Shown: piece by piece, positions 1 to 64,000 of the stretch
Position numbering within the stretch: the first letter of the stretch is position 1
Layout of the letters: each line of letters starts with the position of its first letter
Assembly (NCBI GenBank): GCA_043228905.1
Contig: JBHGNT010000015.1
Location: forward strand, 11,160,001 to 11,224,000
Length of the DNA: 64,000 nt
Direction of reading: 5' to 3'
From: Azolla caroliniana
Taxonomy: Eukaryota > Plantae > Polypodiophyta
The notes under the pieces: model-generated
The model's input: the letters and a program-made list of their open reading frames with translations, nothing else
What the model was told of the DNA's origin: nothing
Databases searched by the model: none
Translations under genes and position numbers: made by a program

Positions 1-1416
1 TCTCAATACATTCCCATAGCCGATGCGAACAGATCCTAAGTTATCTTGATCATCATCTGCATCAGACTAAATCACCACATTGGTTTTGGTCCACCTCTTT
101 CCGTTTAGTCAGAATTTTTACTCTTCTTGAACTCGACTGATGAAACGACCATGGATCGTTTTGAATTTCGCTTGAATTATTCCCGTCATCTTCTCGTCCT
201 TGCAACTGATGAGCCCTATAATACAAATACTGTTCGTGATATTATATACGTCCATGATATTAAGGATATACAATACATACTTACATATAAGCTTCGTACC
301 TTTTCGCAATCTTTGCTTGTATCTTCTCCATCCACTTCTCTTTTGTTGAATCATAAATTTTCAACTCCAGTCTACAGAATTGTTGTATGAATTCATTATT
401 CATCATAGTTCCAAATGTAATATAATTCAAAATCATAGTTCATTATCTGAAATGTAATATCAAAATCGCAAGGATAAAAGTATATATCAAAATCGTCAGA
501 ATACAAGGAACTAACAATAAATACTTGTTGAACTCGAAGAAACTTCTAGTTGATGAGTATGTTCACGGGATGTAATATCATCTTTTCTCGAGTGTTTGTT
601 ACCATCCTAATGGGAATTGTCTAACTCAGACCTCTCTACCTTTGGGAAAGACATGCTCGTAATGATCTCCATTAATAGTGATATCTCCATCTTTCTCGTT
701 CTCTTACTTATGAAACCCCTTATTACAAAATACATGCTAGCATTTAAAAGAGAAGAAGTTTGGATGCACGCGTTAGAAGAATAGAAAGAAATACATTGTG
801 GAATGCTGAAAAATAATTGATGGAATAATTACAGAAAAGGTCTAGATAAGGAAACGCAATCGAACATGTACAGAAATACCTTGCCTTGGCCGGCCCTATT
901 TTCACCACAATCTTGATCCCTCTCAACGAAAATTGAGGATCTAGAGGCCATCTATGCTACCAATAAATAAAAAACAAGCATTATCAAATGGTCTAAGCTG
1001 TATTTTGTTACAGTAATGAAACCAATGTGTTTTTGTGTACCAAACGTTGAGCAATTTGAGAATAGTGGATTACATTTAATGAATATGAAATTCAGTGGAT
1101 TATATGTAATGTTCATACAACAAAATCAAACAAAAAATAAAAACAGAATTTATATAAGCATCTCTCCCTCTCTCAGCCACAAAATCAAATAAAAAGACTT
1201 CGCAAATAGAATAAAAGCAAATACATACCACATATTAGGTATTTGCTGCAATAAAAAGGAAATACATACAAGATAACAAAAGTTCTGAGTAGTTCTCTCA
1301 ATTGCAGCTACAAGTAGTTGACTAGTAATCAGGTTTCATAGATTTCCTTGCAGGTTCAGACTTTGAAATTTCGAGTAGTCCAACCCAGTTTTCGGAGGTT
1401 TAGCCATAATTATAAT

Positions 1417-1620
1417 CGGGTTAGATGTAAATTGCGGTCAGGTTAGAACTTATTGTCGGTTTAGAATTGAGGGCAAGTTAGATGCAAAATGGCCGGGTTA
1501 GAAAGTATGCATGGGTTGGGTTAGATGTAGATCCGGGTTAGAAAAAATGGTCAGGTTAGATGTAGATAGCCCAAGTTCAAAATTATGGGTCTGATTGGCA
1601 AATACAATAGCCGATTAGAA
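1417..1620. repeat. Degenerate short tandem array (GGTTAGA core, ~19-20 bp period)
   Basis: About 9 recurrences of (g/c)GGTTAGA(tgta/aa) at roughly 20-bp spacing. Possibly subterminal repeats of a decayed DNA transposon. Confidence 0.55.
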
Positions 1621-3367
1621 ATCACGGGGGATACGATTCCCATGCTTTCACTAGATAATGATCTAACGATGCAGATTTCACATCATTATCAAAGAACTAC
1701 CTAACGCAAGCATGCGTTGCCGAGATCACCTTCCCTATTTAATATTCGGAACCCAAATGTATCAATCTTTATTTAGCTTGTGGACCTTCGTTATGGTTGT
1801 CTAACTTTACCTTGATTTTTACATGTTTTTAATAGATTATTAGTAGTCTACGTGACAAAGGAAGATAGCTATTGATGAAATTTTGTCGACAAATTATATG
1901 GTCAATGTACATATTTTTGTTAATGCGCACATGTACAAATGCAAATATATTTCCCTAATGTTATTCTCATACATGTATAAATGTATGTTAATGTGAGTGG
2001 TAGTGTGTTCGATGTTGATGAAAAGTTGATGAAATTATATATGGTCAATGTTGGTATTTATTATTACACACATGTGTACGGTTTAATTCATGTGTGCGCA
2101 CTGACATGCTAAAGTTTGGGGGATGGGAATAGATAGAAACAGGGGACTTGAAGAGATAGAGAAGTGGCAAAATATTTCAACTTTTTTATGCTTGTCTTCC
2201 TTACTTTTTGGAGATAAATCATTTTATGTTTGCTAGTTGTAAGGACCTCCTAAAGTGACCACAAAATAATCCTACCAAAATTCCCATTTATCTTTACCTT
2301 GCAACTTCTATTTGCCCTCTAAAAGATATCTCACTACCAACGATCTTCTACCAAGAAAGACGCGTAAGATAGGAGCACCTCAAGAAACATGTGTAGATTC
2401 TATACTAAACCTCCTCCTTCAATTATAAGGTGAAGTAAATCATGAAAGTCAAACACTAGTAGAGAAGATAAATACGATATGACCATATGAGCATAACTAA
2501 CACCATAACATGAGGATTTAATGCCAATATGAAGACCTCACACCAATGGTGTAACATTGGTGTGCAAAACTTCTATGAAGGTCTTGACCGACTACCTAGC
2601 AAAGGATTAACTCTTGGAAGTTTTGATTTATTTTCACCGCCTTCATCACTTAGGCATTTCCATTGACACTAAGTCTTACTCTAAATTCCATGGACACTTA
2701 GCTTGATGCATCCTCTTGGGCAAGTCTTCCTTCCCACACTCTCTACTCAAGACAATTATTCGAATATTCATAAGGTATTTGTCCGACTCAACGAATCATA
2801 TGTTGCTTAATCATGCCTCGGATCAACATATATACGCGAATGTAATTGATTCAATATTCCACATTACATACTCCAAATAAATTACTTAAATGACTTGTTC
2901 TTTTCACACAGTAAAAAAAAAAATGTACTTCAAAGATATCATTACAACATATAAGAAATAAGGGCTGTGTTTTCTAAAATGGAGGAAGGATTTGATTGCC
3001 ATAATTCCTTTTCATAATGGTGCACAAAATAAATGTCCTTCCAAGACAACAACAGCTGAGCTAAGCTCATACAAACAGATAAAAATACGAGATATATCTC
3101 AAACTCACATTGAATTCCAGCAATCAAAAATATGTCATAAGATATGAAGCATTAATTGATGCACCTTTCCTCTTTTCAATTTCCGTTGCTACTTCTCCAA
3201 AGACATGCTCATAATTTCCTTACACGAAAAAAACATCGATCGATCAACTCAACATGTGCAATATATATTGTTTTCAATGCCAATATCATATACCTTTCGA
3301 ATCCGAGGTTTTTTTAAACTTTGGTTTGTTGCCAAACATGAAATTGGTGGGCAAAATCTAATGTGCC

Positions 3368-4288
3368 TTAGGATTCCGACATGAGTTGCGAAATCTTGCC
3401 CTCTTGAGCCACGAAGCCTTGTTCCCTGACACGCAGCCACAAGCAAACGGCACTAAAGCTCACAATCAAGCTAATGAGGCCACTGGCGAGCCCGATGCCT
3501 ACAATAGTGAGCACCGAGAGGCCATGGCTACTCTCAGGGGGCAGAGGGTAGCCATAAAGGTCCGGATTGCCGACAAATGAGCTCGCATTGAAGCGGGGAG
3601 CGCCAGTCGATGTGTTAGATAATGTAGCCGGGATGGGCCCGGACAAATCATTATCCGAGACATCAAACACTTTGAGCCGTTGGAGTATACCGATTTGTCC
3701 CGGAATCATTCCAGAAAGCTTGTTCCTATGCAAATCGATGAAGTTGAGATAGGTGCAGCGCGCGAGCTCAACGGGGATGGGACCGGAGATGCGATTTCCC
3801 GAAAAGTTGAGGGCAATGAGGTAGGTGAGGTTACCAATGCTGGCGGGTATGGGTCCTGAGAGGTGATTGGACGAGAGGTCGAGGCTAGCCAGTAGGGTGC
3901 AATTGGAGAGGCTAGAAGGGATGGTTCCGACGAGATTGGAGGAATTGAGTGTTATGGAGTAGACTCGATTGTCGTTGCACGTGATCCCCGTGAGGTTTAT
4001 GAGGGCCGAGGTAATGCAAGGGGTCTTGAGGTAGGGTTCATACCAAGAGGCCACAATCCCTGAATTCATCGAGGCTCGCAGACCCGAGAGGCACGCGGCA
4101 TCATCACCTGTTCCTGTTCCTGTTCCTGTTCCCATGCTCTGCCCATAACAATATGCACTACTGCTAGTCTTCTTGGAGAAACCATCATGGGTGATGAGAA
4201 TCAGAATTGCAACACCAAGAAGAAGAAGATGATGATGAAGAGGAAGATAACCATGATGATGATGATGATGATGAATCATGCCTGACAT
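3368..4288 (-). CDS. RLP44: LRR receptor-like protein, RLP44/RLP57-like (signal peptide, LRRNT, ~4 LRRs, TM helix, short cytoplasmic tail)
   Basis: Intronless 306-aa ORF with plant LRRs ([13 protein letters not shown]), [49 protein letters not shown] and tail EGKISQ. All closely match Arabidopsis RLP44 as recalled. Confidence 0.92.
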
Positions 4289-4454
4289 GGCTACTCCGTG
4301 TTGTGTTGTTGAAGGATACCATGAAAATGATGTATTCTCTCTTAAGTGTCTTCTTCCTTCCCCACCCCTATATTAGACCTACCCCTGTATCCTCTATACT
4401 TCTTCTTCTTCGTCTTCTTCTTTCTCAAATTTAAGTTGCCATGAAGTAGAAACA

Positions 4455-4457
<3 letters not shown>

Positions 4458-4493
<36 letters not shown>

Positions 4494-4730
4494 CTCTCTT
4501 TAAGTTGGAAACCCTAAATCTTCTGTAAACATGAGAAGAGAGGTGTTACCTGAGTTTTGGAGAGCTCTGAGAGCTCTTCTCTGACCGAGACTGACTGACT
4601 GACTGACTGACTGAGGAGTTGGGGAAGGTTGGCTTTTAGTTTTGGGTTGTCAAAGAATGCCTCCCAAAGACATTTTGAATGTGTGTGTGTGTGTGTGTGT
4701 GTTTCTTCTTCCTTCACACACATGGAACCA

Positions 4731-4768
<38 letters not shown>
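4458..4768. repeat. Microsatellite cluster upstream of the RLP44-like gene: (CT)n, (GACT)n, (GT)n, (CT)n
   Basis: Directly visible SSR tracts at about 4458, 4588, 4680 and 4732. Confidence 0.9.
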
Positions 4769-4769
<1 letters not shown>

Positions 4770-7099
4770 ATCGGAATACTACTACCAGCATTATGTCTTG
4801 GGTTGGAAACCAGATTTTCGGAATGTAGGGGTTGAAGCCATGACCCCTCTCTCTCTTATAATTGATCGTAATTAGCTTTACCTTAGTGGTAAGTTGTTAA
4901 CACTATAAGCATTATGTCTTTGGATTTGAAACCTAATTTTCTCACCTCTCTATTATATACTTCATACATATCTCTTAAATTCACTAGATGCCACTGCATG
5001 AAAGAAGACTACACAATTTTATGGGACTCTACTCCTAAAGCAAAATGTCATCTAGTGTGTTTGATTAGGCATGAAGCCAACGGTGTGGAATCGACTATTA
5101 ATAAGATGTTTTAAAAGGGTTTCTACCATTTGTCTGAGACTTCATTGGATGGATGAACTCTTTTTGACGTCAAGTACACATAGGTTGCGTTGCCCTTGTT
5201 CATCGTGCATTTCCAAACTTCGTTCTCACCATCTAGATCTCATATATTTTCACTTGTTTTACTATTGTGGTCAACTAGATCTCACATACTTGACTCAATT
5301 TGTTGAAGGTGCATGGATATTGATAACAATTCCACCTTGATTCCCTTTGGAAGCATTTGTCAAATAATTTGCTGAACAATTGGACATCTTACACAATAAC
5401 AATACGTGCGCATTATTTGCCCTTAATCCATGTTTATCCTCTAGTTATGAGCATGCGCTTGGCCTTTTCCGTTACATAATCTAGTACTCATTGTTTCTAC
5501 ATTTTACCTTTTTCTAGGCATTAACATGCTCATTTCTCACTCATGTGATCGATTTACCCACCTACATGACTGAAGAATAGTAAATTGTAGGGTTATTTTT
5601 ATAGGTTCAAACAATAGGATATAAAATTGATACTATTGGCAAGTGCATAACACATGCACTAAACAGGTGTAAAGACCCACAAGTCCTCGGTGAATGTGTA
5701 GGCCTAACCTTGTAGTGCATGAAAAATGTAGATATAATACAATTTAGAGGTGTCGATGTGAGTGAATCATTATATCCGAAATAAGGTTCTTATTTTTTGT
5801 CAATGGGGTATGAGTAGAATATTGTGTAATAATGCTACTAAAGCAAGATCGTGTCCTCGAAAATAAAAAAAAGCAATATTGTATTCTTTAAGGACACACG
5901 CAAACTTATAGAGTTAAACACTACTTTCAAACATTGATTTTCAAATGCATCCACGAGCAAGCAAAACAATGATGATATTGTCAATGTTAAATGGCATGAA
6001 ATGCTTGAATTAATTTATAATCTCAATCTCATCATCCCTCTGTATCCTCACGTGTTGTTTATAGAAGATATGGTGTGTTGGCATGTATTAAATACACATT
6101 GTCCAAGACCTATTATCAATTTCTCAATTTTGTAGACCAACGTTGTTTTTATGTTTTACCTTGTTAATAGACTTCTTTAGCTCTCTCTCTCTCTCTCTAA
6201 TGGTCAAAGTTGTGACCATGTCATCAAACTTCAAGGGCAATGCACGAATACATCTCCATCTTACTTGACATGAGCAAAGAGGTAGCAAAAAACTATTTTC
6301 CTAGTCGAGAAACATAAGTGAATAAAGATACAAAAACAAAGTTTATCGAAACCTACTCAAGGATTACGAGGTTTGAAATTTTAGGCCTATAAATTAAAGT
6401 CTTTAAATTGGTCTCTTTTGACGTCAATAATGTTTTCTTAACTACACACGAGACTTAGAAAATTATAATTAGCCTCTCACTCCCTTTCCTATTCAAGTTG
6501 AATCTCTCTCTCGCTCTCCACCTCCCTCTTAGCCCTAACAACTCTCCCCAAGGGTCAACCCTAATATCACTCTCTCTTTCCTATCTTTGAAGTTTTATCT
6601 CTCTCAACTTACGTTGTAAGTGCTATTTATTTCATTCAATAAATTGGCCATTGCAAGTTACTTGATATATGAAACCCATGTATAGAAATTTTTGGACATT
6701 AAGAATCATTACTCAATTCCCTTCATACTAAGTAAAAACGTTTCATTTTTTATCCAATAGGCCATGTTTGATCTCCCAAAATGATAATAAAATAATCAAG
6801 CTCTCTCCATTGAATCCTAATCTCCCTCCATCTCCATATGATGAAAAGTAAAGCAATGAGCAACAAAAAATAATAAAAAATAAACAAACACAAAAGGAAC
6901 CTATATGGAACAGTGTCATGTATCACGTGTCAATAGAAATTTTCTCTTGACATAGTAGTATCTCTTAATTGCAAGGTTCACAATTTGCTTTAAGATATAT
7001 TATATATAAATATACACACATAATTAGAAGAAGTCACTTATCCAATGGGGTATGCTTTTTAGAATATGCACAAGGACTCGTGTTACTATTATACTTGCA

Positions 7100-8186
7100 T
7101 TGACAAATACACCCCTGTCTAAGATTTGGACAAAAACATGGTAGATACAATATACGTCGGATGATTTTGTTGACGTGATATTAGTTAGTTCTATTTTTTG
7201 CTATGTTTTCATAAACCACATACACATGCGTCAAGCCTTTTTGAAATTTTGCTTAAATAAGGCATTTTTTAACATCTCGCTAAGATATGAAAAAGAGAAT
7301 GCGACATATTACCTGTTTCAAATGACCCGGTGTTAACAAGACTTAAGCATTAGATTCAAGCAAGACAAACTCTCTAGTTGAACCCACCTTAGAACACTAC
7401 AATGGAATGAAACTTTTCATTACATATCTTATTTGCAAAAAGACTTAACCCACTTAGCGAATATTACAAATTCGGGCTATGTAGGATGCCTAGACAATTG
7501 GAAATCAACCTCTAGCTATTTCTTCCAATTTGTAAGCGGAGCAATCTCACGAAGATCAAATTTTCAAGAATGCACAATGACCTCGACAACTAAAGCTGGT
7601 TATGTAATTGCATCCAACACAACTAAGGGAGCACTATAGCTTAGTCAACTAGTTGGCACATTTCAACAAATTGTCCCAAACTTAGCCTTTACCTTATATT
7701 TGATAACCAGTTTGCTATCTCTTTAGTGAAAATTCCAATCCATCCTTTGGCATTTGAACATATAAAAATCTAATATCACTATTCAAGAATGTGTCACCAA
7801 GCAGAAAATTGTCATCGACAAGATTTTGACACTTGACAATATACTTGAAACCATGACCAAATTCTTCCAACAGATTGATTCAAATCTTTGCGTACCAAAA
7901 TGGGTTTGAAGTTGATTCCAATGCTAACTACTTGAGTTGGTTACATAGTACATGCCCATTACGGAAGAGTGTTGAATTATAGAGTACGCATGCTAATGGT
8001 TGCATATGTAAGGGTTAAGCTAACCCTAATACTTATACACCTTGTAATGTTTTTATTGTTGTTGAATAGAGTATCATCTTTCTTGCCTACATAATTTCTC
8101 GCTCTCAATGTCTATGCTCCCATTGCTTTTAATTGGGTTTACTCTAATTCCACGTCCATCATCTACTTATCATTAACTATTCAACA
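7100..8186 (+). mobile_element. Decayed Ty1/copia 3' end: RNase H remnant, PPT and 3' LTR (7970-8186)
   Basis: ORF 7433 GYVGCLDNWKSTSSYFF...ECTMTSTTKAGYVIA is a copia RNase H remnant. Purine tract acggaagag is followed by TGTTGAAT...ATTCAACA (8-bp terminal inverted repeat). Confidence 0.75.
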
Positions 8187-8786
8187 ATCCTAGCACAATC
8201 CATGGTTGCTCTTTGATTTGTATAGGTAAAGTACCTTGTATCAATGTTATATTTGTAATTGTTGCCAAAAAATCCATAGTTGGGTGGGATGTGTAAGAAT
8301 TCTCACACTTTAGCAAACACCAAAATGATTTGAGATCAAGCCTCAACGACATCTCCTACCTCTTTGACCCCCAAACAAAACAAGTGATAAAACAACACAT
8401 AAGATTTGAGAAGACAGGAATGACTTTTTTTGCAAAGATTTACAGTGTTCTTAGCTAGATGATGGTACCTATAAAAACAAGGAGAGCACTTCATGGCATG
8501 ACACAACCAAGTGTTGGGCACATGAAGAACAAAGAATTTTAAGTGGAATACTCCCATTTAAGTAATTGTGATCATGATGCCTTAATCATTGTCTTCCCCA
8601 TTTTTTACACCCACCTTCTCAATGAAATATTGAACAATAACTATCTATGGTTGTGAGTGTGAACACATATATAGCATGGCGAATCTAAGTATGACATTTT
8701 GATATGCATTCAAGCACCACATTTGAGTTTGCATTCCACACATTGTAGCCAATCAATCGAGACCAAATGCAGACTCACGTGTCTCA

Positions 8787-8870
8787 CACAATCAAAATCA
8801 GAATCACGATCACCATCACGATCACCATCACCATCACAATCATGATCACCATCACGATCACAATCACAAT
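8787..8870. repeat. ATCAC(C/G/A) hexamer microsatellite
   Basis: About 13 imperfect ATCACN units. Confidence 0.85.
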
Positions 8871-9076
8871 GTGACACTCGATTGTTAAAAAATCGTAAGA
8901 ATCCCGCTAGGGTGGGAATCACTACTGAATTCTTCTAGACGACGGAAAAATGTTTCGCCTTTGGTCTCATCATACACAAGAAAGAGCTGGTTGTCATAAT
9001 ACATTGGGCCTCCTCCTCCCACCATAACATTCCTTCTCCATTCCATACACACATACATATTTCTTTCACTCCATAA

Positions 9077-9117
<41 letters not shown>

Positions 9118-9136
9118 GATCCGTGCTTCTGCAGAG

Positions 9137-12100
9137 ATGGCGGCGCGACGAGTGGTTGTATTTCCTGTGAGAGGCAGTAGATGGGCGTGGGGCTTGACAC
9201 CTCCTCCTCCTGCTCTTGACGCTTCTGGTGCTGCTGCTCCACCCCCTCAGACCCTCTTCCAAATCTGGAAGAGAGCAAGCGACGAAGCCGTAGAGAACGC
9301 TCTTCAAGGTAAAGGTATATTGCGCAGTGCTTGGAGTACTCAATGGAATATGAGCGTCATAACACAGCACCTTGTAGACAAGGTGAGGTATTCTTCTTCT
9401 TCTCTAGTCTTTTCTTGTATTGTAAATCTCCTCTATTTTTTATTATTTATTTATTGCAATGTTTTCCTCCTTGCTTTTATTGTGTAATGTTTGCGGCAGC
9501 TTTTGGGTACCATGGAGAAGAAGTGGGTAGCTCTCGGACAAACACCTGAGGGCAGCATACGCAAACGAATGCATAGGTGAGTCAATCATCTTGTTGTATA
9601 TGGGAATGTTCAAGGGATGAATTGGTGGACACCAAGAAATTCTAGCTATGATGAGAGAAGACAGAGAGAGATGATAATGATGCACTGCACCTTGTTGGAG
9701 ATGGGATGGTAATACCATATTCCAATTCTATGTGAAAGTGTTGATGACACATACATTAGTGGGCGATTTTTATCTTTTGGCAATGACTTCAAAACAAAAT
9801 GCCAACAACTTATAGATGGAAAACACACACTTTTTCTATATAGTATTTGAGTAGAATGGCATACAAAAATGCATATGTGCCCAATTGCAAAAATCATTTG
9901 GTTGATATTTCACAACTTTGAGCATCATTAGTTGCAATATTTATTGGGGTTTTTTCCTAGGGAGTCAAAGCTTTACCTTATGGTATTAGTGACACCTTAC
10001 ATATATGGTACAATTGGGGCGTGATGACAGTGGTGTATTAACATCCACGGGGAACCAACATGATCCAAGACACTGAACAATCATCATAAAGGACTCTTCC
10101 TAGCTGTGCAGGTGGGGAATCTTTAAATGGTAGATAGAAAAGAAAAGAAAAATCTGAAATGGCAACTTTGTTTCTGAATTTCACTGTTTGTCTTCCATGA
10201 ATATGTTTCTGTGGTGAAGTAGAAGAGCAAAGAGCGTTCCTAATATTGTAGGCAAGGATGCATCCTTGTCTGGGGTTCTTCAAAGCTGAGCTAACATTTG
10301 TAAGAGCTCTTGACCTTCATTTCTAATGTCCTCATGTGTGAAGCATTCCAAAGTGACATGTTCATCTGTTTCTGGTACCTGATATGTTGAGGCAAGATGG
10401 TTTGCATTTTCTCTTTTTTTGCCAACCCCTGATTTCCATTTTCAATGTGCATGAGTGTGTGAATATCAGTTTAGCCTATCACCCTTTGTATTTTCCCAAT
10501 TTTGACTACTGATGCAGTGTGAATGGTTTCAAACTTCGATCTATGACCTATGGGAGTCAGAAAGAGTATTAGAGGAAAACACCTTTGCTGGTGCAGAGGT
10601 GTAACAATAAGTGTCTTATGGGTTTTCTTATGATCGTTCAAATGCTCAAGGAGAGAGCACATATATCACCAACCACCCTTAATATTCCTATGGTTAAGGA
10701 GAGAGCACATGTGTTTTCTTATTATCATTCCTATGCCAAAGGAGAGAGCACACATAGCTGTCTCCAACTTGGTGAAGTTGTGGGAGGTTGGTGCCTGCAG
10801 TAATTGATAGTGGGAAGCATTTGGTCATGTATGCTTTAGATGGTAGTGTAAGATGCTCGTCATCCTTGATCTCATGCTCTACGTAGTCCTATCAAGCTCC
10901 ATTCTTGATGTCATGCTCATGGCTATGACTGCAGAGGAGGGTGATTGGTCTTCTCGTATTGAACATCATGGTGGTGAGAGGATGCGATTGTGTGTCTCTC
11001 ATCATTTCCTTGTTGTTTTCTTCACTTGTGGGATTTATGCGAGTCTTATGCAATTTTTCTGTTCTTGGCATCCTTATTCACATTTAGACGTGAGCACATC
11101 AATAATGCATGATTTGATATATGCCAATTCCCGTATCATCAGTAAGTTCTAATTTAATGTTGCCACATTCTGAATCATAAACCATTTCGTGTGGCTTGTC
11201 TGTAGTTAGCTAGAAAAGAAAAATTTGCTTTTATTTGTCTCTGTTTTTTTTGTTAGAATTTAAAGACTGGATTGGTAGGTGATGTGCTTCCATGTCCTTC
11301 AGTTTAAGCACATAATAGTGGACTCTCATCAGAACCTTTAATTTAATGTGGTGTGGTTGCCTTGACCCCAATGTTCCGTCACAGAAACATCCTTTGTACC
11401 TTCTCGATTCATTCCATCTACAAGGGGGTATACTTCCTCCCCCATATAACAAAACTCAGATTACCAGTGCATTGAACTGTCTGACCGTTGCCTGCCACCT
11501 TTGATGATTGTTGCGATTGCATTTGGATTCAAAGAGATGGTTGCTTTCCCAAGCCACTTTAAACCAACATTCTATGCATGGTTGGTGAGGATGTTGATGC
11601 CTAAGAATTTGAGAGAGCTCACATTCTGGCTACTTGGTGTTGACTATCATGGATCCAAATTACCCAATATTTACCAATAAGCTTCTTTTTCATAAAAATC
11701 CTTTATTAATATGAACTAAGTGTTTAAAAGAGTTGATAATCCTTGAGAAAAGAGTGATATCATCTGCATAGATTAGGATAGCCAGATGTTTGCCAAAGGT
11801 AGTAAGAAAAATTGCTCACTTCATTCCACTTGCATGATGAAATTTTCTAAATAGTCTATGCATAGGACGAATCAAGTGGGCATCCCTTGCTTTATGCCGA
11901 AATTCTTCCAAATTCATTGGAGAACCTGTGCTGTGTTTCACCAAACATCAGACTCACTGATAAGTCTGTTCTACTGTTGTTTGGTATTCGTTCTGTATAC
12001 CATGTTTTGCCATGCATTCTCGGGGTCCCTTTTGATACTGTACTGAAAGATTTTTCAAAATGCACAAAGCAACAATTAAATACCATGTTTTGCCATGCGT

Positions 12101-15100
12101 TCTCGGGGTCCCTTTTGTGATACTGTACTGAAAGGTTTTTCAAAATGCACAAAGCAACAATTAAGAGTTCCTCACTTGAGTTTTTTTCTGAAATGGGCTC
12201 ATCCAATGGCTCTATTATTGTGTTCCTTAGCCCACTTACTAATGCTCTTTTCCATAATCGTACTGGTTTCATGAACTCAGAATCTACTGTTATATGAAGG
12301 AAGTTAGAAAGATCATTATTTTCCTGCCATTCTCTGAAGTGTATACCCTGCTTCTTCCAGCTAGAGAGCGTGGGACTTCTTCATTTGTTCTTAAGCTTAT
12401 TGTGCTGGTCAATCATATCCCTACATGTATTTGGTTTGCATTTAAATGGGTGGGAAATCTCTACGTAACCTCGTGCTTTCCCCTCATAAATATTTTCCAT
12501 GTATAGAGACTATATAAATTGGCAGATCTCTAGTAGAAAGAGTCCTAGACATTCCTGTTCCTAGAATTTGGTGACTAGTTAAAATGATGGAAGTCCCCTC
12601 CTAGAAAACAACTCAAAGAGTGTTCCGATCTTGTAGTATACTGCGCAATGTTATTTGAAGTGCTTTACAGATTCTGGCTCCATATGGCATATTGATGTAT
12701 CATCTCATCCTCAATACACCCCTTTACTCATTTTATATCATTTCATTTGATTTGATACACAACACATCAGACATATGGTTATAACTTATCTATATTACAG
12801 AGGTGTATAATAATTCCATTCTTAGTGATGTGGAGAAGGTTGCAACTGTAATATATGCCCATTCTAAAGGCTGTTTCCATGAGTTTCCCATCTTTCTTTT
12901 GTAGGACCATCTTTGCCAATCAATCTGATCTGCCACACAGGAGATCTTGTTTGATTACTTTTGTGCACCTATATCACATTTGTTATTGTCAATCAAGGTC
13001 ATCTTGTCCATTATTGACCTGTTCCTTCTTTCTTTCTTAGTTCTGATATCAGCTGTCCATATTATAGATAGAGATACATAGATGCATAAATAGATGTATA
13101 CATACTTGCCATATAAATGTACGTACTCAACTACATACCTCATACAGTCAACACATGTTCTATCTTTGAGGGTGGAATTTATAGGCACAATAAAATACGG
13201 GAAACCAAAATTTTTATTATTTTTGACCATTTAAAAAAATGGTGAGGATTTGATAATACATAATTATATCTGTTAAAAACGCACTATAGCACATTTTTTG
13301 TGAGTCTTGGTAGCAATGGGCACGGTTTCGGCTCAAACCGAACCGAACCGTTAAGCCATGGTTTAACGGTTTATTGGTTCCAAAAAATTTAATGGTTTGG
13401 TTTGGTTTGGATTTTTGATAAACGGTTCGGTTTGGTTCTAAAACTCGGCTTTATAGGTTTATAGGTTTGGTTTAAAGGTTTATAGGATTTTGGTTAACTT
13501 TTGTTTTACCTTAATAGTTTATTGATTTAATGGTTTAATTAATGGTTTTTTATTGATTTAATTAATTTAACTTAAATGTTTATTTAATTTAATGGTTCAA
13601 TTAAAGTTTCTTTTATTGATTTAATAAATTTAACTTAAATGCTTATTTAATTTAATGTATTTTTGTTTATTTAGATGTTTAATTAGTTTAATTTAAGTGG
13701 TTAGGTTTAAATTTTTTATTAAATGGTTTGGTTTCAATACTGAGAGTTCATAAACGGTTTGGTTTGGTTTTTGTTTTAAATGAACGGTTCGGTTTCGGTT
13801 CAGTTCGGTTTCTTTGCCTTGAAAGCGAACCAAACCGAAACCGAACCGCGCCCATTGCTAAGTCTTGGTTATGAGCTACTACTCTATATAATAGATGCTT
13901 CTGAATGTTTGTTTCAAATATCAACAAATATTTTAATGCTTGTTCTGATGTCATAATATCTGAGAATTAAAAAAAAGTTGAATGCATGTGAAATTAAGGT
14001 TTACATGAAAGTGGCCTGTGAAAATTCCAGAGGGTGGTAAAATACAAATCAAACCACCCATATAGAATAAGAATTAGAATTATTTTTATCGTCCATAAAG
14101 AGGCCAATTTTGACCTATGGGACCACAGTATACATGTGTTCTTGATATATGTCTTCTTCCTAAGAAGGGGTATTCATACGTTGAAGCACAAAGTCTGTAT
14201 GTGTTAATAAAGCATACACATATGAGTTCAACCTTCTAGGTGGTGTCTTAAGTATGGCACTTAAGTTATTGACCACAGGAGAAATCCTATATAAACTTTT
14301 TAAGATTTTGGACTTATTAATAGGAGTTGGCAATGGCTCGGCTCAAGCCTGAACGAGCTGTTAAACTGGTTTTAAACTGTTTAGCAGTTTGGCAGTTCAG
14401 TTCAAGCTTGAGCTTCCTTAACCGGTTTGAGCTCAGTTTGGTAAGGCTCAAGCCAGATGGAACTGGTTAGGGTCATATCGGTTCCTAAACCTGTTAATGC
14501 TTAAATGGTTTGGTTTGGACAAGGGCAAACCAAACCAAACTGGTTAAGCTGAAACTGAACCGTTCCGATTCCTACGTATTAATCCTAAAATTCACTCCCA
14601 GGAAGCTAGTTTGCCCTTGAGCAAGGAAAATTTTACCAGCCTATTGACCCCAAAAACTGGCATCCCTTTGGGAATGATATTATTGATAATAAATACAAGA
14701 GCACAATTACATAGAGGCCAAAGTCTAGAAACAGAAACCAGCATAGCATTATCAGCCTATTTCACCAACTAAAACCCACATGTAGAGCTTTGGTAGTACT
14801 ATCTACTGAGCACAATAGAAAAGAAAGGAAATTAGCTATGACTCTCCCACAGCTTTATAACAGAATTTTGACATCTAAGTAAAAGGATGTTTGTTTGAAT
14901 AAGGTACATCTTGCTCATACTGCCAAATGCCACCTCTTCAAAAATATAGTAGCGTTCTCACTTATCCACTCATAAGTTTTAAGTGACTTTATGTAGGGCT
15001 TACTTTAAATGAGTTTATGAGGCACAACTTTATAAATAGACCCAGACATATTCACACATTGGAACCCAGTCCTAATGGGACTGGACATGTGCCAATTCGT

Positions 15101-18038
15101 GGTCCTGCCAACTGTGGCTCCTTCGGTCTATAGGGTCATTAGATCTCAGAGCCAATGTCATGCTGTCTTGCATGATTTTAAGAGTTCTAGGGAGCAAGTA
15201 AACAAACTAATATTAAAAAGTGTTATCAAAGAACACAAAATAACATCCCCCAGTAAGATTGTTCAAGGGCTTTTACTTGTTTCAGAAGTTTGTTAATCTA
15301 AGGTCTTCAATATTTGGTATTTTCAGTATGGGTGAGAAAATGCTTGCTCAAATCAATCCAACTGAGACTTTTTTGAAGTCAGTGCCAAAGGATGCCAGTC
15401 GTTTGGAGATAACCTTTCCATCAAGGTAGGCACACCTTAACGAGTTTTTAAATGTTTTGTGTTTGTAAAGGATACAAATTACTGAGAACATTTATCTAAT
15501 CCCTATTTTCTGTACTTCGTTTTGAACTTCTCTGCCTTTATTTTCAGCTTAAACCCAAAGCTAGTGCGGCGAAGGGTTCGACGTATTGCATTGAGGCAAG
15601 GTCTTTGTTTTCTTAACTCACTGTAAAAATCTTTTGCAGTTTTAGAGATCATACACGAAGGAAATATGAATAAAAGAACATTTCAACAAAATAACAAAAT
15701 AACTTTTACATTATGAAAAACCATGTTTAAACGTCTCTAAATATCGGTTCCCTCAATATGAAATAAGTAAAATTTCACTGTGATAGCGTATATGAAGCAG
15801 TAGGTAGATATATAAATCAATAGCCTTTTGGCTTATAAGATATTGCACACCCTAATGATAAAGTCAGGTAATAATCGAGGATATCACGCTACTGAAGACA
15901 CTTACATATTGGACTTGAGGTGACATATATAATGCCCTGATTTTTTTGTATTTTGTAGATCCCTGTTATTGTTCATAGGCCTTTACCACTCCCGTCTTAC
16001 CTAATATGTGAGTAGTGCCTCTTTGCTTGACTGATAAAAACTTTACAAACAACAATATTGATCTTCCATATACCTTCCATACCTATAGATGAATCAAATT
16101 GACACACCTATCCAGAATTCATCTTCAGTGTCAGTGTAAGATGTAGGACAAGATAAACAGCAAATCCTCATATTTGTGTTAATCTAAGGCATATGCAGCT
16201 CACACTATGCAATATATGGATTTAGTCAAGTCTATCCAGTAGGCACCAACTGGCCTTAAAGAAGACACATTATATTAATTCTCGGTCTCTTAGATTTTCT
16301 TAAAGGAAATTATGAATATACTAGAAAGATTTTCAAGGTTCCAATGGAAAGTTTGATATCTAACTGACGTTTGATGAACAATAGGTTCTTTCATGTAAAG
16401 TAAAAACGATTTAAGGCATGATACAAATTACAATTTAGTACACATGAAATTATGGTACTAGCACATTGTGGAGCCTCAGGTCGAATTAATCTTATGATCA
16501 TTAGTTAATGCAAAAAACGTGTCTTATTCCTCAACATAGAGGATTACATAACCTAGTGCACCCATCAGGTTTATTTGTATTTCCTGTCAGAGGTTGATAA
16601 CTCGAGAAAAGATTGGGCTAGTTAGTGATGCAGAGGGTGAGATATGGAAGAAGCAGATATAACAACATTATTAGCATGCTTTTTTGTAGAGTGATTTGTA
16701 ACAATTCCTTGATTCTTTACAGTGGAGTTCAACTTCATTCAAGATATATGTATGGATCACTTGCATTGCTGCCATTATCAATAACATTCTCGGTATGTTA
16801 AATCTCTGAGAACGTTTTTTATTTAATTTATGGTTACTTTTCATAAGCTCTTTTTCTCTCATGTCTCATATGTCTTTTGATGATGTGTGCCTGAAGACAT
16901 TCAAAAGTATCTTCACATTGTTGGTCATAATAACGTGCTTGTGTTAGCTGAAGTTTAAGCTCATGATAATGAATCGAGGAATTGTTTTATATTTTTTAAG
17001 TGCATCAATGCTATAATAAGTCTGGAGTATTAGCTGAATTGCATTAATGCTATCTTTTTGAGGTGAGTTATTCCTTTGTTGTTTTTCATGCTAGATTGTT
17101 CCTGTTCCAAATGCACCATTGTTTTGGAATTTATACCGCGCATATGCAAATTGGCAAGCTCTTCAGGTTATTTGCATAAACTCTTCTCCTTCCAGTTATA
17201 TAATAGTAGGCGCCCTATATAAAAAATGTGAAAGAGATCATTGAAAGCTTGAAGAAAGGAAAGGTAAGGATGGCGTTATGTACTCAATCTGGAGTTGATA
17301 TATATATAAAATATATTATATATATGAAATAATAATATATATATGAAATAATAATCATAGTAAACATACACTCTTTTGTAGGGTAGTCAAAAACTTCTTC
17401 AATTCGTAAATGATGAGGATTCTATATCATTGCAAATCGGATTGAAACATCCAGATGGTGGGAATCCGATAGATGTCCGAGAAAAACTGGTATTAATTCT
17501 TTTGTTTTGATTTTGCTCAAGTGAAAGCTTCATAGTGACATTTTACTCTTTCACTGTGGACCAATTCTGTATTTCCATGAATATTGATAGCTAATCTATG
17601 TGCAATATATGCATATACAATGTGTGCCTTGCACAAAGAAATATATATAATATACAAACCACAAATAAGTCACATTTTTCTTAAAAGGTCTGTGTTTTAA
17701 CTATGGATAGCGAAACATTGCTAATTTGGAATTATTCCCTTAACAATGTTTCAAAAATAAATGATTTTGCTACAACAATTATGAAGGTACTTGTGTCATG
17801 CAAAACATTGGACGATATGTTGCGAGATCAGTCAGAGCCTTTGAGTGACTCATGCATTGCCACTATTTGCCAACATTATCAACTTGAATATCCTCAAATG
17901 TTAAAATGGCGCGACCATGTGTTTAAGGTATTTTACCTCTATGTTGAAAATCTTTGCCTTACATTTTCGTATAATATATTTTCCAAATAAAAGTTTTCCA
18001 ATTTCATTGCTTTTTAACAGGAGAAAGGAAGCACATGA
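9137..18038 (+). CDS. Mitochondrial K+/H+ exchange-related family protein (Mit_KHE1, At1g53760-like), 9 exons, 292 aa
   Basis: Exons 9137-9382, 9500-9576, 15327-15425, 15548-15595, 16723-16792, 17095-17166, 17382-17489, 17787-17927 and 18021-18038 splice in frame (879 nt). Translation RVVVFPVRG..W / MEKKWVALGQTPEGSIRKRMHSMGEKMLAQINPTETFLKS / FPSSLNPKLVRRRVRRIALSG / VPVPNAPLFWNLYRAYANWQALQGSQKLL is colinear with At1g53760 as recalled. The last two exons are less certain (alternative stop at 17990). Confidence 0.88.
11250..12480 (-). mobile_element. Highly decayed L1-type LINE RT remnant in intron 2
   Basis: Minus strand reads ILIYADDITLF at ~11750-11780, a frameshifted GIKQG(C)PL at ~11875-11900 and LDEPISE at ~12190. 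Boundaries are approximate. Confidence 0.65.
11998..12165. repeat. Tandem duplication, 2 x ~84 bp
   Basis: taccatgttttgccatgc...gcaacaattaa occurs twice in direct succession. Confidence 0.9.
13311..13860. mobile_element. hAT-type MITE, 550 bp
   Basis: TIR TAGCAATGGGC/GCCCATTGCTA, perfect 8-bp TSD AGTCTTGG, subterminal AAACCG(A) repeats. Confidence 0.93.
14321..14574. mobile_element. hAT-type MITE, second family
   Basis: Imperfect TIR TAGGAGTTGG/CCGATTCCTA. 8-bp TSD cttattaa/cgtattaa (1 mismatch). Confidence 0.8.
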
Positions 18039-19160
18039 CTACAATTTCTTTTACCATGCTAGAGTACTGCCTTCGGTTTTCTTGAGACCCAAAAGCACAC
18101 ATTTTTCAACTATTTTTTTTCTGCCCCAAGGAAAATACTCTGTTTTCTTTACATAAAGGAGTTGGGGCGATACATTTTGCCTCTATACATGTAAAACTTC
18201 ACATGATGGGCCTAATTGGCTATTATCATGGGGAGGTCCTTAACTCAAAGAGCATGGTCTCATTTATCAGAGAGACTCTTGTTTAGTTTGAAACCTTTTG
18301 GAATTGTTGAGAACTTTCAAATAAATAAATCAGAATTAGGTGAAACACTCATAAAGAAATACATGCCCTTAATTACTGAGAAATGTATGAATTAATCTGG
18401 CCTATGAGAAAATATGCAAAGGCTTTATTTTTGCTTCATTACTCGATATAATGAGCAATAATCAGTTGTGCATATATATTGCACATCACCCCTTACAACC
18501 ATGGGTTCGTAGTGAGGACAATATAATCGTGACTGCATATTGATGTCACATTAATTTAAATGTTTTATTATTTGTGATTGTGAAGCTCAAGGAGATTTTG
18601 CCTAGACTATTTTGATATCTACACCTCAGTGTGGTTACTAGGACAACTTCAGCATGGGGTTTTAAGGGTTGTAGTGCTGACACAAAAATGTCAAATGCAT
18701 CATATAACAAAAGTGAATTGCTTGTAAGGCGAATAAAGTAAACCATGAGAATAACGTGGTATAAAAGGTTATGATTGAGGAGTGAATTGACACATGCTAT
18801 TGTGAAGAGTCAATATTTTGGAAGTGACATGGGCGATCTCGTTTTGGATGTAACATGGGCAATATCTTTCCATCATTTATTTGAGGGGGTTTGGGTGAAT
18901 GAAGGTTTATCTTGCACTAACATTTTTATGAAAGAATGAGGCCTTTATTTATCTAGATTTTATTATTATTATTACTTGCTTTTGTTTCAAGTTGATATTG
19001 CAAAGTGAGGCGGGCACTTTCTATAATTTGGAGGGGATAGTAATTGTGATTGCTTCTCTTTGGCATCTTGTCTTTAATATATACTTGCTTGAAATATGAA
19101 TTAAAGATGAGATGACATGAAGCTACAATATATCGGAGGCAACCACGACATAGCTTGGAT

Positions 19161-19293
19161 TGAGTTATTAAATAGTTTGGTGGTTAATTCTCTACTGGTT
19201 TAGGGACTGGTTTGGGCCAAGTTAAGGTTTAATTGATTTGTTTTGGACAAGTCCAAAATGATTAAACTAAAACCAAATCGTTGCCGATTCCTA
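19161..19293. mobile_element. Truncated copy of the second MITE family
   Basis: Right end ...cgttgccgattccta as at 14574. Flanks gcttggat/gcttggtt resemble a TSD. Left TIR is missing. Confidence 0.45.
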
Positions 19294-20756
19294 GCTTGGT
19301 TTGGACAAGGATAAACTTGTTGAGAGTGTTGGAAAGCGTGAAGTTTGCCCTCAAGAAATTGAGGCGAATCATGTAGGCATTGCCAAATGATATTGCAAAT
19401 ATATTTGGATTATTTACTTTTATTTTTACTAACTAAATTTGAGTTATTTTTTTGTTTAGATTTCTAAATGAAGATGTGATGATATTGGATTACAAAGTAT
19501 CAATGCATTGGTGAGAAGTTATGAAAGTGGGAAGTTTTCCTATGGGAAATTAAAGAAGTGCATGAGCATTGTTAGGATGATATCAATGCACATACCTAAA
19601 CATCATTGTTAGCATGATATCTAGATTTTGATGAATATGTGGTTAGGGTTAGAATCACATGTCATATATGCATTGATGGTTACAATCATATGTTTACAAT
19701 TATCAGTTGGTGTTAGAATTAGACATCCAAAAATGTATTTTATGAATACTTGGGATACATCTAAACCCTATATAGTGCATGCACATGTTTTGTAACCTAA
19801 ATGTATTTATATTTGAATGCAGGTGGCTAGTTCCTCCCTATCTAAGGTGCTGAATTATCATAAGTTTTGTGAAAGAAAAAAGGGTTTCAACTTTCTATAT
19901 GGCTTGTCACTATGTGATATTGATAATGTTACGCCCCTATTTCATGGGGGTCCTTAAAACCACAAGAAAACATGATTGGGACACAAGTTAGGACATGAAA
20001 CATGCTCAAACATCGTTATAAAGAAAAACGCTTACAACCGTCCCAAATTGGGACAAAACCAAAACCCAAAGCTCGGAGTTTGGACAAGTCGAGATTGAGT
20101 CAGGATGAATCAAAACTGAGTCGAGACAACTCTGAAATGACCTACTAGAGAAGGGGGGGGGGAGAGAGATATTTGCCACTATGCTCCTTAGAGGCAAAAT
20201 GGTGCATCAAGGAATACTTACAAATGAGGAATGATCCTCATTATATAGGCGAAATATGGCTGTTGGGATTAGCCATTGGTGTGGCTAGGCGTTGGGATTA
20301 ACTGTTGGGCTAGTTTTTGGGTGGTCTCTTGAGACCACCTATTGGGATTGGGTTTTCCCAACCCAGGATGACACCTTCTTTGGGATTGGGATTGGGCCCC
20401 TTGGTGTGTCCCACAAACAGTTTTGAGACTGTGTCCCAATTGGGACAACCTAGGGCTACCACATTCACTCGGGTCCCATGTTCAACCTTGAGTCCTATCA
20501 AGTTCACAAACTACTACTATGTGCTTTGCGGCTTGGGTTTCCACCACAACTCCTCCAAGTTGCACTCCATCTTCCTTTTGGTCTTTGCTTGAGGGAATTC
20601 CTTTGTCTCCCCATATTGTTCAGTCTTTGTCAGAGCTGCGACAAGATAGCAATAGAAAGAACGAGAGAAAGAGTGAGGGGGCTTCATTATATAGTGGCTC
20701 ATGGAACATTCTAGGGTTTTCTAGAATGTTCTAGGGTTCTAAAAATTATGATATTA

Positions 20757-23700
20757 TGTTGAGAGATCAAGCTCAACTTAGTTTAGTTAGTTAGTCAACC
20801 ATGTAAGTTCTTAGTTACCTAGATAGAATCTAGTTAGAAGTGTTGACTATAACGCCTTGAATAGGACCTTGTACTTAAGTGGGATATTCTAGATCCTTCA
20901 CTCTTAAGTACATTTAATATAGGACTTACACTTTTGTACCTATATTATCCTCACACATGTGCACCCTTGCACATGAGATCTATATATACCTCATTGTAGA
21001 TATTTTTGTATTTGATGATGATAATGCTAATTTAATATAGTTACTCATCCCCCATCTTGTGTTGTTTAGAAGTGTTTCTTCCTCTCTCTCTTCCTCTCAC
21101 ACAAATACACACACATATCACTTAATTTTCCGCTATTAACCCATGTTTAATCACCTAATTATTAACATGGTATCAAAGCGTGTGGTTTAGAAAATCCACT
21201 AAGCCCACCCGACTCCGTGATTGTGTGTTCAAGACATCGACGACAAAATCCGGCTATCGGCTACCATAGTGCCGCTACGTAGCACGTGTACGTGATCGAA
21301 GGAAGAAAAGCAAAAGAAGAGAAGACACTACAATCAACATGAACACACAAATGGGTAGCTCGCTCCCTAGTGAAAAGCTAGACCGGAGCAATTATTCATC
21401 TTGGAGTACAAGATGACCCAATACCTCATTGGGCAAGGGTATTGGAGCTACATCAACGACGCTCAAGAAAATTGACCTGACCCAAAGAACGCCGACTACT
21501 CAACACGGGAGCAAGTGGCGAGTCGAGTCATGTATTGCTTGGCAACATGTGTCCACGACCACATGCTTAGCCACATTCGAGACACCAAGACACCCAACGA
21601 GGCGTGGGAGAACTTAAAAGAAAATGTTCGCCGCCAACACGATCGCCGAAATCTTCAACTCCAACAAGAGTTAAACAACATTCGACAAAAAGACATGTCC
21701 ATGTCGGACTACACCGCCAAGATCAAGAGCATTTGCGACTCACTTGGCTCCATCAAATAAACGTCGACGAAGATGAGATGGTTCAAGTATGCTTGGGCGG
21801 CCTTGCACAATGATTCAACTCGTTGAGGACGACAATCTTGGCGAGGGAAAATCCTCCTTCGTTCTTTGACCTCCAATCAATGTTATTGGTCGAAGAGAAC
21901 CATGTCCGAACCAAGATGAAGACGTCGGAAGGACAAATGTTCTTCTCAAGTTCGGATGGTGGCCAAGGACGAGGTCATGACAGTAGAAGAGGCCAATTCG
22001 GCCCATCACACGAAGGGAACTCAAACCTTCACAGAAGCCATCAAGGAACCTTTGGAAGAAGGGGGACCTTCCATGCTGAACATGGTCGGCAAATGAGGCC
22101 CGCAACTTGCAACTATTGCGGAAAAATCGGTCACCGCGAGGAGGAGTGCTGAAAAAGAAGAAGCGAGTCGCCTTCGACAAGTCGACAACTCACGAATTAC
22201 GCCGTCAACTCTGAATACGATGATTACGGCAGACTATTCGTAATGAGGCATAGAGTGAACTCTATGTCGGCCTCCAACTCCGCAACCACCTCCAACTCGG
22301 AAGACATGTGGTTCGTCGATTCCGGCGCCTCACATCACATGACATCTCACAAAGAGTGGTTTCGTGATTTACGAACGCTGGATCGACACGACTTCATAGA
22401 GACAGGAGACGACACCACACATCCCATTCGACACATCACTAATGTCCCATTCGGGAAAGAAGGCGAACAAACTTGCATCAAGAATGTCTTGCACGTGCCC
22501 ACAATAACAAAGAATTTGGTCTCGGTCGGCCAAATAGTGGAGTAAGGCATGCAAGTCCGTGTCAACAACGAATGTTGTTTCATCGAGAAAGATGGCCAAC
22601 TCATAGCCAAGGGACAGAGAGACGGAATTGTGGCACAAGAGAATTGGCCACATAAACCTCCAATAGCTTCGAGCGATGCAAACCAAGGGAGTCGTCATTG
22701 GATTTCTGACATTCTAGTCGAATTGAGTCAACCGAGTATGCAAAGCGTGTCAACTCGGCAAACAACATCGATTCCCATTCCCGAAGGAGAGCTACACGAG
22801 CAAAGGCCTCCTCGACGCCATACATTTGGATGCCGATACTACGTAACCTTCATCGACGACTACTCCCGCTACACGTGGATCTTTCCGATGAAGAAGAAGA
22901 GTGAAGTGTTCTCCCACTTCCAAAAGCTCAAGGGGCAAGTTGAAAAAGAAACCGATCAGCTCATTCGATGCCTACGATCGGATGGAGGAAAGGAGTACTT
23001 CTCCGACGAGTTCACCTCCTACCACCAAAGTGAAGGCATTCGGAGAGAATTCTTGTGTCGACACACACCCCAACAAAATGGAGTAGCTGAAAGGAAGAAT
23101 CGGCAAATACTTGAGGTAGCACACGCCATGTTACATGAGAAGCACATGCCGAACTTCTATTGGGCCGACACAACATCCACGGCCGTCTATCTCATGAACC
23201 GGTGCACCACCAATGGAGTCCATGAGCTTACTCCCTACGAGCTCCCCGTCGGAAGGAAGCCGATCTAGTCACACCTCAAGGTGTTCGGAATCATTGAGAA
23301 TGTACACATCCCGAACGAACAATGACAGAAACCTGACAAGAAGTTAGAGGAATGTATCCTCATAGGATACTCGTCTGAGAAGAAGGCATACAAATGCTAC
23401 AACCCTTTTACCTGAGCGGTTCGGGTAAGTCGAGACATAGTCTTTGACGAGTCCGCATCCTGGTACGCACCAAAGACAACTTCGACTCTGACTCTGCTTG
23501 ACCCGGAATCCGCCGAACAAGAGGTAGAAGATGGAGATTGCTTCGAACACATGTTCGAAGAAAGTCTGATTACGACAAGGCCTAGTGGGCCACAAGAGCC
23601 CCCATGCGACCCAAGCACGTCGCAGCCAAGTACGAACTTGGACAATGGCAAAGGTAAGATGCCCAAATTCGAAGTTGATCACCCCGACGACAATGATTCG

Positions 23701-24559
23701 GATGTGTAGGCTCCCTCACTAGACAATGATTTTAGTGTACCCATCATGCGGACACCCGGAGCAAAGAAGGCGCTCACATCAGCGAGCGAAAAACTTTGAC
23801 GCTCATCTAGAGCTAAGAACCCCGTCGCCCAACTCGACTACAACGAGTACATGGCCCATCACTATGCCTTTGTGATGAAGGTAGTGGCTGAACAAGAGCC
23901 CAATAGCTCCACCGAAGCAGCTCGTAACCCACGATGGGTGGGTGGAAGTAGTCGACCTTCACCCACACACTACAAACCTTCGTCACCAGCTTGAGGGGGA
24001 GGACCTGAAATTGCCACGATGAACAAAGCCGAAGGCCGAACAGAAGTCGACATCGAAAGTCGGACAACGCCGAAAGTAGAACCGGATGTTGGACGCCTCA
24101 CACTTGAGCTTGTGGGGACGTGTTGAGAGATCAAGCTCAACTTAGTTTAGTTAGTTAGTCAACCATGTAAGTTCGTAGTTACCTAGATAGAATCTAGTTA
24201 GAAGTGTTGACTATAACGCCTTAAATAGGACCTTGTACTTAAGTGGGATATTCTAGATCCTCCACTGTCACGTACATTTAATATAGGACTTACACATTTG
24301 TACCTATATTATCCTCACACATGTGCACCCTTGCACATGAGATTTATATATACCTCATTGTAGGTATTTTTGTATTTGATGATGATAATGCTAATTTAAT
24401 ATAGTTACTCATCCCCCATCTTGTGTTGTTTAGAAGTGTATCTTCCTCTCTCTCTTCCTCTCACACAAATATACACAAATATCACTTAATTTTCTGCTTA
24501 TCAACTAATCACATAATTAGGTACTAATTAACCCATGTTTAATCACCTAATTATTAACA
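20757..24559 (+). mobile_element. Ty1/copia LTR retrotransposon, internally deleted (gag-PR-INT present, RT/RH lost)
   Basis: LTRs 20757-21167 and 24121-24559 (TG..CA), TSD TATTA on both sides, PBS TGGTATCAAAGC (tRNA-iMet type), zinc knuckle CNYCGKIGHREEEC, PR WFVDSGAS, INT FIDDYSR/QQNGVAERKNR. Multiple stops. Confidence 0.95.
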
Positions 24560-24599
24560 TATTACGTTAAACATGTACATCAGATAACTTAATGATTTT

Positions 24600-25398
24600 G
24601 TCGTCGTTTGAGGGGTTTCCTCTTTTACTTCTAGCTCCATCTCGGTTGAGCTGCCCTTAATCCTTAGCTCAGCCTTGGTTGGAGGTGACCTCTCCACTTT
24701 GTGTACCTTGAGCTCGAGCTCGAGCTCTTGCTTTGTGGTTCTTTGAGGTCCTTCTTTCTCAACCACCATGGTTATGTCCGCCTTTTCCTTGATCTTGATC
24801 TTGATCTCGGTATCAAGCTCCCCCTTCTTCCATATTCTCTTTTTGATCCAAAGTCGGAAGTTGAACTAGGAGTCGAACTCAAGACACTTGTGCTTGAAGG
24901 GGCGTGTTGAGATATCAAGCTCAACTAGGTTTAGTTATTTGATCAATTATGTAACGTAATAGTTACATAAATAGAATCTAGTTAGTGTGTTGACTTTAAA
25001 GCCTTAAAATAGAATTTGGTAGCTTGTACGTACGTGGGATATATTCTAGATCCCCCACTTCCAAGTTCATTTAAATTTATAGGACTTACATCTTTTACCT
25101 ATATTCTCCACACACATGTGCACCCTTGCACATGAGATGTATATATACCTCACCGGGTATTTTTTTCGATGATTCTAATTAATATAGAGAAAGGTCTTCT
25201 AGCTACACTCTTGTTAATCATCCCCCATTGTGTTTGTTCATAAGTAAAACTTTCTCTCTCTCTCTCTCTCACTCTCACACGCACACACATACACTTACAT
25301 ATCACATAGTCTCCCGTTGCTTAATCACATTAATGATTAACTACTCACATAATTAGATACTAGTTAACCCTTAGTTAATTACCTAATTCTCGATCACA
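24600..25398 (+). mobile_element. 3' end of a related copia: PPT plus LTR (24905 to ~25398)
   Basis: cttgaagggggcg is followed by TGTTGAGATATCAAGCTCAAC. Colinear with but diverged from the LTRs at 20757 and 24121. Confidence 0.75.
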
Positions 25399-25507
25399 TT
25401 CACGTGATTAACCCAGGAAACCCAGCCTTCGCCCTTCCCCAACCCTACACCCACGCAAGAAACTCAGGAACAAGGGCCACTATCGATCGTTATTCACTAG
25501 TCAATAC

Positions 25508-27170
25508 ATGCCACCGATGAAGACATCACCATCCGAGGGCACCCCATGCCCAGGCCCGAGTACCCGATTGAGGAACACCGATCGCTACCCAAACCTCATA
25601 GCTATACTCGGGATGAGACCCGGTGTAGGCCAAAGAAGATTTGACCGCTGGCCGCAAGTAGTCCAAGAAGCGTCGCCATTTGCAACGACGCAATGACGCA
25701 AAGGACCACGTACACACTACCGAGGATGACCTGCAACTGGTTGTCGCAACCGACAAAACCGTGGGCATAGTCCCAGACACGACTCTCTCTCTCTCTCTCT
25801 CTCACGGCGAAATTGTAGGAGGGCCATGCATCACGGATATCGGAGGATACAGTGTTGACCTTCCCGATTTGCCCGCCGAAGCTTTCAAGCTCAGGCCCAT
25901 TTTGCAACACGGCACTTCCTTCGAGCTTATTGATTTCCTCACCTACTACAAGTAGCGACTGCGGCACGCATGGCGGAGGAACACGTAGATCGAGCTGTGG
26001 TCTAGAGAGCTATAACCGGAGAGCTAGAAGCTGAGGAAGAAGCGGCCTTACAGAAAATCGTTTGGAAGTGCCACAACCGGAGTAGCCACCTGCTCATCGA
26101 GTTGCCAGACCTGAATACGGCCCTGGTCAAAGTCTACCAAGAATTGTTGAAGACTACTTGCGCATCCAAAGCTATGGCCTCTCAAAGTAAACAAGCATGC
26201 AAACAAGCTAACCACACGATGGAGCTATGGCAGGCTTTGGAAACCAGAGTCGTCGACCTTGAATGTTAGCTTCGGGCAATAAACAGTTACGGTCAGGACA
26301 GCCCCCCCTCGCCATCCCCGCTATTGCTCGATCTCCCCAACCCAAAAGCCCCACCCAACCTGCCCCCTCAGGCCGACGCCTCGTCGCACAAATCCTTGTT
26401 GACCATCCCCAACTCGACTCGACCGACAGAGCAGAAAGAAGTTGAAATGCAAAAGCAGTTTGACACCAAGATAGAGGAATACAACGGTGCCCTTCAAGAA
26501 AAGGAGGAGCAGGCTGCAGCGACTATGCAGGTAGCAAAAGAAGAATCGGCTGCCATGATGCAACAACAGAAAGAAGTATTCCACCAAGTGCTTCACAGTC
26601 GGAATGAAGGACTCATCAATCTCCAACTCGAGCACACAGAACGACAGAGAGATTTCGGCAGACATCACCAGTTGATGTGCGAAATGAATAGTCAAACGCA
26701 TGTGTTAGAAGACTCCCTCTGGTATCTTCAGAAAACATCTAAACAAGAACTGGACCAGTGCAAGTAGGAGTTCAAGGAGGAGAAGGCAAGGCTCATCCAC
26801 AAATACAAGCAGGACACTGAGCTCTTCTAGAAGAAGGTCGATGGGATCATCTCCTCATTCAACCTTACCAAAGCAAAGCTTGAACTCGACTCCTAGACCG
26901 CCATAAATGATTTGTAAGTTGCGCGCCAAATATGAGATGGGCGAAAACCGAGTCAAGGCCCTGTTGGCAAAACATCATCAGCGGCTAAACCTGAAATTGG
27001 ATGAAACTTTGTCTCGGGGGTGGAATGAATGGTCGGCCCAAGTAGCCAAATTACAAATACTCCGAGCAAGGAGACTTGGCCGACCAACGAACCCACCTGG
27101 ACGAAGCACTCAACGAAACATCACCGCAGGGAACGTCCAAAGAGATGCCAGCCAAGCAACCAATGGCTGA
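25508..27170 (+). pseudogene. Interrupted ORF of unknown, probably TE-associated protein with a coiled-coil C-terminal part
   Basis: Chain of GC-richer + strand ORFs (25508, 25680, 26324, 26907) broken by stops and frameshifts, with a Q/E/K-rich heptad-like segment. No recognisable domain. Confidence 0.4.
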
Positions 27171-28392
27171 GGAACAACAAACATGAACCGACCACTCGGC
27201 CGGTTTCATTGCCAAAGCGGATGACTCGCAACAGTGGGCGAGCATCTTGGACATTTTCGAAGAAGAATAATGTAGATGACACATTCTTGATTCTCTCATT
27301 TTTTTCCATTTCGATTTTTTGCATCTTTTTCGATTATTGGGTTCGACGTGTAAGGCATTGTCCCACGGGTGTGCGGAGTGTTAACCGGTGGACAAAAGGG
27401 AAAAAGTGGGAAACGAGCGAAGAAAGCCATACAAAGTGTGAAACGAAAAAAGGGGGAGCCAAGTACCACAGACAGCCGAACAAAGGAAGTCGAGCAACGT
27501 AAAGAGGGCACACGAAGACTATGAAAGCAGTCGAGCAACGTAATTTAATACACCTTCTTGTGAGATATGGCATTCAATATGTATGTGAGGACTTGTAGGT
27601 TATGTGCGCAACAAACAACACAGAGAGCATGACAGAAGAGAGGATGGAAAGGTAGACACACTTGATGCTCTAATGGAAGCTCTCGTTATTATGTAACTCT
27701 TTCTCTCACAGAGACTCAAGATCCAAAAAGGTTAACGTTACAATGTTAGGTTAGAGCTTATGTACTAAGCCCTAGCTATTTAGACTGTTCACACTAAGAT
27801 ACAAAGTGGAAGGAGTTGGCCATTTAGGCCAACAAACTCCCCCGTAAAAGGACTACTCTTTCTATGTATAGAAGTGATTTGAGGTTATCTCCCTCGTAAA
27901 CCTAGATTACAAAACTAATCTAAATTTATGTTACAAGTCACTAGGCATATAACCGAGTCGGCAAAGGTAAAGTCGATTTCTAGCCTAGTTCGGATAGTCT
28001 CAAGGTTTGACTAATTTGAGTCGGTCAAATTGACCTGTTCGAATTGTCTTTCGTTCAAATCGGTCCGTTTGTTGGAGTCGGCTTGTATCCGATTCTCGAT
28101 TTCGGCTTTGTGTTGATTGTTTGTCATCCGCTCATCCTTGCTCCTGTGTTGTTTCTTCAATGCCTCGTGTTTCCGAATCTGCGGACTTCGCTTCTCTGGC
28201 GAGTCTATTCGGGTTGGTTTTCGACTTACCTTCTGCTCCTCATTCGGCGTTATTCTGCTCGGTTGCTTGTCATAGTCCAATCTTTGTCCTCAGTGCTCTG
28301 AAGCGTTGATCGGGAAGTGGCTTCGTAAGGCAATCGACAATGTTCACCTCGGTGTCGATTTTTCGGACTTCGAGCTTCTTTTTTGTTACTAG

Positions 28393-28485
28393 TGTCAGGA
28401 ATAGTACTGAGATAGAGGAGAAATTAGTACTAAGAGAGGAATATTAGTACTCAGAGGAATAGAGGGTGTAGAACACTCGAGAGAA

Positions 28486-28534
<49 letters not shown>

Positions 28535-31500
28535 GATGATAACAACGATATATTATGTGAGAAGAATATACAAGGAAGGCTATGAGGTTTAAGATTGGCA
28601 TTGAACCGATTTGGTTTGAAATAATGCCTTGTGCCTCCTTTTATAGTGTTCTCAGGAGTAGTCCTGAAGCTTCTAGAATGTTCCAGAGAAATCTGGAATA
28701 TACATTAATTTTCTATAGTAAAACTTAAATAAAAATAATATCTTATGTATTATAATAGATAGTGTAATGGTCAAGAGCTCGACCCATGTAACATAAGGTC
28801 ATGGGTTCGAGTCTTGCCATATCATGACACTATCCCCCCTTTAAAACGATGAGTGTCACGAGTCGTTTTGGATTGAGGACCCAGTTTATCTGGATATTGA
28901 CGATAGAAGTCTTCAAGAAGAGCACGAGCATTGGTCACATTCTCTATTGGTTCCCAAGTACGCTCGCTGGGACAATATCCTAGCCAATCGACTAAATAGT
29001 AGAGCTTGTTGCGAACAATCTTGGAATCGAGGATGACGTCAACCTCGTACTCAGGTTCATCTTCAAGTTCGATCAGGGGTGGAGGTTGTGGAATACGTCC
29101 TAGGATGGTGCTGTCTTGATAGGGTTCGAGGAGAGAACTATGAAACACCGGATGTATGCGAAGTTGTGGGGGTAGATCGAGACAAAAAGCGACATCATTA
29201 ATCTTTCCGATAATACGGAAAGGACCTAATCGTCGATAATCCAACTTCTCGCATGGGCGAGAGTAGTCTTGATGTGTCGTCGTAGTAGCCATACCCGATC
29301 TCCAATGTTAAAACTATATGGAAGGCGATGACGGTCCGCATGAACCTTGTGTGTTTGTTGAGCTTGTTGTAGATGAGTAGATAAATTTGCTTGTATCTTG
29401 CGTAACCGCTCCAAACGACCTCTGTGCAAGGATTTGTGGGTAACTCTGGGGTTTCAAATACACATCACTAGGGTGACAACCCGTATAAGCTAAAATGCCG
29501 TAACTTTAGTCGATGAGTGGACAAAGTTATTATAGGAAAATTCGGCGAAGTGAAGAATATCTGCCCAGTCATCCTGATGATAGCTTAGAAAGCACCGAAG
29601 ATACTGCTCCAATGTTTTATTTGTTCGTTCTGCTTGGTCGTCGGTTTGCGGGTGGTAGCCGAACGAGAGGTTACAAGTGACCTTGAGCATTTTAAAAAGG
29701 TGCTTCCAGAATTTCGAGACGAACTGGGGTCTGCGGTCGCTGATGATATTATTAGGAAGGCCATGATGCCGACATACTTCACGCATGACAATTTCGGTGG
29801 TTTCTTCACTAGAGATTTCCTTAGTACATGGCAGGAAATGAGCCATCTTCGTATATCAATCTACTACTGTTAAAATTGCATTGAATCCCTTAGAGACTGG
29901 AAGATCTATGATGAAATCTAGAGCAATGGATTGCCACGGCTTGCTTCGAATTGGTAATGGTTCTAATAAACCATATGGATGATGCCTTGGCATTTTTGCT
30001 TTGCAACACGTATCACAAGTCTGGACAAAATCTTCGACAAATTGTCACATACAAGGCCACCAGAATGATCGTTGTACTAAATCTAATGTCTTAGTACTAC
30101 CAAAATGCCCAAATGTATATGTGTCATGACAGTTTCGGACTACTCGAAGGCGGCAAGAACCATTAGGAACATACAAGAGTTTCTTAAAGAATAGTAATCC
30201 ATCATGACATTCGAATTGTCGATAGTCCATACTTGATTGTTGCGACTGTGAACAAGATGCTCGAGAGGGATCAATTTGTGCTAGAATGGCTTGGGCGAAA
30301 GCATCTATCTTCAAGTCCTCACGTATGGTATTGATAACGTGGGAATCTAAGGGCATGTCGAACATCTGTGTTGCTTGAAGTCGTGGTGGTCCCAAGATTA
30401 CTTGCTTTTGGTTATCGAAAGCTGGCTCGCCGGGACGCGGTGTTAGATACAAACGCCGTTATAATGCATCTGCCTTCCCTTGGTGCTTCCCTGGACGATA
30501 TGTAATTTTGAAGTCGAAACGCGTGAGGAATTGGACCCACTGAGCTTGACGTCGATTTAACACATGAGCACTCTAAAAGTAGGCAAGGTTTTTGTGATCA
30601 CTAAATATGGTGACTTGATGAGAGGACCCCTCTAGAAAATTCCTCCATTGCGTAAAAGAGTCCACTATTGCTAATAGCTCCTTATCATGAATTTCATAGT
30701 TGATTTCAGCGGCGTCAAACTTGCGTGAGTGGAAAGCCACAGGATGTAGCTTTTCATCATTACCTTGTTGTGACAGAATGCTACCCAATGCGAAATTCAA
30801 CGTGTCCGCTTCCATGATGAATGGTTTTTCCGGATCAACGTGAGCTAGAATAGGAGCCGTTGTAAATGCCTTCTTAAGATTCTCAAAATCCATGTCTGCT
30901 TCTTCAGACCAAACGAACGATTGTCCCTTCTTAGTAAGTTGTGTGAGAGGCAGAACAAGCTTTGAGTAATCCTGTATAAACTTGCGGTAGAAATTAGCAA
31001 AGCCTAAAAAGCATTACACATCTCGCAACGAACGCGGAGTTTGCCACTCTACCACTATTTTGACCTTAGCTGGATCCATGGAGATGCCTTCCGAGGAGAT
31101 GACATAGCCCAGAAATTCCACCTGGTTGCACCTGAAACTACTTTTTTCCAGCTTTGCATAAAGACCATGTTCTCGAAGTCGTTTTAGTACTAACAATACA
31201 TGAGAATCATGCTCTTCTTGGGTCTTCGAATAAACCAGTAGATCATCCAAATAGATCATCAAACAAACATCCAAGAGATCTCAGAATATATCATTTGCCA
31301 TGTGCTGGAAGATTGCTAGCGCATTAGTGAGGCCGAACAGCATGACCGTATACTCGAAGTGCCCATATCTAGTGCGAAACGCGGTCTTCCATTCATCTCC
31401 TGGTCGGATTTGTATGAGGTTATATGCTCCCTGTAAGTTGATCTTCGTGAAGAACCTTGCACCATTGATTCGTTCTAAAAGACTTGAGATAAGGGGAAGT

Positions 31501-33986
31501 GCATACCTATTTCTGATGGTGACCTTATTCAAGCCACGGTAATCTACAACGAGACGAAGTGATCCATCCTTTTTCTTGACAAAGAAAATGGGTGCGCCGG
31601 CTGGAGATTTCGAATGCCAAATGAAACCATTTTCCAAATTCTCCTCTATATAGGCTCGAAGGACTTCAAGCTCGGTTGGTGACAAATTGTAGATCGGTCC
31701 CCATGGTGGCTCTTTTCCTGGTTGTAAATCGATGGGGCAATCATACGGTCGATGGTGAGGAAGCGTATGGCTTGTACTTTATCGAACACATCGGCATAAT
31801 GATGATACTTCTTTGGAAGTTGAATGGTGGACTCTTCTTTAGTGGTGTCAGAGGGTTTTACTATATTGCGAAGAGAAACATTTCTTCCTTGCGTCCTTCT
31901 TCCTGCAACTGATGTAGCGAAATGGTTGCAATCAGATCCTTGGGCTTGTTGATACTGTATTTCTCTTGGTCTCCAATCTATGTCTGGGTTATGTTATTCG
32001 AACCATGGTAATCCTAAAACAAAGGGATGTTATGGGATACTAATTATATTAAATGATACTACACACGCTAGATTATCTAGGACAATATTAACGGGCCCTG
32101 ACTCTTCTATGATATTTCTGGAAGCAATGGGACGACCATCAATGACTACTACAGAGGCTGGACATGGGAGTTTTCTGAGAGATATCTGATGAGCTTGGGC
32201 AAAATTCCTATCCATGAAGCAAGAATTTGCTCCGGAATCTAGAAGTGCTAAGACATGTACTAGAGGGGTACTTTTAGTACTAACTGTTACTTGGGCTACG
32301 AACACATTGCTAACTTGCTTAGAGGGAATGGAACCACTAATGGGCTGCACAGATCTAGGGCTGTCCAACCAAACGGCTCCTATTTTGGCTGGACTTAGTC
32401 GTTTAACTCTTCTTCTAACTCACTAAGGACATCAAATTTGTTCGCTAGATTTGGGCTATTAGTACTATTAGGACTATCTGATATTCCTACTGAAATAGAC
32501 TCGGGTTTAGTACAATTAGAACTAGCAACTATTTGGTTTACCTGTCTTCTTGGCCTATGGGGACAATTTATTGCAATATGCCCTGGTCCACCGCAATAAA
32601 GACATAGTCGATTTGCTCGACGTCACTGCTTTTCTTCTTCCGATAATGGTTTGCGACGACGTGTAATGTCAATCTCCATCAGAGTCGGAGTATTCACTGG
32701 AGACGCATTATATGACTCCCTCTGAAAAGGTTTCGCTGCCACTGAGATGTAGGTGGGCTCTGGTCTTGCCCTTGGCATTTGGAATTGCCGTTCCGAATGT
32801 CGTTCGAAAAGGCGGTTGTCGCATCTCACCGCGCGACTGATTGCTTTTATTAATGACTTTGGTTCTTCGGGGAAGGTCAAGAGTAAATCCTTGACATCAT
32901 TGCGTAAACCAGAATGAAATTGCTTCATCAATGCTTGATCATCCCAAGGGATATCGGCGGCGTGTAGGCGGAAATCTGCAGCGTATGCGGAGGCTGGATG
33001 ATCACCTTGACGTAATCGTCGGATTTTGTTGATTGCTATCCTTATGCTGTCAGTATCTCCAAGACAACCTTTAAACTCACTTATAAATTCTACAAAATTG
33101 TTTAGTAATGGAGATTCCTTTTCTAACAACGGAGCGAACCATGCAAATGCTGAGCCACTAAGTAGAGTGCCTACTAGTCCCACTCGTGATGCATCGGTGG
33201 GATATCGAGAAGGATGCATTTGAATCACTAAACGTACCTGATTTAGAAAACCTCTAAACTGTGATCGGGTCCCATCAAATTTTGCTGGAAGAACCGATCT
33301 TGGGTTCTTTGTGAATCCCTTGAGTGCTTGATCCTTGTTGTTGTAGTGATACAATAGTCACTTAAAGTTGTTGTACACGTAACGTCAACTCCCCGTGTTG
33401 TTGTTGTTTTTCAAGTGCTATTTGTTGAAGATCCCGCAACAAACAATGATTTTCTTGTTCTAGTGCTGCAAATTTCTCTTTTAAGCATTGGAGCTCCGAG
33501 AAAACAGATTGGTATTCCTGAGCGCTAACAATTTCCATTTTACTAGGGAGGATAAGAGGATTAGTATGAAGGGAAAAAAGGGGCAAGAAAATGAGGGAAA
33601 CCGGAATGAAGACCGGAAAACGGGGATATGTAAGAAGATAAAAGGAAGAGGAGGAAAGGAGGAGACGGAAGGAGGGAAAATCGGTTCAAACTATTAGGAA
33701 TAGTACTGAGATAGAGAAGAAATTAGTACTAAGAGAGGAATATTAGTACTAAGAGGAATAAAGGGTGTAGAACACTCGAGAGAAGGAGAGAGAGAGAGAG
33801 AGAGATCGAGGGAGAGGAAATGATGATGACAATGATATATTATGTGAGAAGAATATACAAGGAAGGCTAGGAGGCTTAAGATTGGCGTTGAATCAATTTG
33901 GTTCGAAATAATGCCTTGTTCCTCCTTTTATAGTGTTCTCAGGAGTAGTCCTGAAGCTTCTAGAATGTTCCAGAGAAATTTGGAAT
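28393..33986 (-). mobile_element. Ty3/gypsy chromovirus, Tcn1-like: gag-PR-RT-RH-INT-chromodomain, decayed
   Basis: 3' LTR 28393-28829 with adjacent PPT AAAGGGGGATAG; truncated 5' LTR 33692-33986. Gag LPAKFDGTRSQFRGFL, PR ALLDSGA, RT YLDD, RH NYEIHDKELLAI, INT, chromodomain EYEVDVILDSK..LYYLVDWLGY..SERTWEP. Confidence 0.93.
28760..28819 (+). promoter_or_regulatory. tRNA-like Pol III A-box/B-box module at the U3 end of the Tcn1-like LTR, antisense to the element
   Basis: A box TAGTGTAATGG (28760), B box GGTTCGAGTCT (28804), tRNA-like spacing of 44 nt, variable-loop-like AAGGTC. Confidence 0.7.
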
Positions 33987-33993
33987 CTGGACA

Positions 33994-34265
33994 GTTAGTT
34001 AGTGTAGCCTGATAGCTTCCTTCGTTGCCTTCGGCACTGCTATGTACTCGGCCTCCGTGGCTGACAGGGTCATGCACTCTTGAAGTTTCAACCTCCATGA
34101 TATGGCACCGCCATCATAGGTGAAGATGTAGCCTGGTGTCGACTTCCAATTGTTCGAATTCTTGGCGTAGTCAGAGTCGGTGTAGCCTTACTTTGGTCGG
34201 GTTTGTCAATCCAAAAGTCAGCTGTGCATCTTTGGTCCCTCTTAGGTACCTAAAGATGTGCTTGT
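33994..34265 (-). mobile_element. Copia RT/RNase H junction fragment
   Basis: Minus strand reads KHIFRYLRGT...GYTDSDYA...KSTPGYIFTY...TLSATEAEYIA. Confidence 0.8.
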
Positions 34266-34893
34266 AGCCATGTATCGACATCCAGTGCAACTATAGCTAG
34301 TCTTTTTGAGCTTTGCATAAAGACGATGTTCTCGTAGTCATCTTAGTACTAATAGTACATGAGAATCATGCTCCTCCTGTGTTTTTGAATAAACTAGTAG
34401 ATCATCCAAGTAGATGTCCAAAAGATCTTGGGATATATCATTTGCCATGTGCTGGAAGACTGTTGGCGCATTGGTGAGGCCGAATGGCATAACCGTATAG
34501 TCAAAGTGCCCATATCGGGTGTGGAAAGTTGTTTTCCATTCATCTCCCGGTCGAATTCGTACGAGGTTATATGCTCCTTGTAAGTCAATTTTTGTGAAAA
34601 AGTTTCCGCATTTAATCCTCTCTAAAAGACTCGAGATGAGTGGAAGTGCATACCTATTCCTAATGGTGACCTTATTCAAGCCATGATAATCCACGACTAG
34701 ACGAAGTGAGCCATCTTTTTTCTTGATGAAGAAAATAGGTGTGCTGGCTGGAGATTTCCAATGTCGAATGAACTCATTTGCCAAATTTTCCTCTATGTAG
34801 GCTCGAAGAACTTCAAGCTCAGTTGGTGACAAGTTGTAGATCGGTCTCCATGGTGGTGCTTTTCTTGGTTGTAAATAAATGGGACAATCATAT

Positions 34894-36654
34894 TGAAAAG
34901 AAAGGAGAGTGATTGTATGAAGCAGTAGGACCGTGTGTGAGTGTGTGTGCGTATGAGCACTTATGCGAAACTGAGAGAGAGAGAGAGTCTTAAGATGAGA
35001 AAACTATGTATTACATCCAATAGTAACAAAGTTACAAAGGGTTGGTTTAAATACCAACTAAACTAGGGCAAGGGCCCTTTCTACTATTTACAAAACTAGC
35101 CCCGATTGCTTGGTCTGGCGTGATGACTCCCCCTTCTACCGAACTCTCTAGAGCTGTTCCTGTCCGCTTGCCATTGGTGGGAGTTACGCTCTTGGATCTA
35201 CCGACTGTGACGGCCTTGTCCGAATCGACCTCTACTTCCACGAACAAAATTTCTTTTATCATCCAACTAGGAGTAGGGCATCTAACCCTCAGGTGTGTTT
35301 CTCCTTTGCCATGTGTGATTTTCCTCGACCAACAATATTGAGTGGAGATTGAAAAAGGTGGGAGGATTCTCTCTTGTGAGGACAACGGACCTTATTGCGT
35401 TGAATCGAGGTGCCAAGACTCTGAGGCATATTTGCACCATTTCTTCATCGTCAATGCCAACATTGATTGACCCGAGGTCATCGCATAGCTCCTTGATCTT
35501 CAAGGCGTAGTTGCTGATTGACATGTCCCTTTGTTGAATGCCATTCAACTCCTAATGGAGCTGGAGCTTGTGGGCAGCTGTAATGGGCGCGAAGATCCTC
35601 TTGAGCTTTGCCCCACGTTTCTTTCGATGTTTTCGTCTCTCGAATATAGCCTAGCATATGATCATGTACGCATGATGCAAGGCAATACAACACACGGCTT
35701 GCGGCCTGCTCCCAAACGGGATAGTCGGCGTGTGTTGGTTTTGGTTGCGTTTCATGAGCTCCTTCAATATAGCTCTAGTATCCTTGTCCGACAAGGTACT
35801 GTTGTATCTTGTACTCCCAAGGTGCGAAGTTTGTCTCGTCGAGCTTCTCCGTAGGAAGAGCGTTTCCCATTTGAGTATTCATGATGCTTTCTTCTCTGTT
35901 TCTTAAACCAGTTTTGTTGATCGTCGGTATGTACAACACCACAGTCGATTAGTCTTGATCAGAAAACCACACGCTTTGATACCATGTAAAGAATCCAGAG
36001 ATGGATTCTGTGCAGCGGAATAGATATGAATTCTGTGTGTGTATGAGAGAGAGAGAGAGAGTGAGAGAGACAAGGAGTAAGACACAGAGAAGACGCAAGG
36101 TAAAGTATATTAACAAAGGAGAAAGCCTCAACATTATACAAGGTGGGAGGGTGCTTTATATAGTCACCCTCTCTCTTCATTAACTACAAGACTCATGGAG
36201 CATGGGGAATGTGAAAGCTCATAAGTTATGTCTCATAGAATATAATTCTATGACTCATACTAAATGCTAGAATAGAATACAAAGTGGTGACATAATGGTG
36301 ACTCTTGACCGTTGGAGTGTCTATTCACTCTCAAGGTAAGTTCATACACTAGACCAAGTTGAGCTTGATTCTCAACACCATGAAAAGAAAGAAGAGTGAT
36401 TGTATGCAGTAGTAGGACTGTGTGTGAGTGTGTGTGCATATGAGCACTTATGCGAAACTGAAAGAGAGAGAGAGAGACTCTTAAGATGAGAAAACTATGT
36501 ATTACATCCAATTGTAACAAAGATACAAAGGGTTGGTTTAAATACCAACTAAACTAGGGCAAGGGCTCTTTCTACTATTTACAAAACTAGCCTGGTATGT
36601 CCATGAGCTAGTGTGAAACCTATTTCTATGGGAAGTTGAGTTCGATTCTCAACA
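34894..36654 (-). mobile_element. Deleted copia (LTR-A 36381-36654 and partial 34894-35100; gag) carrying a second LTR (LTR-B 35985-36377)
   Basis: TSD catat/catac at a site that is uninterrupted in the paralogous Tcn1 copy (~31742). PBS TGGTATCAAAGC and gag fragments at 35282-35883. Confidence 0.85.
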
Positions 36655-37697
36655 CATACGGTCGATGGTGAGGAAGAGTACTAGCTTTTACCTTATAAAA
36701 AACGTGAGCGTAATGATGATACTTCTTTGGAAGTTGAATTGTTGACTCCCTGTTAGGGGTGTTGGAAGATTTCACTGATACTGCGAATACAAATATTGAT
36801 TCTTTGCGTCCTTCCTTACGTACTTGATGTAGCGAAATGGTTGAAATTTTGTGAGTAGATTCTTGAGATTGTCGATACCTGATTTCTCTTGTTCTTCAAT
36901 CTATGTTCGGATTGTATAATTCGAACCATGGTAACCCCAAAATAGTTGGATGCTTTGGACTACTAATTATATTAAATGATACCAAACACACCAAATTATT
37001 TAGGACAACACTAATCGACTCTAATTCTTTTACGATATTTCTAGAAGCAATGGGGTGACCATCAATGACTACTGCAGAAGCTGGGCAAGGGATTTTTCTT
37101 AGGGATATCTTATAAGCTTGGGCGAAATTCGTATCCATGAAGCAAGAATTGACTCTGGAATCTAGGAATACTAAGACATGTACTCGAGGGTTACTTTTAG
37201 TACTAATTGTTACTTGAGCTAGGAAGACATTGCTAACTTGTTTAGAGGGAATGGAACCACTAATGGGCTGCACAGATCTAGGGCTGTCTAACCAAACAAC
37301 TCCAATTTCGGCTGGACATAGTCATTTAACTCTTCTTCTAGTTGACTAAGGACTTCAAATTTGATTATCCATCGGAATTGGAGTATTTGCTGGAGGTGCA
37401 TTATATGACTCCCAACAATCGTTGATTTTCTTGTTCTAGCGCTACAAACTTTTCTTTCAAGCACTTGAGCTTTGAGAAGACAGATTGGTATTCTTGAACG
37501 CTAATAGTTGCCATAGTATTGGAGGAAGGAAGGATATGAAGATTTGTATGAAGGGAATGAGGGATACGAAGATGGGAAATTTGGTTCAAACTATCAGGGA
37601 TAGTACTACATGCAAGGAGAATTAGTATTAAAGAGAGAGGAGAAGAATGAGTATTAGTACTAAGAAGGGAATGAGTGTGTGAGAATCACAAGAGAGG

Positions 37698-37737
<40 letters not shown>

Positions 37738-37985
37738 AGTGAGAGAATGATGACAACAGGAAAGTATATTATATTATATTATATGAGGGAAGATACAAGA
37801 ACAACTAGGAGGCTTAAGATTGGCGTTGAACTGAATTGATTCTTAATAATACCATGTGCCTCAATGTATAGTATTGTTAGGACTACTCCTGAAGTTTCTA
37901 GAATGATCTAGAGTAATCTGGAATATACATGAATTTCCTAATTTGAAATAATAAATGAAAATTATATTTTTTGTAGTACAATGCA

Positions 37986-38060
37986 TGGTTTATTGGTAAA
38001 GGTTCAACCCTTGTAACACAAGGTCATGGGTTCAAATCCTTCTGCAACCATACCATGCCA
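37986..38060 (+). promoter_or_regulatory. tRNA-like Pol III A/B-box module in the second Tcn1-like LTR
   Basis: A box TGGTTTATTGG (37986), B box GGTTCAAATCC (38029), spacing 43 nt. Confidence 0.7.
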
Positions 38061-38070
38061 TATCATGACA

Positions 38071-38577
38071 CCTTCAACTCGAGGACCAAACACATCCAAG
38101 GAAGATACCACTTGCTTCGGGAGAAGGTAGAAGACAAAGAATTTTCTCTGACAAAGATTCACACAAAGGAGAATGGGTCGGACATGCTAAGCAAGGTGTT
38201 GACAACGAACAAGCTGGACGTGTGTTGAAGACGGTTCGGATTGACGAGACATCCCAGGTCAGAGTGAACGGGGATTTTGTTGGGAAAGTAGTCCCCCTCT
38301 GGATGGGATCCGGATGAGAAATGAACGAGCCAAATCAGACGAGTCGGAGGAAGGAACCAGACTAGATGGATACGGACAATATTAAGCTAGATCCGGGACA
38401 TATTAATAAATATGTTTCGATGTGACTGTTGAGGTCATATTTGTAAATATCCCCAAAGTTATATAATTATAAATATAACTAGGGTAATAACTGTAGTGAT
38501 CATCGTGTGTTGTATAGAGAGACAAAGAGATAGAGAGAGAGAGAGAGTTGGAGAAGTCACTTCTATTGTAACCGCCT
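38071..38577 (+). mobile_element. Copia (Tork-like) RNase H tail, PPT and truncated LTR
   Basis: FNSRTKHIQGRYH..REKVE...ENGSDML, then PPT gagtgaacggggattt and LTR starting TGTTGGG at 38278. Confidence 0.8.
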
Positions 38578-41500
38578 TTCGCTACGAGTCGTGCTTTGTA
38601 GCGGTTGACGGAACCGTCAGCGTTGTACTTCACTTTGTAAATCCATCTGCATCCGATCGCCTTTTTGTGTGGTGAGGTGGGAATGAGATCCCACGTCTCG
38701 TTCTTGTGTAGTGCCTGCATCTCCTCGTTCATGGCTTCGATCCATCAAGGATCCTTGGCTGCTTCGGTAAATGTTTCCGGCTCACGTACTGTCACCATCT
38801 TCATGATAAAGGCATAGTGATATGCCATGTAATCGTTGTAGCCGAATCAGTTGACTAGATTCTTTTCACGGGTGGAGCGACGGAGCTTTTCATTTGCAGA
38901 GATGATGGCTTTCTTAGCTCCGATTGGTACATCGAGGCCGCCAATCTCACTGTCGAGTGAGTGAGTTGACTCATCGTCGTTGAAGTGATCGTCTTCGTAT
39001 TCCGACATTTTCGCCTTGCCTTTGTCCATCTTCAGGCTAGGCCGTGATGTGCTTTGATCGCTCAAAGGCTCTTGTGGTCCGCTCAGTTGGGTCGTGATCG
39101 AACTTTCTTCGAACATGCGTGTAAGGCGATCTTCATCCTCTATCTCTTGTTCGGCGGATTCTGGGTTGAGCGGAGTCGGAGTCGAAGTTGTCTCTGGTGC
39201 GTACTAGGATGCGGACTCGTCAAAAACGACGTTTCGACTTACTCGAGATTTTCGAGTTGAGGGGTTGTAGCACTTGTACCCCTTTTGCTCCAGTGAGTAT
39301 CCTACAAGGATACATTTCTCCGACTTCGGGTCAAGCTTTTGACGCTTCTCGTCGGGGATGTGCACATACGTTATCACGCTGAATATCCGGGTGTGCGATA
39401 AGTCCGGCTTCTTTCCGAAGTTTTTTTCGTGCGGAGTGTTCTTGTGCACTCCGGATATTGTGCATTGGTTCATTAGGTAGACGGCCGTATTTGTATCTTC
39501 GGCCCAATATGACTTGGGCATATGCTTCTCGTTCATCATGGCCCGCGCTACTTCGAGGACGTGCCGATTTTTGTGCTCGGCTACTCCGTTTTGTTGCAGA
39601 GGGTGTCGGCAAGTGAATTCTCGCCGAATTCCTTCCTTTCGGAGATACGCCGTGAAATTGTCCGAGAAGTACTCCTTGCCGCCATCCAAATGAAGGCATG
39701 GTACATGACGACCAATGGCTTTTTCAACTTCGTTTTTAAACCTTTGGAAGTGTCTGAACACTTCGCTCTTTTGCCGCATCGGATAGAGCCACGTGTGCCT
39801 GGAGAAGTCGTCGATGAAGAGCACGTAATATCGGCATCCGCCGAATGTAGCCGTTTGTGCCGGTCCCCATACGTCAGAATGGACTACGTCGAGTAGACCT
39901 TTGCTCACGTTCCACTCTTTCAGGAATGGGTGTTGGTGTTGCTTGCTGAATTGGCACGCTTCACATACACCTTGAATCTCCTTCTCTCTGAATGTCGGGA
40001 GTCTGATGACGACTCCTTTCGATTTCATTGCTTTGAGTTTGTTGAGATTGATGTGGCCGATTCGCTTGTGCCATAGCTCTATGTCGGAGTCAACTTTCGT
40101 GCTTTTTGCGAACATGGCGGATTTCATCTCTTGTGAATCGAGAATGAACATCCGACCCTCTCTTCTTCCGCGCGCGATGGTTCGGCCCTCTTTTTCGATG
40201 AAGCATCCTTCTTGGTCGAATCGTACTTACATCCCTTGCTCAACCATTTGGCCGACCGAGACCAAATTCTTCATGATGGTGGGAACATGTAAGAGATTTT
40301 TATTGTATGTTTGCTTACCTCTTTCGCCGAACGGAACATTGCCGATGTGCCGAATTGGGTGCGTAGTGTCATCTCTGGTTTCAACATAACCAGGTCGCTC
40401 CGGCTCTCGAAGTTCGAGAAACCATTCTTTATGAGATGTCATATTGTTTGAGGCTCCGGGGTCAACAAACCATACGTCTTTCAGATTAAGGGCACTAGTT
40501 GAGGTAGAGGCCGACATAGAGTTTGCTCTATGTTTCATCATGAACATTCCGCCACGGTCGGAATTGTGTGCATACATTTTGCCACGATCTTCGTAGTCGG
40601 AGTTGTGCTCGTACATTCCGCTATACTCATCGTAGTCGGAATTGTGCGCGTAATTCGTCAGTTGTCGGCTTGTGGGAGCCGATTCGCGCATCTTCTTTTG
40701 GCACTCTTCTTCGTGGTAGCCGAGCTTTCTGCAATATCCACATTCAGTTGCGTTTTGACGGCTCGGGCCAGAGTGGAAGCTCCCCCTTCTTGCAAAGGTT
40801 CCTCGTTGGCTTCCGTTTTGCGGCCAAAATTGGGAGTTGTTGTTGTAGGCCGGTCCTCGTCCGCCTTGTCCTTGGCGGAATCGGCCTCTCCCTCGTCCAC
40901 ATCCTCTTCCTCCGTTCGAGAGCGTGTAGTGCATGTGGCCTTCCGACTCATTGCTCCTTGTACGCATGTGGTTTGCATCGCGCCGAACCGTGGTGCGAGG
41001 CCGCCGAGGCATACTTGCACCATCTCATAATCATCGATATTTACGCTTATCGAGTGGAGTGAGTCGCAAAGCTCCTTGATCTTCAAGGTGTATGTCGTGA
41101 TGAAAATGTCCCTTTGTTGAATGTTGTTCAACTTTTGGCAGAGTTGAAGCCTTCTTGCGGTTGTGTTCGCCGCGAAAAGCTTTCGTAGATTTTCCCATGC
41201 CTCCTTCGGTGTCTTGGCTTCGCGAATGTAGCCGAGCATGTGATCGTGAACACATGTCGCCAAGCAATACATCACGCGGCTTGCTCCCATGTTGCGTATC
41301 CAGGAGCCGTTTCGACGGGTCGGTCTTCGTGCGCTCCTTTGATGTAGCTCCAATAGCCTTGTCCGACAAGGTATTGGTGCATCTTGTACTCCCAAGATGC
41401 GAAGTTGTTTCGAGCCAACTTCTCGGTAGGAAGAGCGCTCCCCATTTGAGTATTCATTATGTCGATTCTTCTTCTTCTTCTTCTCTCTTCGAATGCGAGC

Positions 41501-41661
41501 TATGTAGCGAAGCTACGATAGCGATAGGCCGGTTCTTGGTCGTCGGCATAGGACACAACGCACGTAGATGGGCTAGATCGAGCTACCAAGTCGCTGTGAT
41601 GCCATGTAAAGAATCAAGATATGGATTTTATGCAGCGGAATAGATATGAACTGTGTGTGTG

Positions 41662-41710
<49 letters not shown>

Positions 41711-42014
41711 ATGAGTAAGACACAGAGAATACACAAGGTAAAGTATATTAACAAAGGAGAAAGACTCAACATTATACAAGGTGGGAGGAGGGTGCTTTAT
41801 ATAGTCACCCTCTCTCTTCATTAACTACAAGACTCATGGAACATGGGGAATGTGAAAGCTCATAAGTTATGTGCCATAGAATATGATTCTATGACTCATA
41901 CTAAATGCTAGAATACAAAGTGGTGACATAATGGTGACTCTTGACCGTTGGAGTTTCTATTCACTCTCAAGGTAAGTTCACACACTAGACCAAGTTGAGC
42001 TTGATTCTCAACAC
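38578..42014 (-). mobile_element. Copia element B: 5' LTR (~41605-42014), gag, PR, GAG-pre-INT, INT, start of RT; 3'-truncated
   Basis: Gag LPTEKLARNNFASWEYKM, zinc knuckle CGYCRKLGYHEEEC, WFVDPGAS, INT ORF 39204-40151. RT start [10 protein letters not shown] is joined to a foreign LTR. Confidence 0.9.
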
Positions 42015-43331
42015 CATGAAAAGAAAGAAGAGTGATTGTATGCAGTAGTAGGACTGTGTGTGAGTGTGTGTGCATATGAGCACTTATGCGAAACTGAAAG
42101 AGAGAGAGAGAGTCTTAAGATGAGAAAACTATGTATTACATCCAATAGTAACAAAGATACAAAGGGTTGGTTTAAATACCAACTAAACTAGGGCAAGGAC
42201 TCTTTCTACTATTTACAAAACTAGCATGGTATGTCCATGAGCTAGTGTGAAACCTATTTCTATGGGAAGTTGAGTTCGATTCTCAACACATACGGTCGAT
42301 GGTGAGGAAGAGTACTAGCTTTTACCTTATAAAAAATGTCAGCGTAATGATGATACTTCTTTGGAAGTTGAATTGTTGACTCCTCGTTATGGGTGTTGGA
42401 AGATTTCACTGATACTGCGAATACAAATATTGATTCTTTGCATCCTTCCTTACGTAATTGATGTAGCGAAATGGTTGAAATTTTGTGAGTAGATTCTTGA
42501 GATTGTCGATACCTGATTTCTCTTGTTCTTCAATCTATGTTCGGATTGTATAATTCGAACCATGGTAACCCCAAAATAGTTGGATGCTTTGGACTACTAA
42601 TTATATTAAATGATACCAAACACACCAAATTATTTAGGACAACACTAATCGGCTCTAATTCTTCTACGATATTTCTAGAAGCAATGGGGTGACCATCAAT
42701 GACTACTACAGAATCTGGGCAAGGGAGTTTTTTTAGGGATATCTTATAAGATTGGGCGAAATTCGTATCCATGAAGCAAGAATTGACTCCGGAATCTAGG
42801 AATACTAAGACATGTACTCGAGGGTTACTGTTAGTACTAATTGTTACTTGAGCTAGGAAGACATTGCTAACTTATTTAGAGGGAATGGAACCACTAATGG
42901 GCTGCACAGATCTAGGGCTGTCTAACCAAACAACTCCAATTTCGGCTGGACATAGTCGTTTAACTCTTCTTCTAGTTGACTAAGGACTTCAAATTTGTTT
43001 ATCCATCGGAATTGGAGTATTTGCTGGAGGTGCATTATATGACTCCCGACAATCGTTGATTTTCTTGTTCTAGCGCTACAAACTTTTCTTTCAAGCACTT
43101 GAGCTTTGAGAAGACAGATTGGTATTCTTGAACGCTAATAGTTGCCATAATATTGGAGGAAGGAAGGATATGAAGATTTGTATGAAGGGAATGAGGGCTA
43201 CGAAGATGGGAAATTTGGTTCAAACTATCAGGGATAGTATTACATGCAAGGAGAATTAGTATTAAAGAGAGAGGAGAAGAATGAGAATTAGTACTAAGAA
43301 GGGAATGAGTGTGTGAGAATCACAAGAGAGA

Positions 43332-43381
<50 letters not shown>

Positions 43382-44229
43382 AGAGAGATAATAATTACAA
43401 CAGGAAAGTATATTATATTATATTAAATGAAGGAAGATACAAGAACAACTAGGAGGCTTAAGACTAGCATTGAACTGAATTGGTTCTTAATAATACCATG
43501 TGCCTCAATGTATAGTATTGTCAGGACTACTCCTGAAGTTTCTAGAATGATCCAAAGTAATCTTGGAATATACATGAATTTCCTATTGTGAAATAATAAA
43601 TGAAAATTGTATTTTTTGTAGTACAATGCATGGTTTAATGGTAAAGGTTCAACCCTTGTGACAGAAGGTCATGGGTTCAAATCCTTTTGGAGTCATACCA
43701 TGCCATATCATGACACCTTCAACTCGAGGACCAAACACATCCAGGGAAGATACCACTTGCTTCGGGAGAAGGTAGAAGAAAAAGAATTTTCTCTGACAAA
43801 GATCCACACAAAGGAGAACGGGTTGGACATGCTAACCAAGGTGCTGACAACGAACAAGCTGGACGTGTGTTGAAGACGGTTCGGATTGACGAGACATCCC
43901 ATGTCAGAGTGAACGGGGATTTTGTTGGGAAACTAGTCCCCCTCCGGATGGGATCCGGATGAGAAATGAATGAGCTAAATCGGACGAGTCGGAGGAAGGA
44001 ATCAGACCAGATGGATACGGATAGTATTCGGCTAGATCCGGGACATATTAATAAATATGTTTCGATGTGACTGTTGAGGTCATATTTGTAAATATCCCTA
44101 AAGTTATATAAGTATAAATATAACTAGGGTAAGAATTGTAGTGATCATCGTGTGTTGTATAGAGAGACAAAGAGATAGAGATAGAGAGAGTGAGAGAGAG
44201 TTGGAGAAGTCACTTCTGTTGTAACTGCC
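41602..44229. repeat. Local segmental duplication, copy 2
   Basis: Colinear with 35982-38577. Confidence 0.93.
43226..43715 (-). mobile_element. Tcn1-like LTR (duplicated copy) with tRNA-like module at 43631-43684
   Basis: Paralog of 37592-38070. A box TGGTTTAATGG (43631), B box GGTTCAAATCC (43674). Confidence 0.85.
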
Positions 44230-44461
44230 GGTTAGCGAAGACAGAGCTCGAGGTCGTTGTCTTGGAATCTCACATTGTAGTACCTCTTCTCATAGTGATC
44301 CTGTTCGGAGTCTGAGAACTCTCATGGTTTTACCTCTCGAGGTTTTCCACCTAAACATTTGGTGTCGTCTCGTTTGTCTTGTGAAGTGCATTGATTCTAC
44401 TTTATGTTCAATCTTCAATTTGTATTTAAGTCTCAGTTGTGGCCGAGCATGATTCTCATCA
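43716..44461 (+). mobile_element. Copia (Tork-like) RH tail, PPT and 3' LTR (43923 to ~44461)
   Basis: RTKHIQGRYH motif, PPT, and TGTTGGG...ctcatCA. Similar to the LTR at 57035. Confidence 0.78.
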
Positions 44462-44568
44462 TAAATAGGAGGGTGTTCTTAGCAATTAGCGGTGTCGGGG
44501 TAGTTGTGGTATTTCATAAACCCTAAACCTAGGATAAGTACAATGATGGAAATATGTTTAAAAAAAGA

Positions 44569-45310
44569 CATATTTCATAAACCCTAACCCAAATTTCTGA
44601 AATAACCCAAAAAGTCACCAAACCCTATTCTATTTCTGTTAATCTCCATAAGCCTAAAACTTCTGTAATCCGAATCTTGGGATAGATTGTAATTTTTCTT
44701 TTCTTTGCTAATGAAAATTACCAAACTTTCTCATTTCGGTTAATTCATAAAACATAAACGCATGAATCTGGTATCCTCTAGTCGGAGGCCTTGGGGTCCT
44801 GCCTCACGTTCACGTATCTTTGTCGTATTTTCGCGACATCGGCCATGGCGTTGTCTTTCCTGAAAATATGCCGTATCTCCGGATTAAGGGACTTTATGTA
44901 AGCGATCGACCTGAGCATTGCCAAGTCTAGAGTCGTGCATCCGGAAACCATACCGAGAATCGGTAGGTAGTCCGTCTCGATAATTACCTCAGTCCCGATC
45001 AAGTAATCGTTATCGGCATTAATTGCCGAAACGATACCCCATAATTCTCTCTTGACTTAGGCGTATCCTTGTTGTCCCTCGTTTAACACCTTAGCACCGA
45101 ACCGGATGATGAACCTCGCTCCGGCTTCGTCCTCTTGGTTGACCACCCATCTGATTCTAGTCGGACTTGTATCAACTGTAACATAGATTGGAGTGTTCTT
45201 TGTATACACGGATTTTTGGAGAGCCGGTGTCGTTGTTGCTGGGAAATTGGTCCCTCCGGATGGGATCCGGTTATGGATGAAGAGGACCCAGTGAGAACCG
45301 GAAGAGAAAA
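44569..45310 (-). mobile_element. Repeat block with a gypsy RNase H fragment; second copy at ~56388-57108
   Basis: ELWGIVSA...IGTEVIIETDYLPILGM...LRWIAYIKSLNPEIRHI is a gypsy RH. Near-identical copy about 12 kb away. Confidence 0.8.
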
Positions 45311-45439
45311 ACTAGGGTTAGGGTTTACGAAATATGGCTTAGAAAAAAAAAAAAATCATCAATTGTTGAAGGATACGAAGCCACACTCACTAAAGGTAAA
45401 GATAGTATTGGTTGCGATATAGGTCTAAATATCACAGGG

Positions 45440-47700
45440 AATGGAAGTAATGAGACTACTATCATAGAGAGAAAGGTTGTAGACTATTTCAATGTTTAAA
45501 CCAAGCACATCAGCAATGAAGACAAGAAGGTAGTACTTTATGAAATATTAAATGATCCATCGATAAAGGAGTTAGCTGATTGTGATGGTCTTAATGCAAA
45601 CATAACATCTGTACTAGTAAATAATCTCCGAAATAGTTTCGTATCCATGAGCAGGTCAGAAGATGATCTTGTCTTAAAAATGTCTAGTTTAATGATGTTA
45701 CTTAATAGTGATGTTGACGATATTAACATCAGTGTGCTATCTAAGGTAATTGGTGTTAGTAGAAAAAGTGTGTACAATACATTGAATCAGATAGTTTCCT
45801 TGGGTGAAGGAACTAGTCTTCTAAAGCTAACAACAAGATGTAAGCCAATGACACCCATAACATCAGAAATCAAGGATATAATCACAATATTTTGGACTAA
45901 TGAGAGTAGGGTTTCACCCAATAAGAAGGATTTATGTAGGAAACGTGTTGGAAGGAGTCAATACGAGGAGCATCCCATTCTTCTTCTTGATGTACCTCAG
46001 GTATTTACATTTATCTCAACATTTGTTTTGACTTTTGAGCTTAGTTAATTAGGTTATTAACTACCTCCGAATATGACCATACCAGAATAGCTAATTACCT
46101 ACCTCAGAATATGACCATAGCTAACTAGCTACCACAATAGCTAATTAGCTCCCTAAGAATATAAAACATAGTTATTTGCTACTAGAATAGCTAATTAGCT
46201 ACCATTCATAGCTATTTAGCTACCACAATAACTAATTAGCTGCCTATAACAATAGCTAATTAGCTACCAGACTAGCTAATTAGTTGCTTATGACTATAGC
46301 TAATTAGCTACCAGAATAGCTAATCCCCTACTAGAATAGTTAATTATCTACCTAAGAATATGAGCATAGCTATTTAGCTACCAAAATAGCTAATAAACTG
46401 TGTATGACTATTGCTAATTAGCTATTAGAATAGCTAACTAGCTATTCTTAATAGCTAATTTAGTTATTACCAGCTAATTAGCTACTAGGATAACTAATTT
46501 GCTACCAGAATAGCTAATTTGCTACCAATCATAACAAATTAACTAGCACTCTCAGATAATTAGCTACCTCTGACTACAACTATTTAGCTACCATAATAGC
46601 TAATTAGATACCTAAGAATATGAGCATAGCTATTTAGCTACCCGAATAGCTAATTAATTGTGTATGACTAGCTAATTAGCTATCAGAATAGCTAACTAGC
46701 TAACTAGCTAATTAGCTAATTAACTGCATATGACTATAGCTAATTAGCTACCAGATTAGCTAACTAGCTATTCACAATAGCTAATTTAGCTATTACCAAC
46801 TAATTAGTTGCTAGGATCGCCAATTAGCTACCAGAATAGTTAATTAGCTACCAATCCTAGCTAACTAACTATTCCCAATTGCTAATTAGTTATTTCCAGC
46901 TATTTAATTTCCAGGATAACTAATTAGCAACTAGATTAGCTAACTAGCTATTCCCAATAGCTAATTTAGTTATTACCAGCTAATTAGTGGCTAGGATAGC
47001 TAATTAGCTACCAAAATAGCTAATAAGCTAATTAGTTGCTAGGATAGCTAATTAGCTACTAGAATAGCTAATTAGCTACCAATCATAGCTAACTAACTAT
47101 TCCCAATAGTTAATTAGTTATTACCAGCTATTTAACTGCCAGGATAGCTAATTAGCTACCAGAATAGTTTATTAGCTGCTATAACAGGTTTGGAGCATAG
47201 ATATAGAGCTAATCAGTATGTCCATTTTATTACACAGGTCGATTTATTTATTAGGTTCAGACGAATGCATCCAAATATCAAAGTTCAAATACAAACATTC
47301 GAGTCTCTTAAGCCACACTTTGTGAGACACTTGAAGGATCGATACACATGTTGTTGCATTTACCATGTACAAATGGGTTTTCTCAAGTACTTTGTTAATC
47401 TACTATGTCACCATAGCACCTCCCTAAGTAATGTAGTTTGCACTTGTGAGTGCCCAATTTGTCGATCAAACCCACAATAGCACTTTAAATCATTTGAGCA
47501 TGTTATCTCTTCCATGAGTTGTCTTTTAGATTCAGTATTGTGTCTGAGAGAAACGGAGGCTATCTTCCACACTCATAAATGTGTCATAGGTTTATGTCAA
47601 GATTGTTGCCCCAGTAGATTTAGGTGGTGTCCAAATGAATTGAGTAGTGAAATATTAATCTTTGTCAAGTTATTTGAGTCACTTGACACCAATTTCAAAG
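45440..47700 (+). pseudogene. Sola2-like DNA transposase gene, intron 46001-47237, truncated by a copia
   Basis: In-frame splice CAG|GT...CAG|GTC joins FWTNESRVSPNKKD..RKR to FRRMHPNIKV...TFESLKPHFV...RYTCCCIYH, followed by a Cys-rich C..G.C..C motif. These match motifs I associate with the Sola2 transposase N-terminal region. In-frame stops are present. Confidence 0.6.
46040..47185. repeat. Palindromic minisatellite array of TAGCTAATTAGCTA units, intronic
   Basis: Dozens of exact or degenerate copies of a 14-bp palindrome separated by short linkers such as ccagaa. Confidence 0.95.
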
Positions 47701-48670
47701 AAAGGTTTGAGTTCCCTTCATGTGATGGGCTGAATTGGCCTCTTCTACCACTGTGACTTCGTCCTCGGCCACCATCCAAATTTGAGAAGAACATTTGTCC
47801 TTCCAATGTCTTGGTTTTGGTTTGGACGTGGTTCTCTTCAACCACTAGCATTGATTGAAGGTTGAAGAACGAAGGAGGATTTTCCCTCGTCAAGATTGCC
47901 GTCCTCAACGAGTCAAATCGTTGTGCAAGACTGCCCAAGCATACTTGAACCATCTCATCTTTGTCAACATTTATTTTGATGGAGCCAAGTGAGTCGCAAA
48001 TGCTCTTGCTCTTGGCGGTGTAGTCTGACACAGACATGTCTGTTTGCCGAATGTTGTTCAACTTTTGTCGGAGTTGAAGCTTTCGGGCGGTTGTGTTGGC
48101 GGCAAACATTTTCTTTAAGTTCGTCCACGCTTCTTTAGGCGTCTTGGCGTCTCGAATGTGGCTAAGCATGTGGTTGTGGACACATGTTGCCAAGCAATAC
48201 ATGACTTGACTCGCCGCTTGCTCCCATGTTGCGTAGTCGACGTTCTTTGAGTCGGGTCGATTTTCTTGTGTGTCGTTGATGTAGCTCCAATACCCTTGGC
48301 CGACGAGGTATTGGGTCATCTTGTACTCCCAAGATGAATAATTGCTCCGGTCTTGCTTTTCAGTAGGGAGCGAGCTACCCATTTGTGTGTTCATGTTGAT
48401 TGTAGTGTCTTCTCTTCTGTTGCTTTTCTTCCTTCGATCACGTACACGTGCTACGTAGCAGCACTACGGTAGCTAATAGCTGGATTTTGTCGTCGGCGTC
48501 TCGAACACACAATCACGGAGTTGGGTGGGCTTAGTGGATTTTCTAAACCACACGCTCTGATACCATGTTCAGAATTAGGTAAGTAATTAAGCAAGGGTTA
48601 ATTAGTACCTAATTATGTGATTAGTTGATATGCGGAAGATTAACTGATATGTGTGTGTATGTGTGTGAGA

Positions 48671-48704
<34 letters not shown>

Positions 48705-49029
48705 GTTAACACTTATGAACAACACAAGATGGGGGATAATTAGCTCTATATTAAATTAGCATTATCATCATCAAATACAAAAATACCCACAATGAGGTAT
48801 ATATAGATCTCATGTGCAAGGGTGCACATGTGTTAGGAGAATGTAGGTGCAAAGGTGTAAGTCGTATATTAAATGTACTTGGGAGTGGAGGATCTAGAAT
48901 ATCCCACTTAAGTACAAGGTCCTATTTAAGGCGTTATAGTCAACACTTCTAACTAGATTCTATCTAGATAACTACGAAGTTACATGGTTGACTAACTAAC
49001 TAAACTATTTTGAGCTTGATCTCTCAACA
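47700..49029 (-). mobile_element. Truncated copia of the same family as 20757: 5' LTR 48566-49029, PBS, gag
   Basis: LTR nearly identical to 24121-24559. PBS TGGTATCAGAGC at 48554-48565. Gag ORF 47597-48394. Confidence 0.92.
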
Positions 49030-52000
49030 TTCCTAATAGGGATTACCATTGGATTGTCCATGACAAGGACCCCGCAACTTTTGAGGAAGCACTCAACATT
49101 GTACTTCGGTTCCATTGGACTTCCACGAAAGACCACAATAAACCTAAGTTCGCCAAAACTCAAAATGTCATGTTCATTGGGAAACGTAAGCAATCTAGTG
49201 ACACTCTTGATTGTGACTCAAAGAAACCAAACCTGTTTTGTGCATATTGCAAGAAGTGAGGCCACACAAAAGATACTTGTTGTCGTCCTGAGAGGATGTC
49301 AACAAACACCCTGTGAATGTTAATGTGCAGAAGCATAAGACAGAACCGGCTCAGCCAGATAGCAATAGAAAATGAGATGAAGGTTTAATGGAAAAGCTTA
49401 AAAACACAAAGGAGACAGAGAGAGCAGAACATAAAACTATATTCAAAAATTAACTCTAAAACTCTGTTCATACAACGTGCTAAATAGAGTCCATAAAGGA
49501 CTGACAGAAGTATTGACAGGTACTTCACTGCTCACACGTGCGATTGACACTAACTAGGAGACAATGATTACCTAGTGGTCTAGGCTACTACTAGGCTTCC
49601 GGTTCCCGCTCGAATTCGGCTCTTCGATCCGGTTCCCCGATCCGGCCAGTTGTTTCCGGATACCGATCCGGTTCAGGCTTATTCATCCAATCCAGATCCG
49701 GTTGAGCTTGCTCGCTCAACACTTCCCCTCAAGCTCAACTTGAGGTCGGATCATGGTGTTAGTGTCCGCTGTAGCCGGTTCTTCTACCCAGCTCCTTTTG
49801 GCGTTGCTCCACTTCGCTCACGTTCCTCGTCCGGTCCGGTCTTGTTTTCCGTGAACCTTCTGGTTCTGTGCACCTCGACCTCCTCGGTTGGCTTGTCTGC
49901 TCAATAGGCTCATTTCAGCTCCCTCGCTGCTGCGACTTCGGCGCTTGTCAACCCGTTAGTTCCTTCGTGTTGGCATCGCCTTCCGCTGCGCCTGTGGCCA
50001 CTTGGCCTTTAGTTGATCCGGCTTCTCCGAATCTTGAACCGAATCAGTTTCCTTCGATTCGTTCCCGCTCTTGTCCGAGTCAGTGTTCTCCAACTCGTCT
50101 TCAGGTTTCAGGCCCTTCACCACACCGGACCACGTCCAGGTCTTGGCCGTTTTCTTCCGGTCGGCTCTATTCTTCTTGACTCTGCCGCCACTGCCGCTTG
50201 TTCCGACCTTTTCGGATGTGCGGACTCCTTCGGTCGGCTCAACTTTCTTTTTCCTCTTGTCTCCCCCTTTGTTGGTTCTTTCTTCCTCTTCGGCTCCTTG
50301 TCCGGTGCCATCCGTTCCCTTTCCTTTTCTCCCCCTCAAGTGCGGCATGTCGAGATGCTGAGCACCAAGCATGGCAGTGAAGTGCTGCAACTTGTCCGAT
50401 CCGAGCGGTTTGGTGAAGATATCGGCAATTTGCCGATCCGTCTGAACATACCGAAGTTCTACTTCACCGCTCAAAACCCGCTCATGTGCAAAGTGATAGT
50501 GAACTTCTATGTGCTTCGTCCGAGCATGGAACACGGGGTTCTTGGCGAGCTGAATGCTGCTCATGTTGTCACAATAAATTAGGATCACAGGTCTTGGAGC
50601 AGTTGCCGAAGCCAGATGGCTTCACAAGTGGCATTGGTAGTGCCCTGGTATTCAACCTCAGTGCTCGATAGAGCCATTGTTGGTTGCTTTTTGCTGCTCC
50701 ATGCAACAGTCGCGCTACCTAGAGAAAACATGTAATTGGAGGTGGATTGGCTATCCGATGCATCTGTATATCCGACTATTTCTTCGGTTATATCATGTGT
50801 ATAACCGTCCCTGGTCCTTCGTGCCACTCACATACCGGAGTATCCGGTGTGCGCACTGAAGGTGCTTGACGGTCGGCTTCTGCATGAACTGGTTGATCAC
50901 TCCAACCGGGTAACTGAGGTCGGGCTGAGTGATTGTCAAGTATATCAGGCTTTCGACGATTTGTCGGAACTGTTTCTCATCGCAGGCCGGTCCAGAGTTG
51001 GGACAAAACTTCTGGTTCCGGTCTAGGGGTGTGGAGACAAGTCGGTACTCCGTCATACCGAACTTCTACAGCATATTCAACACATAGTGTCGTTGTGAGA
51101 GCAATATGATGTCGGGGGTTCTGATCACCTCGATCCCAAGAAAATAATGAAGGTCCCCTAGGTCCTTCATTTCAAATGCGTTCGACAATTGGGACTTTAC
51201 TCGACGGATTTCATTGAGTCCGGGTCCGGTGATGACTAAATCATCAACATAAAGGAGGATGCAAACCGGACCGTCCGGACCTTGCCGGATGAACAATGAC
51301 GAGTTGGATTTAGAGGTCACAAACCCCATCTTACACAACCGCGTGATCTTCGCATTCCAAGCTCAAGGGGCTTGTTTCAAACCTTAAAGCGACTTCTTGA
51401 GCCGACACACCGCTGACTTGGTCATCTCCGACTAAAAACCGGGAGGTTGGATCATATAGACCCGTTCTTCAAGTTCACCTTGAAGAAACGCATTCTTGAC
51501 GTCCATCTGGTGAAGGTGCCACCCCCTTGCCATAGCAACCGCCAGTACGACACGAACCACCATCATCTTCGCTACCGGGGCGAAGGTCTCGTCGTAATCG
51601 ATTCCCTGGGTCTGTGCATATCCCTTCGCCACTAACCGGGCTTTGTACCAGTGAACCGAACCGTCGGCATTGTACTTTACCTTGTACACCCATTTGCAAC
51701 CGATCGGTTTACAGTGTCGGGGAGGGACAACGAGGTCCCATGTGTCGTTGGCATCTAGTTCCCGCATTTCTTCCTCTATAGCGGCACGCCAATTTGCGTC
51801 CTTTGCCGCTTCTGTGTAGCTCTCTGGCTCACGCACGTCCACCACCTTAGTCATGAATGCAGGAACAGGGTTCTCCAGGCAGGAAGACCGGTGTAACTTG
51901 GTATTACCCGGTTTGGGGCCCTTCTTGGCCAGGTCGGACTTCGTTCCCGAAGATCCACCTTCATCCTTTCCGGAGTCGGATTCGCTCCGATCCGACTCAA

Positions 52001-55000
52001 TGTTGCCGGTTTTGTATTCCGGCATCTTCTTCTTCCCCTTCTCTTTGCGCGTGAAACGTCTCCTCGGTTCCTTGCGGGGGGAGTGCACGACAGAGTCTCC
52101 ACCACTCGCCGGTTCCTCATCCTACTAGTCATCCCAACTTAGCCGCTCATTTGGTCCACTTAGCCGAAATGAGATAGGACCTCTTCTAGAGTGCCGAAGT
52201 CTTCATCTTCTACCTGGACCTCCTCGGGCTCACTAGCCTCATCTTTTGGAATCGGGTCTTCGTCAGGAGTTGGAGTCGGTAAGGAGTACCATGATGATGG
52301 CTCATCAAACTCGACATCTCGGCTTACTCGGACTGCTTAGTCCGGGGGTTATAGCACTTATACCCCTTTTGCTCATGCGAGTAACGGACTAGAATGCATT
52401 TCTCCGACTTCAGATCCAGCTTCCTCCGCGTCTCATTCGGTACATGCACATATGCTATGCTACTGAATATCCGAAGGTGTATCAAATTCGGCTTTCGCCC
52501 GAAATACAGCTCATGTGCTGACACCTTGTCACTGATCCGGTTTTGGATATAGACGGTCGTCCGGACCGCCTTGGCCTAGTAGAAATGGGGCATGCTCTTT
52601 TCCTCTAGCATTGCCCTTGCCGCGTCGACAATCAACCGGTTCTTCCTTTCGGCCACACCGTTTTGCTCCGGTGTGTACCTGCAACTGAATTCTCTCCAAA
52701 TTCTATTCTGCTGCAGATAATTGTAGAATTGGCCGGAAAAGTATTCTTTCCCGCCATCCGACCACAGGCACTTGATCTTCCTCTCTGTTTCCCGTTCAAC
52801 CAAGCTTTGAAGGTTCCGGAAACACTCGAAGACTTCGCTCTTCCTGTCAATGAGGTAGATCCACGTGTGTCGGTTGTAGTCGTCGATGAAGGAGACGAAA
52901 TACCGACTCCCGCCAAGACTAACGTTTTGTGCTGGTCCCCAAACATCCGAATGGATTAAATCGAGCTTGTTATGGCTCCTGTTTCGATTGGTGGGGGATG
53001 GAAGCCGGTGTTGCTTCCCGAGATGGCAAACTTCACAAGTTTCGCCCTTCCGACCGTTAAATTTCGGCAAACTGAAAACGACTTTTTTCGATTGCAAGTC
53101 TTGAAGCCTCCAATAATTGACATGGCCGATCTGCTTGTGCCACAGGTCGATGTCTGATTCAACCTTTTGCCCTTTCGCAAACATAGCGGTGCCGACATTA
53201 TCAGTGTTGAGGATGAACATCCTCCTATCTCTACGCCCTTGCGCAATTATCCGGCCCTCTTCCTCGATGAAGCACCCTAGGTGCGTAAACCGCACTTGCA
53301 TCCCCTGGTCGACAATTTGCCCAACTGACAACAGGTTCTTTGTGATAGTCGGAACGTGTAGTACGTTCATCAGCTTCCCCTTTTGTCTGACATGGCTTAA
53401 AGGGACTTCTTCGACATGCACAATTGGGTGAGGGGTGTCATCTCCGGTTTTGACAATCCCCGGTTGTTCCGGTTTCTCCAAAAAAGAGAACCACTCTTCA
53501 TGGCTCGTCATGTGGTTGGACGCTCCGGAATCAACTTACCATACTTCCTCTGATCCAGAAGTAGTCTTCTTCATCGAGTTAGCCTTCTGCTTCATCACGA
53601 AGGCTGGCCCTTTACCGGTTTTCCCAGTTCTGGATCCTTCCGATCCTTCCGCGTAGTGCGAGCTTTGCCGGTTCTCCTGACCGGTTTTGCCGGGTCTGGA
53701 TTTGTCTGAATCGGCGCGCTTCTTCCAGCACTCACTTTCCCTGTGGCCCTTTTTTCCACAGTACCAACATTTTGTGTCGGCCTTTCCTTGCCGGTTCTCA
53801 GCGCCGCTTTGACTCCCCCTGCTTGTGCAGGGTCTGAAATTGCTGGCGGCACAACCTTTGTGCCTCCGGTCCTACTCTTGTCGGCCGCCTCCATTGCGTG
53901 TCGACCCACCTCATCCACCATGTCCATGGGGCTGATCTTTCTCTGTGTACAACATCCGGTCGTCCGATTGAGTGGTCCTTGACCCACTTGCATGGTTTTC
54001 TTCGACCATCTGCATCAATTGCAAGTCGAAGAAGGACGGTGGTTTCTCCCGGGTGTGGATCGCTATCCGGATTGGCCCGTACCTTTGCGTTAAACCACCG
54101 AGGCAGATTTGTACCATCTTGTCTTCGTCCACCGTCACGTTGATGGACCCGAGTGCGTCGCAAATCTCCCTTATCTTGGTGGTGTAGTCCGTAACCGACA
54201 TGTCTCTTTGCAAGATGTTGTTCAGCTCTTGCTGAAGTTGCAACTTACGAGCTGTGGTACATGCGGCGAAAATCTTCCGTAGATTTTCCCAGGTCTCCTT
54301 CGGTGTCTTTGCATCCTTGATGTAGCTGAGCATTTGATCATGCACACCGGACGCGAGACAGTATAGTACCCGACTCACTCCTTGCTCCCATACCAGGAAG
54401 TCTTTGTGTGACGGCTTCGGTGCTACTTCATTTGTTCCTTCCATGAAACTCCAATATCCATGCCCTAGCAGGTACTGGTGCATTTTATATGACCAAGACA
54501 CATAGTTGTTCCGGTCGAGCTTCTCTGTTGGAAGTGAACTTGCCATTCCTCTGTCCATATCTTCTCTCTATTTGGTGTTACCAGGTTCTAGGGTTCGTCT
54601 ACGGAAGCAAATGTCGGCTGCAGAGGTTCTCAACCCTTGCGCTTTGATACCATGTGAATGTTAATGTGCGGAAGCGTCAGACAAAACCGGCTCAGGCGGA
54701 TAGCAACAGAAAATGAGATGAAGGTTTAATGGAAAAGCTTTAAAACACAGAGGAGACAGAGAGAGCAGAACATAAAACTATATTAAAATATTAACTCTAA
54801 AACTCTGTTCATACAACGTGCTAAACAACACTATTTATACAAGTCCATAAAGGACTGATAGAAGTACTGACAGGTACTTCAATGCTCACACGTGCGACTA
54901 ACACTAACTACGAGACAATGATTACCAAGTAGTCTAGGCTACTACTAGGCTTCCGGTTCCCGCTCGAATCAGGCTCCTCGATCCGGCCGGTTGTTTCCGG

Positions 55001-55800
55001 ATACCATCCGGATACCGATCCGGCTCATCCTTCCAGATGCCGATCCGGCTTAGGCTTATTCAGCCGATCCGGATTCGGTTGAGCTTGCTTGCTCAACACA
55101 CCCCTCCTCAAGACAAATCTCTGAGTCACACAAGTGAGTCTTTTGATGTTATTGACATTCATACCAACCACTTAAGCTCATGTGAATGCACTTTTCCTCC
55201 ACATTTACTTGGACCTAATGATTTACTCCGAGCGCTCGGGTATATCAATGGAACACAAGCACATTTCTTGTTTGATTCCAGTAGTTCTCACATTTTTCTT
55301 AATGATCACTTGGTGCGACAAAAGCAACTCCACATAAATGCAAGTGATCATATCTATCCAGTTCACATGGCAAATGGAGGCATCCAATACATCAGTGGCA
55401 TTGTTTGTCAACTGCCAATTCAAATCTAGATACCTACATGGAGAAGCGTGACTTTGATGGTATGAAACTACAATCCCCAGATGTCATTTTAGGATACCTT
55501 TGGTTTCTTAAAAAAAATCCTGCTTTGTCCATTGATTGGGTTAATCACTCAATCACATTTGAACTTAATAATTGTAAACATTTTATTCAATGTTCCAAAC
55601 TTTCTTCTCGCTCACTTGTGTCTTTTAAAACTTTAAGTATTCTAGTTCATCAATTTATTCGTGTGTAATTGATCCCACGCTTCAATTTTATTATTTTAAT
55701 CTTGATGCCACGCAATTACCACATTATGAACGACATTTACTCGACTCTATTTTAGAAGATTTTCAAGATGTGTTTCCTAATACATTTCCACTTACATTAC
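49030..55800 (+). mobile_element. Decayed gypsy gag/PR (49030-49311 plus 55099-55800) split by the copia insertion
   Basis: DKDPATFEEALNIVLRF, FCAYCKK.GH....C and GYINGTQAHFLFDSSSSH are homologous to ORF 60615. Confidence 0.75.
49312..55098 (-). mobile_element. Full-length decayed Ty1/copia retrotransposon
   Basis: LTRs 49312-49721 and 54653-55098, TSD CACCC, PBS TGGTATCAAAGC, PPT. Gag, PR, INT, RT ([13 protein letters not shown]) and RH (HARTKHIEVHYHF) lie in copia order. Confidence 0.97.
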
Positions 55801-56091
55801 TAATGAGGAGAGACAGAAAAATGATAGAGAACAGAAGAAGAAGAAGAAGAAGAAATACTTTAATATACTATTAGAAAAATAATACAATCTTCTTGGACTC
55901 TACAAAGAGCAACCCCACCAAAGAACTGCCTTAATCTCAATGACACTAATTCATAATAGTCTTTCCTTCTTCTCTCTTTCTTCTATTAAGATTCCCTTCA
56001 CTTCTTCTAGCCTTCTTATTCCTCCCGCTATCGTGGAGAATGTGCTTTACGATATAAAAATGAACCTAAATATTGTATTTAGTAGTAATTA

Positions 56092-56288
56092 AGAGACTTG
56101 AACCCACACACTTATATACAAAGTACAATATACATACCCCTAGGCTAGGCTATTTATTTTTAAAGGTATTGATTGTAAAGAATATGCTTCATGATATAAG
56201 AATGAAGCTAAATGTTGTATGGAGTAAAATTTACAGACTTCAACCCTCAAACTTGTATACCAAGCACAAGGTATACACCACTAAGCTA
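56092..56288 (-). promoter_or_regulatory. Two tandem tRNA-like A/B-box modules in an LTR-like repeat
   Basis: Minus strand TAGCTTAGTGG..GGTTGAAGTCT (56288/56245) and TAGCCTAGGGG..GGTTCAAGTCT (56147/56104), both with 43-nt spacing. Confidence 0.6.
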
Positions 56289-56387
56289 GGTTTTTTTTTA
56301 AACATATTTCCATCATTGTACTTATCCTATATCTATCTTCATACATATTTCATAAACCCTAACCCTAGTTTTTCTTATCTAAGCCAT

Positions 56388-57034
56388 ATCTCATAAACCC
56401 TAACCCAAATTTCTGAAATAACCCAAAAAGTCACCAAACCCTATTTTATTTCTGTTAATCTCCGTAAGCCTAAAACTTCTGTAATTCGAATCTTGGGATA
56501 GATTGTAATTTTTCTTTTCTTTGCTAATGAAAATTACCAAACTTTCTCATTTCGGTTAATTCATAAAATATAAACGCATGAATCTGGTATCCTCTAGTCG
56601 GAGGCCTTGGGGTCCTGCCTCACGTTCACGTATCTTTGTCGTATTTTCGTGACATCGGCCATGGCGTTGTCTTTCCTGAAAATGTGCCGTATCTCCAGAT
56701 TAAGGGACTTTATGTAAGCGATCCACCTGAGCATTGCCAAGTCTGGAGTCGTGCATCCGGAAACCATACCAAGAATCGGTAGGTAGTCCGTCTCAATAAT
56801 TACCTCAATCCCGATCAAGTAATCATTATCGGCCTTAATTGCCGAAACGATACCCCACAGTTCTCTCTTGACTTAGGCGTATCCTCGTTTAAGACCTTAG
56901 CACCGAACCGGATGACGAACCTCGCTCCGACTTCGTCTTCTTGGTTGACCACCCATCTGATTCTTGGTTATCGACCGTAACATAGATTGGAGTGTTCTTC
57001 GTATACACGGATTTTTGGAGAGCCGGTGTTGTTG
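56388..57034 (-). mobile_element. Second copy of the gypsy RNase H repeat block
   Basis: Colinear with 44569-45235. ORF 56594-56818. Confidence 0.8.
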
Positions 57035-57982
57035 TTGTTGGGAAATCGGTCCCTCTAGATGGGATCCGGTTATGGATGAAGAGGAACTGGTGAGAACCGG
57101 AAGAGAAGACATATTTGTAAATATGTTTTGAATAAGCCTATTGAGGCTATATTTGTAAATAGTCCTAAGTTCATATAAGTATAAATATGACTTAGGGCAA
57201 TCACTTTATGTGAGTTGTAGTCATATTGTTGTATGTGTATAACTGTTGCATAGAGTGAGTGACAAAGAAAGAGAGAGTGAGTGAGATGAAGAACGGTTTC
57301 TGTTGTAACCACTACTTGGCGAAGAAACAAACGTCGAGGTTGTTGCCTCTGAGTCTCTGATTGTACCTTTCTCATATAGTGATAGTTCGGAGCCTGTGGG
57401 CTCCCGTGGTTTTTCCCTATTAGGGTTTTCCACGTAAACGTCCTGTGTACTCTCTATCGACTCGTGTGTGAACGAGTATGTATCTTTATTCCCATTTCTA
57501 TGTTTGATCCTTAGATGAAGTTATTCAAGACTCGGTTGTGGCCGAGCAATATTCTGCGCTATTCTCTTCAAACTAGTATCAGAGCGAACAACACAAGAAA
57601 TGGAAGAATCGTTCGGCGGCATGTTCAAGATCACCGACTCCAACTACTCAGTCTGGACGTCACAAATGAGGGATATGTTGGTGGTTAAAGATCTTTGGTT
57701 TCCGGTTCAATTCGGGGACAAGAGATCGGATAATATCAACGCCACAGTGTGGGAGGTGATGCACATGAAGATGACGACATATATCCAATGCTTCATCGAC
57801 ATCAGCCTATACAACAACTTCAATGAAGAGAGCGAGGCTCAAGAACTCTAGGAGAAGATTGACATCATGTTCCAGAACAAGAATGTCATTAATCAGGTTT
57901 CGGTGTTCCGGAAGCTAGTGAGGCTCCGGTACTGGGATGGCTCCAATATGGCTGAGCACATCAATGCCTTCCAGGGACTGAT
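57035..57982 (+). mobile_element. Copia (Tork-like) 5' LTR, PBS and gag start, interrupted by a gypsy
   Basis: TGTTGGG LTR, PBS-like TAGTATCAGAGC (~57574), gag MFKITDSNYSVWTSQMRDMLVVKDLW. Confidence 0.82.
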
Positions 57983-58689
57983 TGTTACGGGCATGACCAT
58001 ATAATATCCCGTGGTGAGAATTTACTGTAGTATTCTATACACGTGGATAAGTGTGAGGGTTAAGCGAGAGTGTAAAGAAGGGGAGGATTACTTTTAATCC
58101 TCGGGATTGAGACAACCCATTAGGCCAACTGTGAACTTGCTTGGGAGCCTTGGGTATCGCTATAAAAAAGAGGCCTAGCTACCCTCATTTCATCAACTTT
58201 TAACTACTTCCAGACTCTGTTTCGTGGTGGTTCAATTCTTGTAGTGAGCGCGCCAGCACCAGGTATGACTCGACGCCACAGCGGTGGTATGAGACGTCGA
58301 TCGAGGCTCGAGTCTGTCTCGATCCCTTCGCTCGGGGGTGGTCGGGTGGATCGACCCCCTTCTTTCTCTCTCTCCTTTCTATCTATCTATCTATCATTCT
58401 TTTCTCCTTATCATACGCTTACATTACATCATATCTCTAATAGTTGGTATCAGAGCTCATGTTCTAATGTTTCTTTTGTTGTCTTTTGTCTTCTTGATTG
58501 ATGGTGATCGATCGATGTGCGGTCGGCCTTGATCCAGACAACGATCCCTTCTATTTTTTTTAGTAATCTTTCTTGTTTTTTTCTCTATTTTTTCTTCTCC
58601 ATTCTAATCATGTATATGGTCATATGTAATTTTTTTTTCCATTAATTCAATAATGTTGTAGTGGTAATTAATTGGTTATATAAAATGTT

Positions 58690-58965
58690 TACATATGTGC
58701 ACGAGGTCAATACCTCATTTGACATATATTTAATATGTGATTAGTGTCGTATGCATACGAGGTTAATACCTCAATTACGCATTACGTTCACAAACACATG
58801 TTGCGTTTGCATATGAGATCATTACCTTGATTTGTATGTAAATGATATGTGTTTGGTATCGTATGCGTATGAGGTCAATACCTCAATTTCCTATTACGAT
58901 TAACCCTTATTTTTAGATGTTTCATGTGCGTAGAGAGTATATGCCTCGATTACGTATCTCGATTA
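58690..58965 (+). repeat. 56-bp-periodic hairpin repeat array in the gypsy 5' leader
   Basis: GAGGTYAATACCTC cores at 58703, 58759, 58815 (degenerate), 58871 and 58933 (degenerate). Confidence 0.8.
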
Positions 58966-61541
58966 CACCATTTTTGGCTATTTTATATTACGATTTCCTT
59001 TATGTATGCATATGTGGTCACGTGTATACGTATTTGATCGTATATATGTGATAATATACATATGTGTATATAAGTTCTTATGTGATTTGAATATCGAATT
59101 TTTTCCTTTTCGAGGAAAGGATCTTGGTGGCCGTCCTCACATTTTTGTGAGAAGGGCGTTGTCACCATCACTTTTTCAACAAATTTTTATTGTTGACATC
59201 CCCATTGGTGACTTTGATTTCATTACGTAATGAAACAATCTTAGCCACAATGGTGTTGAGAACGTAGGGCTTGACCAACTTGATGTGAGGTCGCTCTTAT
59301 GACACACATATCCAACATCCCTCCCTCATTACATGGATATGATGCCACCATGGGATCATTCTTATGAAAGGCATTTGTAATGACATAACCATGTGATGGG
59401 CTACGTGGGCCTAGTACGAAAAGAGGGCTCATTTGGCTTGACCATTAGGTTGTCCTTTGCGTATGCCATCATAATTATGAGACTTGAGGTTAGGTAACGT
59501 ACCAATAAAGTTTGTGGTAAATGAGGGGGAAATAAGGACTCTTGACATATATGTTTCTTTTAAAAAAACATATATGGGCAAATGCCTCGCATATCTCTTA
59601 TACGCATTAAATATTAAACATTCAAGAAGGGAAACTGGCTTGGTTGGGTCAAGTGTTTAATGCATTTGTTCTCAAGGTCTCGAGTTCAAATATGACCAAG
59701 ACCATACATATGACTATAACACATGTTTAGACTTCAGGTCTAAATGCACTTCGGGGTCCTCGTAATAGGACTTAAATAGCCGAAACCACATATGTGGGCA
59801 TTGAAACATAGTTTATTGTTAACATTTTTTTCGTGTATAAACTATTCATGATTCGAACATTCATGGTTGAGCCTCGGGGAGCCGCCCCCATGGTTTTTAA
59901 AACACCTTTGTGTTACAATAGTAACCTGATCTTCAACCTCATCTCATACGTCTAGAGGGGTATTGACGTGAGATCATGATATCGATTAATGTTTGCCCAT
60001 GATATGTTTACATCATGACATGATGTTATGACTATTTGTCTGACGTTATCCTATTTCTTTGCCAGAAATAATCATTCAATGGCTCAAAATAATGACCCGA
60101 TGTCATCCGCTCAAGTGGAAGGAACTCAAGGGAATCTTCCTGGACAAATGTCCATTGAGATGTATTTTTCACAAATAAGCCAATACCTTAGTTTCACCGC
60201 TCAACAGATCACCGCAATCTCAAAGTGCTCTCGAGGCACATGTCATTAGTTTACAATGTGAGACTAATAGACCTGATGAGCGACAAGGTGAACCATTGTT
60301 TGTCGTTAAGCCATTTATGGGAGAAAATAAGGAAAGAACCGAAGAAACAATCTGCACGTGGTTGGGCCGATGGGAGTCTCATTTTGAGCTCTATCCCATG
60401 CTAGATAGTACGAAGATTGCATATGTCGGCCGAGAACTAGGGGGTAAGGCCGCCGCCGGGTGGCATGGGCTCCGAACTTTGGCGAAATTGCCCGATACCT
60501 GGAGAGATTTTGTCACAGTTTTTAAGGGCCAATTTCTGCAACCTCCCTCTCGAACCGAGGCAACACAAGCTTTAATGAACCTCTCTAGCAGGAAGTTTTC
60601 CTCACTAGAAGACTATGTTCACCATGCTAGAACCAAATCCAAAATTCGAGTCTAGAAGGGGAGAAGTAGTTAATAGCTTGTTTTGTCAATGGCATCCCCA
60701 ATTCAGACTATCACTAGATAACGATAAGGATCCAAAATCCTTCGAAGCGGCCGTTGAAATAGTTCTTCGATATCAACACACTTCGAAGAAGGACCACAAC
60801 AAACCCAATGAAGCTCCCAGGACTAAGAAGTTGCAATTCGCTAGGAAATGCAAGACACCCAACGAATTCATGGATCGCGATTATAAGCGACAACATCTTT
60901 TTTGCATATTCTGTAGAAAGAAGGGTCATACAAAAGAGCAATGTCGAAAGCTCCAACGGAAAGAGCACGACAGCAAAGCTAAAGCTACAAACCATAAAGG
61001 TCAGATTCCTAATGTCCTTCAGGTCTATACACATCATTTAAGTAATTTTCAATGTTCTTTCCCCAACTATGTACTGGGTCCCAATGGTTTACTATGTGCA
61101 AACGGGTATATCAATGGATATGCCGTACAATTTTTGTTTTATTCGGGAAGCTCACACAACTTTGTGAATGATCATTTGGTTCAGATATGGGGAATCCAAC
61201 CCACCGTAAGTGATCACACCTATATGGTGCACTTGGATGATGGAAGAGTACAATACATCAATGGGGCGATTCATTCATTAGGAATTTCTATTGATACCTA
61301 TATAGAGGAAGTAGACTTCCATGTAATGAATCTTTGTACCACTGATGTAATACTAGGTTATCCGTGGTTCTATAATAAAAACTCTTCTTTATCTATTGAT
61401 TGGGTTCATCATTCAATAACTTTTATACTGAACGATTGTACTCATTTTATTCAATGTGAAAAAAAACAATCCCTCTCGATTGTTTCCTCTCCATTAATAT
61501 CCGAGTTGTCTTGTTCTACTCTATTTCGTACACACGTACAA

Positions 61542-62146
61542 AATGGGCCCGATTTCGGCTTAAACCGAACCGAACCGTTAAACCATGGTTTAAAGGTTTA
61601 AAAGTTCCAAAATAATTAAATGTCATGGTTTGGTTTTAATTAATAATAAACGGTTCGGTTTCAGTTCGGTTTGGTTATGAAACTAGGGTTTATAGGTTTA
61701 TAGGTTTGGTTTATAGGTTTATAGGTTTTTGGGCTATCTTTTTTTATCCATTAAATGTTTATGTAATTTAATGGTTTAATTAATGTTTTTCATTGGTTTA
61801 ATTCACTTAACTTAATTGTTTATTTAATCTAATGGCTCAATTAATCTTATTTACTTATTTATTTATTTTAACATAAATGCTTATTTAATTTTGTGTATTT
61901 TTATTTAATTAATTTTTTAATTAGCTTGGCTTAAATGTGGTTAGGTTTAAACTTTTTATTAAATGGTTCGGTTTGGTTTTAACTTTTCCCTAAACGGTTT
62001 TGGTTTAAATGGTTTAGTTTACCTTTTCTTTTAAATGGTTTGGTTTAAATGTTCGAATGTTCATAAACGGTTTGGTTTGGTTTTTGTTTTATATAAAGGG
62101 TTTGGTTTGGTTTCAAGGCATAGAAACTGAACCAGGCCCATTGCTA
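61542..62146. mobile_element. hAT MITE of the same family as 13311-13860, inside gypsy pol
   Basis: Colinear with the intronic MITE. Right TIR GCCCATTGCTA is intact, left TIR is eroded, no TSD. Confidence 0.9.
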
Positions 62147-64000
62147 TGTGTATTAATTACCAACGCTTGAATAAAGTGACGATCAAGAATTCATATCCAT
62201 TGCCCCAGGCTGACAATCTAATTGACCGTCTCTAGGGAGTTTGGTATTTTATAAAACTTGATCTCCGTACTGACTACCATCAAATTCGTATAAGTGAGGA
62301 CGATGTTCCTAAAATGGCATTTCGTACGTGCTATGGCCATTATTAGTTTTTGGTTATGCCTTTTGGTTTGACCAATGCTCCGACTACATTTCAACAATAA
62401 ATGAATGACATTTTCTGAGAACAACTTGGAAAATTTGTCGTTATTTTCTTGGATAATATTTTAGTTTATAGCCGTACATTTCAAGAACATGCTAAACATG
62501 TCCGCTTTGTTTTACAAACATTGCATGACAAACAGTTTTATGTGAAGATCTCAAAATGTGAGTTCTTCAAGAAATCAATTACTTATCTTGGACATCTCAT
62601 AACCGAACGAGGACTTGAAATTGATCCTTCTCGCATCGAGAAAATCAAGCTTTGACCCACTCTTCGGAATATTCGTGAAGTTCGATCATTCCTTGGTTTT
62701 GTCGAGTTTTTTCGAAAATCCCTTCATAATTACTCCCAATTGACGACGCCGTTTACTGATCTTCTAAAAGGTCAAACGCGTAAGTCTACAAAACCTATTG
62801 TCTGGAATGCCACACTAGACCTCACCTTTAAGGAACTCAAGGACTTGGTGTGCAAGGTTCCTTCGCTTCTTTTAGCTGTTCCTTCAAAACCTTTTGAGGT
62901 TGAAACCGATGCAAGCGATTATGCTATTGGTGTTGTCTTATATCAAGATGGTAAACCAATAGCATTCGAGAGTAAGAAACTTGATTCTGCTCAATGTCAG
63001 TATACCGTTTAAGAAAAGGAGTTATTTGCAGTTATACATGCACTCCAAACATGGCATCATTATCTTTATGGAAATCGTTTTGTGGTAACTACGGACAAGA
63101 CCTGAAAGGTCGTAAGGAAAGATGGGCTGATCTCATGCAGGACTTTGATTTTTCCATACGATATCGTAAAGGTTCCATGAACATTGTCGTGGATGCACTA
63201 AGTCGCATCCGTGAAGTTAACATGCTTAACTTCACTAAAATAACATTAGATCTTTATGATCACCTTTGAGGAAAGTATCTTGATGACAGTTATCTTGCGA
63301 AATATTGGGCAAGAGTTGAGTTTGGAACAGACACCACCACATCCTCGAAGGAATACTTCCACATTGCTAATGGTCTGCTCTACCGTAATGGGAAGGTTTG
63401 TGTTCTAGATTTGCCTGAGGTCAAAAAGAGAATTATTTTTGAATGCCATGATGCACCCTCTGCGGGGCACCCTGGAATACATCGTACACTCGTTCTCATC
63501 TCCACTCAATTCTATTGGCCTAAGATGCGTACTGACATACATAGCTATGTGACTAAATGTCACCAATGTCAGGTTAACAAAGTTGAGCGACTTTAAGCCG
63601 CAGGACTTTTACATCCCTCGGACATTCCCAATAATAAGTGGGAAAGTATATCCATGGATTTTATTGCTAGTCTTCCTCGCATCCAAAAAGGCCATGATGC
63701 CATCTGGGTTGTGGTTGATAGACTAACTAAAATAGCCAAATTTATTGCTACGAAAACCACGGTGACAACTCCTGAATTGGCTTACCAATTCGTTGACGAG
63801 TTATTTCGTTTTTATGGGTTACCGATGGATATCGTGAGTGATCGAGATCCAAAGTTTACTAGTGACTTCTAGACGCAAGTCTTTAAGAAGTTAGAAACTA
63901 CGTTGAGCATGAGCTCCACAAATCATCCTCAATCCGATGGACAGACAGAATGAGTAAATCAAATTATTGAGGACATGCTTCAAGCATACGTTGGTACAAA

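What the first reader, a model, noticed from the sequence alone, without database searches (positions are those of the whole stretch)
28601..33689. Tf1-style self-priming: PBS is complementary to the element's own predicted transcript 5' end
Seen: no tRNA-Met PBS follows the 5' LTR. Instead TTGAACCGATTT (33689-33678, - strand) is the exact 12-nt complement of AAATCGGTTCAA in the LTR (28612-28601), which begins 33 nt after TATAAAA (28645), about where transcription should start. The second subfamily shows the same pairing (PBS ~37578-37589 vs LTR ~37826-37837), with two mismatches explained by CpG decay. Established: S. pombe Tf1 primes reverse transcription from its own 5' end, and Tcn1-like chromoviruses occur in fungi and seed-free plants. 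Inference: tRNA-independent priming in a plant element.
Basis: partly seen in the sequence, partly recalled or inferred. Interest (0 to 1): 0.7.

Follow-up and report, generated by a model that had tools for sequence, protein, structure and literature searches.

The report
Self-priming retrotransposon family in a fern
An abundant jumping gene in a fern genome has no tRNA primer site; the 12 letters in that place pair with a stretch of its own terminal repeat and change in step with it across families, so it likely starts copying itself with the front end of its own RNA, a trick known from yeast Tf1 and already predicted for related moss elements.

Summary
Observation confirmed. 33689-33678 is the exact complement of 28612-28601 in the 3' LTR, 33 nt after TATAAAA. 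The element is a decayed Ty3/gypsy chromovirus of a large family (1,765 LTR-end+PBS sites, control 2). 14 of 41 distant environmental relatives keep the layout with 8 other sequences. No tRNA 3' end fits; 9-11-nt T-arm matches exist for two subfamilies only. The transcription start and RNase H cleavage were not testable. Tf1-like self-priming is likely (0.88) but not new: Neumann 2019 predicted it for 83% of 1,500 plant Tcn1 elements, and this scan noted it before in moss genomes. What this adds is the covariation and the host: a fern, where a 2010 PCR survey found no Tcn1-like elements. Tcn1 membership itself was not tested against named references. New member of a known kind; interest 0.33.

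The parts
33692..33986 (-). 5' LTR remnant (its first ~130 nt are missing; last bases read AATA where the 3' LTR reads GACA)
   Evidence: 277 matches and 18 mismatches against the 3' LTR
33926..33932 (-). TATA box of the 5' LTR
33888..33899 (-). predicted self-primer (RNA nt 1-12), 5' LTR copy, two decay changes
33690..33691 (-). GT spacer between LTR end and PBS; GT in 87 of 93 copies; may pair with RNA nt 14-15
33678..33689 (-). primer-binding site complementary to the LTR 12-mer
32395..33538 (-). gag (Ty3_capsid, Retrotrans_gag; CCHC-like motif read from the translation), broken by stops and a frameshift
32030..32419 (-). aspartic protease, in another frame that overlaps the gag end
31281..31778 (-). 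reverse transcriptase, open piece
   Evidence: RVT_1, 1.6e-13
30573..31013 (-). RNase H
   Evidence: RT_RNaseH_2, 1.5e-32
29490..30458 (-). integrase zinc finger and core, in pieces
28822..29307 (-). Tf2-like SH3 domain and chromodomain with the three aromatic residues (EYEV...VDWLGY), group I type
   Evidence: definition from PMC3350952 passages
28830..28842 (-). polypurine tract
28393..28829 (-). complete 3' LTR, 437 bp, TG...CA
28639..28645 (-). TATA box of the 3' LTR
28601..28612 (-). self-primer sequence, 3' LTR copy, exact complement of the PBS
37592..38070 (-). LTR of the second subfamily (primer copy 37837-37826; TATA decayed), followed by a deleted gag-protease remnant
37578..37589 (-). 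PBS of the second subfamily
43212..43715 (-). duplicate of the second-subfamily LTR and PBS (primer 43481-43470, PBS 43223-43212)

Best explanation
This is a decayed copy of a high-copy Ty3/gypsy chromovirus family in a fern whose PBS pairs with a 12-nt stretch of its own LTR, and active members likely prime minus-strand DNA synthesis with the first 11-12 nt of their own RNA, as Tf1 does. Shown: anatomy, no TGG-type PBS, the complementarity, its fixed place 32-33 nt after TATA, and paired changes on both sides across lineages. Inferred: transcription starts at the first A of the 12-mer; the 5' end folds back across a pyrimidine-rich R-U5 loop of 120-280 nt onto the PBS; a weak inner helix (RNA nt 14-15 with the GT spacer, nt 18-20 with GAC of the LTR end) leaves nt 13 unpaired. 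Taken over from Tf1 and untested here: the element's RNase H cuts after the duplex to free a 3'-OH, and RT extends it through GT into U5.
For: Family size: 1,765 exact LTR-end+PBS sites vs 2 control; 3,306 TATA-primer-motif sites vs 0; 219 sites of a different PBS vs 0. Gag-anchored set: 93 of 110 loci kept; 69 of 93 perfect 12/12 vs 23.8 mean and 39 maximum in 5,000 permutations; two-sided changes at R2, R3, R4, R5, R7, R8; at R5 among 64 A-family copies 38 T-A, 22 C-G, 3 T-G, 1 C-A. On a gag tree the paired states sit on supported clades. Core duplex probability above 0.9 in 75 of 93. Environmental relatives at about 55-75% RT identity: 14 of 41 have a perfect 10-13-nt complement right after ACAGT, 8 distinct sequences, control 0 of 41; TATA-like box 31-35 nt upstream in 14 of 14 vs 1.1% background. 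RT groups with these and with frog elements, apart from angiosperm chromoviruses (100/100). Five copia sites in the same window carry TGGTATC-type PBSs.
Against: No start-site data: only contigs, none on record as RNA. The permutation ignores kinship; independent events are few (about 7-8 by my reading of the tree) and the independent-pairs sign test gave p = 0.5 with 2-3 pairs. The TATA window was limited to 32-34 by the anchor, the LTR-end anchor included the first 4 PBS bases, and the ACAGT anchor and TATA motif list were chosen. 27 of 41 environmental loci gave no hit. Tf1's three-helix structure is not fully met: inner helix mean probability 0.23-0.27 and almost no covariation; no helix downstream of the PBS (-4.9 vs -5.6 kcal/mol shuffled). 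T-arm matches of 9-11 nt to host tRNA genes exist for the two commonest PBS types. This copy's own 5' LTR primer is damaged.
Confidence: 0.88

Rival explanations
1. The PBS binds a tRNA fragment cut in the T-loop; the LTR match is secondary.
For: tRNA-Asn(gtt) has a 9-nt T-arm stretch complementary to the site from the first base after the LTR, 13-14 nt from its 3' end. Three of 30 pattern loci scanned hold tRNA genes (Thr, Gln-like, Leu-like) with an 11-nt T-arm match to the two commonest PBS types. The tRNA set is incomplete: 63 candidates scored of about 58,700; 15 of 45 pattern hits not scanned.
Against: Family C's best tRNA match is 8 nt and out of register. Each PBS change is mirrored in the element's own LTR, and 8 unrelated environmental PBS sequences are each mirrored in their own LTR; an outside primer gives no reason for that. 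The 11-nt matches lie in what look like organellar tRNA clusters (my reading).
Confidence: 0.04
2. The duplex is real but does something else (packaging, dimerisation or translation control), or the RNA starts upstream so that the 12-mer is internal; priming comes from elsewhere.
For: Covariation shows pairing, not priming. In family A the bases just upstream can form a hairpin with the 12-mer. Start site unmapped.
Against: The duplex sits exactly at the PBS position, 2 nt after CA, ends at a pyrimidine|A step 31-35 nt after TATA in LTRs that are otherwise unalike, and no other primer site is present. The hairpin is absent from families B and C.
Confidence: 0.07
3. Chance inverted repeat inherited through the family.
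For: Kin share sequence; few independent events.
Against: 0 of 20,000 shuffles; paired changes at 6 of 12 pairs; 8 different sequences at the same position in distant relatives with control 0.
Confidence: 0.01

Closest known systems
Plant Tcn1-clade chromoviruses (REXdb, Neumann et al. 2019, PMC6317226: passages, supplement rows; SM-Tcn1 and PpatensLTR, Novikova et al. 2010, PMC2864245: passages and section 7)
   Same: Gypsy order with a group I chromodomain; overlapping gag and pol frames (REXdb: 60% of Tcn1); size about 5.7 kb and ~440-bp LTR like SM-Tcn1 (5,704 bp, 440 bp); self-complementary site 0-5 nt after the LTR (REXdb: self-priming 83% of 1,500); thymine-rich leader.
   Different: Host is a fern. 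REXdb gives Tcn1 only for moss and club-moss and its main text has no word 'fern'; the 2010 PCR survey found no Tcn1-like clone in 26 ferns and horsetails and reported no self-priming evidence for SM-Tcn1. REXdb's call was a blastn complement of 10 nt or more; in the passages read I saw no covariation or TATA-spacing analysis.
Tf1/Tf2 of Schizosaccharomyces pombe and the Tf1/sushi group, with Tj1 and Tosmo1-3 (passages of PMC7175516, PMC10085805, PMC4600332; Levin's primary papers were not held)
   Same: PBS complementary to the predicted RNA 5' end; chromodomain and Tf2-type SH3; RT-RNase H present; RT near frog elements of presumably this group (61-65%).
   Different: 11-12-nt duplex of other sequence after a GT spacer; overlapping ORFs rather than one ORF; only one weak flanking helix where Tf1 needs two; no experimental test.
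TAR lineage of Ty1/copia (Houba, Osr-1), predicted self-priming in plants (PMC6317226)
   Same: Predicted tRNA-independent priming in a plant (89% of 203 elements).
   Different: Other superfamily; shows that self-priming in plants is already in print twice.

Membership tests
Ty3/gypsy chromovirus | gag-PR-RT-RH-INT order with C-terminal chromodomain, LTRs TG...CA, PPT | tested here: met
Tf1/sushi self-priming group | no tRNA 3'-end PBS | tested here: met
   no TGG after the LTR; best match among 38 distinct tRNA sequences is internal; tRNA set incomplete
Tf1/sushi self-priming group | PBS complementary to about 11 nt of the own LTR, kept by covariation | tested here: met
Tf1/sushi self-priming group | the complementary stretch is the RNA 5' end | not testable with these tools
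   contigs only; TATA spacing is indirect support
Tf1/sushi self-priming group | three-duplex 'pretzel' structure | tested here: inconclusive
   central duplex strong; inner helix conserved (pairing in 86-92 of 93 per pair) but probability about 0.25; downstream helix not found
Tf1/sushi self-priming group | RNase H cleavage releases the primer | not testable with these tools
   RNase H domain present; biochemical step
Tf1/sushi self-priming group | RT groups away from seed-plant chromoviruses, with fungal/vertebrate elements | tested here: met
   100/100 split from six angiosperm RTs; frog RTs inside; 161 columns; Galadriel, Galahad and Mordred not in the tree
Tcn1 clade (REXdb) | RT/RH/INT cluster with named Tcn1, PpatensLTR or SM-Tcn1 | tested here: inconclusive
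   no named reference came back
Tcn1 clade (REXdb) | group I chromodomain with aromatic cage | tested here: met
   read by eye against the definition; also found in Galadriel/Galahad and Chlamyvir, so not diagnostic
Tcn1 clade (REXdb) | 5-bp target-site duplication | not tested
   5' LTR of this copy is truncated; other copies not examined
Tcn1 clade (REXdb) | reported host range moss and club-moss | tested here: not met
   host is a fern; a range statement, not a defining character

The most novel reading that the evidence does not exclude
The fern family is not an inherited Tcn1 but a separate horizontal entry of a self-priming Tf1/sushi lineage into a water fern, from the lineage that also gave amphibian elements (frog RT 61-65% vs about 50% for seed-plant chromoviruses; joined at 92/91, unstarred), and it primes from a simpler two-helix RNA with a conserved GT spacer instead of Tf1's three-helix pretzel.
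Probability: 0.15. Interest if true: 0.6.

Novelty: new member of a known kind. Interest (0 to 1): 0.33.

Why it matters
Self-priming in plants has been a prediction from simple complementarity. This family adds covariation and fixed TATA spacing, close to the best support sequence alone can give, and points to a very abundant native substrate where 5' RACE and strong-stop sequencing could show the mechanism in a plant. The fern host widens a distribution that was used to argue for rare horizontal transfer into mosses and spikemosses. It does not change the known mechanism.

Tried and rejected
Start site: no RNA holder listed; four runs laid, all contigs, no start or end clusters; no evidence either way. 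Named clade references: three homolog searches and one cluster look-up gave none for Tcn1 (one search was for the host), a sequence look-up in earlier findings gave nothing, PDB gave Ty3 as nearest. Levin 1995, Lin and Levin 1998 and the Tf1/Tf2 review were not held. My first reading of a moss host was dropped. A third helix downstream of the PBS was not found. The upstream hairpin was dropped as a general feature. Longest-exact-inverted-repeat scans without an anchor were noisy. Independent-pairs sign tests had too few pairs. The 5' LTR fold had an off-by-one index and was redone. One search stopped at the last locus, so 29 of 30 were read. Searches for a fern report: 'Tcn1'+'ferns'+'chromovirus' gave only the 2010 paper, 'Azolla'+'Tcn1' gave none, and the fern genome papers listed show 0 occurrences of Tcn1 in their main text; supplements and datasets (for example the 300-genome set of PMC8282616 with 4 Pteridophyta) and subscription journals were not seen and may already classify such fern elements as Tcn1.
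Full report
1. Observation. Each 12-mer occurs once per strand in the window, and none of 20,000 shuffles of the LTR gave a 12-nt match. The matching copy is in the 3' LTR. The 5' LTR is truncated (33986-33692; 277 matches, 18 mismatches to the 3' LTR) and its copy at 33899-33888 has two changes, leaving pair probabilities of 0.34-0.60. The PBS starts after a 2-nt GT spacer, with no TGG.

2. What it is. Pfam gives gag, protease, RT, RNase H, integrase, Tf2-type SH3 and chromodomain in gypsy order, in pieces separated by stops and frameshifts. Gag and protease are in overlapping frames. The chromodomain keeps the three aromatic residues of group I (definition in PMC3350952 passages). The 3' LTR is 437 bp, TG...CA, after a polypurine tract. 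The family is large: 1,765 exact LTR-end+PBS sites against 2 for the control, 3,306 TATA-primer-motif sites against 0.

3. Host. I first assumed a moss. The LRR gene at 3368-4372 has ferns as best named hits (62-65%) and nests among fern genes (SH-aLRT 91-93, unstarred). A plastid stretch shows trnS, a psbZ-like ORF, trnG, trnC and a petN-like ORF in that order (protein names recalled), which follows from the trnC-trnE inversion of core leptosporangiate ferns (PMC3098776 passages; figure not seen). The genome is 523 Mb, with large coordinates seen on contigs C1-C22 only, which would fit a small-genome water fern (recalled, not pursued). Earlier notes on this genome also call it a fern.

4. Covariation within the genome. 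A capsid-family search scored 150 of 5,072 candidates. I took 110: the 30 given as loci and 80 fetched (the first 50 in list order, the rest partly picked for varied ORF length, before any PBS was seen). 13 had no LTR end or were other gags; of the 97 left, 93 had their best complement at a site 32 or 33 nt after a TATA-like box and just before a conserved CRCCAGTC-like motif, and 4 had only 6-8 of 12 elsewhere. 69 of 93 are perfect 12/12; permuting PBSs among elements gives 23.8 on average and at most 39 in 5,000 trials. Both sides change at R2, R3, R4, R5, R7 and R8. At R5, a CpG position, 64 family-A copies give 38 T-A, 22 C-G, 3 T-G and 1 C-A. On a gag DNA tree the T-A state marks a 39-row clade (99) and the triple change a 22-row clade (99). 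Limits: the permutation ignores kinship; independent events number about 7-8 by my reading; sign tests on 2-3 independent pairs gave p = 0.5; the anchor allowed TATA distances of 32-34 only and included the first four PBS bases. Two PBS-anchored samples gave 22 of 30 perfect each.

5. Distant relatives. A metagenome scan gave 79 loci; 41 had at least 1.9 kb upstream of RT. In 14 of 41 the 10-13 nt right after ACAGT have a perfect complement 99-284 nt upstream; the reversed control gave 0 of 41. They carry 8 distinct sequences (seven loci share one), none like the fern's. All 14 have a TATA-like box 31-35 nt upstream, against 1.1% of background positions (81 of 7,509). The anchor and the TATA list were chosen after looking. 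Of the 27 misses, L271 has an 8-of-12 duplex at the same spacing and L333 has the group's PBS but no primer in range; many others lack an ACAGT site or an LTR. In an RT tree of 41 rows the window's RT, these relatives and two frog RTs fall on one side of a 100/100 branch, six angiosperm RTs on the other. No named Tcn1 was available.

6. tRNA rival. A mature tRNA ends in CCA, so it needs TGG; five copia sites in the window have it and this element does not. But the 12-mer resembles a T-arm. tRNA-Asn matches 9 nt from the first base after the LTR (38 distinct tRNA sequences tested), and three tRNA genes among 30 of 45 pattern hits match 11 nt of the two commonest types. These are internal, fail for family C (8 nt, out of register) and cannot explain why each LTR mirrors its own PBS. 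The tRNA set is incomplete.

7. Structure and mechanism. With RNA starting at the 12-mer, the duplex core has probability above 0.9 in 75 of 93 and above 0.5 in 87. An inner helix recurs: nt 14-15 with the GT spacer and nt 18-20 with the LTR's last GAC, nt 13 unpaired; each pair is possible in 86-92 of 93 copies, but mean probability is only 0.23-0.27 and it hardly covaries. It would explain the conserved spacer and downstream motif. Tf1 needs three duplexes (PMC10085805 passage); I found no helix downstream of the PBS. In Tf1 the first 11 bases pair with the PBS and RNase H cuts between 11 and 12 (PMC7175516 passage). I infer the same here, with an 11-12-nt primer. Start site and cleavage are untested.

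8. What is known. Neumann et al. 2019 predicted self-priming for most Tcn1 elements (83% of 1,500) and for TAR copia elements, by a blastn complement of at least 10 nt. They give Tcn1 for moss and club-moss only. Novikova et al. 2010 found no self-priming evidence in SM-Tcn1 and no Tcn1-like clone in 26 ferns and horsetails. Searches found no report of Tcn1 in ferns and no covariation or start-site study of plant Tcn1 priming in the listing; supplements and subscription journals were not seen. This scan noted the same layout in two moss genomes.

9. Verdict. It works like Tf1 (0.88) and fits the Tf1/sushi group; Tcn1 membership is likely but was not tested against references. The mechanism is known and already predicted in plants. 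The additions are the covariation evidence, the conserved spacer helix and the fern host. New member of a known kind, interest 0.33.

Noticed in passing
window 36273-38218 and 41909-43863: Local duplication with 5,634-5,645 nt spacing and 93-99% identity, holding nested LTR and copia pieces.
   Followed up: partly
window 28620-28601, family A and L166: The bases just upstream of the primer can form a 5-7-bp hairpin with it; at the RNA 3' end this could mask the second copy of the primer. Absent from families B and C.
   Followed up: partly
L343: A single copy with matching changes in both primer and PBS (12 of 12); could be double CpG decay or copying of the primer into the PBS during reverse transcription.
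   Followed up: no
L204, L209, L211, L223, L228: Family C LTR end plus PBS followed by the same 8-nt tail but with no primer within 420 nt upstream; possibly short fragments captured in another repeat.
   Followed up: no
window 3368-4372 (-): Intronless-looking LRR receptor-like protein ORF (RLP44-like by hit names), nearest named hits in ferns.
   Followed up: partly
window 46041-47058: About 1 kb array of degenerate palindromic TAGCTAATTAGCTA-like units.
   Followed up: no
window 21168, 35984, 48565, 54652, 58445: Five copia-type sites with a TGGTATC PBS.
   Followed up: partly
window 34338-35003 (-): Second RT fragment, 82% identical to the element's RT, upstream of the truncated 5' LTR.
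   Followed up: no
P0001, P0036: Poison-frog proteins are the closest named RT relatives (65% and 61%).
   Followed up: partly
L063, L065: Capsid hits in open frames of 945 and 1,056 aa from other gypsy lineages without this PBS.
   Followed up: no
L091, L098, L099, L108-L110: Tandem arrays of tRNA-Lys(ttt), tRNA-Ile(tat) and tRNA-Arg(tct) genes with about 300-700 nt spacing.
   Followed up: no
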